From an uncultured Acidobacteriota bacterium (GTDB lineage: Bacteria; Acidobacteriota; UBA6911; RPQK01; JAPXNP01), in NCBI GenBank assembly GCA_963777605.1, contig CAVZRV010000028.1:128001-192000 (forward strand): 64,000 nucleotides of DNA, in the 5' to 3' direction. The notes under the pieces are model-generated. The model searched no databases. It was not told the origin of the DNA and worked only from the letters and a program-made list of their open reading frames with translations. Of the stretch, positions 1-64,000 are shown in pieces (position 1 is the stretch's first letter; each line of letters starts with the position of its first letter). The position numbers and the translations under genes were made by a program.

Positions 1-657
1 ACGCTGGCCCTCTTCTTCTCACGGCTGGTGTTTATCGCCGTCGTTGTCTTTGCGGTGTTGGCCGCCCTGTCCAAGTTCGGAGTGGAAACGGCATCGTTTG
101 TCGTGGTTCTCGGCGCCGTCGGGTTCGCGTTTGGATTCGCCCTGCAGGGATCTCTCTCGAATTTTGCCGCCGGTGTAATGCTCCTGGTTTTCCGCCCCTT
201 CAGGATCGGCGAATACGTTGAGGTCGCCGGAGTGGCGGGCTCGGTCAAGGAAATCGATTTGTTCACGACCACCCTGGCTACGCCCGACAACGTGAAGATC
301 ATCGTCGGCAACGGCGCCATTTTCGGCAGCACCATCAAGAACTACTCCGCTTACCCTACGCGCCGTTGTGATCTCGCAATCGGAATCGGTTACACCTCGA
401 GCATCGAGAAGGCGGTCTCGGTCATGGACCGGCTCATCCAGGCTGACAGCCGAGTGCTCAAAGAACCGGCACACCAGTTGGCCGTATCGGAACTCGCTGA
501 TTCCAGCGTCAATTTTGTCGTTCGAATGTGGTGTGCAAAGGAAGACTACTGGGCTCTCAAGTTTGACATGACAAGAGCCATCAAAGAGGCCTTCGACAGA
601 GAAGGGATCGAAATACCGTTCCCGCAACGGACCGTGCACATCGTCAAGAACCCTTGA
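1..657 (+). CDS. mscS: Small-conductance mechanosensitive channel (5'-truncated by window edge)
   Basis: Frame open from base 1; GFALQGSLSNFAAG, RPFRIGEYV and GIEIPFPQR are MscS hallmarks. Confidence 0.92.
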   Translation, partial: TLALFFSRLVFIAVVVFAVLAALSKFGVETASFVVVLGAVGFAFGFALQGSLSNFAAGVMLLVFRPFRIGEYVEVAGVAGSVKEIDLFTTTLATPDNVKIIVGNGAIFGSTIKNYSAYPTRRCDLAIGIGYTSSIEKAVSVMDRLIQADSRVLKEPAHQLAVSELADSSVNFVVRMWCAKEDYWALKFDMTRAIKEAFDREGIEIPFPQRTVHIVKNP

Positions 658-662
658 CCGGC

Positions 663-690
663 AAAAAGCCCGGCATCCTGATGTGGGCTT
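663..690 (-). terminator. Probable intrinsic terminator between convergent genes
   Basis: Minus strand AAGCCC-acatcaggatgcc-GGGCTTTTT, a hairpin plus U-tract after the 717 stop. Confidence 0.6.
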
Positions 691-716
691 GCCACACTCC
701 GGCCTGAGCCTCCCGG

Positions 717-1091
717 TCAGTCTTTAGCCTTATGAGAAGATTCGATCATAACCAGGCCGGAATCCGCCTGTTTTGGCAGGTTGACCAGATTCCCGAGGTT
801 GAAAGCGTCCTTGATTTTTCCCTTCACCGCCACGCGGGCTCCCTCTCGCGGAACCCCTTCCCGGGAGACGATCCAGAGCCTTCCCGTGCCGTCGTCGACC
901 TGGTAGGCGCCTCTTCCGAGGACCGAATAACTGTCCGTCACCCTTCCCTCGATTCGGACATCTTTGTTCGCATAACGGCTCGGGTCAGCCAGGATGTGAT
1001 TGATCGATCGAGTGGCACACCCGGAAAGTAACACGGCCGCAAACGTCATCAATGTCAGAGTCCCCGCCAACGACTTCAGCTTCAGCTTCAT
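717..1091 (-). CDS. Putative OB-fold lipoprotein
   Basis: ATG at 1091 after GGAGG; lipobox LSGC; 'DVRIEGRV...YQVDDGTGRLWIV...RVAVKGKI' resembles an OB fold. Confidence 0.7.
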   Translation of the reverse strand: MKLKLKSLAGTLTLMTFAAVLLSGCATRSINHILADPSRYANKDVRIEGRVTDSYSVLGRGAYQVDDGTGRLWIVSREGVPREGARVAVKGKIKDAFNLGNLVNLPKQADSGLVMIESSHKAKD

Positions 1092-1230
1092 CTCGACCCT
1101 CCTGCCAAGTTGGAAACCGCCCTTCTGAGCAGAATACGCCACCCCCTTTCGAGGATCAAACGTTCATTTTTAACGAGTTGGGAAAACCTGGGGGAACTGG
1201 GTTTTCGAGGGATCAGTTCAATCCCGGTGA

Positions 1231-1306
1231 GAGCTACTCGCACTCCAAGAGGATGGCGCCGCACGCAGAGCCGGGGGTAAGGCGAAGCCGCGGCGCCCCC
1301 GGGTAC
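1231..1306 (+). repeat. Solo copy of the RAYT-array unit junction (37-bp-subunit-like part plus CCGGGGG/CCCCCGG hairpin)
   Basis: GAGCTACTCGCACTCCAAGAGGATGGCGCCGCACGCAGAGCCGGGGGTAAGG..GCGCCCCCGGGTAC aligns by eye to array minus strand GAGTACTCAACAGTCCTGCGGCTGGCGCCCAAACGCAGAGCCGGGGGTAAGGAACGCGCCCCCGGGTAC. Confidence 0.8.
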
Positions 1307-1427
1307 TTCGGACTCAGGAATTCCCAGAACTTGAAGTCCTGGGTTAGAGTCGAACTGCCCGGGGGCTGTGACCATCCGGGTCAAAGAGAAGGGCCGGGTG
1401 CTGCTTCCCGCTTCCCGATTTGCAGCA

Positions 1428-1485
1428 AGTTTCACTCTCGGAATGGTCTCCGCTGGGCGGAAGGGCCGGGTTGACCTGGAACTCC
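1428..1485 (+). repeat. ~57-bp dispersed repeat module, also at 61576-61632, 61989-62043 and 62139-62162
   Basis: AGTTTCACTCTCGGAATGG...GGGCCGGGTTGACCTGGAACTCC vs AGTTTCACTCTCTGAATGA...GGGCCGGGCTGACCTGAAACTTC. Confidence 0.75.
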
Positions 1486-3051
1486 TATCGGTAGTTGCCG
1501 GTGGAGTTTGAAATTGCCACCGACCTGGCCCCTGAAAGGCGGTTTCAGTCTGAATAACTTTTCCCTGCTGTTTTCCTCGGCCTTACCTCCTGTGACGCTT
1601 GAAGGGTGGGCCTGGTTGAGCAGGGACTTCATCTCACCGACGACCTCCGCGTATTCCGGATCGGCTGCCAGATTGTGGAGTTCATGGGGATCGGACCGAT
1701 GATCGTAAAGCTCGGCACCCTTGTCCCCAAAATCCCACTCGGTATAGCGCCACCGGTCGGTTCGAACGCTGTGCCCCGGGGCATCCTGGCGCTGGACCTG
1801 TGTGTAGGCCGGGTACGGCCAGTCCGCCTGGGGGTTATCAACCAGCGGACGAAGACTGTGGCCTTCCAGGTAACCCGGCGCTTCCAGGCCTGCCAGGTCG
1901 GCAACAGTCGCGTAGAGATCGACCAGTTCAACCGGCCGGGAGGTAGCCTCTCCGGCCCTAGGCTGTCCCGGCACGGAGATCAGGAGCGGCACCCGTGCGG
2001 ACTCCTCAAAGCAGCTCTGCTTGAACCAGAGGCCGTGTTCTCCCAGGTGGTAGCCATGGTCACTCCAGAACACGATGATGGTGTTCTGCCGCAATCCGAG
2101 CCGTTCCACCGCATCCAGAACCTTACCGATCTGCGCGTCAACAAAGGAGATTGCGGCGTAATAGGCGCGCTTCGATTCCCGCGCCTGGTCGGGTGTGACG
2201 CCGAAGTAGGGCCACGGCCGCGTCGATGCGAGGGCGAGTTCAGGGTAGTCATTCGGCGTCTCGGGAGTGATTTCCGGCAATTCAATCTCATTCATGGGGT
2301 AGAGATCGAAGTACTTCCTGGGCGTCACCCACGGGCAGTGTGGTTTGTAAAAGCCGGCCGCGATGAAGAAGGGTTCATCCTTGTGTTGCTCGAGAAGCTC
2401 AATCGTCTGAGCCGCCACCTTGCCGTCGGTGTGCTGCCCGTCCGTGCCTGTCGGGTCGGCCAGGAAGGCCAGCGCCGAACCGAGTCCCCGACTGGGAGTG
2501 TAATTCATGATGTCCGGCTCGAGCGCCGTCTTGTCCCGCCCCGCCGGGTTGAACCGCTCCATCCATGAAGCCCGGTCATCCAGACCATTCGTGCCGATAT
2601 CACCGGGGTTCCCGTAGTGATAGATCTTGCCGACCCTCGCGACGTAGTATCCGTTTTGCTGGAACAGCTGCGGCATGGTGACGACGTCCGGGAGGTCCTG
2701 CCTGAAGTGATAGTGCAGATCGAATACCCGGGTCGTGTCAGGCCGCAGCCCAGTCATCACCGAAGACCGGCTGGGGCTGCAGAGCGGAAACTGACAGTAG
2801 GCGTTCTCAAACCGCATCCCACTGGCGGCAAGCCGATCCAGGCTCGGCGACTTGACGAAGGGATGGTCGTAGCAGCCGAGATCGTTGTTCATGTCATCGA
2901 CGGCAATGAACAGAACGTTGGGTCTGGACGGTGCCGTACAGGAAGCTCCAAGTGCAAGCAAACCGATGATAACCACGAACATTCCGACCGGCGTCTTCAG
3001 CATGTGTCCCCTTTGTCTGATCTCACTTGGGCTGTGGCTGAACATCTTCAT
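1432..3051 (-). CDS. Sulfatase (iduronate/choline-sulfatase-like); true stop possibly at 1545 (see findings)
   Basis: PNVLFIAVDD, formylglycine motif CSPSR, GKIYH, SDHGYHLGEH. Confidence 0.92.
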   Translation of the reverse strand: MKMFSHSPSEIRQRGHMLKTPVGMFVVIIGLLALGASCTAPSRPNVLFIAVDDMNNDLGCYDHPFVKSPSLDRLAASGMRFENAYCQFPLCSPSRSSVMTGLRPDTTRVFDLHYHFRQDLPDVVTMPQLFQQNGYYVARVGKIYHYGNPGDIGTNGLDDRASWMERFNPAGRDKTALEPDIMNYTPSRGLGSALAFLADPTGTDGQHTDGKVAAQTIELLEQHKDEPFFIAAGFYKPHCPWVTPRKYFDLYPMNEIELPEITPETPNDYPELALASTRPWPYFGVTPDQARESKRAYYAAISFVDAQIGKVLDAVERLGLRQNTIIVFWSDHGYHLGEHGLWFKQSCFEESARVPLLISVPGQPRAGEATSRPVELVDLYATVADLAGLEAPGYLEGHSLRPLVDNPQADWPYPAYTQVQRQDAPGHSVRTDRWRYTEWDFGDKGAELYDHRSDPHELHNLAADPEYAEVVGEMKSLLNQAHPSSVTGGKAEENSREKLFRLKPPFRGQVGGNFKLHRQLPIGVPGQPGPSAQRRPFRE

Positions 3052-3301
3052 AGATGCCCACGAATCGACCCTGACACCGAGGATTTATCAGATTTCTACA
3101 CTACCAGATTCGACTGTCCTGACGAATCGAACCGGCTTCGTTCTCGGAAATCCGCTGTCAAACGGAATCCGGAGAAGCCCGCCTTGAGTACGCAAGCACC
3201 GGTTTCGGGTGCTGCGATGCGTGGGGAATTCCCACCAGCCAAGAACGGGCTCTCCGAATTCACGATCCGGTGCACTCCTGTTCCTACCAGACCGAAATAG
3301 G

Positions 3302-5440
3302 TTAGAAATCCGCGAGGGACGAATCATCTGGAAGCGACGGGAGGTTGAATTCAGGCGGCTTGGTGCCGCGCTTGCTCTTGCCGTTGGGACGAGCCTGCTG
3401 GTGGCGCGCCTCGAACGGACGGCCTGCCGGGGCAGCGGGTTTGGAGGCCTTGGCAGCGGGTTTCACGTATTCGTGGGGGGATGCGCTGCCGTTGGCGCGG
3501 TCGAGCCGGAAGCTGCCGACCAGTTCCTGCATTTGCTGGGCCTGGCTGGCGAGTTCTTCGGCTGCGCTGGCCGATTCTTCGGCGTTGGCGGCCGACTGTT
3601 GGGTGATCTGATTCATCTGTTCGATGGCGGTGTTGACTTCCTTGATTCCGCCGCTCTGCTGTTCGGATGCAACGGTGACCTCGTTCATTGCCGCTTCAAC
3701 CGATTCGATCTTGCGGGCGATCTCCTCCAACTGCGCCAGCACCTGCGTGTTGCGCTGGAAACCGTCTTCGGCGTTGCGAACGGCCTCTTCGATCAGCGCA
3801 GACGTGTTCTTGGCCGCTTCCGCGCTTCGAATGGCGAGGTTTCGGACTTCCTCGGCCACCACCGCAAAGCCCTTCCCGGCTTCCCCGGCCCGGGCCGCTT
3901 CGACGGCGGCGTTCAGTGCCAGGAGGTTGGTCTGGAAGGCGATCTCGTCGATCGTCTTCACGATCTTCGCGGTTTGGTCCGAAGAGGTCTTGATCTTTTC
4001 CATGGACTGGCTGAGCAGACCCATGTTCTTCACGCCGTCGGCCGAACTGGTACGGGCTTCCTGTACGAAGGACTGGGCTTCGCGGGCGCTCGCCGAGTTG
4101 GCATCGGCCATGCCGGCCACTTCCTGCAGGCTGGCGGCGACTTCTTCCAAAGTACTGGCCTGTTCAGACGCCCCCTGGGCCAGTGACTGGCTTCCCGTCC
4201 CGATCTGCTCGGCGGCCGAGGACACCTGGGTCGCCCCGTTGGAAACACTGAGCATGCCGGAATGCAGATTCTCGATGGCCTTGTTGAGAGCGGATTTGAT
4301 CTTGGCGTGGTCTCCCGAGTACTGTCCCTGCACTCGAACTGAGAGATCCCGGTCCGCCACCTGTTCGAGGATCTGGGCCGCTTCGTTGATGGGATTCAAA
4401 ATCGAGTCCAGCATCAGGTTGATGCCTTCGACAATGGCCCGGTATCCGCCCTGGAAGGCGTCGGCCTTGCCGCGGGTGGAGAGCTGTCCATCGATCGACG
4501 CCTGGTTCAGGCGTCCCGCTTCGTCGACCAGCCCCTGAAGGGACGCCACGGTCTTGTTGATGGCCGGCGAAATTTCGTCTGCCGAGTCCTTGGCTGGCAC
4601 GGAAACCGTGAGATCCCCTTCAGCGATGCGCTGCATGGCTCCGACGACGTGAGTCTGGAGATCGTCAGAGAAGCTGTCCATGGCGTCGCTCATGACTCCG
4701 ATTTCGTCCTTGCGGCTCAGGTTGAGGCGACGTCCGAGGTGTCCATTGCCCAGTTCCTGGATCATTTCGACAACGTGCTGAAGCGGCTTGGCAATCGCCT
4801 GTGTCAGCAGGACCCCAAATCCAACCGCGGCACCAAGGGCCAGCGAAGAAATGATCAGGAGCAGGGAGTTCGCCTGGGCGGCGGCAGCGTCGCCCTCAGT
4901 GTCCAACTGCTCGGCGATCTTGGCGTTGAGGTCAATCAGTGCCCTTAGACTCTCGCGGGAGGACTGCTGGAGTTGACCTGGCCTCCCCATCAATGATCGA
5001 GATGGCTTCCTCGTTTTGATGCTTCAGGGCCAGTGCCACCGCCTGGGCGCGTTTCGGCACGTAATTCTTCCACGCGTCCTGGAACTTGGCGAGCAAGGCC
5101 TCTTCTTCCGGAACGAGAGAAGTCTTGGCGTATGCCTCCATGTAGGAGTCAATCCTGGCGCTCTCTTCCTCGATGACCTTTGCCGAAGCCTGCATTGCCG
5201 CCAAGTCGTCGCGCATGACGAGATTGAAGGTTTCCCCGCGTGGAAATCAGGAACGCGGCATTGGCGTATCCGAGGTCACGAATGGCCGACAGCCGGTCCA
5301 CATACATGGTGGTAGATCTCTCCGAGCCGGCAGTTACCTCGGACCAGCCGATGTAGGCGACTGCTACCGGTGGCCAGAACCACGACGGCAAAAGAGAACA
5401 AGAGTTTCTTGGCAATCTTCAGGTTGTAGAACCACTTCAT
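3302..5440 (-). CDS. Methyl-accepting chemotaxis protein (4HB sensor, HAMP, MCP signal domain) broken by about 3 frameshifts
   Basis: [17 protein letters not shown] from ATG 5440 after GGAGG; pieces 5149-5415, 4932-5216 and 3302-4993; [34 protein letters not shown] signature. Confidence 0.88.
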
Positions 5441-5689
5441 TTGGGATCCTCCCTCCACTCTAAAGCCTGCATTTAAAATAAAATCCACGAGTTACTGTTA
5501 ACGGCTTAGCTTTCTATGGCTATCGACAGTGAGAAGGAAAAGCAGGATTGGAAATAGTGGGATGGTTCCTGTTGGAAAATTCCTACTTGAACCCGAACTC
5601 AAAACGGGAGTTCTTCGCTTGCGGGCGCAACATGCAGTTGGTACTGTCCCTCGATCTGACGCAGCCTTGAAGCCGGGATCTCGACCGGT

Positions 5690-6094
5690 TTGAACTCCGG
5701 GACATCCCCAGGCGAGACCTTCTCGCCGGCCAGAATCCGGGGAAGATCCCGGCGCACCAAGTCAACCGCTCCCACCGACAGGTTGCGGGTGTCGACAATG
5801 TCGGCCCCCTATTCGCGAATGCAGTTTCAGCTCAATCCGGACATCAAGAAAGAATTCGACCGGCTGACGGAGGACCTTTCCGCGCTTACGGATCGCGCGG
5901 TTGGAGACAAGATCTTCCGCCCGGTGGGCGGTCGCACCTTCGCCCTGATGCTCGAGGGCATCTCCCATTCCTTCTTCATGGTCTGGCTCCAGAATCCCGA
6001 CCCCGCAACAGTCGATCGTAAGGTTGAGGTAATTCTGGACCTCTTCTACGGCGGCGCCCTGGCTCAGTCCAGTGGCGGAATCCGCAGGACCTGA
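5690..6094 (+). pseudogene. Probable remnant of a TetR-family C-terminal domain
   Basis: 'GDKIFRPVGGRTFALMLEGISHSFFMVW...VILDLFYGGAL' resembles TetR C-termini; no HTH visible upstream. Confidence 0.4.
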
Positions 6095-6525
6095 CCGGGG
6101 TAGATCTTGTCAGGATCCTTCAGCATCGGCTTGTTGGCTTCGAAGATCACCGGGTACTTCATTGCGCTCCCGTAATGCTGTTTGGCAATCTTCGAGAGCG
6201 TATCCCCGCGCACGACCGTGTAGAAGACCGCTGGTGGCTCGGGCGCCACGACCTCGAGACGATCGTCCACCTTCGCAATACCGTTGACATTGCCGACCAA
6301 CAGTACAACCTTCTCTTTCTCGCCCTGGCTTGGCACCGTGCCGAAGACGGTCGCGACATCATCGTTAACCTCGATCCGGAGGTTCTCCACCGAGAGTCCG
6401 AACGCTTTGACCTGAGAGACCAAAGCGTCGGCCTTCACGATTGCCTGCTCAGCCTTTTCCGCCTTGGTTTCGCCTATTCCGAACAGCTTCGCTCCAGCTT
6501 CTTTAACAAAATCAAACAGTCCCAT
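6064..6525 (-). CDS. lysM: BON-LysM protein (YgaU/Kbp-like)
   Basis: MGLFDFVKEAGAKLFG N-terminus; YTVVRGDTLSKIAKQHYG...IFEANKPMLKDPDKIYPGQVLRIP. Confidence 0.93.
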   Translation of the reverse strand: MGLFDFVKEAGAKLFGIGETKAEKAEQAIVKADALVSQVKAFGLSVENLRIEVNDDVATVFGTVPSQGEKEKVVLLVGNVNGIAKVDDRLEVVAPEPPAVFYTVVRGDTLSKIAKQHYGSAMKYPVIFEANKPMLKDPDKIYPGQVLRIPPLD

Positions 6526-6562
6526 TTGAATCTCCTCTCATCCTGATTCGTGCAAATACACT

Positions 6563-7150
6563 CTATTTATTGCTGAAGAACCCTCCGAGCAACTGGGACC
6601 CGATCCGCGCGATGTCGTCCGTCACGTCACCGTCTTGGTCCGAATCGAGCAGCGACAGAAGCCCTCCAAAAGGACTGGCCGCTGAACTCGACTTCGCTTC
6701 CTGCCGGAGCGTCGTGGAAAGGTCCCCGGCTGCGAGTCCCTGGCTCCGCTGTGCCTTTCCCAGTGCTCCCATGACGACGGGCGCCAGAAGCGACAGAAGC
6801 TTGGATATTGACTCACCTCCCAGGCCGGATGCCTGCTGGAGGCCCCTTTCCACACCCGGCCGGCGATTTCCAAGTACATGTTGCAGGATCCCGTCTCCGG
6901 CACCGGTACCCCCCTGGCCCAGGAATCCGGCCAGATCGTCAAGAATCGAGCCGTCATGATCCCTGTCAACGGCGTTCGAAAGGGCCGTCGCGCCTTGCGG
7001 TTCCGCACTGTTTCGCCCCAGCGCACCGAGCAATAGCGGGAGGGCAGCCGCGACTGCCTGCTGAGTCTGTTGCGGGCCGGTCCCCAACTGTCGCCCGATC
7101 TGATTCATCTCCCGGCTCCCCAGACTCTGCTGAATTAGGTCCAAAATCAT
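6563..7150 (-). CDS. DUF937-family protein
   Basis: AALPLLLGALGRN, DHDGSILDDL, GDGILQHVLG and LLDSDQDGDVTDD motifs. Confidence 0.8.
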   Translation of the reverse strand: MILDLIQQSLGSREMNQIGRQLGTGPQQTQQAVAAALPLLLGALGRNSAEPQGATALSNAVDRDHDGSILDDLAGFLGQGGTGAGDGILQHVLGNRRPGVERGLQQASGLGGESISKLLSLLAPVVMGALGKAQRSQGLAAGDLSTTLRQEAKSSSAASPFGGLLSLLDSDQDGDVTDDIARIGSQLLGGFFSNK

Positions 7151-7233
7151 CTCGTATTCCCTTCAAGCGGCAGTGTACAGGTTTCTGAGCGAAGAAGGAG
7201 CCCAACGAAACACCTGTCACACGCAAACGCGCC

Positions 7234-7497
7234 CTACTCCATCTCAATGTGAATCAATACCGGCTCCACGACTCCGTGAGCCTGCTTCCCGGCTGCAAGT
7301 TCGGGGGAGTTGAAGGCCGCCTTCATTCCCTCAATATCGTGAACATCCACGCTCACTGCGACCTTGTTGCCGCCGTCGGCCCCGAGATAGTCGATTACAT
7401 TCGATCCCCAGGGCGCAAACGCAGCAACCCGTTCGGAATGCTTGCTCGCCCAGAGGGCACGATCGCGAACCTGGTGTGTGAAGATGACTCGTGGCAT
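7234..7497 (-). CDS. Small hypothetical protein (possible dimeric alpha/beta barrel)
   Basis: AGGAG RBS; 'THQVRD..LW...VAVSVDVHD...F.SPEL...KQAHGV' pattern. Confidence 0.6.
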   Translation of the reverse strand: MPRVIFTHQVRDRALWASKHSERVAAFAPWGSNVIDYLGADGGNKVAVSVDVHDIEGMKAAFNSPELAAGKQAHGVVEPVLIHIEME

Positions 7498-7940
7498 GGT
7501 TTCTCCTTTTCAAAGTTCTTGGGCTTTTCAACCGTCAAAGCACTCTGGCGGGCACGGAATACGGCGCCGTCCCTGTACTTGTTGCCGTCGTGGACCAGGA
7601 TTTTACACGCCACGACAGCTTATTTATTTGGATTGTAAATCCATTCTACTCATAGTTCCATGTGCTAATGGACCAATCCCTGAAGTGAGGCTCGAAGAGA
7701 CGGATCACCAATTCAGGACTCCGCTCCCTGTACAATGACAGTTCTGTCGATATTGGAGGCATGCCTTGATTCAGCCATTTCTCGATTCCTCTCCCCGGAT
7801 CGATCCGACATGTTTCATTGCCCCATCCGCGGTGATAATCGGGGACGGGCAGAAGGCAGGAGCAGGCGATCGGGCTTGAGGAGACAGCAGTTGTCTGTGA
7901 GAATCAAACTAACGCAACGCGATCGTCTGGAGCCTTTGCT

Positions 7941-8663
7941 ATGAGAGTCTCGCTTCTATTTGTTTTCACTATTATTACAGCACTGTGCACGAGTCCCTGC
8001 CCGGCCCAGGAGGAACGCGACGTTCCTCTGCTGATTGTGACAGGAGACGCCACCGTCAGTTCGGCGCCCGATCAGGCCCTCGTTCGTCTGGGGGTGGTCC
8101 GGCAGAGCGGAACGGCCGACGAGGCCCAAAAGCAAGTCAGTTCGGCAGTGCGGAAAATCCTGGAGAGCCTCCGCGAGTTGGACATTGACTCGAGAGATCT
8201 TCAGACGTCTCAGCTTACCCTGTTTCCGGTCTACTCGGATCGCCGGCCCGAGCCGAATCGCCCTTCCGAACCGACGATCGTGGGATATCGAGCCAGCAAC
8301 ATCGTTTCCGCCACCGTGAACAGATTGCAGGGAATCGGAGTTGTGATTGATTCGGCGCTGACCGCAGGGGCAAACCGAATCGAGGGGATCAATTTCCGAC
8401 TGAAGAACGACACCGCGGCCCGGGACGAAGCATTGACGGCGGCGGTGGCCGAGGCCCGCCGAAAGGCCGAGGTTATGGCTGCAGCAGCAGGAGTCGAGAT
8501 CGTCGGCATCCTGGAAATCGCAGAGCAGAACGTTTCGGTGCGTCCATTCTCCGCCCGGCCTGAGGCCATGATGGCCAGGGCCGCCGTGGAGACTCCCGTC
8601 GAGCCGGGCGAGGTCGATGTAACCGCCACAGTGACAATTCGTTATCGAATTTCCGGGAACTGA
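7941..8663 (+). CDS. SIMPL/DUF541 (YggE-like) exported protein
   Basis: Signal peptide; VTGDATVSSAPDQA, GYRASNIV, AGANRIEGINF, ARRKAEVMAAAAG, PVEPGEVDVTATVTIRY. Confidence 0.9.
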   Translation: MRVSLLFVFTIITALCTSPCPAQEERDVPLLIVTGDATVSSAPDQALVRLGVVRQSGTADEAQKQVSSAVRKILESLRELDIDSRDLQTSQLTLFPVYSDRRPEPNRPSEPTIVGYRASNIVSATVNRLQGIGVVIDSALTAGANRIEGINFRLKNDTAARDEALTAAVAEARRKAEVMAAAAGVEIVGILEIAEQNVSVRPFSARPEAMMARAAVETPVEPGEVDVTATVTIRYRISGN

Positions 8664-8975
8664 CTTCAACTCGGAAGACCTGGGAAAACTGGGGAATTTG
8701 GATGCGTCTGGGTGGAGATGGAAGCTTCCCAACCGTACCCACTGTCAACGGCCGTTGGGAACCCCGCGCCGAAGGCTCGTTGGTCTGGTGGTGCTCCCCC
8801 ACTTTCACCGACAACCAGGCCAATGACAGGGCGAGTGGATTTCATAGCCGCAGTCTACCGACTTTGGGCAGGCCAACGCACTTTTGCAGACGATTGCCGC
8901 GATTTCCCTCCCGTTGAGGGCCTGATGAGTCGGCTCCATTGAAAGGACAATTCCAGGGTCAACGTCCAGAAAGTG

Positions 8976-10451
8976 TTTGGGCGCCAGCCGCAGGACTGTT
9001 GAGTACTCTGCGTTTGGGCGCCAGCCGCAGGACTGTTGAGTACTCTGCGTTTGGGCGCCAGCCGCAGGACTGTTGAGTACTCTGCGTTTGGGCGCCAGCC
9101 GCAGGACTGTCGAGTACACAGAGGCAGGCCCTTCACGGGCCTGCGTCCGCGGGGTCGCCACCAACCCACAAGTCGTCGAAAAGCTTTGGCGACAGCACCC
9201 ACTCCGGCTTTGCGTGACTCTCCCAAACTCGTTGCCCTGCCAGGTACCCGGGGGCGCGTTCCTTACCCCCGGCTCTGAGTCTGGGCGCCGGCCGCAGGAC
9301 TGTCGAGTACTCTGCGTTTGGGCGCCAGCCGCAGGACTGTTGAGTACTCTGCGTTTGGGCGCCAGCCGCAGGACTGTCGAGCACACAGAGGCAGGCCCTT
9401 CACGGGCCTGCGTCCGCGGGCTCGCCACCAACCCACAAGTCGTCGAAAAGCTTTGGCGACAGCACCCATTCCGGCTTTGCATGACTCCCCCAAACTCGTT
9501 GCCCTGCCAGGTACCCGGGGGCGCGTTCCTTACCCCCGGCTCTGGTCTGGGCGCCAGCCGCGACTGTTGAGTACTCTGCGTTTGGGCGCCAGCCGCAGGA
9601 CTGTTGAGTACTCTGCGTTTGGGCGCCAGCTGCAGGACTGTCGAGTACACAGAGGCAGGCCCTCACCGGGCCTGCGTCCTCGGGGTCGCCACCAACCCAC
9701 AAGCCGTCGAAAAGCTTTGGCGACAGCACCCACTCCGGCTTTGCATGACTCTCCCAAACTCGTTGCCCTGCCAGGTACCCGGGGGCGCGTTCCTTACCCC
9801 CGGCTCTGCGTCTGGGCGCCAGCTGCAGGACTGTTGAGTACTCTGCGTTTGGGCGCCAGCCGCAGGACTGTTGAGTACTCTGCGTTTGGGCGCCAGCCGC
9901 AGGACTGTCGAGTACACAGAGGCAGGCCCTTCACGGGCCTGCGTCCGCGGGGTCGCCACCAACCCACAAGTCGTCGAAAAGCTTTGGCGACAGCACCCAC
10001 TCCGGCTTTCCGTGACTCTCCCAAACTCGTTGCCCTGCCAGGTACCCGGGGGCGCGTTCCTTACCCCCGGCTCTGAGTCTGGGCCCAGCAGGACTGTTGA
10101 GACTCTGCGTTTGGGCGCCAGCCGCAGGACTGTCGAGCACACAGAGGCAGGCCCTTCACGGGCCTGCGTCCGCGGGCTCGCCACCCACCCACAAGCCGTC
10201 GAAAAGCTTTGGCGACAGCACCCACTCCGGTTTCCGTGACTCCCCCAAACTCGTTGCCCTGCCAGGTACCCGGGGGCGCGTTCCTTACCCCCGGCTCTGA
10301 GTCTGGGCGCCGGCCGCAGGACTGTCGAGTACTCTGCGTTTGGGCGCCAGCCGCAGGACTGTTGAGTACTCTGCGTTTGGGCGCCAGCTGCAGGACTGTC
10401 GAGTACACAGAGGCAGGCCCTCACCGGGCCTGCGTCCGCGGGGTCGGCACC
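8976..10451. repeat. Nested tandem array 1: 5 complete plus 1 partial ~156-bp cores, preceded by 4,3,3,3,2,3 copies of a 37-bp subunit
   Basis: Subunit TTTGGGCGCCAGCCGCAGGACTGTTGAGTACTCTGCG at 8976, 9013, 9050, 9087 and onward; cores start GAGGCAGGCCC at 9121, 9388, 9652, 9919, 10144, 10410. Confidence 0.97.
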
Positions 10452-10532
10452 GTACCGTAGGCCCACGAAAGTCGAAACTAAGCTGGGAAGTCAGCTACGT
10501 GCGTTCGGTTCTCAACGTCGGTCCGACTCGTA

Positions 10533-11093
10533 CTACAATCCATCCTTGTAGTCTTTCCATTTCGGATTCAGGTAAGTCTCCAGTGGTTCCCCTTGCTGGT
10601 TCAGCACGTAATCGATCGCTCCCGGGATGTCCCTGGCGGTCCACAGGAACCTTCGGCTTCCCTTCCCGATCCACCGTCGCCGACCAATTGGGTCGAGTCC
10701 TTGATTGACTAGGTCCCGCCCGGCCCTCTCCTTGATTCGCGCCAGAATCTCCTCGGACTCCACGGCGGCTGAAATGACCGAATGGAGATGGGTTGTCCGA
10801 ACGTGTGCTGCGATCAGTTCCCACTCGTTGCTATTGCATGCCGTTTTGACCGACTCCATCACAAGTCTCCGTCTCGATCGGTTCATCCTATATCGCTCCT
10901 GGACCATACACGCTCCGTTTTCCGATTCCCATCTCGGATTCGGAGACAGATAGGGTGCCCCGTACCGGTTGTGCTTCCGATTCACAGATCCTTTGCGACT
11001 TCCATGCAAGTGGTGGCCGTAGCACTTCAGGGTCACCAGATAGGCCGCCGGAAAGTTAATGAGTGAGTAGGCAGAGAATTCATATTCATTCAT
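10533..11093 (-). CDS. Y1/HUH tyrosine transposase (RAYT / IS200-TnpA-like), copy 1, 186 aa
   Basis: AYLVTLKCYGHHLHG N-terminal strand; HUH motif AAHVRTTHLHSVI; candidate catalytic Tyr in AIDYVLNQQG; ATG at 11093. Confidence 0.85.
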   Translation of the reverse strand: MNEYEFSAYSLINFPAAYLVTLKCYGHHLHGSRKGSVNRKHNRYGAPYLSPNPRWESENGACMVQERYRMNRSRRRLVMESVKTACNSNEWELIAAHVRTTHLHSVISAAVESEEILARIKERAGRDLVNQGLDPIGRRRWIGKGSRRFLWTARDIPGAIDYVLNQQGEPLETYLNPKWKDYKDGL

Positions 11094-11134
11094 CAAATCT
11101 ATACACGTTCGAACTGAGCAAAACTGCGAGAGTC

Positions 11135-12412
11135 GTCGAACACACTGAGGCAGGCCCTTAACGGGCCTGCGTCCTCGGGGTCGCCACCAACCCACAAGCC
11201 GTCGAAAAGCTTTGGCGACAGCACCCACTCCGGCTTTGCATGACTCTCCCAAACTCGTTGCCCTGCCAGGTACCCGGGGGCGCGTTCCTTACCCCCGGCT
11301 CTGCGTTTGGGCGCCAGCCGCAGGACTGTCGAGTACTCTGCGTTTGGGCGCCAGCCGCAGGACTGTTGAGTACTCTGCGTTTGGGCGCCAGCCGCAGGAC
11401 TGTTGAGTACTCTGCGTTTGGGCGCCAGCCGCAGGACTGTCGAGTACACAGAGGCAGGCCCTTCACGGGCCTGCGTCCGCGGGGTCGCCACCAACCCACA
11501 AGTCGTCGAAAAGTTCTGGCGACAGCACCCACTCCGGTTTCCGTGACTCTCCCAAACTCGTTACCCTGCCAGGTACCCGGGGGCGCGTTCCTTACCCCCG
11601 GCTCTGCGTCTGGGCGCCAGCCGCAGGACTGTTGAGTACTCTGCGTTTGGGCGCCAGCCGCAGGACTGTCGAGCACACAGAGGCAGGCCCTTCACGGGCC
11701 TGCGTCCGCGGGCTCACCACCAACCCACAAGTCGTCGAAAAGCTTTGGCGACAGCACCCACTCCGGCTTTGCGTGACTCTCCCAAACTCGTTGCCCTGCC
11801 AGGTACCCGGGGGCGCGTTCCTTACCCCCGGCTCTGCGTTTGGGCGCCAGCCGCAGGATGTTGAGTACTCTGCGTTTGGGCGCCAGCCGCAGGACTGTTG
11901 AGTACTCTGCGTTTGGGCGCCAGCCGCAGGACTGTCGAGCACACAGAGGCAGGCCCTTCACCGGGCCTGCGTCCGCGGGGTCGCCACCAACCCACAAGTC
12001 GTCGAAAAGCTTTGGCGACAGCACCCATTCCGGCTTTGCGTGACTCCCCCAAACTCGTTGCCCTGCCAGGTACCCGGGGGCGCGTTCCTTACCCCCGGCT
12101 CTGAGTCTGGGCGCCAGCCGCAGGACTGTTGAGTACTCTGCGTTTGGGCGCCAGCCGCAGGACTGTCGAGTACACAGAGGCAGGCCCTTCACGGGCCTGC
12201 GTCCGCGGGGTCGCCACCAACCCACAAGTCGTCGAAAAGCTTTGGCGACAGCACCCACTCCGGTTTCCGTGACTCTCCCAAACTCGTTACCCTGCCAGGT
12301 ACCCGGGGGCGCGTTCCTTACCCCCGGCTCTGCGTTTGGGCGCCCAGCTCGCAGGACTGTCGAGTACACAGAGGCAGGCCCTCACCGGGCCTGCGTCCGC
12401 GGGGTCGCCACC
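11135..12412. repeat. Nested tandem array 2: 5 complete plus 1 partial cores separated by 4,2,3,2,1 subunits
   Basis: Cores at 11147, 11451, 11680, 11946, 12177, 12371. Confidence 0.97.
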
Positions 12413-12493
12413 GTACCGTAGGCCCACGAAAGTCGAAACTAAGCTGGGAAGTCAGCTACGTGCGTTCGGTTCTCAACGTCGGGCCGACTCGTA

Positions 12494-13054
12494 CTACAAT
12501 CCATCCTTGTAGTCTTTCCATTTCGGATTCAGGTAAGTCTCCAGTGGTTCCCCTTGCTGGTTCAGGACGTAATCGATCGCTCCCGGGATGTCCCTGGCGG
12601 TCCACAGGAACCTTCGGCTTCCCTTCCCGATCCACCGTCGCCGACCAATTCGGTCGAGTCCTTGATTGACTAGGTCCCGCCCGGCCCTCTCCTTGATTCG
12701 CGCCAGAATCTCCTCGGACTCCACGGCGGCTGAAATGACCGAATGGAGATGGGTTGTCCGAACGTGTGCTGCGATCAGTTCCCACTCGTTGCTATTGCAT
12801 GCCGTTTTGACCGACTCCATCACAAGTCTCCGTCTCGATCGGTTCATCCTATATCGCTCCTGGACCATGCACGCTCCGTTTTCCGATTCCCATCTCGGAT
12901 TCGGAGACAGATAGGGTGCCCCGTACCGGTTGTGCTTCCGATTCACAGATCCTTTGCGACTTCCATGCAAGTGGTGGCCGTAGCACTTCAGGGTCACCAG
13001 ATAGGCCGCCGGAAAGTTAATGAGTGAGTAGGCAGAGAATTCATATTCATTCAT
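12494..13054 (-). CDS. Y1/HUH tyrosine transposase (RAYT-like), copy 2, 186 aa
   Basis: Offset 1961 bp from copy 1; same protein except GLDP to GLDR. Confidence 0.85.
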   Translation of the reverse strand: MNEYEFSAYSLINFPAAYLVTLKCYGHHLHGSRKGSVNRKHNRYGAPYLSPNPRWESENGACMVQERYRMNRSRRRLVMESVKTACNSNEWELIAAHVRTTHLHSVISAAVESEEILARIKERAGRDLVNQGLDRIGRRRWIGKGSRRFLWTARDIPGAIDYVLNQQGEPLETYLNPKWKDYKDGL

Positions 13055-13095
13055 CAAATCTATACACGTTCGAACTGAGCAAAACTGCGAGAGTC

Positions 13096-13627
13096 GTCGA
13101 GTACACAGAGGCAGGCCAGGCCTGCGTCCGCGGGGGCGGCACCCACCCACAAGTCGTCGATAAGCTTTGGCGACAGCACCCACTCCGGTTTCCGTGACTC
13201 TCCCAAACTCGTTGCCCTGCCAGGTACCCGGGGGCGCGTTCCTTACCCCCGGCTCTGTGTCTGGGCGCCAGCCGCAGGACTGTCGAGTACTCTGCGTTTG
13301 GGCGCCAGCCGCAGGACTGTCGAGCACACAGAGGCAGGCCCTTACACGGGCCTGCGTCCGCGGGGTCGCCACCAACCCACAAGTCGCCGAAAAGCTTTGG
13401 CGACAGCACCCATTCCGGCTTTGCGTGACTCTCCCAAACTCGTTGCCCTGCCAGGTACCCGGGGGCGCGTTCCTTACCCCCGGCTCTGTGTCTGGGCGCC
13501 AGCCGCAGGACTGTTGAGTACTCTGCGTTTGGGCGCCAGCCGCAGGACTGTTGAGTACTCTGCGTTTGGGCGCCAGCCGCAGGACTGTCGAGCACACAGA
13601 GGCAGGCCCTTCACGGGCCTGCGTCCG
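13096..13627. repeat. Nested tandem array 3: 2 complete plus 1 partial cores separated by 2,3 subunits
   Basis: Cores at 13108, 13331, 13599. Confidence 0.97.
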
Positions 13628-13727
13628 TGAGTTTGGCAGCTCCCGATCGCAGCCCCGTCTCACGATAGAATAGTGGACTAAGTAAGTCTGAGACCTCACC
13701 AGAACGGAATCATCGGAGGATTAACTG

Positions 13728-14783
13728 ATGCATAACGCTAAAGCCTATTCCGCAGCGAGCGCGACCTCGCCGCTTTCCCCAACAACGATCAACCGGCGTG
13801 ACCCAACCGATCGCGACGTGCAAATCGAAATTCTCTTCTGCGGCATTTGCCATTCGGATCTCCACGCAGTCCGAAGCGAGTGGACCGGCTTTCCCACTGT
13901 CTACCCGATCGTCCCCGGCCATGAGATCGTCGGGCGAGTCACCAGGGTCGGTTCAGCCGTGACCAGGTTCCAGCCCGGCGACCTTGCCGGCGTCGGATGC
14001 ATGGTCGACTCGGACGGGACCTGCCCCTCTTGCCGAGATGGCCTCCAACAGTTCTGTCCGAACATGACTCTCACCTACAACTCACCGGATCCGCACCTCG
14101 ATGGCGTCACCTACGGGGGCTACTCCGACAGCATCGTTGTCGATGAGCGTTTCGTCCTCCGCGTCCCGTCCAATCTCGAACTGTCCGGGGCGGCACCTCT
14201 GCTCTGCGCCGGAATTACCACTTACTCACCGATGCGCCGATGGGGCGTCTCCGAAGGACAGAAGGTGGGCGTCGTCGGCCTCGGAGGACTGGGTCATATG
14301 GGGGTAAAGTTCGCCCATGCGTTCGGAGCCCACGTCGTGGTCTTCACTACCTCACCCAGCAAGAAAGAGGACGCGCTTCGCCTCGGTGCCAACGACGTGG
14401 TCAATTCTCGGAACGAAGAGGAAATGCAAGAGCATGCCGGCAGTTTCCACTTCATCCTCGATACCGTCTCCGCCCGGCACGACATCAATGCGCTGATCCA
14501 CCTGCTCGGGCGTGACGGCAACCTGGCCCTTGTCGGTGCGCCGGATGATCCCCTGGCCGTCTCCGCGATGGGCCTCCTGTTCGGACGCAAGAGCATTTCG
14601 GGTTCGCTGATCGGCGGAATCGCCGAGACCCAGGAGATGCTCGACTTCTGCGGCCGGCACAACATCACCTCCGACGTCGAAGTCATTCCGATCCAGAAGG
14701 TCAACGAAGCCTACGAGAGAATGCTCAGGTCCGATGTGAAATTCCGCTTCTCCATCGACATGGCTTCGCTCAAGTCCGAGTAG
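13728..14783 (+). CDS. Zn-dependent NAD(P) alcohol/aldehyde dehydrogenase (CAD/YahK-like)
   Basis: CGICHSD, PGHEIVG, APLLCAGITTYSP, GLGGLGHMGVK; GGAGG RBS. Confidence 0.93.
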   Translation: MHNAKAYSAASATSPLSPTTINRRDPTDRDVQIEILFCGICHSDLHAVRSEWTGFPTVYPIVPGHEIVGRVTRVGSAVTRFQPGDLAGVGCMVDSDGTCPSCRDGLQQFCPNMTLTYNSPDPHLDGVTYGGYSDSIVVDERFVLRVPSNLELSGAAPLLCAGITTYSPMRRWGVSEGQKVGVVGLGGLGHMGVKFAHAFGAHVVVFTTSPSKKEDALRLGANDVVNSRNEEEMQEHAGSFHFILDTVSARHDINALIHLLGRDGNLALVGAPDDPLAVSAMGLLFGRKSISGSLIGGIAETQEMLDFCGRHNITSDVEVIPIQKVNEAYERMLRSDVKFRFSIDMASLKSE

Positions 14784-14988
14784 TTGCAGCCCGGGAAGAG
14801 GTACTTCTTCGTCCACGGCTGAGCTGGAGCTTTCGTCCGATCAGATCGAATTTCGCGTACTGAGCTTCGGTCAGTGACTCGTTCTCTTTCCATTCGCCAC
14901 AACTGTCCGCCATGGAAGGGCCGAGCATTTTCTCGAAGATATCGTTGCCGAGATCGAAGTGCATCTCACCAATGTCGGCCAGGGACAC
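14780..14988 (-). pseudogene. cfa: Cyclopropane fatty acid synthase remnant, internally deleted
   Basis: 'HFDLGNDIFEKMLGPSMADSCGEWKENESLTEAQYAKFDLIGRKLQL' and, in another frame, 'PWTKKYLFPG' match N- and C-terminal Cfa motifs. Confidence 0.7.
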
Positions 14989-15096
14989 TGACCGTGATCC
15001 ACGAGGACAGCCCCGACACGTATCAGGTCATCGAAGTCGGCCAATACGTGCCCTTCTCCGGACCACCTGACCCCGGTTCTGAAAAAAGCACTCACG

Positions 15097-15256
15097 CCAG
15101 GCTGGCAGCCTGGACTACTTCGGTCACAGAGAGTAGTCCAGGCATCCGTGCCTGGGCTGTCCGCCGGGCAGCCTTGCCCGGCACAGTCTCCAAATCACGG
15201 CCACCCGCTCCGGGCTGGCAGCCCGAGCGACCTGCCAGGCTGGCAGCCTGGATTAC
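15097..15256. repeat. REP/REPIN cluster of GTAG-tagged palindromes
   Basis: GTAGTCCAGGCATCCGTGCCTGG (+, 15133), GTAGTCCAGGCTGCCAGCCTGG (-, 15118-15097), GTAATCCAGGCTGCCAGCCTGG (-, 15256-15235); inner palindromes at 15164-15181 and 15211-15225. Confidence 0.85.
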
Positions 15257-15258
15257 TT

Positions 15259-17463
<2,205 letters not shown>

Positions 17464-17571
17464 TTATATTCGGATGAACAGTTGAAGAAGGTTCTTCTCT
17501 TGCCATGGTTCTTCCTACTTGATCAAAGACTCCAGATTGGTATCGAGTGATTCAAGGGCCATTCTAAACCA

Positions 17572-17631
17572 GATAATATTTGTTATCAACTAATACTAAG
17601 ACTTGACAGATGAGAGGCCTGCCGCCAAAAT
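17572..17631 (+). promoter_or_regulatory. Sigma70-type promoter for the Fur-family gene with an adjacent GATAA-N6-TTATC palindrome
   Basis: TTGACA (17603-17608), 17-bp spacer, CAAAAT (17626-17631); GATAATATTTGTTATC at 17572-17587. Confidence 0.6.
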
Positions 17632-17637
17632 GGAATT

Positions 17638-18075
17638 GTGGACACGACCAATTCCTTTGAAACGCTCCTGGACAAGGCCAGGGCATCGAGATTACGCCTC
17701 ACCCCGCAACGGATGGAGCTCTTACGCGCCCTGAGCGAGACGAAGAAGCATCCGACGGCGGACGACCTTTACCGTCACGTGAAGCGACTGCTGCCGTCGG
17801 TCACTCAGGCAACCATTCATCGAAATCTCCAGGAATTGGTCAAGGCCGGATTGATTGCCACGTTGGAGCGAACAGGAGGTCCGACTCAATATGATCCGAC
17901 GGCCGACGACCACCACCATTTCGTCTGCCGCCAATGCGGACGAATCTTCGATGTGTACCTGAGCCATTCCGATTACCGGATCGACCAGCAAAAGTCTGAG
18001 TTGGGCGACGCTTCGATCGATCGCTTCGAAATCCATTTCGACGGAACCTGCACCGAATGTCAAACTCCCCGGTGA
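17638..18075 (+). CDS. Fur-family repressor (PerR/FurA-like), divergent from katG
   Basis: RLTPQR, HPTADDLY, HHHFVCRQCG, C-terminal CTEC. Confidence 0.9.
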   Translation: MDTTNSFETLLDKARASRLRLTPQRMELLRALSETKKHPTADDLYRHVKRLLPSVTQATIHRNLQELVKAGLIATLERTGGPTQYDPTADDHHHFVCRQCGRIFDVYLSHSDYRIDQQKSELGDASIDRFEIHFDGTCTECQTPR

Positions 18076-18143
18076 ACTGGCCCTTGAGGTTCCCGGAATC
18101 CTTCTGTCGTCTTGCAGTTTCGATCCCGGTTCGGTAACCATTC

Positions 18144-19574
18144 TCAATCCAGCGCCGACAGGACGGTTCGCCAGACCTTTGCCGTGCCCTTGTCGGTTAC
18201 ATCCAAAGCGTTCTCATATTCCTCGTGGTTGCCCTGTGCTTCCGGGGTAACCATGCGTACGAACACAAACTCATTCACCGGGTCTACCAGGCAGATGTTG
18301 TGGTAAGCCCCCAGGAAGCCGTAGCCGTTTCGGTCTACTCCCTCGAAAATCCCGTTTGTGTTCACAAACATCTGAAAGCCGTACCCACGTCGACGAAAGT
18401 CGTCCTGACCCGGGGCAACGGGAATTTGCTGCAACAGGGGATCGTTGACGGTGGCCTGCTTGATGAAGTCTTCGCTGAGGAGTTGATTGCCGTCCCAGCG
18501 ACCCTTGTTCAAGTAGAACTGCCCAAACTTGGCCAGCTCACGGGCGCTGATCAACACACTGCGCCAGCCCAGGCAGTCCCCTTGGCGGGAACGCAGCCAA
18601 TCCGCCTCGACTACGCCAATCTCGTTGAGGATGCGTTCGCGCAAGAAGACGATCGGCTGCTTGCCGGTAACCCGTTTCACGATTATCGCCAGGGCGTGCG
18701 AGGTCGCCTGTTCATAAGACCAGGCCGTTCCGGGTTCCCTTTCCATGGGCCAGTTCAGCATGGCCTCGGTCGGGTTCGAAGCTTCCGTGTATTTCCGGTA
18801 ATCACTTTTCAGCCCGGAAGTCATGGTCAGCAGGTTTCGGATCGTGATCGTGCGCTTGTCGTCAGTGTCCCACTCCTTCAAGTATTTGCAGGCAGGATCA
18901 TCCAGCCCCAGTTTCCCGTCATCCATCAGGAGGCCGATGGCTGTTCCGGTGAAGGCTTTCCCAGCTGAGTAAATGTCGAAGCGGGATTCGGGCCCGAAAT
19001 CGCTCCAGTAATGCTCCCAGACCAGCTTGCCTTTATAGACCAGACAGGCAGCACCGGTCTTGTTGGCCCCCAGCAATTCCGTCAACTCGTGGTTCAGAAC
19101 CTCCGGTCTCAGCCCCACCGATTCCGGTCTGGCTTCCTCCCATCGAAATGTCTCCACGGCCTTCTGCTCCGACACCTCGGATTGACGGGAAGCCGGTTGC
19201 GGGCTACAGGACGCGGTCAGGAAAAGAAAGGCAGCGATTACTGCACAGCGCAATCTGCTGTCCTGAGTCGGAAATTTCCACGAACCTGTTGCGAGCGCAA
19301 CGGGATCCAGATCAAGGCATCGCCGAGGAGGCCCAACGCAGAGAGGGGACCCGTCCCGCCGCAACCCGCAGGGCCAAGAGGGGTTGCGGCCGATCCCTTC
19401 GTCACTCTTCGTCGACAATGCGACGGCATCGACGCCTCCTCGATTCGCAAGCTCGACTCGCAAGCCCCCTCCGCAGGTGCCTGCCAATTTCCGAATCAGG
19501 ACACTAAGCTGTAAGTTCATAGTCGACCTTCCCTGTGAAGAGTGCCGTTCCAGGCCCTGAAGCCGGGTGATCAA
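18144..19574 (-). CDS. Serine hydrolase (beta-lactamase/AmpC family); real start likely downstream, near lipobox-like LTASC
   Basis: SxxK motif (YSAGK), LLTMTSG, PGTAWSY, ELAKFGQFYLNKGRWDG. Confidence 0.8.
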   Translation of the reverse strand: MITRLQGLERHSSQGRSTMNLQLSVLIRKLAGTCGGGLRVELANRGGVDAVALSTKSDEGIGRNPSWPCGLRRDGSPLCVGPPRRCLDLDPVALATGSWKFPTQDSRLRCAVIAAFLFLTASCSPQPASRQSEVSEQKAVETFRWEEARPESVGLRPEVLNHELTELLGANKTGAACLVYKGKLVWEHYWSDFGPESRFDIYSAGKAFTGTAIGLLMDDGKLGLDDPACKYLKEWDTDDKRTITIRNLLTMTSGLKSDYRKYTEASNPTEAMLNWPMEREPGTAWSYEQATSHALAIIVKRVTGKQPIVFLRERILNEIGVVEADWLRSRQGDCLGWRSVLISARELAKFGQFYLNKGRWDGNQLLSEDFIKQATVNDPLLQQIPVAPGQDDFRRRGYGFQMFVNTNGIFEGVDRNGYGFLGAYHNICLVDPVNEFVFVRMVTPEAQGNHEEYENALDVTDKGTAKVWRTVLSALD

Positions 19575-19903
19575 TCATTTCCGAAAATAAGCCACGCGAG
19601 CCCCTGATTACAGAGACATGCGTCGCAGCGGGTCTGGCCAATTGTGCATGGAGGGGAGTTCGATGGACAAGTCTTTTCCCGGACCGGGCACCGGAGTGCA
19701 CTTAACGCCTGCTGAAGTCCGCTCTTCACGATGACGATCTCCGATCGATCTCTGCCGGCGAGGGGTTTGATGAAGCGGAATCGATTTCCGTCGCTGGGAC
19801 GCTCCCGCCCTCGGGATTGAGTCCGCCAAGCAGAGAATCTTGCGGGTCGGATTTCCATTGTGGATAGTGACTCCGTCGTTTAAGGTCAGAATGAGAGGCC
19901 CGC

Positions 19904-20971
19904 ATGACCGGATTGCTGCAATTTTTGGGAGAGGCAATGCGCAGCCTGGCCCCAACGGCTGCAACGCTAATCGCTGTACTCACCATCGTTTTCGTGGTTA
20001 GGCACATCCTGAATCGGCGTTACGCTGATTCGGTCGGGCTCAAGTTCCGAATCCAGTTCATACTCCTGCTGCTGTCTTTCGGTGGCCTGATTGCGGTAAT
20101 TCTGGCGAGCCCGGTCACTGAGGGTGCCAAGACCCAGTTGTTGAGCCTGATCGGAATCCTTTTGAGTGCGGCTCTCGCGCTCTCTTCGACCACTTTTCTC
20201 GGCAATATCATGGCGGGACTCATGCAGAGAGCTGTCAAGAGTTTTCGGGTGGGTGACTTCATCCGGGTTCAGGATTACTTTGGGCGGGTATCCGAACTCG
20301 GGCTCTTTCACGTCGAGATTCAAACCGAAGACCGAGATCTGACAACTATGCCCAACCTCTTCCTGGCGACCCATCCGGTCAAAGTAATACGCGGGGGAAC
20401 GCTCGTGACGGCGGAAGTCTCGCTCGGATATGACGTTGGGCGAAAAATCGCAAGTGAGCAACTGCGGGCTGCAGCCTCTGAAGCCGGCCTGGAAGACTCC
20501 TTTGTCCACGTCATGGAACTGGGCGATTTCTCGGTCACCTACCGGGTCTCCGGAATTCTTGGTGACGTAAAGAGCCTGCTGTCGGCCCGTTCTCGTTTGC
20601 GGGAGGAAATTTTGGACAATTGTCACGCTGCCGGGATTGAGATTGTCTCGCCCAACTTCATGAATCAGCGCGTTCTGGATGCCGAAAGGAAAATGATCCC
20701 TCCCAATCCGGACCTCGACTTGACCCCGGCTCCCGACCAAGAACACCTACCCGAGGAGAGAATCTTCGACAAGGCCGAGAAGGCCCAATCTCTGGAACGG
20801 ATCCGGCAACACGAGGAAAAGCTGAAGCAACACGTCCTGACGCTCGAACGCCGAATCAAGGAGGCTCCAAACGAGGGTACAAAATCCCGACTCACGCGAC
20901 GGATCGAGAGGATTCAATCCAGGCTGGAAGAAGCCAGGAAAGTGATCGAGGCCGAATCTCAGAGAGACTAA
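19904..20971 (+). CDS. MscS-family mechanosensitive channel with coiled-coil C-terminus
   Basis: TM helices; LGNIMAGL, FRVGDFIRV, VSLGYD, GIEIVSPNF. Confidence 0.85.
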   Translation: MTGLLQFLGEAMRSLAPTAATLIAVLTIVFVVRHILNRRYADSVGLKFRIQFILLLLSFGGLIAVILASPVTEGAKTQLLSLIGILLSAALALSSTTFLGNIMAGLMQRAVKSFRVGDFIRVQDYFGRVSELGLFHVEIQTEDRDLTTMPNLFLATHPVKVIRGGTLVTAEVSLGYDVGRKIASEQLRAAASEAGLEDSFVHVMELGDFSVTYRVSGILGDVKSLLSARSRLREEILDNCHAAGIEIVSPNFMNQRVLDAERKMIPPNPDLDLTPAPDQEHLPEERIFDKAEKAQSLERIRQHEEKLKQHVLTLERRIKEAPNEGTKSRLTRRIERIQSRLEEARKVIEAESQRD

Positions 20972-21011
20972 CGAACCTGAACACGGTCAACCGGTGCCGT
21001 TGACATCCTTC

Positions 21012-21211
21012 GCCGCGCCGGATTCACCTCGTCCGAAGAGGTGTTCAGCCCTTATAAGGGCTGAATTCTCGTATGAGGTGGCCCGTGCACCCAGGCAGAT
21101 GCCGGGCTGAAAAGAGGCCCCTTTCAGGGTCCGGGCAGGTTCCGATCCCGTGATTCCCCCCTTTTCACGTCCGGTAACTGTCCAAGAGCCTGAATCCAGC
21201 TGACAATCGCG
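21012..21211 (+). repeat. ~200-bp REPIN/MITE-like element, homologous to the reverse complement of 61709-61903
   Basis: Collinear blocks CGCGCCG(G)ATTC, CGTCCG.AGAG, GCCCTT..AGGGCTG, ACCCAGGCA.ATGCC, AGGCCCC.TTCAGGG, CCGATCC.GTGAT, CACGTC.GG, AATCGCG. Confidence 0.8.
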
Positions 21212-21409
21212 CTTTAAATCGGCCCCAAACCGGTCTCCGGTCTCCGGCCAGGTGACTTCGAGCGCGAGACAAGCAGGATATGTCCTACCTTCTGTCTCAC
21301 GTCAGCCCCGCCCCCGCTCTCCGCGGTTGTGTCGTCCAACAGGTGCAGGTAGACTCCTTTCGCCGGCGTTTACCGGCACAACATCCGAGCACTCCAAGGA
21401 GATGGCCCC

Positions 21410-24400
21410 GTGCACAAAGCTGCGATCCGTTTTGTCCTGACTTTTGGCATCCTCGCCGTCACGGGCTCATTCGCCCCGGCTCAGTCGCCTGACCTGTACG
21501 GCGAGATGAACTGGCGTTCCATCGGGCCGACACGGGCATCACGTACTCGGGCGCTCGATGGTGTTCCTGATCAGCCCAACGTCTTTTATGCCGGATTCGA
21601 CAACGGGGGCGTGTGGCGCACCACCGACTACGGATCCACCTGGCAGCCCATCTTCGATGACCAGCCCACAAGCTCCATCGGTGCGATCGCTGTGGCGCCT
21701 TCTGATCCGAGCATCATCTATGTCGGAAGCGGCGCCGGCATCATCCGGCCGGATCTCTCGACCGGCGACGGCATGTACAAGTCCACCGACGGCGGTGCAA
21801 CCTGGACGCACCTGGGGCTCCGAGACAGCCAGATGATTGCGGATGTGGTCGTCGATCCCGCAAACCCCGAACGTCTCTTTGTCGGAGTTCTGGGTCACCC
21901 CTACGGCCCCAACGAGGAAAGAGGGATATTCAGGTCCACCGACGGCGGTCTGACGTTCGAGAGAGTCCTGTACCTTGACGAGTACACCAGGGGCAACGAC
22001 ATCCTCCTCGACCCCTCTGACCCGAACACTGTCTACGCCACGCTCTGGCAGCAGCAGGAGGCATTCCGGGAGGGCGACGAGTTCGGCGGTTCGGGCGAGC
22101 GCATCTTTAAATCCATGGACGGAGGCACCACCTGGCGCCCTCTGACTGAAGGTCTCCCCAGCGTCATCCAGGCCAATCTGGCTGCGGCGCCCAGCAACCC
22201 TCGGGTCGTCTATGCCATGGTTGCGGGAGTACCTCGAGGAAATGAAAACACCAGCGTCAACGGGGTCGTGGGGTTGTACAAGTCCACGGACGCCGGTGAG
22301 CACTGGAGCCCGGTCAACGTGCCGGAGGGACCCGTGGGAGTTGCGACGCCCCATGTGGACACGCGGCCCCTGGCGCGCATCGGGGGCGGGGACCTGCCCA
22401 CCATCACCGTGGATCCCACGGACGAGAACGTCATTTACAGCGCCACGGTGGTCATGTGGCGGAGTGATGACGGCGGGGTCCACTGGACCGCGGTGCGGGG
22501 CGCCTATGGCGGAGACGACTACCAGAAAATCTGGATCAACCCGAAGAACCCTAACATCATCTTCACCGTGTCCGACCAGGGCGCCGTAATCTCGGCCAAC
22601 CGCGGCGAGTCATGGAGCAACTGGTACACCCAGCCCACCGCAGCCATGTTCCACGTAACCGCCGACAACGACTTCCCGTACCGTCTCTGTGCCGGTCAGC
22701 AGGATGCGGGTTCCGCCTGTGTCCAGAGCCGTTCCATGGACGGCATGATCACCTTCCACGACTGGCACCCGGTCAACATCCAGGAATACGGCATCGCCGC
22801 GCCGGACCCCCGCGATCCGGACATGGTCTACGGCAGCAGCCGGTCGGACGTCACCCTCTACAACCGCAAAACGCGCCAGACCACGCATGTCGGACCGGAC
22901 ATGGGCCCGCGCGGCGGGCCGTTCAACCGGGATGTGCGCACCATGCCGATCCTGTGGTCGCCGGTCGACCCGGATCTGCTGTTCTACGTCTCCAACGTAG
23001 CCTGGAAGACCCATGACCGAGGCAAGAGCTGGACACGGATCAGCCCCGACCTTTCGCGCGCCACCTGGAACATCCCCGCTAATGTTGGGAAATACGCCTC
23101 CGATGTCACACCGGCTCAGCAGGGCACCATCACCGCACTGTCGGCTTCCTCATTGGACGTGGACGTCCTTTGGGCCGGCACCGATGACGGCAACATCCAG
23201 GTGACGACGGACGGGGGCGCCCACTGGAGCAACGTGACTCCGCCCGAGATCAAACCATGGACCCGCATCTTCAATATTGAAGCGGGCCACTTTGACAAAG
23301 GCACCGCGTACGCCGCAGCGAATACGATGCGCCTCGACGACATGAATCCCCACTTCTGGCGCACCCACGACGGAGGCCGGACGTGGACCGAGATCAACAA
23401 CGGACTTGATGCCGGAGCCGTGGCCAACTCGATCCGGGAAGATCCCCGAAAGCCGGGGCTCCTCTATGCCGCCACGGAAACCCAGGTCTGGTTCTCCGTT
23501 GACGACGGCGACCACTGGAGTTCGCTTCGCCTGAACATGCCGGCGGTTTCGGTGCGCGAAATCAAAGTGAAGGACGACAGCACCTGTCTGTGCTCCGACC
23601 TGGTTGCGGGCACGCACGGACGAGGCTTTTGGATCCTGGATAACGTGACGCCCCTGCGGCAGGTGGCGGAGGCACAGGCGGCGAGCGGCGCCTACCTGTT
23701 CAAGCCGGCAACGGCGCTCCGCGTTCGTTTCGTTACCAACGACCCCACGGAGTGGCCGCCGGAGGTGCCGCACGGAGAGAACCCGCTCCCGGGCGCAATC
23801 ATCGACTACTACCTGGCCACTGACACCTCAAGTCCCGTCAATCTCGATATTCTGGACGCCGACGGGAAAGTCGTGCGCTCCCTTTCCAGCGACGACCCGG
23901 TGCTCGTTCCCGATCCCGGGCTCGATCCCGAGGGGTACGACAAGATCTGCAGGAAGGATCCCACCGCCCCCGACTGCAGCGTTCCCCTCTACTGGCCGGC
24001 GCCGCAGATGGTCCTCTCGACCCGAAAGGGGATGCATCGCTTCTCCTGGGATCTCCACTTTGATCCCATCGGGCCTGAGCCCAGGGAGGCGAGCGGCGCA
24101 AACGGGGCCGTGCCCCACCGGACCTACCCGTCGGCGCGGGCGCCCTGGGCCCCTCCGGGCGAGTACACGGTGCGCCTGACGGTGAACGGCGAGCAATTCA
24201 GCCAACCGCTTTCGCTGCGTCTCGACCCCCGAGTAACGACATCCTCTGAGGACCTGGCCCTCCTGGCATCCCTGTCGAGGGAAATGTACGACGGAGCCGT
24301 AGCTGCTCACGCTGCATACGAAGAGGCCCGGGTCCTGGTAGCGGAGCTCGAAACGACAGGAAAGTTGGACGCCAAGGCCAAGGTCGAAGCGCTGGCGCCA

Positions 24401-24625
24401 CCGCCTCAACCCCGGGATCGCCGCCGCTTCCGGCGGAGCGAACCCGCCGGTCCGCCCACCCTGGCAAGCGTCAGCGAGGCCATGATGAACGCTGCCATGG
24501 CAATGCAGGAAGCGGACGTATCACCGACGAAGCGGCAGATCGAGGCCTGCGACGCGGCGCATGCCCAGTTCGAGGAATTGATGCCGCGCTGGAACGCCCT
24601 CAAGGCGGCTCACTCGAAACGGTGA
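21410..24625 (+). CDS. Secreted VPS10/BNR-repeat (Asp-box) glycoside hydrolase-like protein
   Basis: Signal peptide, WRSIGP, many S/T-x-D-G-G-x-T-W boxes, LVAGTHGRGFWILD. Confidence 0.85.
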   Translation: MHKAAIRFVLTFGILAVTGSFAPAQSPDLYGEMNWRSIGPTRASRTRALDGVPDQPNVFYAGFDNGGVWRTTDYGSTWQPIFDDQPTSSIGAIAVAPSDPSIIYVGSGAGIIRPDLSTGDGMYKSTDGGATWTHLGLRDSQMIADVVVDPANPERLFVGVLGHPYGPNEERGIFRSTDGGLTFERVLYLDEYTRGNDILLDPSDPNTVYATLWQQQEAFREGDEFGGSGERIFKSMDGGTTWRPLTEGLPSVIQANLAAAPSNPRVVYAMVAGVPRGNENTSVNGVVGLYKSTDAGEHWSPVNVPEGPVGVATPHVDTRPLARIGGGDLPTITVDPTDENVIYSATVVMWRSDDGGVHWTAVRGAYGGDDYQKIWINPKNPNIIFTVSDQGAVISANRGESWSNWYTQPTAAMFHVTADNDFPYRLCAGQQDAGSACVQSRSMDGMITFHDWHPVNIQEYGIAAPDPRDPDMVYGSSRSDVTLYNRKTRQTTHVGPDMGPRGGPFNRDVRTMPILWSPVDPDLLFYVSNVAWKTHDRGKSWTRISPDLSRATWNIPANVGKYASDVTPAQQGTITALSASSLDVDVLWAGTDDGNIQVTTDGGAHWSNVTPPEIKPWTRIFNIEAGHFDKGTAYAAANTMRLDDMNPHFWRTHDGGRTWTEINNGLDAGAVANSIREDPRKPGLLYAATETQVWFSVDDGDHWSSLRLNMPAVSVREIKVKDDSTCLCSDLVAGTHGRGFWILDNVTPLRQVAEAQAASGAYLFKPATALRVRFVTNDPTEWPPEVPHGENPLPGAIIDYYLATDTSSPVNLDILDADGKVVRSLSSDDPVLVPDPGLDPEGYDKICRKDPTAPDCSVPLYWPAPQMVLSTRKGMHRFSWDLHFDPIGPEPREASGANGAVPHRTYPSARAPWAPPGEYTVRLTVNGEQFSQPLSLRLDPRVTTSSEDLALLASLSREMYDGAVAAHAAYEEARVLVAELETTGKLDAKAKVEALAPPPQPRDRRRFRRSEPAGPPTLASVSEAMMNAAMAMQEADVSPTKRQIEACDAAHAQFEELMPRWNALKAAHSKR

Positions 24626-24767
24626 GCACCGAGGACCGATCGGGCGGCCCCTCCGCACTGTTCATCGTGTGGAATCGCGGGTAGCAGCGACTGTTCTCAA
24701 CCCCCGGCGAAGTAAACCTCGTCCCGGACCAGGGCCTATCGGCCGTCAAGCTGCGCTGGACGTTTAG

Positions 24768-26746
24768 CCCAAGTTCGTCACGAAAGCGCTTGAGCGAGTT
24801 GTAAGTCGTTTAGATTCAGTCAAGCGCTTTGCAAAGTCTCCACTACACTCGGATTGAAGTCGAGCCGTTCCGGCAGGGTGATCTTCAACTGATTGAGCAG
24901 TTGTTTCTGTTCCGGTTCGGGCCGGGTCACCCGTCGCAGCCGGATCTCCCGTCCGTCGGTCGTCGGCAAGACGATGTCCGCACTCTGGATCGTCGACAGC
25001 AGGCTCAGTGCCCGGGCCGGGGACAGATCCGAACCGCGTGCTTTCAACAGGTGCTTGAGCGTCACCCACAGCGCATAACCGAGAAACGCCACCAGGACGT
25101 GGGCCTTGATCCGGCTCTCCTTGCGGTGGAAGATCGGCCGGATCGCCAGTTCACTTTTCAGCGTCCGGAACACCGACTCGACTTCGGTCAACTGGATGTA
25201 CTTCGTCCACAACTGCTCGGCCGTCTCCGCTTCCAGGTTCGTGCGCAGCAGATAAGCCCCTTCCCGCAACTCCTGCCAGTCCCGCCGCTCCTGCCGGTAA
25301 CTCCAGACCAGGCGAACTCCCTGCGGCGTGGTCTGGATCTCGGCCTCATACAGGTCGGCCACCTGGGGGTGACGGGCCAGGATCCCGCCCAACTGCCGTT
25401 CCATCTTCAGCCGGTCCTTCAACCGCCCTGTCTCGATCCGTCGGGCCAGGCTCTCGAGGGCCGTTTCCAGCCGATTCGAAAACCGGCTCCGGATCGCTGT
25501 CTCCTTCTCCTGTCGGGCCCGCGTCCGGCACAGCACGTAGGTCTCTTCTCCCGACGGCACCCGCACCAGCTTCACCTCCACGTCCTCTCGCACCGCGGCC
25601 CAGTCTTCGGCCAGCAGTTCCTGTTCAAACTCCTTCAGCTTCGCCCGTGGGGTTCCGACCAGATACCGGGCTCCCCGCTTGCGCAGCACCTTCAGATTGG
25701 CTTCGCTGACAATCCCCCGGTCGAACACCCACACCCGCCGCGCCTTTCCGTACTTGCGTTCCAGCACCCGCAACATCGTCTGCAGCGTCGTCACATCGGC
25801 CCGATTGCCGTCAAACACCTCATAACTGCACGGAAACCCTTCCGGATTGACCACCAGGGCCAGCACCAACTGCTTGCAGTCCGGGCGATGGTCCCGCGAG
25901 TAGCCCCGGCGCAGCATCCGGTTCTCCTCGCCCTGTCCCTCCACATACGTGCTCGTCAGGTCATACAGCAGGACGTCGAACGACGCTTCGAACAGTTCCC
26001 CGTAGCGTTGTTTCAGGTGCGTCTCCAACGCTGCCTTGTGTCGGACCAGTCGGTCCAGGCAGCGGTACAGGCGCGTATCGTTCAGCTGACCCGATGCGAT
26101 CCCCACCAGGTCATCCAGCGCCGTCGTTGGATACCAGGTCTGTTCGATGCCCCGTTCGCTGGCCGGCGCGATCAGTCGGTTGACGGCCAGTACGGCTGCT
26201 ACCCGGGACCACGGCACGTCGGCCGTTTCCCCATCCAGCAACCGCTCCAGCAGTCGATCCAGACCCAATTTCCGCCACAGTTCCAGCCCTACATAGCAAT
26301 CCCCGAACCGTCGCGAGCGCTCCAGCCGGACCTGACCCAACAGCACTCGGGCCACCCCAGGATCTTCTTCCACCGCAACGTCGGATGGAAACAGCTTCAA
26401 CTGCCGGCTCTCGCCCTGTTCGTTGAAGACCTCCACCGTCTTCAGCCACCGGCTCTGGGCCGAGTCGTTCAGTTCACCCAGGTAACAGAGCGTGCGCTGC
26501 CGGGGTCCGTCGGCCGTCCGCACGGTCTCCACCAGTGACCAGTAGGTGTGTTCCTTGCCGTCTTTAAATCGCCGATTCGGGCGCAGAAACATGCTTCAGA
26601 GATGGTGCCATTTCGCCACCAGGCCGCGCAATGGGGTAGGTCTACACTACATCGGGTTTTGGAAAATCGACCGTTGGAAACAAAAGACTTGCGGTCAAAA
26701 GGTCGCTGAAAATCGTCAGGAATGGCCCTTTCGTGACGAACTTGGG
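24768..26746 (-). mobile_element. IS1634-family insertion sequence
   Basis: Perfect 19-bp IRs CCCAAGTTCGTCACGAAAG (24768-24786 and 26728-26746); TTAG direct repeats at 24764-24767 and 26747-26750. Confidence 0.93.
24820..26592 (-). CDS. IS1634-family DDE transposase
   Basis: YDLTSTY, GYSRDHRPD, VFDRGIVS, VESVFRTLKSELAIRPIFH, RIKAHV. Confidence 0.93.
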   Translation of the reverse strand: MFLRPNRRFKDGKEHTYWSLVETVRTADGPRQRTLCYLGELNDSAQSRWLKTVEVFNEQGESRQLKLFPSDVAVEEDPGVARVLLGQVRLERSRRFGDCYVGLELWRKLGLDRLLERLLDGETADVPWSRVAAVLAVNRLIAPASERGIEQTWYPTTALDDLVGIASGQLNDTRLYRCLDRLVRHKAALETHLKQRYGELFEASFDVLLYDLTSTYVEGQGEENRMLRRGYSRDHRPDCKQLVLALVVNPEGFPCSYEVFDGNRADVTTLQTMLRVLERKYGKARRVWVFDRGIVSEANLKVLRKRGARYLVGTPRAKLKEFEQELLAEDWAAVREDVEVKLVRVPSGEETYVLCRTRARQEKETAIRSRFSNRLETALESLARRIETGRLKDRLKMERQLGGILARHPQVADLYEAEIQTTPQGVRLVWSYRQERRDWQELREGAYLLRTNLEAETAEQLWTKYIQLTEVESVFRTLKSELAIRPIFHRKESRIKAHVLVAFLGYALWVTLKHLLKARGSDLSPARALSLLSTIQSADIVLPTTDGREIRLRRVTRPEPEQKQLLNQLKITLPERLDFNPSVVETLQSA

Positions 26747-26794
26747 TTAGGCCCCGCTGTTCCACGCCGCGGGATGGAAGATATTGAAAGCTCT

Positions 26795-28399
26795 CTACGG
26801 CTGCGAACAGAGCGAAATCGCTTCGGAGACCGTCTTGATCCCAATCGACTGATAGTCATTGAACGGACCGTCGGCGCTCCCGGCCGGCCAGGTGGCCGGG
26901 TCGGCGTACTGGCCGTCGTCCCGGAACTCATTCTGAAGGCGGGCGATTTCCGCCTTCAGCTCCTGGAACTTCGCCGCGATCTCCGGTTGAGCGGCTTCCG
27001 ACGGGTTGAAGAGCAGATTGTGCTGCTCGGTGGGATCGGAAACCAGGTCAAACAATTCGTAGGCGTCCTTGTCCCAGTAATAGATCAGCTTGTGCGTCGC
27101 CGTGCGCACGCCATAATGCGCTGCCGTGTTGTGATGTCCCGGGCTGTGGTAGTAGCGATAGTAAAGAGAAGTCCGCCAATCGGCCGGCGACTCGCCGCGC
27201 AGCAGCGGAGCCAGGCTGCGACCCTGCATCGACTCGGGGACATCCAGCCCGGCCAGGTCCAGGAACGTAGGGGCTAAATCAATGTTGGCCACAAACTGGT
27301 TCGGCGTGATCCCTGCCTTGATCCCGGGCCCGCGGGCCAGCAACGGGACGTGCAGCCCCGGTTCGTACATGAACCGCTTGTCGTAGAGACCCAGATCGCC
27401 CAGGTACCAGCCGTTGTCGGCCGAGTAGATGACGATGGTGCTCGTCTGCCAGACCCGATCGGTCGAGGTAGTCGAGAACTTTGCCAACACTGTCATCCAC
27501 ACCCTGCACGCAAGCCAGGTAGTCCTGCATGTAGCGTTGGTACTTCCACTTGGTGAGTTCCTTGCCCGTCAGAGCTCTGGCCGTCGACCGTCACTTCGGT
27601 CGGCTTCTACTGAAAGCCACTGGTTGCGTGCCTGGCCGTTCAGGCCCTCGGGTGGCTCCAACTTGAGATCGCGCCGCGTCAGATCGTGCGCCACCGTCTG
27701 CTGATTCTCCGGCAAGGCGGCGGGACGGGTCGCGTAGTCGTCCCACAGCGTGTCGGGCTCGGGGATGACCGCATCCTTGAAACGGGCCTTGTTGCGTTCG
27801 TCCGGCTCCCAGTCCCGGTGCGGCGCCTTATGATGCAGCATGAGAAAGAACGGTTTGTCCTTGGGCCGCGTCTCGAGGAATTCGATCCCGAGATCGCCGA
27901 TGATTTCGGTCACGTGCCCCTGAATCGTCAACCTCTTGCCCTGCACGAGGAAGTCAGGGTTCCAGTACACGCCCTGGCCGGGCAGCACGATCCAGCGGTC
28001 GAAGCCGGTCGGGTCGCTCCCCAGGTGCCACTTGCCGATCATGCCGGTGTGGTAGCCGCCGGCCTGAAGGTGCTTGGCGACCGTATCGCGGGAGCCATCA
28101 AAACGATTGAAGACCGGGACGCCGTTCAGGTGCGAGTACTGGCCGGTTATCAAGGTCGCACGGCTTGGCGTGCAGATCGAATTGGTGACGAAGGAATTGG
28201 TGAACCGGACCCCTCCCTCGGCGAGCCGGTCGATGTTCGGCGTCTGGTTGACCTTGGAGCCGTACGCGGAGATCGCGTGCTCGGCGTGGTCGTCCGAGAA
28301 GATAAAGAGGATATTGGGGCGCTGGGCAGCCGTCGCGGCGCCCGTGACGATCAGAGACAAGGCCCCCACCACAAGACAGGTCCATTTGCGAAAAAACAT
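26795..28399 (-). CDS. Sulfatase (N-acetylglucosamine-6-sulfatase-like), split by at least 2 frameshifts near 27600 and 27450
   Basis: RPNILFIFSDDH, CTPSR, GKWHLG, DYLACVQGVDDSVG, DNGWYLGDLGLYDKRFMYE in successive frames. Confidence 0.85.
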
Positions 28400-28943
28400 T
28401 TCGGGATTCCTTTGGTTGCGTGCACGCCAGAGCATGATGATAACCGACGATTCCTCCAGTCAGGCGTGTCCGCTGACTTGTTTTGATCCGGTTTTTCAGT
28501 CCCAGAGGTGGTAACCCATGTAGATCAGTAGGGCTCCTCCAGTTGGCCATCCGCACCTTCATTCTTGGTTCTGATCGGATCCGATCGTCTACAGTAACCA
28601 GCAAGAAACTATAACCGGCGTTGCTTTCAATTTCCAAAGGATTCGTTTCCTCCTGTGTCCGCATGCCCCTCGAACACAAGGCTGCAACTCCAGGGGAGTT
28701 GGTGGCGATGATCATCACCCGGGTGACCGGATCGACCGCCTGGGATGGCGCACCGCAGGACGAGTCCGCGCGTTCGGCCACGGTCGAGGCGGCATAGGAA
28801 CGTCGGCCTATATGGCCTGCCTGATCATGATGTCAGCATCGCCGTAATGATCAACCACTTTGGCGGTGGCCTCTTGACTCGGACCGTCAGGGACCTTGCC
28901 CGAGTCGCAGCCTTTCATACGGAATCGACGCCGAGAGATCAAT

Positions 28944-30071
28944 TCAGTCTTCGGCCATCTTCATCACAATCAGGGAAACATCATCGGTAGGGTGGAGTTC
29001 GGCCGAATTCTCTTCGAGATATGTGAGGAGACCATCCAGGATTTCGGTAGCCCTCCGAGCAGCCAGCCCTCGCAGCAATTCAGCCAACGTTGTTCTGCCA
29101 AGCTCACGACCATCGAGATCCAGAGCCTCAGTGAGCCCGTCGGTGTAAAGTAGTAAAAGGTCACCGGGTGACAGCAAAAGGTGGCCTTCCTCATATTGGC
29201 TGCCGCGAAAAGCTCCCAGTAATATGCCTCCGGTCTCAAGTTCGAGAAGACTTCCATCTGACCGCAACAGGATCGGAAAATTGTGTCCCGCATTGCAGTA
29301 GGAGAGCATCCGATCCCGTTCATCGTAGACCCCATAAAACGCTGTGACAAAACGGTTTGCCGCAGTAGTCTCCCAGAGAAGGTCGTTCACCTTGGTCATT
29401 ATCGTTGTCATGGCATAGTTATTTCGAATCTCCGCCAGCAATGCGGCCCGAAACGCTGCCATCATAAGTCCGGCCGGGATCCCCTTGCCGGCAACATCGC
29501 CGATCACCAGGCCCCAGTGTCCTTCCACAATCTTGAAGACGTCGTAATAGTCTCCACTGACCAGGTCTGATGGAATATTGACGGCAGCAAGATCTACGCC
29601 TCGTAGCTGAGGCAAAGACTCGGGGAAGAAATGAAGCTGCGTAAGCCTGGAGGCTTTGACGCTGTTCGTCAGTGCCTTGTGCTCTTCGTAGCGAGAAACA
29701 TCCTCGAGGATTGCTGTCAGTAGAACCTCACCGCTTGGCAGTTCCAATCTGAAAATCGAGGCCTTCGCTGGAAAGGTAGAGCCGTCCTTGCGCCGGCCCA
29801 CAATTTCTCCCCGAAATCCCATCTCCCGTGCAACATCGCCAGACGCAATGAATTCACGCAGATGGCGTTCGTGCAGAGCCCTTAATGACGAGGGGATGAG
29901 AATGCCCAGCGGACGCCCCAAAATGTCTTGTCTCTCGTAGCCGAAGATCCGCTCGGCGGCGGGGTTGAACGAAGTAATGACAGCACTGGAATCGACGGTG
30001 ACGATGGCTTCGTTTGAATATTCCAGAATCCCTTCCCCGAGGGATTGAAAGATGCCTTTTTCCATGCTCAA
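28944..30071 (-). CDS. PAS-SpoIIE (RsbU/RsbP-like) PP2C phosphatase
   Basis: FNPAAERIFGY and RRKDGSTFP (PAS); SGDYYD, GDVAGKG, NAGH, YTDGLTEA, DDVSL (PP2C). Confidence 0.92.
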   Translation of the reverse strand: MSMEKGIFQSLGEGILEYSNEAIVTVDSSAVITSFNPAAERIFGYERQDILGRPLGILIPSSLRALHERHLREFIASGDVAREMGFRGEIVGRRKDGSTFPAKASIFRLELPSGEVLLTAILEDVSRYEEHKALTNSVKASRLTQLHFFPESLPQLRGVDLAAVNIPSDLVSGDYYDVFKIVEGHWGLVIGDVAGKGIPAGLMMAAFRAALLAEIRNNYAMTTIMTKVNDLLWETTAANRFVTAFYGVYDERDRMLSYCNAGHNFPILLRSDGSLLELETGGILLGAFRGSQYEEGHLLLSPGDLLLLYTDGLTEALDLDGRELGRTTLAELLRGLAARRATEILDGLLTYLEENSAELHPTDDVSLIVMKMAED

Positions 30072-30342
30072 GGTACCCTAACTGGATTCAGGTCGGGATG
30101 CAATGGCCGCCTCATTCTGATGCGGTTGTTGAACCTTATCTCATGCTGGACCTGTCCTCCCGCATCTCGACCGGGGCGCAAATCCCCGACGTGCTATACT
30201 GAGATTTGGTCACGTGACGCGTCCACCTCTTCCTATCGGTGTCACCCGCTGGGCGCCAACAGACGTCAAGTAACAATCGGAACTCCCGCCCCCTGGCCAG
30301 AGCAGAATCGATCAGCCAATACCGCCACAAAGAAAGAATATT

Positions 30343-30876
30343 ATGACCGGACGTATTGAGAAGCTGGCAACGACGAAGGAACTTGGCCACATTACCACCA
30401 ACAGTGGGCCTGCCCAATTCCACTTCACTTACCGGCAGACACTCGACGCTCCGGACCGATTGACCGTTGGCCAACTGGTCAGCTTCGAAGTCGAGAAGGG
30501 CGCCGTCGCATTTGCCGTTGGGGTCCGCCCCAAGGAGTCGGATGAGCCTCTTCCCGAGAGTCGAAGCGCAGCGCGTGAGATCCGCTATCAGGGTTTTGAG
30601 CAAACGAGAAACATCCGATCCTACAAGTTTCAGGCATGGCGTAGCGGCGAGGAGAACGAGGAAGCAATCGTGACCGCTGACCTCGCTTTGTTTCGCAGAC
30701 ATGGAATTGGCATCCAGGAAGGCCCCGGAATTTGTCTGCGACTGGTGGAGGCAGAGTTCCGGGAGAGTTCCGCGATCGACTCGACTGTCTGGAGGCGTCA
30801 ACTCTCCGACAAGGAATTGGAAGCTTACATTTCAGCCCGGGCAATTCCCAAGAACTCCCGCAGGAAGAGAAGTTGA
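30343..30876 (+). CDS. Hypothetical protein with degenerate cold-shock/OB N-terminal domain
   Basis: MTGRIEKL...GHI...FHF...LTVGQLVSFEVEKG...AVGVRP follows CSD topology but lacks canonical RNP aromatics. Confidence 0.65.
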   Translation: MTGRIEKLATTKELGHITTNSGPAQFHFTYRQTLDAPDRLTVGQLVSFEVEKGAVAFAVGVRPKESDEPLPESRSAAREIRYQGFEQTRNIRSYKFQAWRSGEENEEAIVTADLALFRRHGIGIQEGPGICLRLVEAEFRESSAIDSTVWRRQLSDKELEAYISARAIPKNSRRKRS

Positions 30877-30894
30877 CCCGCTGGAACCCTCTCC

Positions 30895-32130
30895 ATGCCA
30901 CGTAACAAGCTCATCGCCTTTGTACTGGCGGGCGGCACGGGTACCCGCTTGCTCCCGCTGACAAAAGATCGCGCCAAACCTGCCATCTCGATCGGGGGGA
31001 AGTACCGGATCATCGATTTTGCCTTGAGCAATCTGATCAATTCCGGCGTTTACTCCATCTACGTTTTGGTTCAGTTCAAGAGCCAATCCTTGTTACGGCA
31101 CCTCAGGCACGGATGGCAGTTTGCGAACATCTTAAGTGATCAATTCATCATTCCGGTACCCGCGCAAAAGCACTCGCCCGATGGAAAGTGGTACGAAGGC
31201 ACGGCAGACGCCGTCTATCAGAATCTCAACCTGATTGACGATGTTGAAGATCAGCTCGTAGCAATCTTTGGTGGAGACCACATTTACCAGATGGACGTCA
31301 GCCAGATGATTGAATTTCACGAAAAGAAACAGGCAGAAGTAACAGTCGCCACGATCCCGGTGGAAAAGGATCTGGCGGCAGAATTTGGCGTGGTTGAAGT
31401 GGCAGAGTCTGGAAAGATCCTGGCGTTCCATGAAAAGCGGGCCGACGCCCCCAGAATGCCGGGCGAACCGCATCTCGTCCATGCATCGATGGGAAATTAC
31501 ATCTTTTCTGCCCAGACGCTGCGGGAGGCACTTCGGTTCGACTCAGCGAGATCGAACAGCACGCATGACTTTGGCCGAGACATATTGCCTGGGCTTCTCG
31601 GACAAGCTCCTGTCTATGCCTATGACTTCCAAACCAATCAGGTACCCGGGGAACTGGGCGGCAGGCCTGCGTATTGGAAGGACGTCGGCACGCTGCAGGC
31701 ATATTATGATGCTCAAATGGACCTTTGCGCTTCCCTGCCCTCGCTGAATCTTTACAATCATCGGTGGCCGATCCGAACAGCCAGTTTTGCTGACCCCTGC
31801 GCAAAGTTCACCTATGACCGTGAGGGCCGATCCGGCCAGGCGATCGGCTCGCTGGTCTCGGGCGGCTGTATTGTCGTTGGAGGTGAAATCCGAAATTCGG
31901 TCCTGGGCCGGAACGTCCGCGTAAACAGCGGTGCCAGAATTGATGATTCGATTGTCCTTGACAACTGTGTAATCGGTCGAAATTCAAGGATACGCAGGGC
32001 GATCCTGGATGAAGGGGTCACCGTCGATGAGGGTGCGGAGATTGGTTACGACATCGAACGAGACCGGCGACTGAACTTCGTCAGTGAGAACGGAGTTGTT
32101 GTCGTTACGGCTCGTTCGGACGAGCGCTGA
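30895..32130 (+). CDS. glgC: Glucose-1-phosphate adenylyltransferase
   Basis: LAGGTGTRLLPLTKDRAKPA, GGKYRIIDF, WYEGTADAVYQN, ASMGNYIF, YWKDVGT. Confidence 0.96.
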   Translation: MPRNKLIAFVLAGGTGTRLLPLTKDRAKPAISIGGKYRIIDFALSNLINSGVYSIYVLVQFKSQSLLRHLRHGWQFANILSDQFIIPVPAQKHSPDGKWYEGTADAVYQNLNLIDDVEDQLVAIFGGDHIYQMDVSQMIEFHEKKQAEVTVATIPVEKDLAAEFGVVEVAESGKILAFHEKRADAPRMPGEPHLVHASMGNYIFSAQTLREALRFDSARSNSTHDFGRDILPGLLGQAPVYAYDFQTNQVPGELGGRPAYWKDVGTLQAYYDAQMDLCASLPSLNLYNHRWPIRTASFADPCAKFTYDREGRSGQAIGSLVSGGCIVVGGEIRNSVLGRNVRVNSGARIDDSIVLDNCVIGRNSRIRRAILDEGVTVDEGAEIGYDIERDRRLNFVSENGVVVVTARSDER

Positions 32131-32139
32131 AACGGTTTA

Positions 32140-32339
32140 CCCTCATTTCGGAGTTGAACAAGATTGAAAGACCAGTCGGCATCTTCCCAGCGGGCTATCA
32201 CATCGACGGTTTCGTCTCTTCCGTAGATCGTCGGAAGACTGATCTGATCGTTCGGCCGCAACGCGGTCCCGTAAATCGCCGAGGTCGCCTCAATTACGTC
32301 CTGACCCGTTAGACCCTCGGTTTTGTAGCGATTGTGCAA
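32140..32339 (-). pseudogene. Probable fragment of a hypothetical gene
   Basis: Protein-like stretch RYKTEGLTGQDVIEATSAIYG...VIARWEDADWSFNLV lacking a credible start, running into the glgC 3' end. Confidence 0.35.
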
Positions 32340-32673
32340 CCTCCTGAGCGCGATTCTTCACGATTGAAGAAATCCCTGTTTCGCATCTCTTCGTAACCCC
32401 GCGGTTCAGAAACTGACCGATGAAGAAGAATTGAACCGGTAGTAGCTGCACCAAACATGATCCCAAGGGTTGCGTGATAAAATAAGTCATTGAAAAATAA
32501 GGAAGAACCTCGCTGCCGCTAATAGACTGACTCGGCCGGAGTTGGATTGAGCAAGAACGGATGGGATCCTCGCGAGCACACCTTGGACATACACCGAAAC
32601 TGTTCTGCAATCCTGAAGAGCCCTTGTAGAGTCTCAGATTAAGAACAGTCCGAGGAGCTCGCACGGCGGAAAG

Positions 32674-32713
32674 AAAGTGCGGAACCAGCCCACAAAGTGC
32701 GGAACCAGCCCAC
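32674..32713. repeat. Exact 20-bp tandem duplication upstream of the desaturase
   Basis: AAAGTGCGGAACCAGCCCAC x2. Confidence 0.9.
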
Positions 32714-32780
32714 ATTGTTGCTTGCCGTATGACACGAGTCTGACGAGGGTAAGGGACTCTGAAACGAAAGGCCCTGTGAA

Positions 32781-33902
32781 GTGAAAAAGATCAGTTTTCC
32801 GGTTCGTGCCGGCTTTCGTCAGCGGCTCAATCAACGAGTGAACCAGCATTTCGACCGGAGAGGCGTTCCCAGGACCGGTGACTGGAGAATGTTCTTGAAA
32901 ACCGGGATCATTCTGACCTGGCTTGCTACTTCGTATATTCTGCTGGTCTTCTACGCGAACTCTCTAGCGTCGGGAATCGTTGCAGCCCTTGCTGTAGCCG
33001 CAGGAATTGTGCTGGTGGGCTTTAATCTCATGCACGATGGAGCGCACGACAGTTATTCCGCTAATAAGAAGATCAATCGCATGGCGGCCTGGACTCTCGA
33101 TTTTATTGGTGGCAGCCAGATGCTCTGGCGTCAGAAACACAACATCCTTCACCATACTTACACCAATATTGCAGGCGCCGACGATGATCTCAACACCTCT
33201 GGGCTGCTGCGCCTGAGCCCAGACCAATCATGGCGCCCCTGGCACCGGTTTCAACACCTCTACGCGCCCGCCCTGTACAGCTTGCTGACGATCAACTGGG
33301 TTTTCTATAGCGATTTCCGAAAGTTCTTCACGGGGCGAATCGGTGATTACAGACTCAGGAAACCATCAGCGAGGGAAACCCTGTCCTTTTTTTCCGCCAA
33401 GGGCTTGTACTTCGGGTACGCCATCGTTCTTCCATTACTTATTCACGACCTCATGGTGACCCTCTTCTTCTTCATCTTCGTCCACCTGGTAGCTGGATTG
33501 ATCTTCTCTGTGGTTTTCCAACTCGCTCATACAGTCGATGACAACGCATTCCCTGCAGCAGATCCGCGAACCGGTTTCATAGAATCTGAGTGGTCGATTC
33601 ACGAGGTTGAAACGACAGCAAATTTCGCGACGCAAAACAGGTTCCTCAGCTGGGTTTGTGGTGGATTGAACTTTCAAATCGAACACCACCTATTGCCCAG
33701 GGTGTGCCACATCCACTACCCAGCCCTCAGCCATTTCGTACGTGAAACCTGTGGTGAGTTCCAGATCCGGTACACGTGCTACGCCACTGTACGATCCGCC
33801 CTTATGATGCACTTCCGCTTCCTGAAGAAGCTCGGCAAACCGGCGGCCGCGGCTGAATTTCCTGGTTCGGAAAACTTACACAAAATGGCGGAACCACGTT
33901 AA
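32781..33902 (+). CDS. Membrane fatty acid (acyl-CoA) desaturase
   Basis: His boxes HDGAH, HNILHH, QIEHH. Confidence 0.92.
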   Translation: MKKISFPVRAGFRQRLNQRVNQHFDRRGVPRTGDWRMFLKTGIILTWLATSYILLVFYANSLASGIVAALAVAAGIVLVGFNLMHDGAHDSYSANKKINRMAAWTLDFIGGSQMLWRQKHNILHHTYTNIAGADDDLNTSGLLRLSPDQSWRPWHRFQHLYAPALYSLLTINWVFYSDFRKFFTGRIGDYRLRKPSARETLSFFSAKGLYFGYAIVLPLLIHDLMVTLFFFIFVHLVAGLIFSVVFQLAHTVDDNAFPAADPRTGFIESEWSIHEVETTANFATQNRFLSWVCGGLNFQIEHHLLPRVCHIHYPALSHFVRETCGEFQIRYTCYATVRSALMMHFRFLKKLGKPAAAAEFPGSENLHKMAEPR

Positions 33903-33972
33903 GTCTATGCCAGAACAGGCATTGGGCACAGGGAAGGCAACTTGGCCCAGGTCTTGGTGAGAAGGAGTTGTG

Positions 33973-33999
33973 AAGGGGCCAACCGACTTGAGGCCCCTT
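33973..33999. terminator. Hairpin between convergent desaturase and RRM genes
   Basis: AAGGGGCC-11 nt-GGCCCCTT; weak U-tract. Confidence 0.45.
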
Positions 34000-34019
34000 G
34001 CATTAGAAAGGACTAACGA

Positions 34020-34346
34020 CTACCAGCGGTTCCGACCGCCACCGCCGCCGCCGCCGTATCCGCCCCTGCCACCGCCGCCGCCGCCGTCACGCGGAGCCTG
34101 CGGTTTGGCTTCATTCACTGTCAACGACCGGCCTTCGAGGTTGGTTCCGTTGACCTTGTCGATCGCAGCCTGGGCTTCCGCCTGGGAACTCATCTCGACA
34201 AAACCGAAACCCTTTGAGCGACCCGTCATTCGGTCCGTAATCACCCGAGCCGATTCGACCGTGCCGTGCTCCGTGAAGAGATCTTCCAACTGCTTGTCAG
34301 AAATGGAATAGGGCAAGCCGCCCACGTAAAGTTTCTTACCGTTCAT
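34020..34346 (-). CDS. RRM RNA-binding protein with Gly-rich tail
   Basis: RNP2 LYVGGL, RNP1 KGFGFVEM, VNEAKP; AGGAG RBS. Confidence 0.95.
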   Translation of the reverse strand: MNGKKLYVGGLPYSISDKQLEDLFTEHGTVESARVITDRMTGRSKGFGFVEMSSQAEAQAAIDKVNGTNLEGRSLTVNEAKPQAPRDGGGGGGRGGYGGGGGGGRNRW

Positions 34347-34551
34347 GTTCTTCTCCTAATTAACGTTCTTGCCATGCACCCTGGATGGTGACCGCGAAAG
34401 AAGCAGAACATGGATAGGCTGGTCGGCGAATGCCACGATCTGGTCGGTTGATTCTCTGGAGTCTTTCGCAAGGTGAGGATAGTGAGGTCATCGTAATTTG
34501 ATTCTTTAAATAGAGCTTCTCCGTGAGACCTCTAACCGAATAAGCGAGGTC

Positions 34552-34581
34552 AGCTTAACACTTTTCTTCAGCCGATTGCAA
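34552..34581 (-). promoter_or_regulatory. Candidate sigma70 promoter for the RRM gene
   Basis: TTGCAA, 18-bp spacer, TAAGCT with extended TGn. Confidence 0.45.
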
Positions 34582-34936
34582 GCGCTTTCTTCGGCCGAAT
34601 GCAAACACAGGATCGCGCGCGGTCCCAGTGGCAGGCCGGGCAACTCATGGGCTTAGCCGCCCCGATGCGGGTCGGCGCTTGGGACGCCTCATTTCTCTTG
34701 GTTCCAGTTCCTGGGCTCGACGATTCTTTCCCATCCATGCCTCGATTCAGAACCTGTTTCGAGCGGGCGCCATCTCACCAGAGGTGCTTTGCGTCTCCGC
34801 CTCCAACCGCCGGTCCCGGCCCCTCCTGCCCAATTAACTGTTGACATCCAGTTCCACGCTGTCTAATGTCTTGTCAATACTTCTCTCCAATTTAATGTCT
34901 CGTGCAATACATTCGTTTTGCTGGGAGGAACCGGGA

Positions 34937-36619
34937 ATGCTTCGAAAACTCCTTGTGGCGCTGCCCGTCATTGCTTGGACTCTTTGTTCTTCGGCGCCTG
35001 CAGCCGACAGGATTGTCTATCCACAGGCTGCGGTCGGACCTCTGACAGGAGGTTCCTTTCAGATCGAACTGCGAGTCGGCAATACTCAAAGCGACAAGCC
35101 CTGGACTGGAACGGTCCGGCTGCTCGGCCAGCAAAACCTGAGCGGCATGGGCAATCTCACGGTCCGGCGTGGCGATGGTTCCCCGGTTTCGGTTTCGAAC
35201 GGGGCATTTGGAATCGATCTGCCTCCGGATCGGTCCCTGCTTTTTCGAATTTCAAGTACCCAACTACAGGTTGGAGTTTTGGTGATCGAGCCTTCGGGCT
35301 CTGACCTGGATTCTCTGAGTGCCGCTTTCTACTACCGGCTCGTCAATGCACAGGGAATTGGCACCGATCTGATCGCAGTCGACGGAGCCAGGGAAGCTCA
35401 TACCGGCTACCAGGTCATGATATCCACGGTTCCAAGCTTCAACGTCGGTGCCGCCATCGTCTCGGAAAAGGCGCTCGACGGATCGAATACGAGCCCATTG
35501 ACGGTGAACCTGACGGCGATTCTCGATAATGGAAGCGAGCGGGCAGCCTCGATCGTTCTGGGCGGTTCGGAAGCGCTCCAGAAGGCGCTCTTCCCCGACG
35601 CGGTAATTCCCGGACTTCCGAGCGGCGCGGAAGTCGCGCAACTCCGGATCCAGGCCGATGAGGCGCTTTACGTCGCGACGCTGGCGGTCGGCGCCCCTCC
35701 CGAGTTTGCCGGCGTGCAGATTGGAGCCGCCCCCGCCGATCCCTTCGTTTCCGTACCCTTCACTAATTTGACGGTGGATGCCCAGGACAGGGCGGACGTC
35801 GTGGCCTTTTTCCATCGATTCTACGCTGCGTCCGACGGGGTCGCGGTTGGCTGGGACGGGAACGAAGCCGCCTGTACCCCGGGGACTTCCTCCAGCGCGT
35901 TCAAGGAGGCGATCCTCCGGCGGATCAACTTTTTCCGTGCGATGGCCGGAGTGCCCGCCGATATCGTTTTTGACTCCGCCCTGAGTGCCAAGTGTCAGGA
36001 CATGGCGCTCATGATAGTCGCCGAAAACCGCTCGTCACATTTCCCGGACTCATCGTGGACCTGTTACACGGCCGATGGCGCGGAAGCCGCCGGCAAGTCG
36101 AACCTCTTTTATCTTTTCGGATCGCAGACTCCGTCGGCGACATCGATTGTCGACGGGTTCATTCAGGACCCTGGTGACGGGAATTTCGCCGTAGGCCACC
36201 GCCGTTGGCTTCTCTACCCACGCCAGCAGGTGATGGGGAGCGGTACCGCGCAGACCGCGCAGGACAGCGCTAACGTGATCTGGGTAATCGGCGATTTTGC
36301 GTCCGGACCGAAGGTTCGGTCGCCCTGGCCGCCTGCCGGCTTCGTCCCGTACCAGCTCGTGTTCCCAAGGTGGTCTTTCTCTTTTCCCGACGCGGACTTC
36401 AGTGCTGCTTCCGTCACAATGTCGCGAAATGGACAGCCAGTGTCTCTCGCGCTCGAAACCTTGAGCCAGGGATTCGGCGACAACACCATCGTGTGGGTGC
36501 CCAATATCGTCTACGAAGCGCCTTCATCCGACGTTGCCTACGAGGTGCAGATCACTGGAGTACTGATCAATGGCTCTCCACAGGATTTCTCCTATACGGT
36601 TGTTCTGATCAACCCTTAG
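34937..36619 (+). CDS. Secreted protein with C-terminal CAP/SCP domain
   Basis: GGAGG RBS and signal peptide; RINFFRAMAG, SH, SNL and GHRRWLL CAP motifs. Confidence 0.8.
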   Translation: MLRKLLVALPVIAWTLCSSAPAADRIVYPQAAVGPLTGGSFQIELRVGNTQSDKPWTGTVRLLGQQNLSGMGNLTVRRGDGSPVSVSNGAFGIDLPPDRSLLFRISSTQLQVGVLVIEPSGSDLDSLSAAFYYRLVNAQGIGTDLIAVDGAREAHTGYQVMISTVPSFNVGAAIVSEKALDGSNTSPLTVNLTAILDNGSERAASIVLGGSEALQKALFPDAVIPGLPSGAEVAQLRIQADEALYVATLAVGAPPEFAGVQIGAAPADPFVSVPFTNLTVDAQDRADVVAFFHRFYAASDGVAVGWDGNEAACTPGTSSSAFKEAILRRINFFRAMAGVPADIVFDSALSAKCQDMALMIVAENRSSHFPDSSWTCYTADGAEAAGKSNLFYLFGSQTPSATSIVDGFIQDPGDGNFAVGHRRWLLYPRQQVMGSGTAQTAQDSANVIWVIGDFASGPKVRSPWPPAGFVPYQLVFPRWSFSFPDADFSAASVTMSRNGQPVSLALETLSQGFGDNTIVWVPNIVYEAPSSDVAYEVQITGVLINGSPQDFSYTVVLINP

Positions 36620-36943
36620 CAGTGTCCCTCTCACTGGAGACTTTCCGCGACGGCTTCGCTTGGAGGACTGTCAAGTTCAGTGCTGATCCGAGTGAAAGAC
36701 AAGATGAGGAGTGCGCCAGGATATTCCCGCCACTGATTCCCTGCCCTTATCCCGAGTCAGGCGTTCTGGCTCTCCGACCGATTCTTCCATCAGCTACGTT
36801 CCGGTAACCAGCTCACTCGTCCCGTTGCCGCTGTGAGCAGTTTTGACCGAAGGGGAGAGCCTTACTGAACTGACGCCCGAAGAGGGTCTCTGTAGTATCG
36901 GAAATAACGTTAATAGTTTTGTGCAGTTCAAGGAGTATCGACG

Positions 36944-37093
36944 ATGTTATTTACAATCGTATTGGTTTTGTTGGCTTTATGGCTTCTAGGTTTTTCCATG
37001 TCAGTGGGAGGTTCGTTCATTCACGCCCTCCTGGTCATTGCAGTCGTCCTGTTTCTCATCAATATGGTGGGCGGCCGTCGAGGGTGGGCCTAG
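36944..37093 (+). CDS. lmo0937-family small membrane protein (49 aa; absent from the ORF track)
   Basis: AGGAG RBS; MLFTIVLVLLALWLLGFSMSVGGSFIHALLVIAVVLFLINMVGGRRGWA. Confidence 0.85.
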   Translation: MLFTIVLVLLALWLLGFSMSVGGSFIHALLVIAVVLFLINMVGGRRGWA

Positions 37094-37432
37094 GCTCCTG
37101 TCGGCGGTTCACGAGAAGCCTGCCGCCTGGTGAAACGACGCAATCAAAGCAGACAAGTTCCTTGTCCTCGCTCACGGCACGGCTGATGAGGTCACCCGTG
37201 CCAGTGACACCATTCGGACCACCCCTCCTTTGGAGGTTGCGACACACGACTTCAAAACCAGGAAGGCAAGTGGTCGCGACACCCTGATTGCTTCGTGAGG
37301 GGAGCGTGCTCAGAGTACCCGCTCCCCCTCCTGCTCGAGTCAATTCGCAACCGCACCCCGGGAAACCTTGGAAGCGCGAAAGCTCCCCGAACAGGAGTGC
37401 GGGCATGGTGAGTAATGAGGAGAAAAGCTGAG

Positions 37433-38845
37433 ATGGGCAAGACCAACGGCAATGCGGAGCGGTCCGACGCGCTCGTACTCTTCGGTGTGACGGGCGATCT
37501 TGCCCGCAAGATGACCTTCCCGGCACTCTATGGGATGGCAAAACGAGGCATACTGACGGTTCCCGTCATCGGCGTCGCTTTACCGAAGTGGAGTCTGGCC
37601 CAGCTGCGCAATCACGCGAAGGACAGCATCGAGCGATCGGGCGGAATCGATGACCAGCCCGCCCTCGACCATCTTCTGTCCCTGCTCAAGTACGTCAGTG
37701 GGGACTATAAAGACCCGGACACGTTCACGGCGCTAAGAAAGGCGCTGGGTAGTTCCCGGCGCCCGGCGCACTATCTCGCCATCCCGCCCTCGCTCTTTGC
37801 GACGGTCATCCAGGGGCTCGGCGCCGCGGGCTTGGCCGACCACGCGCGAGTCATTGTCGAAAAGCCGTTCGGACGCGACCTGGCGTCCGCCCGGGAACTC
37901 AACCGCATCGCGCGGTCCGTCTTCCCGGAAGACTCGATTTTCCGCATCGACCACTTCCTGGGGAAGGAAGCGATCATGAATATCCTCTATTTCCGCTTCG
38001 CCAATTCTTTCCTGGAGCCGATCTGGAACCGCAATTGCGTCGCCGACGTTCAGATCACCCTGTCCGAGGATTTCGGAGTGGAGAGCCGGGGCTCATTTTA
38101 CGAATCCGCCGGCTGCCTGCGCGACGTCATTCAAAACCACCTTTTCCAGATCGTCGCGCTGCTTGCGATGGAACCGCCGGCCACCAGGGACTATGGAGCC
38201 GTACATATAGAGAAAAACAAGGTCTTCCAAGCCATGCGCCCTCTGAACCCAGACGATCTGGTGCGGGGCCAGTACACGGGCTACCGGAAGGAGACGGGCG
38301 TGGCGAAGCGCTCCGACGTCGAAACTTTTTGCGCCCTGCGACTTTTCATCGACTCGTGGCGCTGGGAGGGGGTGCCATGGTACCTGCGCTCGGGCAAGTT
38401 TCTGGCGGAAACGGCGGCCGAGGTTCTGGTGGAGCTGAAGCCGCCGCCGCAGAGGCTGTTCGCCGACTCAGCACCCGAGAACGGGCGACCTAACTATCTG
38501 CGTTTTCGGCTCTCCCCCAGTTCTGCCGTCGCCCTTGCGGCTCGCGTCAAGCGCGCAGGGAAGGAGTTCATCGGTGACCAGCGAGAGCTCTACCTGCTTG
38601 AAGAGCAGGCGGGAGCGGAAGCGCCCTACGAGCGGCTTTTAGGCGATGCCATAGCCGGCGACGGAGCCCTGTTCGCCCGCGAGGCTGCGGTGGAGGCCGC
38701 ATGGGCGGTGGTCGACCCGGTCCTGAAGACCCACCACAAGGTTCGATCCTACAAGCGAGGCAGCTGGGGGCCGGATGAGGCTGATGCCCTGATCGCAGCA
38801 GACGGCTACTGGCACAATCCTAAACCGGAACAGACAGGACCATGA
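37433..38845 (+). CDS. zwf: Glucose-6-phosphate dehydrogenase
   Basis: [36 protein letters not shown]. Confidence 0.96.
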
Positions 38846-39513
38846 CAGCCCCCCCAAAGGTCGTATTCCTACTCGACGTGGATAACACCCTGCTCGATAA
38901 CGATCTCATCCAAGACGACCTTAAGAACCATCTTGAGCGTGAGTTCGGACCCGAGAGCCGGGACCGGTACTGGGCGACATTCGAGGCGTTGCGCGTCGAA
39001 CTGGGCTATGCAGACTACCTGGGCGCCCTGCAACGCTACCGGCTGGGAGACTTGAACGACCCGCGCCTGTTGCTCATGTCCTCCTATCTCGTGGACTACC
39101 CCTTTGGGGAGCGGCTCTATCCCAACGCGCTTGATGTCATTCGGCATTTTCGCAAATGGGGCCCGACGGTCATCCTGTCGGATGGCGACGTGGTCTTCCA
39201 GCCACGCAAGGTCCAACGCTCAGGGCTGTGGGATGCGGTCGAGGGCAGGGTGCTGATCTACATCCACAAGGAGCAGATGCTGGATGCCGTCTTAAAGCGG
39301 TACCCGGCCGGACATCACGTCATGGTGGACGACAAGCTGCGCATTCTGGCGGCTATGAAAGATGTCCTGGGGGACCGACTGACCACTGTCTTTCCACGCC
39401 AGGGACATTACGCGCTGGATCCAAAGAACGTCACTGCCTATCCGCCGGCTGACAGAACGGTCGAGCGCATTGGCGAACTGCTCAACTATGATCTGCCCGC
39501 CCTGCTCGGTTGA
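38842..39513 (+). CDS. HAD-family hydrolase
   Basis: DVDNTL, LSDGD, VDDK; ATGA overlap with zwf. Confidence 0.88.
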
Positions 39514-39540
39514 GGGCGGATGTGCGGGATAGGAGGCACC

Positions 39541-40674
39541 ATGAAGAGTACGCAGCAACTGCACGATCTCGGACAAAGTGTTTGGCTCGACAACATCACC
39601 CGCGGACTGCTGACGAGCGGCACGCTGCGCCGTTACATTGAGGAATTTTCAGTGACAGGACTAACCTCCAACCCCACGATCTTCGATAAAGCCATCAAGG
39701 ACGCGGGTCACTACGACGATGCCATTCATCAGAAAACTGCCGCGGGCAAATCGGACGAAGCGTTGTTCTTCGAACTTGCCCTGGAGGATTTAACCCGAGC
39801 CGCTGATCTTCTGCGCCCGGTCCACTCCGCCACCGGCGGAATTGACGGATGGGTATCGCTGGAGGTGTCTCCGTTGCTGGCGGACGACACGGCCGGAACC
39901 ATCAAGGCCGCGGCCGAACTTCATGAGCGCGCACAACGCCCCAATCTTTTCATCAAGATTCCGGGCACCCGCGAAGGCCTTCCCGCGATCGAGGAGACCA
40001 TCTTCGCGGGCGTGCCGGTAAATGTCACGCTGCTGTTCTCCCGCGAGCAGTACCTCGCAGCGGCCGAGGCCTATATGCGCGGAATCACCCGGCGGATAGA
40101 CGCCGGCCTCGACCCGAAGGTCAATTCCGTGGCATCGATTTTCGTCAGCCGCTGGGACGTGGCGGTGAAGGACAAGGTTCCGGGGGTGCTTCGCAACCGC
40201 CTCGGGATCGCGATTGCCACACGCACGTACGCAGCCTACCGCGATCTGCTGGCCTCGTCCCGCTGGCGGAAACTCGCTGACGGCGGCGCGCGGCCGCAAC
40301 GTCTGCTATGGGCCAGCACCGGCACCAAGGATCCTGACGCCTCAGACACCCTTTACATCGAGGCGCTCGCGGCTCCGGACACAATCAACACCCTGCCCGA
40401 AAAGACGCTGCTCGCCTTCGCCGATCACGGGAATCTGAAAAGTGAATTGCCGGCAGATGGCGGCGAGGCCGAAGCACTGCTCGCCGAGTTCACGGGCGCA
40501 GGGGTTGATGATGCCGCGCTTGCCGCCGAACTCCAGCGCGAAGGCACACGGTCGTTCGAAGAGTCTTGGAACGATCTGATGGCTTGCATCGCATCAAAAA
40601 GCGCCGTGCTCGAGGAGCCCGCTCACGTTGTCGCCGCGGCCAGGGAACAAATAGCACGCCACGCCGCCAAGTAG
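39541..40674 (+). CDS. tal: Transaldolase
   Basis: GQSVWLD, GLTSNPTIF, IKIPGT, NVTLLFS, QRLLWASTGTK. Confidence 0.95.
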   Translation: MKSTQQLHDLGQSVWLDNITRGLLTSGTLRRYIEEFSVTGLTSNPTIFDKAIKDAGHYDDAIHQKTAAGKSDEALFFELALEDLTRAADLLRPVHSATGGIDGWVSLEVSPLLADDTAGTIKAAAELHERAQRPNLFIKIPGTREGLPAIEETIFAGVPVNVTLLFSREQYLAAAEAYMRGITRRIDAGLDPKVNSVASIFVSRWDVAVKDKVPGVLRNRLGIAIATRTYAAYRDLLASSRWRKLADGGARPQRLLWASTGTKDPDASDTLYIEALAAPDTINTLPEKTLLAFADHGNLKSELPADGGEAEALLAEFTGAGVDDAALAAELQREGTRSFEESWNDLMACIASKSAVLEEPAHVVAAAREQIARHAAK

Positions 40675-41222
40675 GGGGCCTGGTACCGGACCAATCAGTG
40701 GAGACGCAGAATGAGTAGCCCGGAAGATACGGCAACAAGAATCAGTCCTTTGGCGGGGAAACCCGCCGAAGCATCGATGCTGGTCAACGTACCGAAACTT
40801 GTCACTGCCTACTACACCGAGGCCCCGGACCCGTCGGTGCCCGGGCAACGAGTCGCGTTCGGCACTTCGGGACATCGCGGTTCCGCGTTCGACAACAGCT
40901 TCAACGAAGGGCACGTCCTTGCCATCAGCCAGGCCATTTGCCGTTACCGCAAGCAGCAGCACATCAACGGCCCGCTGTTTCTGGGCCTCGACACCCACGC
41001 ACTCTCCGTGCCTGCCGGCGCCAGCGCGCTCGAAGTGCTGGCGGCCAACGGCGTGGAAGTCTTGATTGCCGAAAACGATGAATATACTCCCACCCCCGCG
41101 GTTTCTCACGCGATACTCACCTACAACCGGGGGCGCAAGACAGGGCTCGCCGACGGTGTCAATCACCAAGGTAATTCCCCCACCCGTTTACCACCGTAAT
41201 GTTCCCATTTGGATAAGCCACA

Positions 41223-41975
41223 TCATCTCGTCTCTTTGGTTTTGGCCGGTTCTGCTGGCGCAAACTTTGCGCAGGCACGCTCTCTGTCTGGGGCGGGATT
41301 CGTGCCCTGCGTCTGCACCCAACGCTGCTTGAGCCTTTGTACCTGGAGGCGGTTAAAGGCGCAGTACTCGGGGGATACGCCGACCTGCGCGATCTCCTGG
41401 AGGATGTCGGTGAAGTAGTGCAGGCTGCCGATCGGGGCACTGGCTTGCCCGTTGAGCCAGGAGACATACTTGCGGCCGCAGCCGATCAGGATGGCCTGCT
41501 GCACCAGCGTGATGGGGGTCGTCTGTCGGAACCACTGGCGTGCCAGTCGACGTTCCGCGGCTCCGAGGGCGAAACGAATGCAAGGTTGATCAAGCAGCGT
41601 GGTTCGGATGGCCTCGAGGTACTGCCGCTCCTGTGGGCTTTCCCCAGCTGCGGGGTCCGAGTGACGCTGATAAGGCCAGTACTCCTCCGAGACCTCGAGG
41701 ATGCCGTCGGTATGCTGATTCGGAGCCGACGATCGACGGCAGACTCCGCTTCGTTCCAGTTCCTCCAGATAAGTGCCGATCGAGCGGCGGGACTTGCCGA
41801 GCGCACGGGCCAGTTCGGCCTGCCGGAAGGAGAGTCGTCCGGAGTTGCGTTCGGCCTGAAGCGAGACCCAAACGAAGAGCTTGAAGGCTCCGTCGGAGAG
41901 TCGGTCGAGCGCCAGCCGCCACTCGCTTCCCGCCGCAAACCAGCCGTTCGAGTGCTTGAGTTGAAGGGTGCTCAT
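41223..41975 (-). CDS. IS21 third gene: winged-HTH plus DnaD-like helical domain (replication-initiator-like)
   Basis: ATGA overlap with istB; 'LSDGAFKLFVWV...QAELARALGKSRRSIGTYLEELERSG' wHTH; 'LVQQAI...SLHYFTDILQE' resembles DnaD/DnaB_2. Confidence 0.65.
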   Translation of the reverse strand: MSTLQLKHSNGWFAAGSEWRLALDRLSDGAFKLFVWVSLQAERNSGRLSFRQAELARALGKSRRSIGTYLEELERSGVCRRSSAPNQHTDGILEVSEEYWPYQRHSDPAAGESPQERQYLEAIRTTLLDQPCIRFALGAAERRLARQWFRQTTPITLVQQAILIGCGRKYVSWLNGQASAPIGSLHYFTDILQEIAQVGVSPEYCAFNRLQVQRLKQRWVQTQGTNPAPDRERACAKFAPAEPAKTKETR

Positions 41976-42739
41976 GAGGTTCCCTCCTTGTCGGATGGGC
42001 CCTTCGGGCGGCGTTGGTGCTTGCGATAGGATTCCCCTTCCCAGTAGATCTGGTGGGCGTTGTGGCAGAGGCGATCGAGCAGCGAGTTGGCCTGCAGAGG
42101 ATCGGGAAACAGGCCGGCCCATTCCTCGACGCTTCGATTGCTGGTCAGGATCAGCGAGCCCTTCAGGTAGCGTTCATAGACGAGCTCGTAGAGGTCGTCG
42201 GCCTGGGTTTCGGTCAAAGGCTTGAGTCCAAAATCGTCAAGGATCAGGCACTCGGGCGAAGCGTATTGCTTGAAGATCCGATCGCGAGAGCAGTCGGCCC
42301 GGGCGGCCTCGAGCGAGCGAAACAGTCGGGCCGCCGTCACATAGCGGACGTCGTAGTCTCGGCGCACGGCCTCGTGACCCAGGGCCAGGGCGAGATGACT
42401 CTTGCCGACGCCCACCGGCCCGCACAGAAAGACGCTTTCCCGTTTCTCCACGAAACGGCAGGTGGCCAGATCGTACAGGCGTCGGCGAGGGATCTTGGGA
42501 TTGAAGGGGAAGTCGAACTCCTCGAGCGTCTTGATCTCCGGGAAAGCGGCTTTGCGCAGCCGACGGGCAAACTTCGTCTGGCAGCGCCGTTCCAGCTCGT
42601 CCTGGACCAACAGATCCAGAAAATCGCGATAGCCGAGCTGCTCCTGTTCGGCCTGGGCCAAGCGAATCTCCAGGGTCTCGGCCAATCCTCCCAGGCGCAA
42701 GTTCTTCAGTCTTTCGACCAGATGGTGAGCGTGGCTCAT
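41972..42739 (-). CDS. istB: IS21 AAA+ ATPase helper
   Basis: KTLEEFDF, Walker A GPVGVGKS, Walker B LILDDFG, TSN, LDRL. Confidence 0.95.
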   Translation of the reverse strand: MSHAHHLVERLKNLRLGGLAETLEIRLAQAEQEQLGYRDFLDLLVQDELERRCQTKFARRLRKAAFPEIKTLEEFDFPFNPKIPRRRLYDLATCRFVEKRESVFLCGPVGVGKSHLALALGHEAVRRDYDVRYVTAARLFRSLEAARADCSRDRIFKQYASPECLILDDFGLKPLTETQADDLYELVYERYLKGSLILTSNRSVEEWAGLFPDPLQANSLLDRLCHNAHQIYWEGESYRKHQRRPKGPSDKEGTS

Positions 42740-44289
42740 GAAAGCTCCTTTCCGTGGACAAAATAGTCGGCCGGTCGTGCAAACCGGTAAGAGGGATGCG
42801 GCGCCCGCGCCGGCGGCGAGTCGGGAGCTTGCCGCCACAGGCCTTCTTCCAGGATCGTCCGCAGGCTGCGGTAGCGGAAGTTGCCGAAGCGCAGGGCCCG
42901 TCGACAGGCGCCATCGAGGGCCTCGGCTCCGTATTGCTCTCCCAGGCGGAGCACCCCCTGGGCCTTGCGGAGGTTGCGCATGGCGTGATCGGTGAGGATC
43001 CGGCGCATGTATTGCCCCACGTGCGGCCCCCATTCGTCCGCCCGGCGCCGGCAGTAGGCCGGCGTCTGTTCCAGATAGGCCAGTTTGTCGGGAGGATAAT
43101 CCTGCGGATCCGTTCTCCAGGTGCCCGCCCCGGCCGCCCGCAGGTGGGTCTTGAGGAGCTGGTGATCCCGGTAGACCCGCACCAGCTTCTGATCCGCCCG
43201 CACCCAGACCTGCTCTCCCCGAAAGCGATACGGCACCGAGTAGTAGGACTTCTCGAACACCAGGTGGCAGTCGGGATGGATCTTCGCCGGCTGCCAGGTC
43301 GCCAACTCAAAGGGTTCCCGGGGCAGCGGCAGCAGTTGGGCTTGTTCTTCCTCCAGGAACACCTCGTAAGGGGGACGATGGGTGGTTCCATGAGGGCGGC
43401 GGCCGATCTCCTCGCAACACCATACCAGCGCCCGCTCGTTGGCTTCCTCAATCGTCCGGTAATTGCGCCCGGCCAGCAGCTGCTGGCGGACGACCGGCAC
43501 TTGTCTCTCGACCTTCCCTTTGTGCTGCGCCATCGCCACCTTGGCCGGATCGGCCACGAAGCCGAAATGGCGTTCGAGCTCCGCATACGACCGGTTCAGG
43601 GTGGGATCGTACAGATCCGGCTTGAGGACGCCGCTTTTCAGGTTGTCGAGCACGACGGTCCGCACGCAACCCTGAAAGAAACGGAAGGCTCGCAGATGGC
43701 AGTCGATCCAGGTGGCGCTGTCCTGGCGGAAGACGAAGCGCACGAAACGATGCCGGCTGTAGCTCAGCACCATGATGAAGGCCCAGGCTCGACGAGGTTG
43801 CCCGGTTTGCGGGTCCACCAGCCGGCCGGCATAGCCGAAGTCCACCTGCGCCTGGACGGCCGGCGGGCTGTGCAGCCGGACCGTGACCCGTTTCTGCGCC
43901 GGGCGGAAGTGGCGCGTCACGTAGCGGTACACGCTCATGTAGCTCACCTTGAGCGCATAGTTTTCCTCGAGCAGGCGGCGCACCTGCTGAATGGTCATCT
44001 GAGTCTCTTCGAGCCACTGCTCGATCACGGCGTGATAGCGGCACAGCTGATCCTGAGCCGGCCGCTCGAAGGCAGCGCCTTCGCCGGAACCGACCAGCGC
44101 CGCCAGCGCCTCTTCGGGGGGCAGCGGCTCGTCCCGGCGGATCCCCGCCGCGCTCAGGCGCTCGAGATACTTGCGAATCGTTTTCCGGGCCAGGTGCAGC
44201 GAACGGCTGATCTCTCGAATGCTTCTCCCCCGGTGCCACTGGTAGACCATTTCCAGGTGTTCGTTCATGGCGATGTTCCTTCGCGCCAT
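42736..44289 (-). CDS. istA: IS21 DDE transposase
   Basis: QAQVDFG, LSYSR, DNLKSGV, KGKVE, YSVPY; GGAGGAG RBS. Confidence 0.95.
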   Translation of the reverse strand: MARRNIAMNEHLEMVYQWHRGRSIREISRSLHLARKTIRKYLERLSAAGIRRDEPLPPEEALAALVGSGEGAAFERPAQDQLCRYHAVIEQWLEETQMTIQQVRRLLEENYALKVSYMSVYRYVTRHFRPAQKRVTVRLHSPPAVQAQVDFGYAGRLVDPQTGQPRRAWAFIMVLSYSRHRFVRFVFRQDSATWIDCHLRAFRFFQGCVRTVVLDNLKSGVLKPDLYDPTLNRSYAELERHFGFVADPAKVAMAQHKGKVERQVPVVRQQLLAGRNYRTIEEANERALVWCCEEIGRRPHGTTHRPPYEVFLEEEQAQLLPLPREPFELATWQPAKIHPDCHLVFEKSYYSVPYRFRGEQVWVRADQKLVRVYRDHQLLKTHLRAAGAGTWRTDPQDYPPDKLAYLEQTPAYCRRRADEWGPHVGQYMRRILTDHAMRNLRKAQGVLRLGEQYGAEALDGACRRALRFGNFRYRSLRTILEEGLWRQAPDSPPARAPHPSYRFARPADYFVHGKELS

Positions 44290-45820
44290 CTCTCCTCCTC
44301 CGGGACTTACAGATCCCGCTCGGAACAGAGACGGTTCTCGCTTCAATCTGTCAAGCGGTGGGGGAATTACCTTGGTGAGACCCCGGGGGAATTAGCCTGG
44401 TGAAACCCTGGGGGAATTACCTTGGTGAAACTCCCTTTCGGTGGGGGATATACCATGGTGATCGACAGACGGCATTGTCATCACCCCGTCGCACAATCCG
44501 CCCCATGATGGCGGTTTCAAGTACAACCCGCCGAACGGCGGTCCGGCTGAGACCGGCGTCACCGACTGGATCGAGGCAAAAGCGAACGAGATTCTCGAAT
44601 CCGGCCCAAAAAGCGTGAAGCGGGTTCCGTACGAGAGGGCCCGTCACGCCTCGACAACGCATCGGTACGAGTACCTCCGTTCCTACATCAGCGATCTCGG
44701 CAATGTAGTCGACATGGAAGCAATTCGTGGCTCGAAGATCAGCCTCGGGGTTGATCCACTTGGTGGCGCCGGAGTGCATTACTGGGGCCCGATCGCCGAT
44801 CGTTACGGGTTGAACCTGACCGTCGTCAACGAGGCTGTCGATCCGACCTTCCGTTTCATGACGGTCGATTGGGACGGTCAGATCCGGATGGACCCATCGT
44901 CGCCCTTTGCCATGCAGCGATTGATCAGGATCAAGGACCGGTATGACCTTTCCTTTGCCTGCGACACCGACCATGACCGGCACGGAATCGTCACCCGAAG
45001 CGCGGGATTGCTGCCGCCCAACCATTACCTGTCGGTTGCCGTTTTCTATCTCTTCCAACATCGGCCGAAGTGGCGCAAGCAAGCGGCGGTCGGCAAAACG
45101 GTAGTGAGCAGCCAGATGATTGATCGGGTTACCGCGAAGCTTGGCCGGAAGCTCTGCGAGGTGCCGGTCGGCTTTAAGTGGTTTGTGGATGGCTTGTTCG
45201 ACGGTTCGCTTGGCTTCGGCGGTGAGGAGAGCGCGGGTGCATCTTTCATCCGGATGAATGGCAGCGTCTGGACGACCGACAAAGACGGCATCATCTCGGC
45301 TTTGCTGGCGGCGGAGATCACGGCGCGGACGGGCCACGACCCGGGCGAGATCTATCGCGACCTCACGCGCCAGTTCGGTGAGCCTGTGTACGACCGGGTT
45401 GAGGCATCTGCCACCCCGGAGCAGAAAGAGGCGCTGGCGAGACTCTCGCCGGACAAGATTCGACTCACAGCTCTGTCCGGCGAAACGATCGAGTCCGTGA
45501 TTACTCATGCGCCTGGCAATGGCGCTCCCATCGGTGGAATCAAAGTGATTGCCAAGAATGGATGGTTCGCGGCTCGTCCCTCAGGAACCGAAGACATCTA
45601 CAAGATCTACGCCGAAAGCTTCCTTGGAGAGGATCATCTTCACCGCATCCTGGAGGAAGCGCAAGCGATCGTTAACGACGCTATTGTGCCGGCGGCTCCT
45701 TCCATAACAGTTCCCCTGCAAAAAGATGAAAGGAGTTGATCTCATGAAATCCAAGTGCGCGCCTTGGGTAAGGGCAAGCGGTGTGGCTGTCTTGGGGTAA
45801 GAAGAAGGAAGGACAATAAT

Positions 45821-48367
45821 ATGATTAAGCAAAAGCCCGTTGGAAGCCCGATCTACAGCCTTCTGCCCATGGAGGTCGATGGGTTTGATTCTCTGGCGGA
45901 GCTGGCCCTGGATCTGCGCTCGTCCTGGAATCACGCCACCGACGAGGTATGGCGCCAGCTCGATTCCGCGCTGTGGGAGTTCACGAAAAATCCCTGGGTG
46001 GTCCTGCAGACTGTCTCAAAGGACAAAATCAAGAAGGTGCTGGCCGATCCGGCCTTCCGCAAAAACATTGATGCGCTGTTACAAGCCAAGCGGCGGGCGG
46101 CGGACACGCCCGCCTGGTTTCAGCAAAATCATCCGCAGTCTCCCCTGAAATGTGCCGCGTATTTCAGCATGGAATATATGTTGAGCGAAGCGCTGCCCAT
46201 CTACTCAGGCGGGCTGGGTAATGTGGCGGGTGATCAGCTCAAAGCCGCCAGCGATCTGGGGGTTCCGGTAGTCGGCGTAGGTCTGCTTTACCAGCAAGGC
46301 TATTTTCGCCAGGTGATCGACCAGGACGGAGCGCAACAGGCCCTCTTCCCGTATAACGACCCCGGACAGCTGCCGATCACGCCGTTGCGCCAGGCAAACG
46401 GGGAGTGGTTGCGCCTGGAGATCGCCTTGCCCGGTTACTCGGTCTGGCTGCGCGCCTGGCAGGCCCAAGTCGGGAGGGTCAAGCTCTACCTGCTGGACAG
46501 TAATGATGCGGCAAACTTTCCCGCCCATCGAGGGATTACCAGCGAACTGTACGGCGGCGGGCCGGAGTTGCGGCTCAAGCAGGAATTGCTCCTCGGGATC
46601 GGCGGATGGCGGCTGCTGGGTGCGCTCAGCATCCAACCCGAAGTCTGTCATCTGAACGAAGGCCATGCAGCCTTCGCCGTGCTGGAACGTGCCCGATGCT
46701 TCATGGAAGAGACAGGGCAACCCTTCGAGGTGGCCCTGGCCGTTACACGCGCGGGGAACCTCTTCACGACGCACACGGCCGTGGCCGCCGGCTTTGACCG
46801 CTTCGCTCCAGCCCTCATTGAGCAATACCTCAGTGGCTATGCCGAGCAGAAGCTCGGCATACCGCTCCATGACTTGCTGGCTCTGGGCCGCCAGGACCCG
46901 AACGACCCATCAGAGCGCTTCAACATGGCCTATCTGGCAGTCCGTGGGAGCGGGGCGGTCAATGGCGTCAGTCAATTGCACGGAACGGTGAGCCGGCACA
47001 TCCTGGGCCCTCTCTTTCCACGCTGGCCCGAGGAAGAGGTGCCGGTCGGACATGTGACCAACGGAGTTCACATGCCGAGCTGGGACTCGGCGGCGGCCGA
47101 CGATCTTTGGACGGAGGTCTGTGGCAAGGACCGCTGGCTGGGGACAGCGGGAAATCTGGAGCAGAACATTCGCCGTGTCCCCGACGCCGAACTCTGGCAC
47201 CTGCGCACCGCGGCCACCAGGTCTTTCATTGAATACGTTCGCGAACGTTTATCGAGACAACTGGCCGCCTCCGGTACGTCGCGCGATTCGGTTGAAATCG
47301 CAAAGCACCTGTTTGATCCCGACGCATTGACGCTGGGTTTTGCCCGGCGCTTCGCGACCTACAAGAGACCAAACCTGCTGCTGCACGACCCGGATCGCCT
47401 GCTTCGCTTGTTGACCAACCCTGAACGCCCCGTGCAGCTCGTCCTTGCCGGCAAGGCCCATCCGGCAGACCAGGCGGGGCAGGCCTTGATTCAGGAATGG
47501 ACGCGTTTCATCCGGCGGCCGGAGACGCGCCCCCATGTGATTTTCCTCAGTGATTACGACATGCTCTTGACCGAGCAATTGGTTCAGGGGGTGGATGTCT
47601 GGCTCAACACACCGCGGCGGCCCTGGGAGGCGAGCGGAACGAGCGGCATGAAGGTGCTCGTCAATGGCGGCCTCAATTTGTCGGAGTTGGACGGCTGGTG
47701 GGCGGAAGCCTACACGCCTGAAGTGGGCTGGGCGTTGGGGGACGGTCAGGAGCATGGAGACGATCCCGCGTGGGACGCTGCCGAAGCCGAAGCGCTTTAC
47801 GACCTGCTCGAACAGGAAGTAATCCCCGAGTTCTTTGCCCGCGACCAGTACGGCATCCCCACCGCCTGGGTTGCGCGGATGCGCGAAAGCATGGCGCGAT
47901 TGACACCGCGCTTTTCCGCCGACCGAACGGTGCGCCAATACACCGAGCAAAACTACATCCCGGCTGCCGCAACCTACCATGAGCGGGCTGCCGAAAATGG
48001 CGCAATCGGGATGCGGGTAGTGAATTGGCGGCACGCCCTGGAACAGAAATGGGCCGCGCTACGGTTCGGCGAAGTGAAGGTGGAGACTGACGGCGGACAA
48101 AACGTGTTTGAGGTCGAGGTGTATCTCGATGATCTCGATCCAGAGGCAGTGCGGGTTGAGCTCTATGCCGACGGAGTCAGCGACGGCGCTCCCGAGCGGC
48201 AGGAGATGGAGCGCATTGGACAACCGCCGGGCCCGGCCGACGGCAGCACCTATCGCGCGCGGGTGTCTGCAAACCGCCCGGCGACAGACTACACGGTGCG
48301 ACTGATACCGCACCACGGCGGCGCGTCGGTTCCTCTGGAAGCCGCTCACATCCTGTGGCACCAATGA
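45821..48367 (+). CDS. glgP: Alpha-glucan phosphorylase
   Basis: YFSME, YSGGLG, HLNEGH, FARRFATYKR, PLP motif EASGTSGMK. Confidence 0.95.
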   Translation: MIKQKPVGSPIYSLLPMEVDGFDSLAELALDLRSSWNHATDEVWRQLDSALWEFTKNPWVVLQTVSKDKIKKVLADPAFRKNIDALLQAKRRAADTPAWFQQNHPQSPLKCAAYFSMEYMLSEALPIYSGGLGNVAGDQLKAASDLGVPVVGVGLLYQQGYFRQVIDQDGAQQALFPYNDPGQLPITPLRQANGEWLRLEIALPGYSVWLRAWQAQVGRVKLYLLDSNDAANFPAHRGITSELYGGGPELRLKQELLLGIGGWRLLGALSIQPEVCHLNEGHAAFAVLERARCFMEETGQPFEVALAVTRAGNLFTTHTAVAAGFDRFAPALIEQYLSGYAEQKLGIPLHDLLALGRQDPNDPSERFNMAYLAVRGSGAVNGVSQLHGTVSRHILGPLFPRWPEEEVPVGHVTNGVHMPSWDSAAADDLWTEVCGKDRWLGTAGNLEQNIRRVPDAELWHLRTAATRSFIEYVRERLSRQLAASGTSRDSVEIAKHLFDPDALTLGFARRFATYKRPNLLLHDPDRLLRLLTNPERPVQLVLAGKAHPADQAGQALIQEWTRFIRRPETRPHVIFLSDYDMLLTEQLVQGVDVWLNTPRRPWEASGTSGMKVLVNGGLNLSELDGWWAEAYTPEVGWALGDGQEHGDDPAWDAAEAEALYDLLEQEVIPEFFARDQYGIPTAWVARMRESMARLTPRFSADRTVRQYTEQNYIPAAATYHERAAENGAIGMRVVNWRHALEQKWAALRFGEVKVETDGGQNVFEVEVYLDDLDPEAVRVELYADGVSDGAPERQEMERIGQPPGPADGSTYRARVSANRPATDYTVRLIPHHGGASVPLEAAHILWHQ

Positions 48368-48491
48368 TTCAACCTTGGATGGAAGAGGGATGAGACCAAA
48401 CGACCCGATGCGAAAGCCCAAAAAGCATGCTTCACACCAACCGCGAATTTACCCGTGCGAAACTATCCCCACTCGCACTAAGGAGCATCCG

Positions 48492-49289
48492 ATGAGCGAT
48501 AATCTCGGAAATCCCGTACCCGGCGGGCCCGGAATTCCCCGCGCGCTGGACTTCCAGCGCCAAGACCGGCGTGGGCACGGCCCTCAGCAACAAGAGCCGC
48601 GTCTGGTTCACGCTGAGCCACGGTATCTTCAACGAGATCTATTACCCCCGCATTGACCAGGCCTGCACCCGTGACATGGGGTTGATCGTCACGGACGGAG
48701 CGGATTTCTTCTCCGAGGAGAAAGCGATGCCGGACACAAAGTGGAATGGCTGGCCGACGGTGTGCCGGCATTCCGGCTGCTCAATACCTGCAAGGATGGC
48801 CGCTACCGCATCGAAAAGCAGGTTGTGGCCGATCCCCGGCGCGACACGGTTTTGCAGCAGGTCCAGTTTATCGCGCAGCAAGGCGCACTGTCCGATTATC
48901 ACGCGCACGTCCTGCTCGCGCCACACCTTGGAAACAGTGGCGGCGGCAATACCGCCTGGATAGGGGAATTTGAGGGAACGCCACTGCTGTTTGCCCAGCG
49001 GAACGATTGTGCCCTGGCGCTGGCTTGTTCCGCTCCGTGGACAAAGCGATCGGTCGGCTACGTCGGTTCGTCGGACGGCTGGCAAGACTTGAAGGCACAC
49101 GATGCCGGGCTGGGGATTCACATTGCGGATCTCTCGACCAAATCGCTTCCCGAGGGAAGGCAGATCAAATTCACGTTCTACTGGCCGGACGCTGATCATT
49201 GGGAAGGCAAGGACTTCATTGTCCGCGTCGGCTCTTTCCATCGGGATGGAACTGCCTCTGCAAAAAGGAGTGAGAGGGATGAAAAATAA
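48492..49289 (+). pseudogene. GH15 glucoamylase/glucodextranase remnant lacking the catalytic barrel
   Basis: PGGPGI, WTSSAKTGVGTA, SRVWFTLSHGIFNEIYYPRID, SVGYVGSSDGWQDL joined directly to C-terminal 'GLGIHIADL...FTFYW...WEGKDF'; 2 frameshifts. Confidence 0.8.
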
Positions 49290-50652
49290 GGCCAAATCGG
49301 AAGTAAACGGTTTTGTCTATGTCGCTGTCGGGGTCGCCGCTATCGGTGGCCTGCTCTTCGGCTATGATACCGGCGTTGTTTCCGGGGCCATATTGTTCAT
49401 TACAAAACAGTTTTCCCTGTCGGCCACCATGGAGGAAATCGTCGTCAGTTCCGTTTTGGTGGGTGCCGTTGCTGGTGCGACTATCGGAGGTGCTCTGACT
49501 GGCCGCTTTGGGCGGCGCACAATGATAATACTGGCCGGCCTCATCTTTACGGTCAGCGCCCTCGGCACGGCTCTGGCGCCAACGGTTGCGTGGTTGATTG
49601 CTGCCAGGATGGTGAGCGGAATCGGCATCGGCATCGCTTCCTTTATCTCTCCCATGTACATTGCCGAGCTGGTGCCGGCGAGAGTTCGCGGTTCATTAGT
49701 GGCGGTAAACATGCTGGCGATTACCACCGGCATCGTGGTTGCCTACCTGGTGGACTATGCACTGTCCGGCATCGAGGGTTGGCGATATATGTTTGGTTTG
49801 GCGGCGATACCATCTATCGCTCTGGTCATTGGAATGTGGCGGCTACCCGACAGTCCGCGCTGGTTGATCAGCACGTCGAAGGTGGAACAGGCGCGGCGGG
49901 TTTTACAGCGCGTAAGGACTGCATCAGACGTAAGTCCGGAAATCACTGACATCCAGCAAAGCATGGAAAAGCAGGGCCACGGCGGGGTTGCTGGGCTATT
50001 CCAGCTTTCACTTAGGATGCCTATGGTTGTCGGCTTGGGGCTGGCTGTATTTCAGCAGATAACCGGCATTAATACCGTCATCTATTACGCCCCGACCATT
50101 TTCAAGTTTGTCGGCATTAAGGCCGCGGGTCCCGCAATCCTGGCTGGAGCGGGGTTGACCATGGTGATGTGGATTTTTCATGTGCTGGCCATCTTCCTGC
50201 TGGACCGGGTCGGCCGGAGGCCTTTGTTACTGGTCGGAGTGGCTGGCCAGATTATTGGGCTGGCGATTTTGGGCGCGGCTTTCCAGTTCCAACAGTTGGC
50301 GATTTTCAAGAGTTATGTCGCCATCGGCGGACTGGTGATCTACGTCGCGTGTTTCGCCTTTGGGCTCGGGCCGATCTTCTGGCTGTTGATTTCCGAGATC
50401 TATCCACTGAAGGTCCGCGGTGCAGCCATGAGCGCCGTGACGGTCACTAACTGGGTATTGAATCTGGTGGTGGCAGTGACTTTCCTGACCCTGGTCGGGG
50501 TTCTTGGGCACGCTGGAACTTTCTGGTTATACGGTGTCATCGCGATCGGTGCCTGGGTCTTCTTTTATCTGCTGGTGCCGGAAACCAAGGGCAAAACGCT
50601 CGAACAGATTGAAGAGCACTGGCGGTCGGGAAAGCATCCACGGGCATTATGA
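49279..50652 (+). CDS. Sugar porter family MFS transporter
   Basis: GGLLFGYDTG, GRFGRR, PDSPRWL, QQITGIN, PETKG. Confidence 0.95.
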   Translation: MKNKAKSEVNGFVYVAVGVAAIGGLLFGYDTGVVSGAILFITKQFSLSATMEEIVVSSVLVGAVAGATIGGALTGRFGRRTMIILAGLIFTVSALGTALAPTVAWLIAARMVSGIGIGIASFISPMYIAELVPARVRGSLVAVNMLAITTGIVVAYLVDYALSGIEGWRYMFGLAAIPSIALVIGMWRLPDSPRWLISTSKVEQARRVLQRVRTASDVSPEITDIQQSMEKQGHGGVAGLFQLSLRMPMVVGLGLAVFQQITGINTVIYYAPTIFKFVGIKAAGPAILAGAGLTMVMWIFHVLAIFLLDRVGRRPLLLVGVAGQIIGLAILGAAFQFQQLAIFKSYVAIGGLVIYVACFAFGLGPIFWLLISEIYPLKVRGAAMSAVTVTNWVLNLVVAVTFLTLVGVLGHAGTFWLYGVIAIGAWVFFYLLVPETKGKTLEQIEEHWRSGKHPRAL

Positions 50653-50671
50653 CAGCAAGAAGGAGAGTCCC

Positions 50672-52120
50672 ATGAAGCAGGTCCAATTTAGCTGCCGCCT
50701 GGCGGACAAGTCGGCGGCGTTACCGCATTTTTGGGAGCATACCGTTGGCAGTGGGCATGCCCCCTTGGCGCTCCGTGCAGACTGGCAGCAGCAGTTGCGG
50801 GAGTGCCATGAGCAACTTGGCTTTCATCATACTCGCTTTCACGGATTGCTGTCCGATGAAATGGGGACGCTTATGGACGAGCGCGATCAGTTGCTCTACT
50901 CATTCTTCAACGCCGATCAAATCTGCGATTTCCTCCTGTCGATCGGGATGAAACCGTTCGTCGAACTGAGTTTCATGCCGTGGGCAATTTCTACCCGCAG
51001 CAAGACTGTGTTCCATTATGGCGCCAACGTGACGCCGCCCAAAGATTACGCCCAGTGGGCAAAGTTGATCTGCAAGCTGGCAACGCATTGGGTCGAGCGC
51101 TTCGGCATCGACGAAGTCAGCACATGGTTCTTCGAAGTGTGGAACGAACCCAACCTCAAGGCATTCTGGACAGGCGCGCAAGCCGAATATTTCAAGCTCT
51201 ATCGCTTCACCGCGCAGGCGATTAAAGAGGTGGATGACCGACTGCAGGTAGGCGGGCCCGCAACCGCGAATAACGAATGGATCACGGAGTTTTTGGATTT
51301 CTGCGAGAAGAACAACGTGCCAGCGGATTTTGTCAGCACGCACCATTACCCCACCGACGCGCTCGGTACCATTGGCGAGGATACCGAGACGCAGCTTGCC
51401 CACAGCCAGCGGAGCATTCTGCGCGAATGGGCGCAAGCAACACACCGCAAGGCACGCGGAAAGCCGCTTTACTACACGGAATGGAACTCGTCCTCGAATC
51501 CGCGTGACCACCTGCACGATGAGCCCTACACAGCGGCGGTCATCGTCAAGACCATGATGGAAGCCAGAGGGCTCGTGCAAGGCTACAGCTTCTGGTCGTT
51601 TACTGACATTTTCGAGGAAAACTACATGCCCGCGACCGCGTTCCAGGGCGGATTCGGTCTGCTCTCGCTGCAGGGGGTCGCCAAACCGTCTTACCGTGCC
51701 TTCGAGCTGTTGCACCGCCTCGGCGTCGATGAATTACCCGTAGACGGGGTGCACGAAACGGTGGATGTGTGGGTCGTGCGCGGTCGCGACGACGTTACGG
51801 TTCTGCTGACGAACCATGCACTGCCACGGCATCCGATTGAGAGCGAGTCTGTTCATGTCCACCTGACAGGCCTTCTGTCGCCGCGCAATGTCTTCATTGA
51901 GCGCATCGATGACGATCACGCAAATGCGAAGCGCCTCTGGATTGAAATGGGTAAACCTGCGCTTCCCACGCCGCGCGAAGTCGAACAGTTGAAAGTGGCA
52001 TCGCAAATCGTGCGCGAGCCGCTGCACTGGAAGTACGAAGCTGGCGCGCTCCACATGGATATTGCGATGCCACCGCAGGCAATCGCTGCCATCACGGTGG
52101 AACTGGCACCGAAGCCATAG
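50672..52120 (+). CDS. GH39 beta-xylosidase-like glycosidase
   Basis: RFHGLLSD, KPFVELSFMP, WNEPN (acid/base), YTEWN (nucleophile). Confidence 0.9.
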   Translation: MKQVQFSCRLADKSAALPHFWEHTVGSGHAPLALRADWQQQLRECHEQLGFHHTRFHGLLSDEMGTLMDERDQLLYSFFNADQICDFLLSIGMKPFVELSFMPWAISTRSKTVFHYGANVTPPKDYAQWAKLICKLATHWVERFGIDEVSTWFFEVWNEPNLKAFWTGAQAEYFKLYRFTAQAIKEVDDRLQVGGPATANNEWITEFLDFCEKNNVPADFVSTHHYPTDALGTIGEDTETQLAHSQRSILREWAQATHRKARGKPLYYTEWNSSSNPRDHLHDEPYTAAVIVKTMMEARGLVQGYSFWSFTDIFEENYMPATAFQGGFGLLSLQGVAKPSYRAFELLHRLGVDELPVDGVHETVDVWVVRGRDDVTVLLTNHALPRHPIESESVHVHLTGLLSPRNVFIERIDDDHANAKRLWIEMGKPALPTPREVEQLKVASQIVREPLHWKYEAGALHMDIAMPPQAIAAITVELAPKP

Positions 52121-52137
52121 AGCGGAGACTCTCAGTC

Positions 52138-53466
52138 ATGAGTGATCTAAACGTCAATTCCGAAGTGCTGGAGTCGTTGCAACGCGAGACATTCGACTAC
52201 TTCGTTTACGAAGCGAACCCGCTTAACGGCTTGGTCGTCGACAAGACTCAAGCAGGAGCGCCGGCAAGTATTGCGGCCGTCGGGTTGGCCCTGTCGTGCT
52301 ATCCCGTCGGGGTGGAGCACGGTTTTATCACTCGCACACAAGCAATCCAACGAACCCTGGCGACCTTGCGCTTTTTCCACAACAGCGTTCAGAGCACCGA
52401 CCCCGATGTGACCGGCTACAAGGGTTTCTATTACCACTTTCTCGACATGATCAGCGGAAAGCGCGCCTGGATGTGCGAGCTGTCCACGATCGATACCGCG
52501 TTTCTGCTGGCAGGCATGCTGATGGCAGCAGCATATTTCTCGGGCAGTACCGCCGACGAACGCGAAATCCGCATGCTCGCCGATGAGTTATACCTGCGAA
52601 CTGATTGGGAGTGGGCCCAAAACGGCGGGTTGACTGTTACCCACGGATGGAAACCCGAGAGCGGATTCCTGCCGTACCGCTGGCAAGGGTATGACGAGGC
52701 GCTGTTTCTCTATCTGCTCGCTCTCGGTTCGCCGACCCATCTGCTGCCGGACGAAAGTTATGTGCAGTGGACCTCCACATACGAATGGAGAAAGATTTAC
52801 GACCACGAGTTCTTGTACTCTGGGCCGCTCTTTACACACCAGATTTCTCATCTCTGGATCGACTTTCGCGGAATCCAGGATGACTATATGCGCGGCAAGG
52901 GCATTGATTATTACGAGAACAGCCGCCGCGCGACCTATGTCCAGCAGCAGTACGCGATTGACAACCCCGCTGAATTCGACGGCTACGGTGCAAACTGCTG
53001 GGGCATCACCGCGAGCGATGGTCCTGGGCCGGCGAAACGCATGATCAAGAGACACAAGCGGCAATTCTTTGGCTATCAAGCGCGCGGCGTGCCGGAGGGC
53101 CCCGACGACGGAAGCATCGCCCCTTGGGCGGTGGTCGCTTCACTCCCTTTTGCGCCCGAGATCGTGCTACCGGCGCTGCAGTACTTCGAGACGGTGAAAT
53201 TGCGCACGAAAAACCAGTATGGCTTCAAAGCCACCTTCAACGCCACTTTTGCCGACAGCCCCGATCAGTCGCAATTGTGGGTATCCCCATTCAACTGTGG
53301 TCTCAACCAGGGACCAATCATCTTGATGATCGAGAATTACCACTCCGGCCTGCCCTGGCATCTCATGCGTCAATGTCCCTATCTTATCGCGGGGCTTCGC
53401 CGGGCCGGTTTTCGGGGTGGTTGGCTCGGGCAGAATGAACCAGGAGTAGTCCATGAAACCCACTAA
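52138..53466 (+). CDS. GH144 / 'glucoamylase family' (beta-1,2-glucanase-like) protein
   Basis: SIAAVG, GFYYHF, ELSTIDTA, GPLFTHQ, WGITASDGP, QGPIILMIEN. Confidence 0.85.
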   Translation: MSDLNVNSEVLESLQRETFDYFVYEANPLNGLVVDKTQAGAPASIAAVGLALSCYPVGVEHGFITRTQAIQRTLATLRFFHNSVQSTDPDVTGYKGFYYHFLDMISGKRAWMCELSTIDTAFLLAGMLMAAAYFSGSTADEREIRMLADELYLRTDWEWAQNGGLTVTHGWKPESGFLPYRWQGYDEALFLYLLALGSPTHLLPDESYVQWTSTYEWRKIYDHEFLYSGPLFTHQISHLWIDFRGIQDDYMRGKGIDYYENSRRATYVQQQYAIDNPAEFDGYGANCWGITASDGPGPAKRMIKRHKRQFFGYQARGVPEGPDDGSIAPWAVVASLPFAPEIVLPALQYFETVKLRTKNQYGFKATFNATFADSPDQSQLWVSPFNCGLNQGPIILMIENYHSGLPWHLMRQCPYLIAGLRRAGFRGGWLGQNEPGVVHETH

Positions 53467-54646
53467 CCCCCACATCCTGACCATCAATGGCGGCTCGTCG
53501 AGCATCAAGTTCGCACTGTTTGAATCCGACGAGTCGTTGGCGCGGATACTTGAAGGACAGATTGAAGGGGTGGGCCTTCCACAGGGTAACTTCACGGTAA
53601 AAGGCTTGAACAAGTCCGATGACCTTTCGCGACCCGTGGCGGCGGCGGACCACACCGTAGCGGTCGGGATGTTGATGGATTGGGTCGAAGAACGAACCGG
53701 GCGCGGTGCTTTGAGCGGGGTGGGCCATCGCGTGGTGCACGGCGGACCCAAGTACTTCGATCCGCAGCGGATCACGACCGAGATGGTTGCAGAGTTGCGT
53801 CAGCTCAGTCTATTCGATCCTGAGCATCTGCCGGTGGAGATCCTGTTGACCGAGGCGTTTCATCGCCGGTTTCCCGACCTGCCCCAAGTGGCATGCTTCG
53901 ACACGGCCTTTCACCATGACCTGCCGCGCGTAGCCCGGTTGTTGCCGATCCCGCGCCGCTACGAAGCGCAGGGAGTGCGGCGGTACGGCTTTCATGGCTT
54001 GTCCTACTCGTTTCTGATGGGAGAACTGACCCGTCTGGCCGGGCCGGAAGCGGCACAAGGCCGGGTCATCCTCGCGCATCTCGGCAATGGTGCGAGCCTG
54101 GCGGCGGTCCATCGAGGCAGGCCCGTCGACACAAGCATGAGTTTCACCCCGACCGCCGGGGTGCCCATGAGCACCCGGTCCGGCGACCTCGATCCCGGAC
54201 TGGTTTGGTATCTGGCGCGCACCGAAAAGATGAATGCAAAGCAATTCAACGAGATGGTCAATTTCCAGTCGGGGCTGCTCGGCGTGTCGGAGACCAGTTC
54301 CGATATGCGTGATTTGCTCGACCGTGAGACGCAGGACGTGCGGGCGGCTGAAGCGGTTGCGCTGTTTTGCTATCAGGTCAAGAAATGGATCGGCTCATTC
54401 GCGGCGGCGTTGGGCGGTCTGGACACGCTGGTTTTTGCTGGCGGCATCGGGGAGAACGCGTCCGCGGTCCGCTTCCGGATTTGCAGGGGGCTTGAATTCC
54501 TTGGAATCGAACTCGAAGAAAAGCAAAACGCGGCGAATGAGGGAGTGATTTCCGCAAATGACAGCCGGGTCGCTGTCCGCGTCATTCGAACGGACGAGGA
54601 ATGGATGATTGCGAACCTGGTCTGCCGTGTTTTGGGTCTTGACTAG
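53453..54646 (+). CDS. ackA: Acetate/propionate kinase
   Basis: INGGSSSIK, GHRVVHGG, FDTAFH, YGFHGLSY, HLGNGAS, GGIGEN. Confidence 0.95.
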   Translation: MKPTNPHILTINGGSSSIKFALFESDESLARILEGQIEGVGLPQGNFTVKGLNKSDDLSRPVAAADHTVAVGMLMDWVEERTGRGALSGVGHRVVHGGPKYFDPQRITTEMVAELRQLSLFDPEHLPVEILLTEAFHRRFPDLPQVACFDTAFHHDLPRVARLLPIPRRYEAQGVRRYGFHGLSYSFLMGELTRLAGPEAAQGRVILAHLGNGASLAAVHRGRPVDTSMSFTPTAGVPMSTRSGDLDPGLVWYLARTEKMNAKQFNEMVNFQSGLLGVSETSSDMRDLLDRETQDVRAAEAVALFCYQVKKWIGSFAAALGGLDTLVFAGGIGENASAVRFRICRGLEFLGIELEEKQNAANEGVISANDSRVAVRVIRTDEEWMIANLVCRVLGLD

Positions 54647-54664
54647 GAACAGGAGAGATTAACC

Positions 54665-57037
54665 ATGACGACAACAACCCTTTCGCCGGAACTGCTCCAT
54701 AAGATGGACGCCTACTGGCGCGCCGCCAACTATCTGTCGGTCGGCCAGATTTTTCTTTACGACAATCCCTTGCTGAAGCGGCCGCTGAGCCTCGCGGACG
54801 TGAAGCACATGCTGCTGGGGCACTGGGGCACGACCCCCGGGCAGAACTTCATATACGTGCATTTAAACCGGGTCATCAAGAAATACGACCTCGACATGAT
54901 CTACGTCTCCGGCCCCGGGCACGGCGGCCCGGCCGTCGTGGGCAATACGTACCTCGAGGGCACTTACAGCGAAATCTATCCCGAGATCAGCCAGGACGAG
55001 GCGGGACTGCAGAAATTGTTCAAGCAGTTTTCCTTTCCCGGCGGCATTCCCAGCCACGTGTCGCCGGAATGCCCGGGATCGATCCACGAGGGCGGCGAAC
55101 TGGGCTACTCGCTCAGCCATTCGTTCGGAGCGGTATTCGACAATCCGAATCTCCTCGTCGCCTGTTGCGTGGGCGACGGCGAGGCGGAAACCGGACCGCT
55201 GGCCACCTCGTGGCAGTCCAACAAGTTTCTTGATCCGATAACCGATGGCGCCGTGCTGCCCATCCTGCACCTCAACGGCTACAAGATCGCCAACCCGACC
55301 ATCCTCGCGCGCGATTGAGCCGGAGGAACTGGACCAGTTCCTCCGCGGTAACGGATGGACGCCTTATTACGTCGAAGGACACGAGCCGGCGCTGATGCAC
55401 GAGGCCATGGCGTCAACGCTCGACATGGTGGTGGAGGAGATCAAACACATCCACCACGAAGCCCGCGTTGGCGGCAACACGATGCGCCCGCGCTGGCCCA
55501 TGATCGTCCTCAAATCCCCAAAAGGCTGGACGGGCCCGAAATGGGTGGATGGACTGCAAATCGAAGGCACGTTCCGCGCGCATCAGGTTCCACTTGCCGA
55601 TCGGATGCTGCCCATCCCGAACACCTCAAACTGCTGGAGGACTGGCTCAAGAGCTACCGGGCGGAGGAACTCTTCGACGAGCACGGCCGACTGAAACCGG
55701 AACTGGCCGAACTCGCGCCCAGAGGAGAACGCCGCATGGGAGCAAATCCCCACGCCAACGGCGGCCTGCTGCTCCGCGACCTGGTCATGCCGGATTTTCG
55801 TAACTATGCGGTGAACGTGCCGTCACCCGGATCGGTTCGCGCAGCCGATGCGCACGAACTCGGCGTGTTCCTGCGCGATGTGGCCGAACTCAATCGAGAG
55901 CAACGCAACTTTCGCATCTTCGGCCCCGACGAAACGCTTTCCAACCGCCTGGGCGCCGTGTTCGAGGTGACCAACCGCCAGTGGGACGCGCGGACGCGGG
56001 ACAACGATGAGTTCCTCGCTCTGAACGGCCGCGTCATGGAGATGCTGAGCGAGCATCAGTGCGAGGGCTGGCTCGAAGGCTATCTGCTGACCGGCCGACA
56101 CGGACTTTTCAATTGCTACGAGGCGTTCATCCACATCATTGACTCGATGTTCAACCAGCACGCCAAGTGGCTGAAAGTCACGGCCGGACTGCCATGGCGG
56201 CGGAAGATCGCCTCGTTGAACTACCTGCTGGCCTCCCACGTCTGGCAGCAGATGCATAACGGTTTCACGCATCAGGATCCCGGTTTCATTGATCACGTTG
56301 TGAACAAGAAAGCTTCTGTCGTGCGCGTCTATCTGCCGCCGGATGCCAACTGCCTGCTGTCGGTCTTTGATCACTGTTTGCGCAGCCGGCATTACGTCAA
56401 CGTCGTGGTCGCCGGTAAATATATGGCGCCGCAATGGCTGACCATGGACGACGCCGTCAAGCATTGCACCGAGGGCATCGGCATCTGGGAGTGGGCGGGC
56501 AACGAGACAGGCACCGAACCCGATGTGGTCATGGCCTGTTGTGGCGACGTGCCCACGCTGGAGACGCTGGCCGCAGTCTCCATCCTTCGCGAGCATCTCC
56601 CCGACCTGAAGGTTCGCGTGGTCAACGTCGTCGACCTTTTCAAACTGGAGCCGCAGAGCGAACACCCGCACGGCCTGAGTGACAAGGATTTCGACGCGCT
56701 CTTCACCAAGGACAAGCACGTCATTTTCGCCTTTCACGGCTACCCGTGGTTGATCCACCGCCTGACGTATCGACGCACGAACCACGACAACATTCACGTC
56801 CGCGGTTACAAGGAAGAGGGCACTATCACTACCCCCTTCGACATGACCGTGCTGAACGACCTGGATCGCTTCCACCTGGTGATGGACACCATCGACCGCC
56901 TCCCGCAAACCGGAGACAGGGGCATCGACCTGAAGCAGCAGCTCGAGGACAAGCTGATCGAGCACAAGCAGTACATCGACAAGCACGGCCAGGACATGCC
57001 GGAAATCCGGAACTGGAAGTGGAGCACCCCCAAATGA
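54665..57037 (+). CDS. xfp: Xylulose-5-P/fructose-6-P phosphoketolase, two frameshifts (~55310, ~55600)
   Basis: [48 protein letters not shown] in three successive frames. Confidence 0.93.
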
Positions 57038-57559
57038 ATGTACCAGGCGCAAATGAGCAGCGTACTTCCAGAAGTCTATCCAGCCCGGATCTGTCGGCCC
57101 AGGATAAGAGCCTCCACGCTGAATGCTGTGAGCAATTTTGACCACATTTCCGAGCAATTGTGACCTGAATCACAAAACGCCGTGCAGTATACAACGAGTG
57201 GAGCTTGATTGCCGCCCGCGGATTATACTCGTCTCAAGGCGGCCCAACGAGCTGATCGAGAGAGACGCTATGCAAGAGCGAAGGGATGTCAGGAAGTTCT
57301 ACGGGAGCCTTTCCGATTCGGAACTTATCTCTGTCTGGGCTTTGGGCAGGGACAGGGAAGACGATGTGGTGATGGCCGATGCCGAAGCTGAACTGGCCAG
57401 GCGGGGAACCCGGAGCGATGACCCCGAGGTTCGGCTCCGGACTCCGCGAGAATCAGTCGCCAGGACAAGAAGCCGCACCTGAGGATCCTCAGGTGCGGCT
57501 CTCCGGCAAGGCAGGGATCGCTCGGGGAGGCTTTTGTCCCTGCTGCTCTCTGCAGACGG

Positions 57560-57751
57560 TTAAGTCCCCACACGGAGCCCGCTGAGGGAACTCAAAAAGC
57601 CGAAAACGCTGAGAAGCCACAGAACCACGCCAATGACTACCACCGCATTGAGGATTCTCTTGATTGTGCCCTGCATCGGGATGAACGTGTTTACCAACCA
57701 AAGTAGAACGCCGATTACAACCAGAATCATGACGAGTTGAAGTAAAGGCAT
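57560..57751 (-). CDS. Thivi_2564-like small membrane protein
   Basis: GVLLWLVNTFIPM...IKRILNAVVVI..VLWLL; GGAGG RBS. Confidence 0.8.
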   Translation of the reverse strand: MPLLQLVMILVVIGVLLWLVNTFIPMQGTIKRILNAVVVIGVVLWLLSVFGFLSSLSGLRVGT

Positions 57752-57856
57752 GATGACCCTCCATTGTGTTGGGAGCGGGCCGCGACGGCCGCTCCCGGTT
57801 TAGCACTGATAAAATAAAGCCTCAATGAGATTCGCCTTGTAACGGAAACCGCGCTA

Positions 57857-58084
57857 TTACAAAGCTCTTCGCTTCATTCCCACGACGAGCAGCGCAACTC
57901 CGCCGAGCAGGGCGAGTCCTCCGAGGATGGGCGGAACGGGAATGCGTTGCTGCGTTTCCGTCGTGGCTTGCAGCGGTCCGATATCAATCACCTTTTCCGT
58001 GCGTGTGTAATTGATGCCCTGATAGGCGAGGGCCAGTGCACCAAGCACGATCAATACAATTCCAATCCACATAGTCGGTTTCAT
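57857..58084 (-). CDS. DUF3185-like small membrane protein
   Basis: GIVLIVLG...YQGINYT..EKVIDIGP...PVPPILGG. Confidence 0.75.
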   Translation of the reverse strand: MKPTMWIGIVLIVLGALALAYQGINYTRTEKVIDIGPLQATTETQQRIPVPPILGGLALLGGVALLVVGMKRRAL

Positions 58085-58174
58085 TGCTTATATCTCCGTG
58101 GCCGGGCGATCTCTCTTCAGGATCGACTCCGGCCTTTCAAAGCCAGGCCGACGGGATTCCCATCGGCCTGGTAT

Positions 58175-59920
58175 TCATTGTCGAAAGCGAACTGAACGAA
58201 GCATGTTCTGAAATGTACTCTCATAATTCTTGAAGTCGCGATCGGGTGCGACGAACACCATGAAAAGCAGGCCTTCCGGTCGCTGAATCGTGACCAGCCA
58301 ATTCGTTTCGCGACCTCCCAGCGGCGAGTCGTTGGTCAGATAGGTGGACTCAGCCCCCAGCCCGTCGATGCGGAAGTAATCAGGCTGGCTGACAATTCGC
58401 ATCCCGGGATTGGAGTGGCTGAGTTCTTCAATCAAACCGCTCGTGGCTTCTTCGAGGCGTTGCTGTTCCTGCTGGTTCCCCCGGGAGGTTGCTCTCGAAG
58501 GCAGCCCGTAGCCTTCGGGTTGAAGCTGCTGACGGCCGCTGCGGTTAATGAGTGGCTCATAAATGTTCACGATGACGCCGTAAGCCAGGGCCTGGTTGCC
58601 CCGCCCGTCGTTGACCATGCCCCGATCGGGTACGATCGTGACGGTCACATCTCCCTGTCCGTACGCCTGCCAATTGTCCGGGTGATCGATACGGAAAGTG
58701 GCGTTTTCGAAACTTCTCGAGCGATTTGAAGGCTGGTCAGGCTGAGTGTTGCCCTGTGGGTTGTTTCCTGACTGCTGCTGCTCGGTCGGAATCGAGATCC
58801 ACTGATGTTCCTGAACCACCACGTCGTAGGTTCCGCCGCCCCACTGGTACCTGAGAAGAAGCGCTTTCGGCTCACTGATGGGATCACCGCCCATCGACGA
58901 GTTGGTCACCTGGAGGTTCAGGCGGCCGTCCTGCACCAGAGACTGCATGCGCTGGCCGACGTCGATGTATTTGTTCTTCGCACCGTAGCTTGCGCCCACG
59001 ATCCGTAATTCCGATGTGGCGGGCGTGTTCCCCCGGGCGTTTCCCGTGCCGCTATTTGCCGGAGGCCCCGCGAGCGCCTGTTCGTACCGCTTGATGTCCT
59101 GGAAGTCCCGCGAATCGGTCTTCGCATTTCGCCGCATACCGCCGAGGTTGGCAATTTCCTCGTCCACACGCCCTTCGCGGTTCTCCGGGTTGGGGTGACT
59201 GGAGAAGAAGGCCGGCATCTGCCCGCCCTGGCTTTCCGCCTCAATCTTCTGGAAGAATTGGGCCATGGCCTGCGGGTTGTAGCCGGAATCGTAGAGGATT
59301 TGGGTGCCCAGAACATCGGCCTGGGTCTCAGCATCCCGTGAGTACTTCAGCAAGAGCGAGTCGGCCGCGAATCCTGCACCGAGTTGTGCCAGTATTGCAG
59401 CCGTCGAGTTGCTGCCCAGTGCACCTCCCAGGATGGCCAGCGGCACCTGAGCGATATAGGCTTTCGAGGCCTGGTTGGTGCCGTGGCGGAGCGCCACGTG
59501 GGCGATCTCGTGCGCGATCACGCCGGCGAGTTGCGCTTCATTATCGGCAGCGTCGAGCACCCCTCGGTTGACGTAAAGAAAACCCCCGGGCAACGCGAAA
59601 GCATTAATGGACCGGTCGTTGACGACTTTGAACTGATAGGGATACTTCTCACCCGGGGCGTGGGCCGCCAGTTTCCGCCCCAGGTTGTCCACGTACTTGT
59701 CTACTTTTGAGTTGTTGAGCATCGGCTGCTGCTGCTCAGCCTCGACAGAGGTCTGCTGGCCCATTTCGACATCCTGCTGCACGGAAAACATGTTCCAACC
59801 GGGCTTCAGTTGCGTCCGGTCCGCCCAAACGAGCGGAGCCAGGAAAAGCATCAGCGCGGCCGCGAGCACTATTGAATGTTGCGTTGTTTTGCTGTTATTC
59901 ACTGTTTGTTTCCTGTTCAT
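58175..59920 (-). CDS. M48 (BepA/YfgC-like) metallopeptidase with an inserted extra domain
   Basis: NAFALPGG, HEIAH, YSRDAETQAD, SSHP. Confidence 0.9.
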   Translation of the reverse strand: MNRKQTVNNSKTTQHSIVLAAALMLFLAPLVWADRTQLKPGWNMFSVQQDVEMGQQTSVEAEQQQPMLNNSKVDKYVDNLGRKLAAHAPGEKYPYQFKVVNDRSINAFALPGGFLYVNRGVLDAADNEAQLAGVIAHEIAHVALRHGTNQASKAYIAQVPLAILGGALGSNSTAAILAQLGAGFAADSLLLKYSRDAETQADVLGTQILYDSGYNPQAMAQFFQKIEAESQGGQMPAFFSSHPNPENREGRVDEEIANLGGMRRNAKTDSRDFQDIKRYEQALAGPPANSGTGNARGNTPATSELRIVGASYGAKNKYIDVGQRMQSLVQDGRLNLQVTNSSMGGDPISEPKALLLRYQWGGGTYDVVVQEHQWISIPTEQQQSGNNPQGNTQPDQPSNRSRSFENATFRIDHPDNWQAYGQGDVTVTIVPDRGMVNDGRGNQALAYGVIVNIYEPLINRSGRQQLQPEGYGLPSRATSRGNQQEQQRLEEATSGLIEELSHSNPGMRIVSQPDYFRIDGLGAESTYLTNDSPLGGRETNWLVTIQRPEGLLFMVFVAPDRDFKNYESTFQNMLRSVRFRQ

Positions 59921-59989
59921 TCCCGGCTCCTTCGAATTTCTCCGTGTAATGACGAAGCGGACTGCGAGAGGCGCTTATCCCACACGCCA

Positions 59990-60928
59990 TCAATGGCGAT
60001 AAGGCGGAACATACTTCTGCAGGGACGAGATGAAAGGCCGAACGGTCGTATTCGTTCTCACTTTACCCCTGAGCAGGATGTCTTCCCCGGTCACCGGGCT
60101 GCCGTAGACCGCCTGGTTGGCGCTGTCATCCATCGTTATGCTGGCACCGGCCAGCGATACGCCTGCAAAAAGTCCCTTGCTGCGGGAGTAGGAGTAAATG
60201 GCAGAGCTGAGCGTGATGTCGGTTGCGCCACTGGCGGTTCTACCCACCGGTCCGGCTGCCACCGAGGCGTCTCCACCCAGGGTGAACTTTCCTTTGAGCA
60301 GCGGCTTCAGGCCGTCTTCATTGGTGAAGACCAGCACCAGATCGGTGGCTGAGCCTCCGATCTGAAAGCCCACACTTCCGCCGCCGATGGTGATAAAGGC
60401 GGGCGCTGACCAGTTGCCGGCTTCGGTCCGTCGGGCGATCAAGCCCTTGCCATATCGTCCACCCACGATGAACGCGCCCTTGACGACATGCGGGATAATG
60501 GCGATCGCGTGGGCTTTCTCGAGCAGATCTTCGGGGATCGCCTGGTCGGGAGCAGCCATGATTTCAGAGAGAACGCTTCCAGCTTTTGTGGCCCGATCGG
60601 CCTCGTCTTCAACATTGGCCCGGGCAGGCTGGTCAACCCTGTCGGTGTAATAGCTTGCCTGCGGGTCCATTTTCACTCCCAGGGCTTCCTGGGTCTTCTG
60701 GTCGAGCATTCCGGTCGGCTCCAGGCTCTTGCTCTTTTGAAACTCCCGAATTGCAGATCCAGTCTGAGGTCCCATCACTCCGTCGACGGGCCCCGGGCTA
60801 AAGCCATTGTCCTTAAGGACCTGTTGAAGGTTCTGGATCGTTTGATCGGGACGGGCAGCCACAAGGGAGGCTGTCATCAGCGCCACGGTCATGAGAAACA
60901 TGAAAAGCAAAGTGGATATCTTCTTCAT
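59990..60928 (-). CDS. PG-binding plus SYLF/Ysc84 lipid-binding domain exported protein
   Basis: LQQVL...GPVDGVMGPQT..AIREFQ; GGSVGFQIG, AAGPVGR, YSRSKGLFAG. Confidence 0.88.
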   Translation of the reverse strand: MKKISTLLFMFLMTVALMTASLVAARPDQTIQNLQQVLKDNGFSPGPVDGVMGPQTGSAIREFQKSKSLEPTGMLDQKTQEALGVKMDPQASYYTDRVDQPARANVEDEADRATKAGSVLSEIMAAPDQAIPEDLLEKAHAIAIIPHVVKGAFIVGGRYGKGLIARRTEAGNWSAPAFITIGGGSVGFQIGGSATDLVLVFTNEDGLKPLLKGKFTLGGDASVAAGPVGRTASGATDITLSSAIYSYSRSKGLFAGVSLAGASITMDDSANQAVYGSPVTGEDILLRGKVRTNTTVRPFISSLQKYVPPYRH

Positions 60929-61572
60929 TGTTATTCTCCTTGGGAGATTGGTGCTCCCTGAAATCTCACAGGTCTTTCTACACAAGAAGCTGATCGTTGC
61001 TCTGACTGTTGAGTCCCCAAACCCGGACAGTGAAGCAGAGCCCCGAGGATTATCGGGAAGACGATGAGCCTTCTGCCGATATCCGGCTCCAGTGAGATTG
61101 CCGACAGGTCGATTACTGTCTTCTCCTTTTTACATCGCTGGCGAAGACGGTGTCAGTTCAGCATTGCTCTGAGTCCTGATCACATTTGCTCAGTGCCCTC
61201 GATGAGGAGGCCACCGCAAGCCGAGGGTCAGACGAAAAAGCGCGCTCCTCGTCTGTCCGATTGCCAACCTGAAACTTCATCGTGGAGGCTGCAATTTTCA
61301 CCGCAAGGCGCGAAGGTCGCCCGGAATCATGAAGCCGTGGGTCGCGGCTGGAGCCTGGATACCCCGATTTCAGAACGCGAGTGTCACGAGCGCGGCTCCG
61401 GACGATGGTAAGTCACCAGAAGTGCTGCCGGAGGCCGGAACCGCGGGATGGAGTCAAAATCCAGGACTGGTAATGGATGAGAGTCAGGAGTAGCGCTCCC
61501 TTGACTCGGGGGCGCCTAATGGGTTCCCTCGCGTTCGGAACACTGGCCGTGTGCCAGGTCCGGTCCGCCATG

Positions 61573-62162
61573 CCCAGTTTCACTCTGAGAATGGTCCGGC
61601 GCCGCCGGGGGCCCCGCTGACTTAAAACTTCATTTGGATGAGTTGGAAATCCTGGAAGATTTGGACGCGTCTGGACGGGGATTGAGGCGATCGGTGGAGA
61701 GCCAGGGACGCGATTATCGGCTGAATCCTGGTTCCGGGTCCGGTGCCAGACGTGGATGAGTGATGATCACAGGATCGGCACCGGACTGGCCCCTGAAGGG
61801 GGCCTGTTTCCAGCCCAGGCATTTGCCTGGGTTTACGGTTCCCCCATCAAGAATCCAGCCCTGAAAGGGCGGCACAGCTCTCCGGACGTGAAGAATCGGC
61901 GCGACCTTACAGGCCGCAATCGAAGTGCCGGGACCACAGACCCAGGGCAAGCCCTGGGCTGAAACCAAGGCGCTCCAGCGCCAGGTCCAGTTTCACTCTC
62001 TGAATGATCCGGCGGCCGGGGGCCGGGCTGACCTGAAACTTCACCTGAAGCTTGGACCCTGGGTCCATTTGAAACGTGGAATGGCACGGACACAAAGCCG
62101 GGGGTAAGGCGAAGCCGCGCCCCCGGGTTCGCGGACCCAGTTTCACTCTCCGAATGACCCGG
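61573..62162. repeat. Composite intergenic repeat tract (3 AGTTTCACTCT modules, ~200-bp element, solo array-type hairpin)
   Basis: Modules at 61576, 61989, 62139; GGCCCCTGAAGGGGGCC, GCCCTGAAAGGGC, CCCAGGGCAAGCCCTGGG palindromes; AGCCGGGGGTAAGGCGAAGCCGCGCCCCCGGG at 62096-62127. Confidence 0.8.
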
Positions 62163-64000
62163 TCACGGGCGCGGTGACGAGGTCGAACTCGCGGCCAACG
62201 TCGTGGGTCTGTCCGGCTCTGCCTCCGGCCGTGCCTGCGCTGCCAGGTATTCGTCGATCCCTTGCTCGATCTTGCGGGGGAACTTGGGAGCCGGTCCCAC
62301 GAGCTGGTCGCGATAGACTCGGGACATGATTTCACGGAAGATCGGGAGCGCCGTGCGCCCACCGGTTTCTCTCGCGCCCAGCGTGCGGTTATCGTCGAAT
62401 CCAATCCGGACCGCCACGGTAATCCCCTCCGGTCCGTAAGTGGACCCCACGAACAGTGCGTCGCGGAAATCGCTCGTCGTTCCAGTCTTGCCCATCACCG
62501 GGACCGGGAATCCACGCCCGTCAAGACTGTGTGCCGTTCCGTCCGGCAGTCGGACCACGCCTCGCAGCCCCTCCTGGATCAGGCTCAGGGCGGCGGAGTT
62601 GATTGGCTGACCGGAAGGAGGGCCACTGTAAAGCAGCTCGCCAGAGGAGTCGCTCACGCTATCGATGACGTGGGGCTCGGCGAGGCACCCCGAAGCCATC
62701 GCGCGAAAGGCGTCCGCCAGCTCGAGCAAGCGCACTTCAGACGCGCCCAAAGCCGTTGCGATGTTGGGCTTGAGGGGGGTGCGTATTCCAAGCTCTTTCG
62801 CGGTCCTTAGCACCGCTCGCAGGCCGATTTCGCGAGTGATCCATACCGCAACCGTGTTGCGGGACTCAGCCAGTGCCTGGCGGATCGGCATCGAACCTTT
62901 GAACTGATTATCGTAGTTGCTGATCCACTTGCTATCCTGGTCGGCCCCCATGGGCACCTCGATGGGCTCGTCCGGCACGGTTGTCGTAAGGTCCAGTCCG
63001 CTCTCGAACGCGGCCAGGTAAACCAATGGTTTCAGTGCCGAGCCCGGCTGGCGCAGCGAGTCGGTGACACGGTTGTAGTCGGAATAGAGTGTATTCCTCG
63101 CTTCATAGAACTGCCGTCCGCCGGCCTCGGCCAGGATTCCCGCATCGGCGTTACGCAACACCACCACAGATCCCTGGACCAACCCCTTGGACTTGGAATG
63201 CCGGTGCTCGTAGAGAGCGAGGCCGTTTTCGAGAGCTTCGTTCACGATCGTCTGGACCCGCCCGTCCAGCGTCGACCGGACCGAGATTCGACCCTGGATG
63301 AGGTCATCAAACCCGAAACTGGATCCGCCGTGGAGTTTCAGCTCGCTGAGGACGCCGTTGATTGCAGCGGGGGCCTGGGTCTTGATCCGGCTGTGGGCCA
63401 CCACGCGGATCGGCTCGGCCTGGCAGCGTTTCGCGAGTTCCCTGGTGATGTAGCCGTTGCGCACCATCAAATCCAGAATTTGGTTCCGGCGACGCAGGGG
63501 CCTCGGGTCACCGGGAACCGGGGCATAGTCCTGGGGTGACTTCGAGATCCCCGCCAGCAGGGCAGCCTCTCCCGCGTCCTCCTGCGTATAGCTCGCGAGG
63601 GGTTTGCCAAAATAGTAGTCGGAGGCGGCAGCGTAGCCATAGCGGCCGTTGCCGAGGTAAAAGAAGCTGGCCGAGCGGGCGAAAATCTCGCGCTTGGCTT
63701 GTTCCTGAGATCCAAAGTGCCGGCGCATCTCTTCCTCCAGCCAGAGTGCAAGGCGCACCTCCTCCAGCTTGCGGAAGAGCTTGTTCGTGGCAGGTGCGCC
63801 GAGAAACAACGAGAAGAACCGTGGAGCCAGCCGTCTGCTGAAGAGGCTGGTGCCGGTCTCACGGCTTGTCAAGGCTTGCAGGAAGTAGCCGCGCACGAGT
63901 TGCTGCGTCAGCGTCGAGCCCCCTTGGGGAAGTCGCAGCCGGAACCCGGCGTCTCCCTTCCACCACCCGGTCACAGACCTCACCACCGTTTTCTCGATCA
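62163..64000 (-). CDS. Class A penicillin-binding protein (transglycosylase-transpeptidase), 5' end outside window
   Basis: GGSTLTQQL, RKLEE, SxxK (RQPGSALKP), SRN, GKTGTT. Confidence 0.92.
   Translation of the reverse strand, partial: IEKTVVRSVTGWWKGDAGFRLRLPQGGSTLTQQLVRGYFLQALTSRETGTSLFSRRLAPRFFSLFLGAPATNKLFRKLEEVRLALWLEEEMRRHFGSQEQAKREIFARSASFFYLGNGRYGYAAASDYYFGKPLASYTQEDAGEAALLAGISKSPQDYAPVPGDPRPLRRRNQILDLMVRNGYITRELAKRCQAEPIRVVAHSRIKTQAPAAINGVLSELKLHGGSSFGFDDLIQGRISVRSTLDGRVQTIVNEALENGLALYEHRHSKSKGLVQGSVVVLRNADAGILAEAGGRQFYEARNTLYSDYNRVTDSLRQPGSALKPLVYLAAFESGLDLTTTVPDEPIEVPMGADQDSKWISNYDNQFKGSMPIRQALAESRNTVAVWITREIGLRAVLRTAKELGIRTPLKPNIATALGASEVRLLELADAFRAMASGCLAEPHVIDSVSDSSGELLYSGPPSGQPINSAALSLIQEGLRGVVRLPDGTAHSLDGRGFPVPVMGKTGTTSDFRDALFVGSTYGPEGITVAVRIGFDDNRTLGARETGGRTALPIFREIMSRVYRDQLVGPAPKFPRKIEQGIDEYLAAQARPEAEPDRPTTLAASSTSSPRP

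Follow-up and report, generated by a model that had tools for sequence, protein, structure and literature searches.

A conserved, istB-coupled third gene in the operon of an IS21-family element

The closest known relatives of the locus reported here are insertion sequences with two genes. Passages in PMC10122671 and PMC12486865 describe the IS21 family as carrying two open reading frames, and in PMC10122671, PMC11208146 and PMC12486865 IS21 appears as a two-protein system that serves as a structural model for transposition regulated by an AAA+ protein. Our search of the literature found neither a three-ORF IS21 nor an 'istC'. We examined one IS21-family element in the window, by which we mean the whole stretch of 64,000 nucleotides of DNA that was analysed, and confirmed that it contains a three-gene IS21 operon with a conserved and coupled third gene (ORF3), in contrast to a family described as a two-gene system (Table 1).

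The element has the genes and ends of the IS21 family. IstA scored 236.9 bits against NF033546 (cut-off 160) and was found to contain rve and Mu-transpos_C_2 domains. The gene for IstB lies directly downstream of istA, and its product scored 259.8 bits against NF038214 (cut-off 200) and 233 bits against PF01695, with weak matches to DnaC/DnaI models. The three genes alone span 41223-44289 and the full element spans 41157-44467, bounded by imperfect terminal inverted repeats of 28 nt (41157-41184 and 44440-44467) that are 86% complementary. The ends comprise four repeats on the left and one to two on the right, with TG...CA termini, and are flanked by a 5-bp duplication (CCGTC); the inner right-end repeat was identified by eye against locus L007. 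The outermost left-end repeat contains TGgTATATC (44452-44447), a possible extended -10 that may serve a promoter, and the TTGACA that closes the right end (41162-41157) could act as a -35.

The host gene split by the insertion is predicted to encode a phosphoglucomutase, with PGM_PMM_I upstream and PGM_PMM_II/III/IV downstream of the element. In its own assembly the element is present in one copy. Contigs from three public sequencing runs lose their match at 41156/41157 and enter three different flanks, which shows that the right boundary is real and has been used at other sites. The contigs of one run also contain a weak joint, 41128->44468 (side 27, with 23 other letters between), that may represent an uninterrupted allele of the split gene in a relative. 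No junction of a circular form appeared in the contigs, a type of data that could not reveal one in any case. Taken as a whole, this is an intact IS21-family element with an istA-istB-ORF3 operon, and it is probably mobile.

Table 1. Coordinates of the element and its parts in the window.
Feature	Position	Strand	Description
Target-site duplication, left copy	44468-44472	minus	CCGTC, 5 bp, direct
Whole IS21-family element	41157-44467	minus	3311 bp, 5'-TG...CA-3'; delimited by repeats and flanks
Left end	44350-44467	minus	Four direct ~35-nt repeats, core TCACCAnGGtAtaTCCCCC
istA	42736-44289	minus	DDE transposase, 517 aa; ATG at 44289, alternative ATG at 44268
istB	41972-42739	minus	255 aa, AAA+ helper ATPase; start codon shares ATGA with the istA stop
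ORF3	41223-41975	minus	250 aa; start overlaps istB stop (ATGA)
Palindrome	41253-41277	minus	TGCCTGCGCAAA-G-TTTGCGCCAGCA; 10/12 arm positions paired; lies within codons of the disordered tail
Motif	41221-41237	minus	AAAGAGACGAGATGATG; SD-like sequence and double ATG; the TGA it contains serves as ORF3 stop codon
Mini-ORF	41188-41226	minus	12 codons, starting from the motif; length and sequence unconserved elsewhere
Right end	41157-41215	minus	Outer repeat 41157-41191 and degenerate inner repeat
Target-site duplication, right copy	41152-41156	minus	CCGTC, 5 bp, direct

The original prediction had proposed that ORF3 is an integral third gene inside the inverted repeats, joined to istB by the same ATGA overlap that joins istB to istA and ending about 65 bp from the end of the element. 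Both overlaps are present in the minus-strand sequence (42739-42736 and 41975-41972), and the distance from the ORF3 stop (TGA, 41225-41223) to the element end at 41157 is 66 nt. The same 4-nt overlap between the istB stop and the start of the ORF3 homolog was seen at 63 of the 69 loci compared, and those remaining have overlaps of 1, 8 or 17 nt. Co-occurrence with istAB, which had been suggested as a check, was frequent: istA-istB lies directly upstream of ORF3 homologs at 77 of 80 genome loci (17 assemblies), and the upstream frame encodes IstB at 55 of 74 scanned metagenome loci. In other genomes, ORF3 is contained in a near-identical repeated unit, of which a single assembly can have as many as 26 loci. 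Within one assembly the copies share at least 99.6% identity over ~3.3 kb and end ~70 bp past ORF3, and perfect duplications of 5-7 bp flank 27 of the 37 full-length copies. Thus, ORF3 is an integral part of a mobile three-gene unit rather than a chance passenger.

Values of dN/dS were 0.15-0.33 for ORF3, compared with 0.09-0.20 (istA) and 0.09-0.16 (istB), and all three genes had similar dS. ORF3 is under purifying selection and, within lineages, its divergence tracks that of istA and istB. This co-divergence, the unvarying position and strand of the gene and the prevalence of the 4-nt coupling to istB all argue against ORF3 being a selfish or host-directed passenger, for example an anti-defence or addiction gene, that hitch-hikes in mobile elements. 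We consider such a passenger very unlikely, even though the gene moves between unrelated element backbones, as described below, and its distribution is patchy (16 of the 301 genomes sampled in the phylum). Other IS21 elements reside in the same assemblies as the ORF3-bearing ones, as judged from second IstB matches, and no member of the ORF3 family adjoins them; the gene is thus dispensable for IS21 transposition in general.

ORF3 had been described as a winged helix-turn-helix protein of DnaD type. The first part of this description was borne out by profile and predicted structure, both of which indicate that the N-terminal half is a winged helix. ORF3 scored 19.5 bits against HTH_36 (PF13730), under the gathering cut-off of 25, and 25 of 26 ORF3 relatives matched this model at E <=0.1 (best 3.2e-7); structural matches of the winged helix reached Z 9.1. 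In the AF2 model (whole-protein pLDDT 82.6; C-domain pLDDT 94.1) the winged helix at residues ~13-105 is followed by a helical domain that spans residues 114-223 and contains a PIxSLxYF motif, and then by a disordered tail (225-250) with pLDDT below 50. An 'ACxKFAQ...ETR' motif in this tail was rejected as a protein feature because loci L005, L007, L035 and L084 use different reading frames for this DNA and because of the low pLDDT of the tail.

The DnaD label was weakly supported. Whole ORF3 best matched DnaD and phage initiators: Foldseek returned the DnaD model 9a5c_B (E 9e-4 over 250 columns), and the best match to a phage 'replication initiator' or 'replisome organizer' had an E of 2.7e-5. 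With the C-domain alone the best Foldseek E was 1.2, and the scores of this domain against the DnaD C-domains 2zc2_B (Z 6.8, rmsd 2.6, 73 aligned) and 2i5u_A (Z 5.6) tie with those against AAA+ lids. The Pfam family DnaB_2 (PF07261) was absent from the matches of ORF3 up to an E of 1, from 26 relatives and from the whole genome, with positive controls in B. subtilis and L. lactis. A sequence search of the PDB returned only SlyA at an E of 0.43 for ORF3 and nothing for the C-domain; in the protein atlas, whole ORF3 matched unnamed clusters only and the C-domain had no usable named match. ORF3 is thus predicted to fold as a winged helix and a helical domain that weakly resemble DnaD and phage initiators, with no sequence-level membership in those families.

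Beyond the weak HTH_36 match, we found neither a name for the ORF3 family nor a model of it in Pfam or NCBIfam. It contains 1175 long-form proteins, 1581 representatives at 50% identity, and 3494 proteins of 59-207 aa. A short form of 107-133 aa consists of the C-terminal domain alone, with no winged helix or helix-turn-helix, and retains the invariant R, I, L, Y, F, E and Y columns. At all eight places examined (4 genomes), short forms directly follow an AAA+ gene; seven of these genes encode IstB and one encodes an AAA_22 (TniB-like) ATPase that is itself preceded by an rve transposase. From this sequence comparison, the conserved core of the family is the ~110-residue, predicted helical C-terminal domain with the PIxSLxYF motif, to which the long form is predicted to add a winged-helix DNA-binding domain. 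Many IS21 lineages encode the C-terminal domain by itself, immediately behind the AAA+ gene.

The IS21 lineages in which the ORF3 gene occurs are deeply diverged. Beyond IS21, the long form is also encoded after IS481-like, IS3-like and other rve transposases and is found within tyrosine-recombinase elements (8 of 74 metagenome frames), and these non-IS21 carriers are interleaved with IS21 carriers on the tree of the ORF3 family. Transposases that have no AAA+ partner precede the long form at 3 of 80 genome loci and in 8 of 74 metagenome frames. An obligate partnership with IstB is thus unlikely for the long form. The suggestion that ORF3 defines an IS21 subgroup does not fit a gene that is portable to this range of elements, nor a family with a short form that lacks the winged helix.

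In tniA-tniB-tniQ operons, tniQ is the third gene, and ORF3 occupies the same position. This raises the question of whether the third gene steers IstB to particular DNA, as a target selector like TniQ/TnsD would. The short form that follows an rve and AAA_22 pair is consistent with such a role, as are three insertions within ~10 bp of one another in copies of another repeat. Against it, the 27 target duplications of 5-7 bp had no base preference and gave no target consensus, so that sequence-specific target choice by ORF3, as originally put forward, finds no support in them. The TniQ family was also absent among the Pfam matches of ORF3 up to an E of 1, and the long form occurs beside transposases that have no AAA+ partner. 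We regard target selection as quite improbable.

Near the right end, the element contains a palindrome and a motif with an SD-like sequence and two ATG codons. In other lineages this site is conserved, the palindrome arms co-vary and the centre is conserved as CAAA-N-TTTG. In 54 distinct sequences the gene is found together with palindrome and motif (raw count 41 with at least 10/14 paired positions), and two loci that have both, L029 and L107, contain a non-IS21 transposase. Homologs in tyrosine-recombinase elements lack them, as do many of the IstB-linked homologs. The window has a single copy of the palindrome; a search with a 16-mer allowing up to 3 mismatches gave 2 matches, both at this site, against 2.6 expected, a frequency in line with chance. 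RNA folding of the right end was unremarkable (z 0.84), and 41000-44600 had no Rfam match. A fourth gene after ORF3 was considered and rejected, as frames from the ATGATG are 3-46 codons long and unconserved in sequence. We also dropped a reading, made by eye, of the stretch past the ATGATG as DnaA boxes; this stretch is unconserved between lineages.

A palindrome with a conserved centre is the kind of site that a transcriptional regulator or transposition inhibitor might use, and the winged helix of ORF3 is nearest to those of MarR, CodY and Crp-type regulators. A MarR-like dimer bound there could damp expression or right-end read-through; a terminator-like run of T comes after the palindrome in one clade, and a scan for sigma-70-like promoters found 0 sites within the integrated element. 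However, the site is at the 3' end of the operon rather than at a promoter, the short forms have no helix-turn-helix, and elements bearing ORF3 still attain 26 loci per assembly. We consider this regulatory role unlikely.

An A-rich stretch comes after the palindrome next to the gene, and the site could also be read as origin-like. ORF3 bound to it would then act as a replication initiator for the excised form, recruiting host helicase-loading factors so that circles or junctions are copied. Circular intermediates are known or thought to exist for rve transposons and tyrosine-recombinase elements, both of which are among the several element types that carry the gene. The whole-protein fold matches described above point in the same direction, as do weak PHROG matches to a replication initiation protein and a DnaD-like loader (E ~0.006). 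By contrast, relatives of ORF3 were absent from 50,697 phage records (tblastn) and 2.9 million viral contigs, and 72,556 plasmids yielded only one weak N-terminal match. The missing DnaB_2 match, the element's lack of a helicase or primase gene, the homologs in tyrosine-recombinase elements that have no palindrome and the short form, which keeps its position yet has no DNA-binding domain, also argue against an initiator. We judge it quite unlikely.

ORF3 is most likely a DNA-binding accessory of the transposition machine, and we infer its DNA target, its partners and its effect on transposition as follows. The ATGA coupling would keep ORF3 synthesis in step with that of IstB. The C-domain would act on or beside the DDE transposase/AAA+ machine, and the winged helix, probably dimeric, would tether ORF3 to the conserved palindrome beside the right end. 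Bound there, ORF3 may mark or organise the donor end, or an excised or junction intermediate. The outcome could be regulated assembly of the transpososome or, alternatively, a hand-over to host replication/repair, in the manner of a replisome organizer for a DnaC-like loader. Taken jointly with this mechanism, the view that the element encodes ORF3 as its own accessory, maintained by selection acting on the element and not as host cargo, has in our estimation about an even chance. A more specific proposal is that IstB and ORF3 are the transposon counterpart of a helicase-loader/replisome-organizer pair, in which ORF3 would tie the DDE/AAA+ transpososome, or the excised junction form, to DNA through the palindrome and recruit host replication. 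This is unlikely; if true, machines of the IS21 type and some of the Tn type would have a widespread third subunit, the ORF3 family, that has been overlooked, and the copy step would be controlled by the element, with circles replicating in the extreme case.

The ORF3 family is an unnamed one of thousands of clusters, coupled behind istB in environmental bacteria and swapped among element types. This combination of coupling and swapping suggests that these elements share an accessory function that has been missed, and the family could be used as a new annotation marker for the ends of mobile elements.

Like DnaD and the phage replisome organizers, ORF3 has an N-terminal winged helix and a C-terminal helical domain in its predicted fold, and like those that pair with DnaC/DnaI-like loaders it adjoins the gene of a DnaC-like AAA+ protein, IstB. 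It differs from them in gene order, which here is loader and then organizer; it has no DnaB_2 profile match and its C-domain reaches only the modest Z-scores given above, and unlike the phage organizers it has no relatives in the phage collections searched. ORF3 resembles TniQ/TnsD of Tn5053/Tn7-like transposons in being encoded third, behind a DDE transposase and an AAA+ regulator, and differs from them in having neither a TniQ family match nor a target consensus. ISfinder uses 'tIS' for insertion sequences with passenger genes, in which a further gene separates the transposition genes from the end. ORF3 has this location; unlike occasional cargo, it belongs to a family found again and again, in thousands of clusters, and it is translationally coupled to istB and co-diverges with that gene. 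Compared with canonical IS21/IS5376, as outlined in passages of PMC10122671, the element has the same order of istA and then istB, multi-repeat ends in CA and short target duplications. It is distinguished from them by its length of 3.3 kb, by a third gene that is coupled and conserved and by the palindrome and motif that precede its right end.

The window contains an IS21-family element that starts with TGTCGATCACC and finishes with GGTGATTGACA, and that has imperfect terminal inverted repeats of 28 nt that are 86% complementary. A unit of about 35 nt occurs in four direct copies at the left end and in one good and one degenerate copy at the right end. The istA/istB and istB/ORF3 junctions each have an ATGA overlap and the ORF3 stop is 66 nt from the element end. 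Thus, the original prediction of a three-gene IS21 element with ORF3 inside its ends was correct; its gene positions hold, but the element extends beyond the limits it had been given. The sequence CCGTC flanks both sides (41152-41156 and 44468-44472), and a phosphoglucomutase/phosphomannomutase gene (40711-41156 and 44468-45739) is split by the element within domain I. A related organism may have an allele of this gene without the insertion, judging from one weak contig joint.

Coordinates of the element, its genes, and its conserved DNA sites in the window
Feature	Coordinates	Strand	Details
IS21-family element	41157-44467	minus	3311 bp
istA	42736-44289	minus	NF033546, 236.9 bits (cut-off 160)
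istB	41972-42739	minus	NF038214, 259.8 bits (cut-off 200)
ORF3	41223-41975	minus	third gene of element
Palindrome	41253-41277	minus	consensus TGC(C/T)TGCGCAAA-N-TTTGCGCA(A/G)GCA; 12-bp arms, 1-nt centre
SD-like and double-ATG motif	41221-41237	minus	A(G)GAGA(A/G)ACGA(G/A)ATGATG

The element is present once in its own assembly, which is 96.7% complete. In public contigs from three runs in two studies, the match ends at 41156/41157 and is followed by three different flanking sequences; one public contig extends from the right end through ORF3 into istB. The same genome has, on a separate contig (G000:C30:412348-415725; L002), a second IS21 element that belongs to another lineage; its ORF3 relative is 38% identical, frameshifted, and split over three frames. 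There is a TTGACA at the right terminus of the window element (41157-41162) and a TGgTATATC 15 nt from its left tip (44447-44452). With the ends abutted, these would be spaced by 15 nt plus the junction spacer and a promoter would form, which is the geometry of the known junction promoter of IS21. No promoter-like sites were found within the integrated element.

ORF3 had been taken to be integral rather than a chance passenger, with co-occurrence of its homologs with istAB as a check. A scan with one genome per species yielded 167 relatives, from which 80 loci in 17 assemblies were kept; istA and istB are directly upstream of ORF3 in 77 of these. A metagenome scan yielded 536 relatives and 80 kept loci, 74 of them preceded by a frame of 60 aa or longer. 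Sorted by Pfam, these frames encode IstB (55), another DDE transposase (8: IS3-like at L090, IS481-like at L104 and L107, rve_3 at L119, and rve only at L100, L127, L141, and L154), Prok_Ub or PRTRC_E (8), or no family (3). The IstB stop overlaps the ORF3 start by 4 nt in 63 of 69 IstB-linked loci. The unit is repeated in long-read assemblies; one assembly has 26 of the 80 loci, and three others have 16, 10, and 9. Within any one assembly, the copies share at least 99.6% identity across about 3.3 kb and end together about 70 bp past ORF3; in the assembly with 26 loci, for instance, 13 have both ends in common. The upstream genes and these near-identical copies that include ORF3 bear out its integral place. 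ORF3 is also under purifying selection that is slightly weaker than on istA and istB (dN/dS within lineages of 0.15-0.33, 0.09-0.20, and 0.09-0.16, respectively), and dS is similar across the three genes. We conclude that ORF3 is very probably an integral accessory gene of the element; that it is a hitch-hiking passenger seems highly improbable.

Perfect direct repeats flank 27 of the 37 full-length copies in five assemblies (thirteen of 5 bp, seven of 6 bp, and seven of 7 bp), and the other ten have no duplication at the assumed boundary. Target choice had been proposed as a role for ORF3. Sequence-specific choice is unsupported, since we found no base preference in the 27 duplications. A regional preference is hinted at by three insertions clustered within about 10 bp. 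These (L010, L013, and L023) are independent, with different duplications; the copies of another repeated element in which they lie are 99.5% identical. Overall, we think it improbable that ORF3 selects targets. Some copies have shifted ends (L019, L025, L044, L051, L065, L069-L072; L023, L024, L030), stopping either at the innermost left repeat, about 88 bp in from the left end, or at the inner right repeat, 32 bp in from the right end; the inner repeats may have acted as alternative termini there. Eight of the ten copies of one assembly (L059, L061-L064, L066-L068) have the same left boundary, at locus position 3115/3119, so that about 145 codons are missing from the start of istA. These are either a proliferated 5'-truncated derivative or copies all disrupted by one same insertion.

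ORF3 had also been suggested to mark an IS21 subgroup. This does not hold, because the gene is found beside non-IS21 transposases and the IstB label needs eight changes in a quickly computed maximum-likelihood phylogeny of 87 ORF3 proteins, with at least five changes forced by well-supported branches. For this tree, multi-copy assemblies contributed one copy each, and loci lacking upstream sequence or reaching the contig end before a stop, one duplicate, and one protein of under 180 aa were omitted; the contexts are interleaved on it. At three of the 80 genome loci (L029, L032, and L074) a different rve transposase precedes ORF3 and there is no IstB; at L032 a DruA-like (Druantia) gene (4015-4824) starts just before the ORF3 stop. 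Prok_Ub-linked homologs are preceded by two tyrosine-recombinase genes and followed by unrelated host genes. The homolog is the last gene of this module, which also has a Prok_Ub-domain gene besides the two recombinase genes (L097, L106, L114, L118, L133, and L143; L145 and L148 with PRTRC_E) and is seemingly a mobile element of another kind. Between the window element and Bryobacterales-type elements, IstA is 29-30%, IstB 36%, and ORF3 43-44% identical. Matches at E <=1e-10 occur in 16 of 301 sampled genomes of the phylum, counting the window's own and the unpublished G049. Other types of IS21 element that share an assembly with ORF3-bearing elements lack a neighbouring family member. Thus, the ORF3 gene is portable.

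The AlphaFold2 model of ORF3 (pLDDT 82.6) has a winged helix (residues about 13-105), a five-helix domain (114-223; pLDDT 94.1 alone), and a disordered tail. The winged helix is generic, with VIA-align Z scores up to 9.1 and matches that include MarR, Crp, and TFE types; ORF3 scores 19.5 bits against HTH_36, below the cut-off of 25, and 25 of 26 relatives match. In whole-protein Foldseek searches, the only PDB match at E <=1e-3 was full-length B. subtilis DnaD (E 9e-4, 250 columns, an integrative model). Viral models gave 24 matches at this threshold, the best of them a 'replication initiator protein' (E 2.7e-5, 259 columns), and a 'Replisome organizer' fell just short of it (E 1.1e-3). The C-domain alone had no PDB match with Foldseek (best E 1.2) and no sequence matches in PDB. 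A wide structure search aligned it with the DnaD-like domains 2zc2_B (Z 6.8, rmsd 2.6, 73 of 75 residues) and 2i5u_A (Z 5.6); AAA+ lid domains score on a par with these (top Z 7.1). Of the predicted wHTH/DnaD-type label, the winged helix stands, but the DnaD-type part is at most a weak resemblance of fold, with no DnaB_2 sequence match in ORF3, the 26 relatives, or the whole genome. The modelled architecture resembles that of DnaD-type replisome organizers. ORF3 could on this basis be an initiator that replicates circles, which we consider improbable. No phage relatives were found in 50,697 phage records or 2.9 million viral contigs, and 72,556 plasmids gave one weak hit only.

The long form of the protein has 1175 relatives at E <=1e-3 and 1581 representatives at 50% identity. 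The same profile also matched multi-copy genes over residues about 110-225 only. These short forms (107-133 aa) directly follow an AAA+ gene at all eight places examined in four genomes. IstB precedes seven, overlapping by 4 nt where read, and the eighth comes after an rve transposase and then an AAA_22 (TniB-like) ATPase. In that row (L168:5140-7590), genes for a 422-aa transposase, a 281-aa ATPase, and a 115-aa short form overlap at their ends and adjoin an IS21 element with its own short form. Because short forms retain the C-domain columns (seven invariant ones, PIxSLxYF among them) directly after the AAA+ gene, the C-terminal domain is the conserved core of the family and the AAA+ regulator its constant neighbour. 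A profile search found 3494 proteins of 59-207 aa, including some truncated long forms; all given names are 'hypothetical protein' and none has a Pfam domain.

At or past the ORF3 3' end, the palindrome and ATGATG motif are conserved irrespective of reading frame (window and loci L005-L164). Where the palindrome is clear, its centre and the downstream motif are 29-46 nt apart (34 nt in the window). Of 54 distinct sequences, 41 pair at 10 or more of 14 positions, the centre CAAA/TTTG is retained in 42-46 of them, and the arms co-vary. In the window's clade, codons for the disordered tail contain the palindrome, and ORF3 stops at the TGA of ATGATG; elsewhere in the family this DNA is in another frame, or 50-220 nt past the stop, where a T-run follows the palindrome. 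An apparent protein motif of the tail, 'ACxKFAQ...ETR', was rejected and reflects a DNA constraint, since the same DNA is conserved whatever the frame. Frames beginning at ATGATG are all short and unconserved. Palindrome and motif also accompany a non-IS21 transposase at L029 and L032, and at L107 the palindrome accompanies an IS481-like one; both are absent beside homologs in tyrosine-recombinase elements. The simplest reading is that the palindrome is a binding site for dimeric ORF3; a terminator or an origin-like site is possible. ORF3 might be a repressor, a role that we regard as unlikely.

In the mechanism we propose, the element encodes ORF3 as an accessory to its DDE/AAA+ machine. The protein would be synthesized in step with IstB, its C-domain would act on or beside this machine, and its winged helix would tether it to the palindrome adjoining the right end, where it might organise the donor end or a junction intermediate. 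We give this mechanism as a whole about an even chance.

Full-text literature searches gave no mention of a three-ORF IS21 or 'istC'. The IS21 backbone of the window element is ordinary. What seems new here is such a backbone with a widespread, unnamed, and portable third component. In two papers, IS21 elements are said to consist of two ORFs between terminal inverted repeats (PMC10122671; PMC12486865), whereas the window element adds to these a third coupled gene, ORF3.
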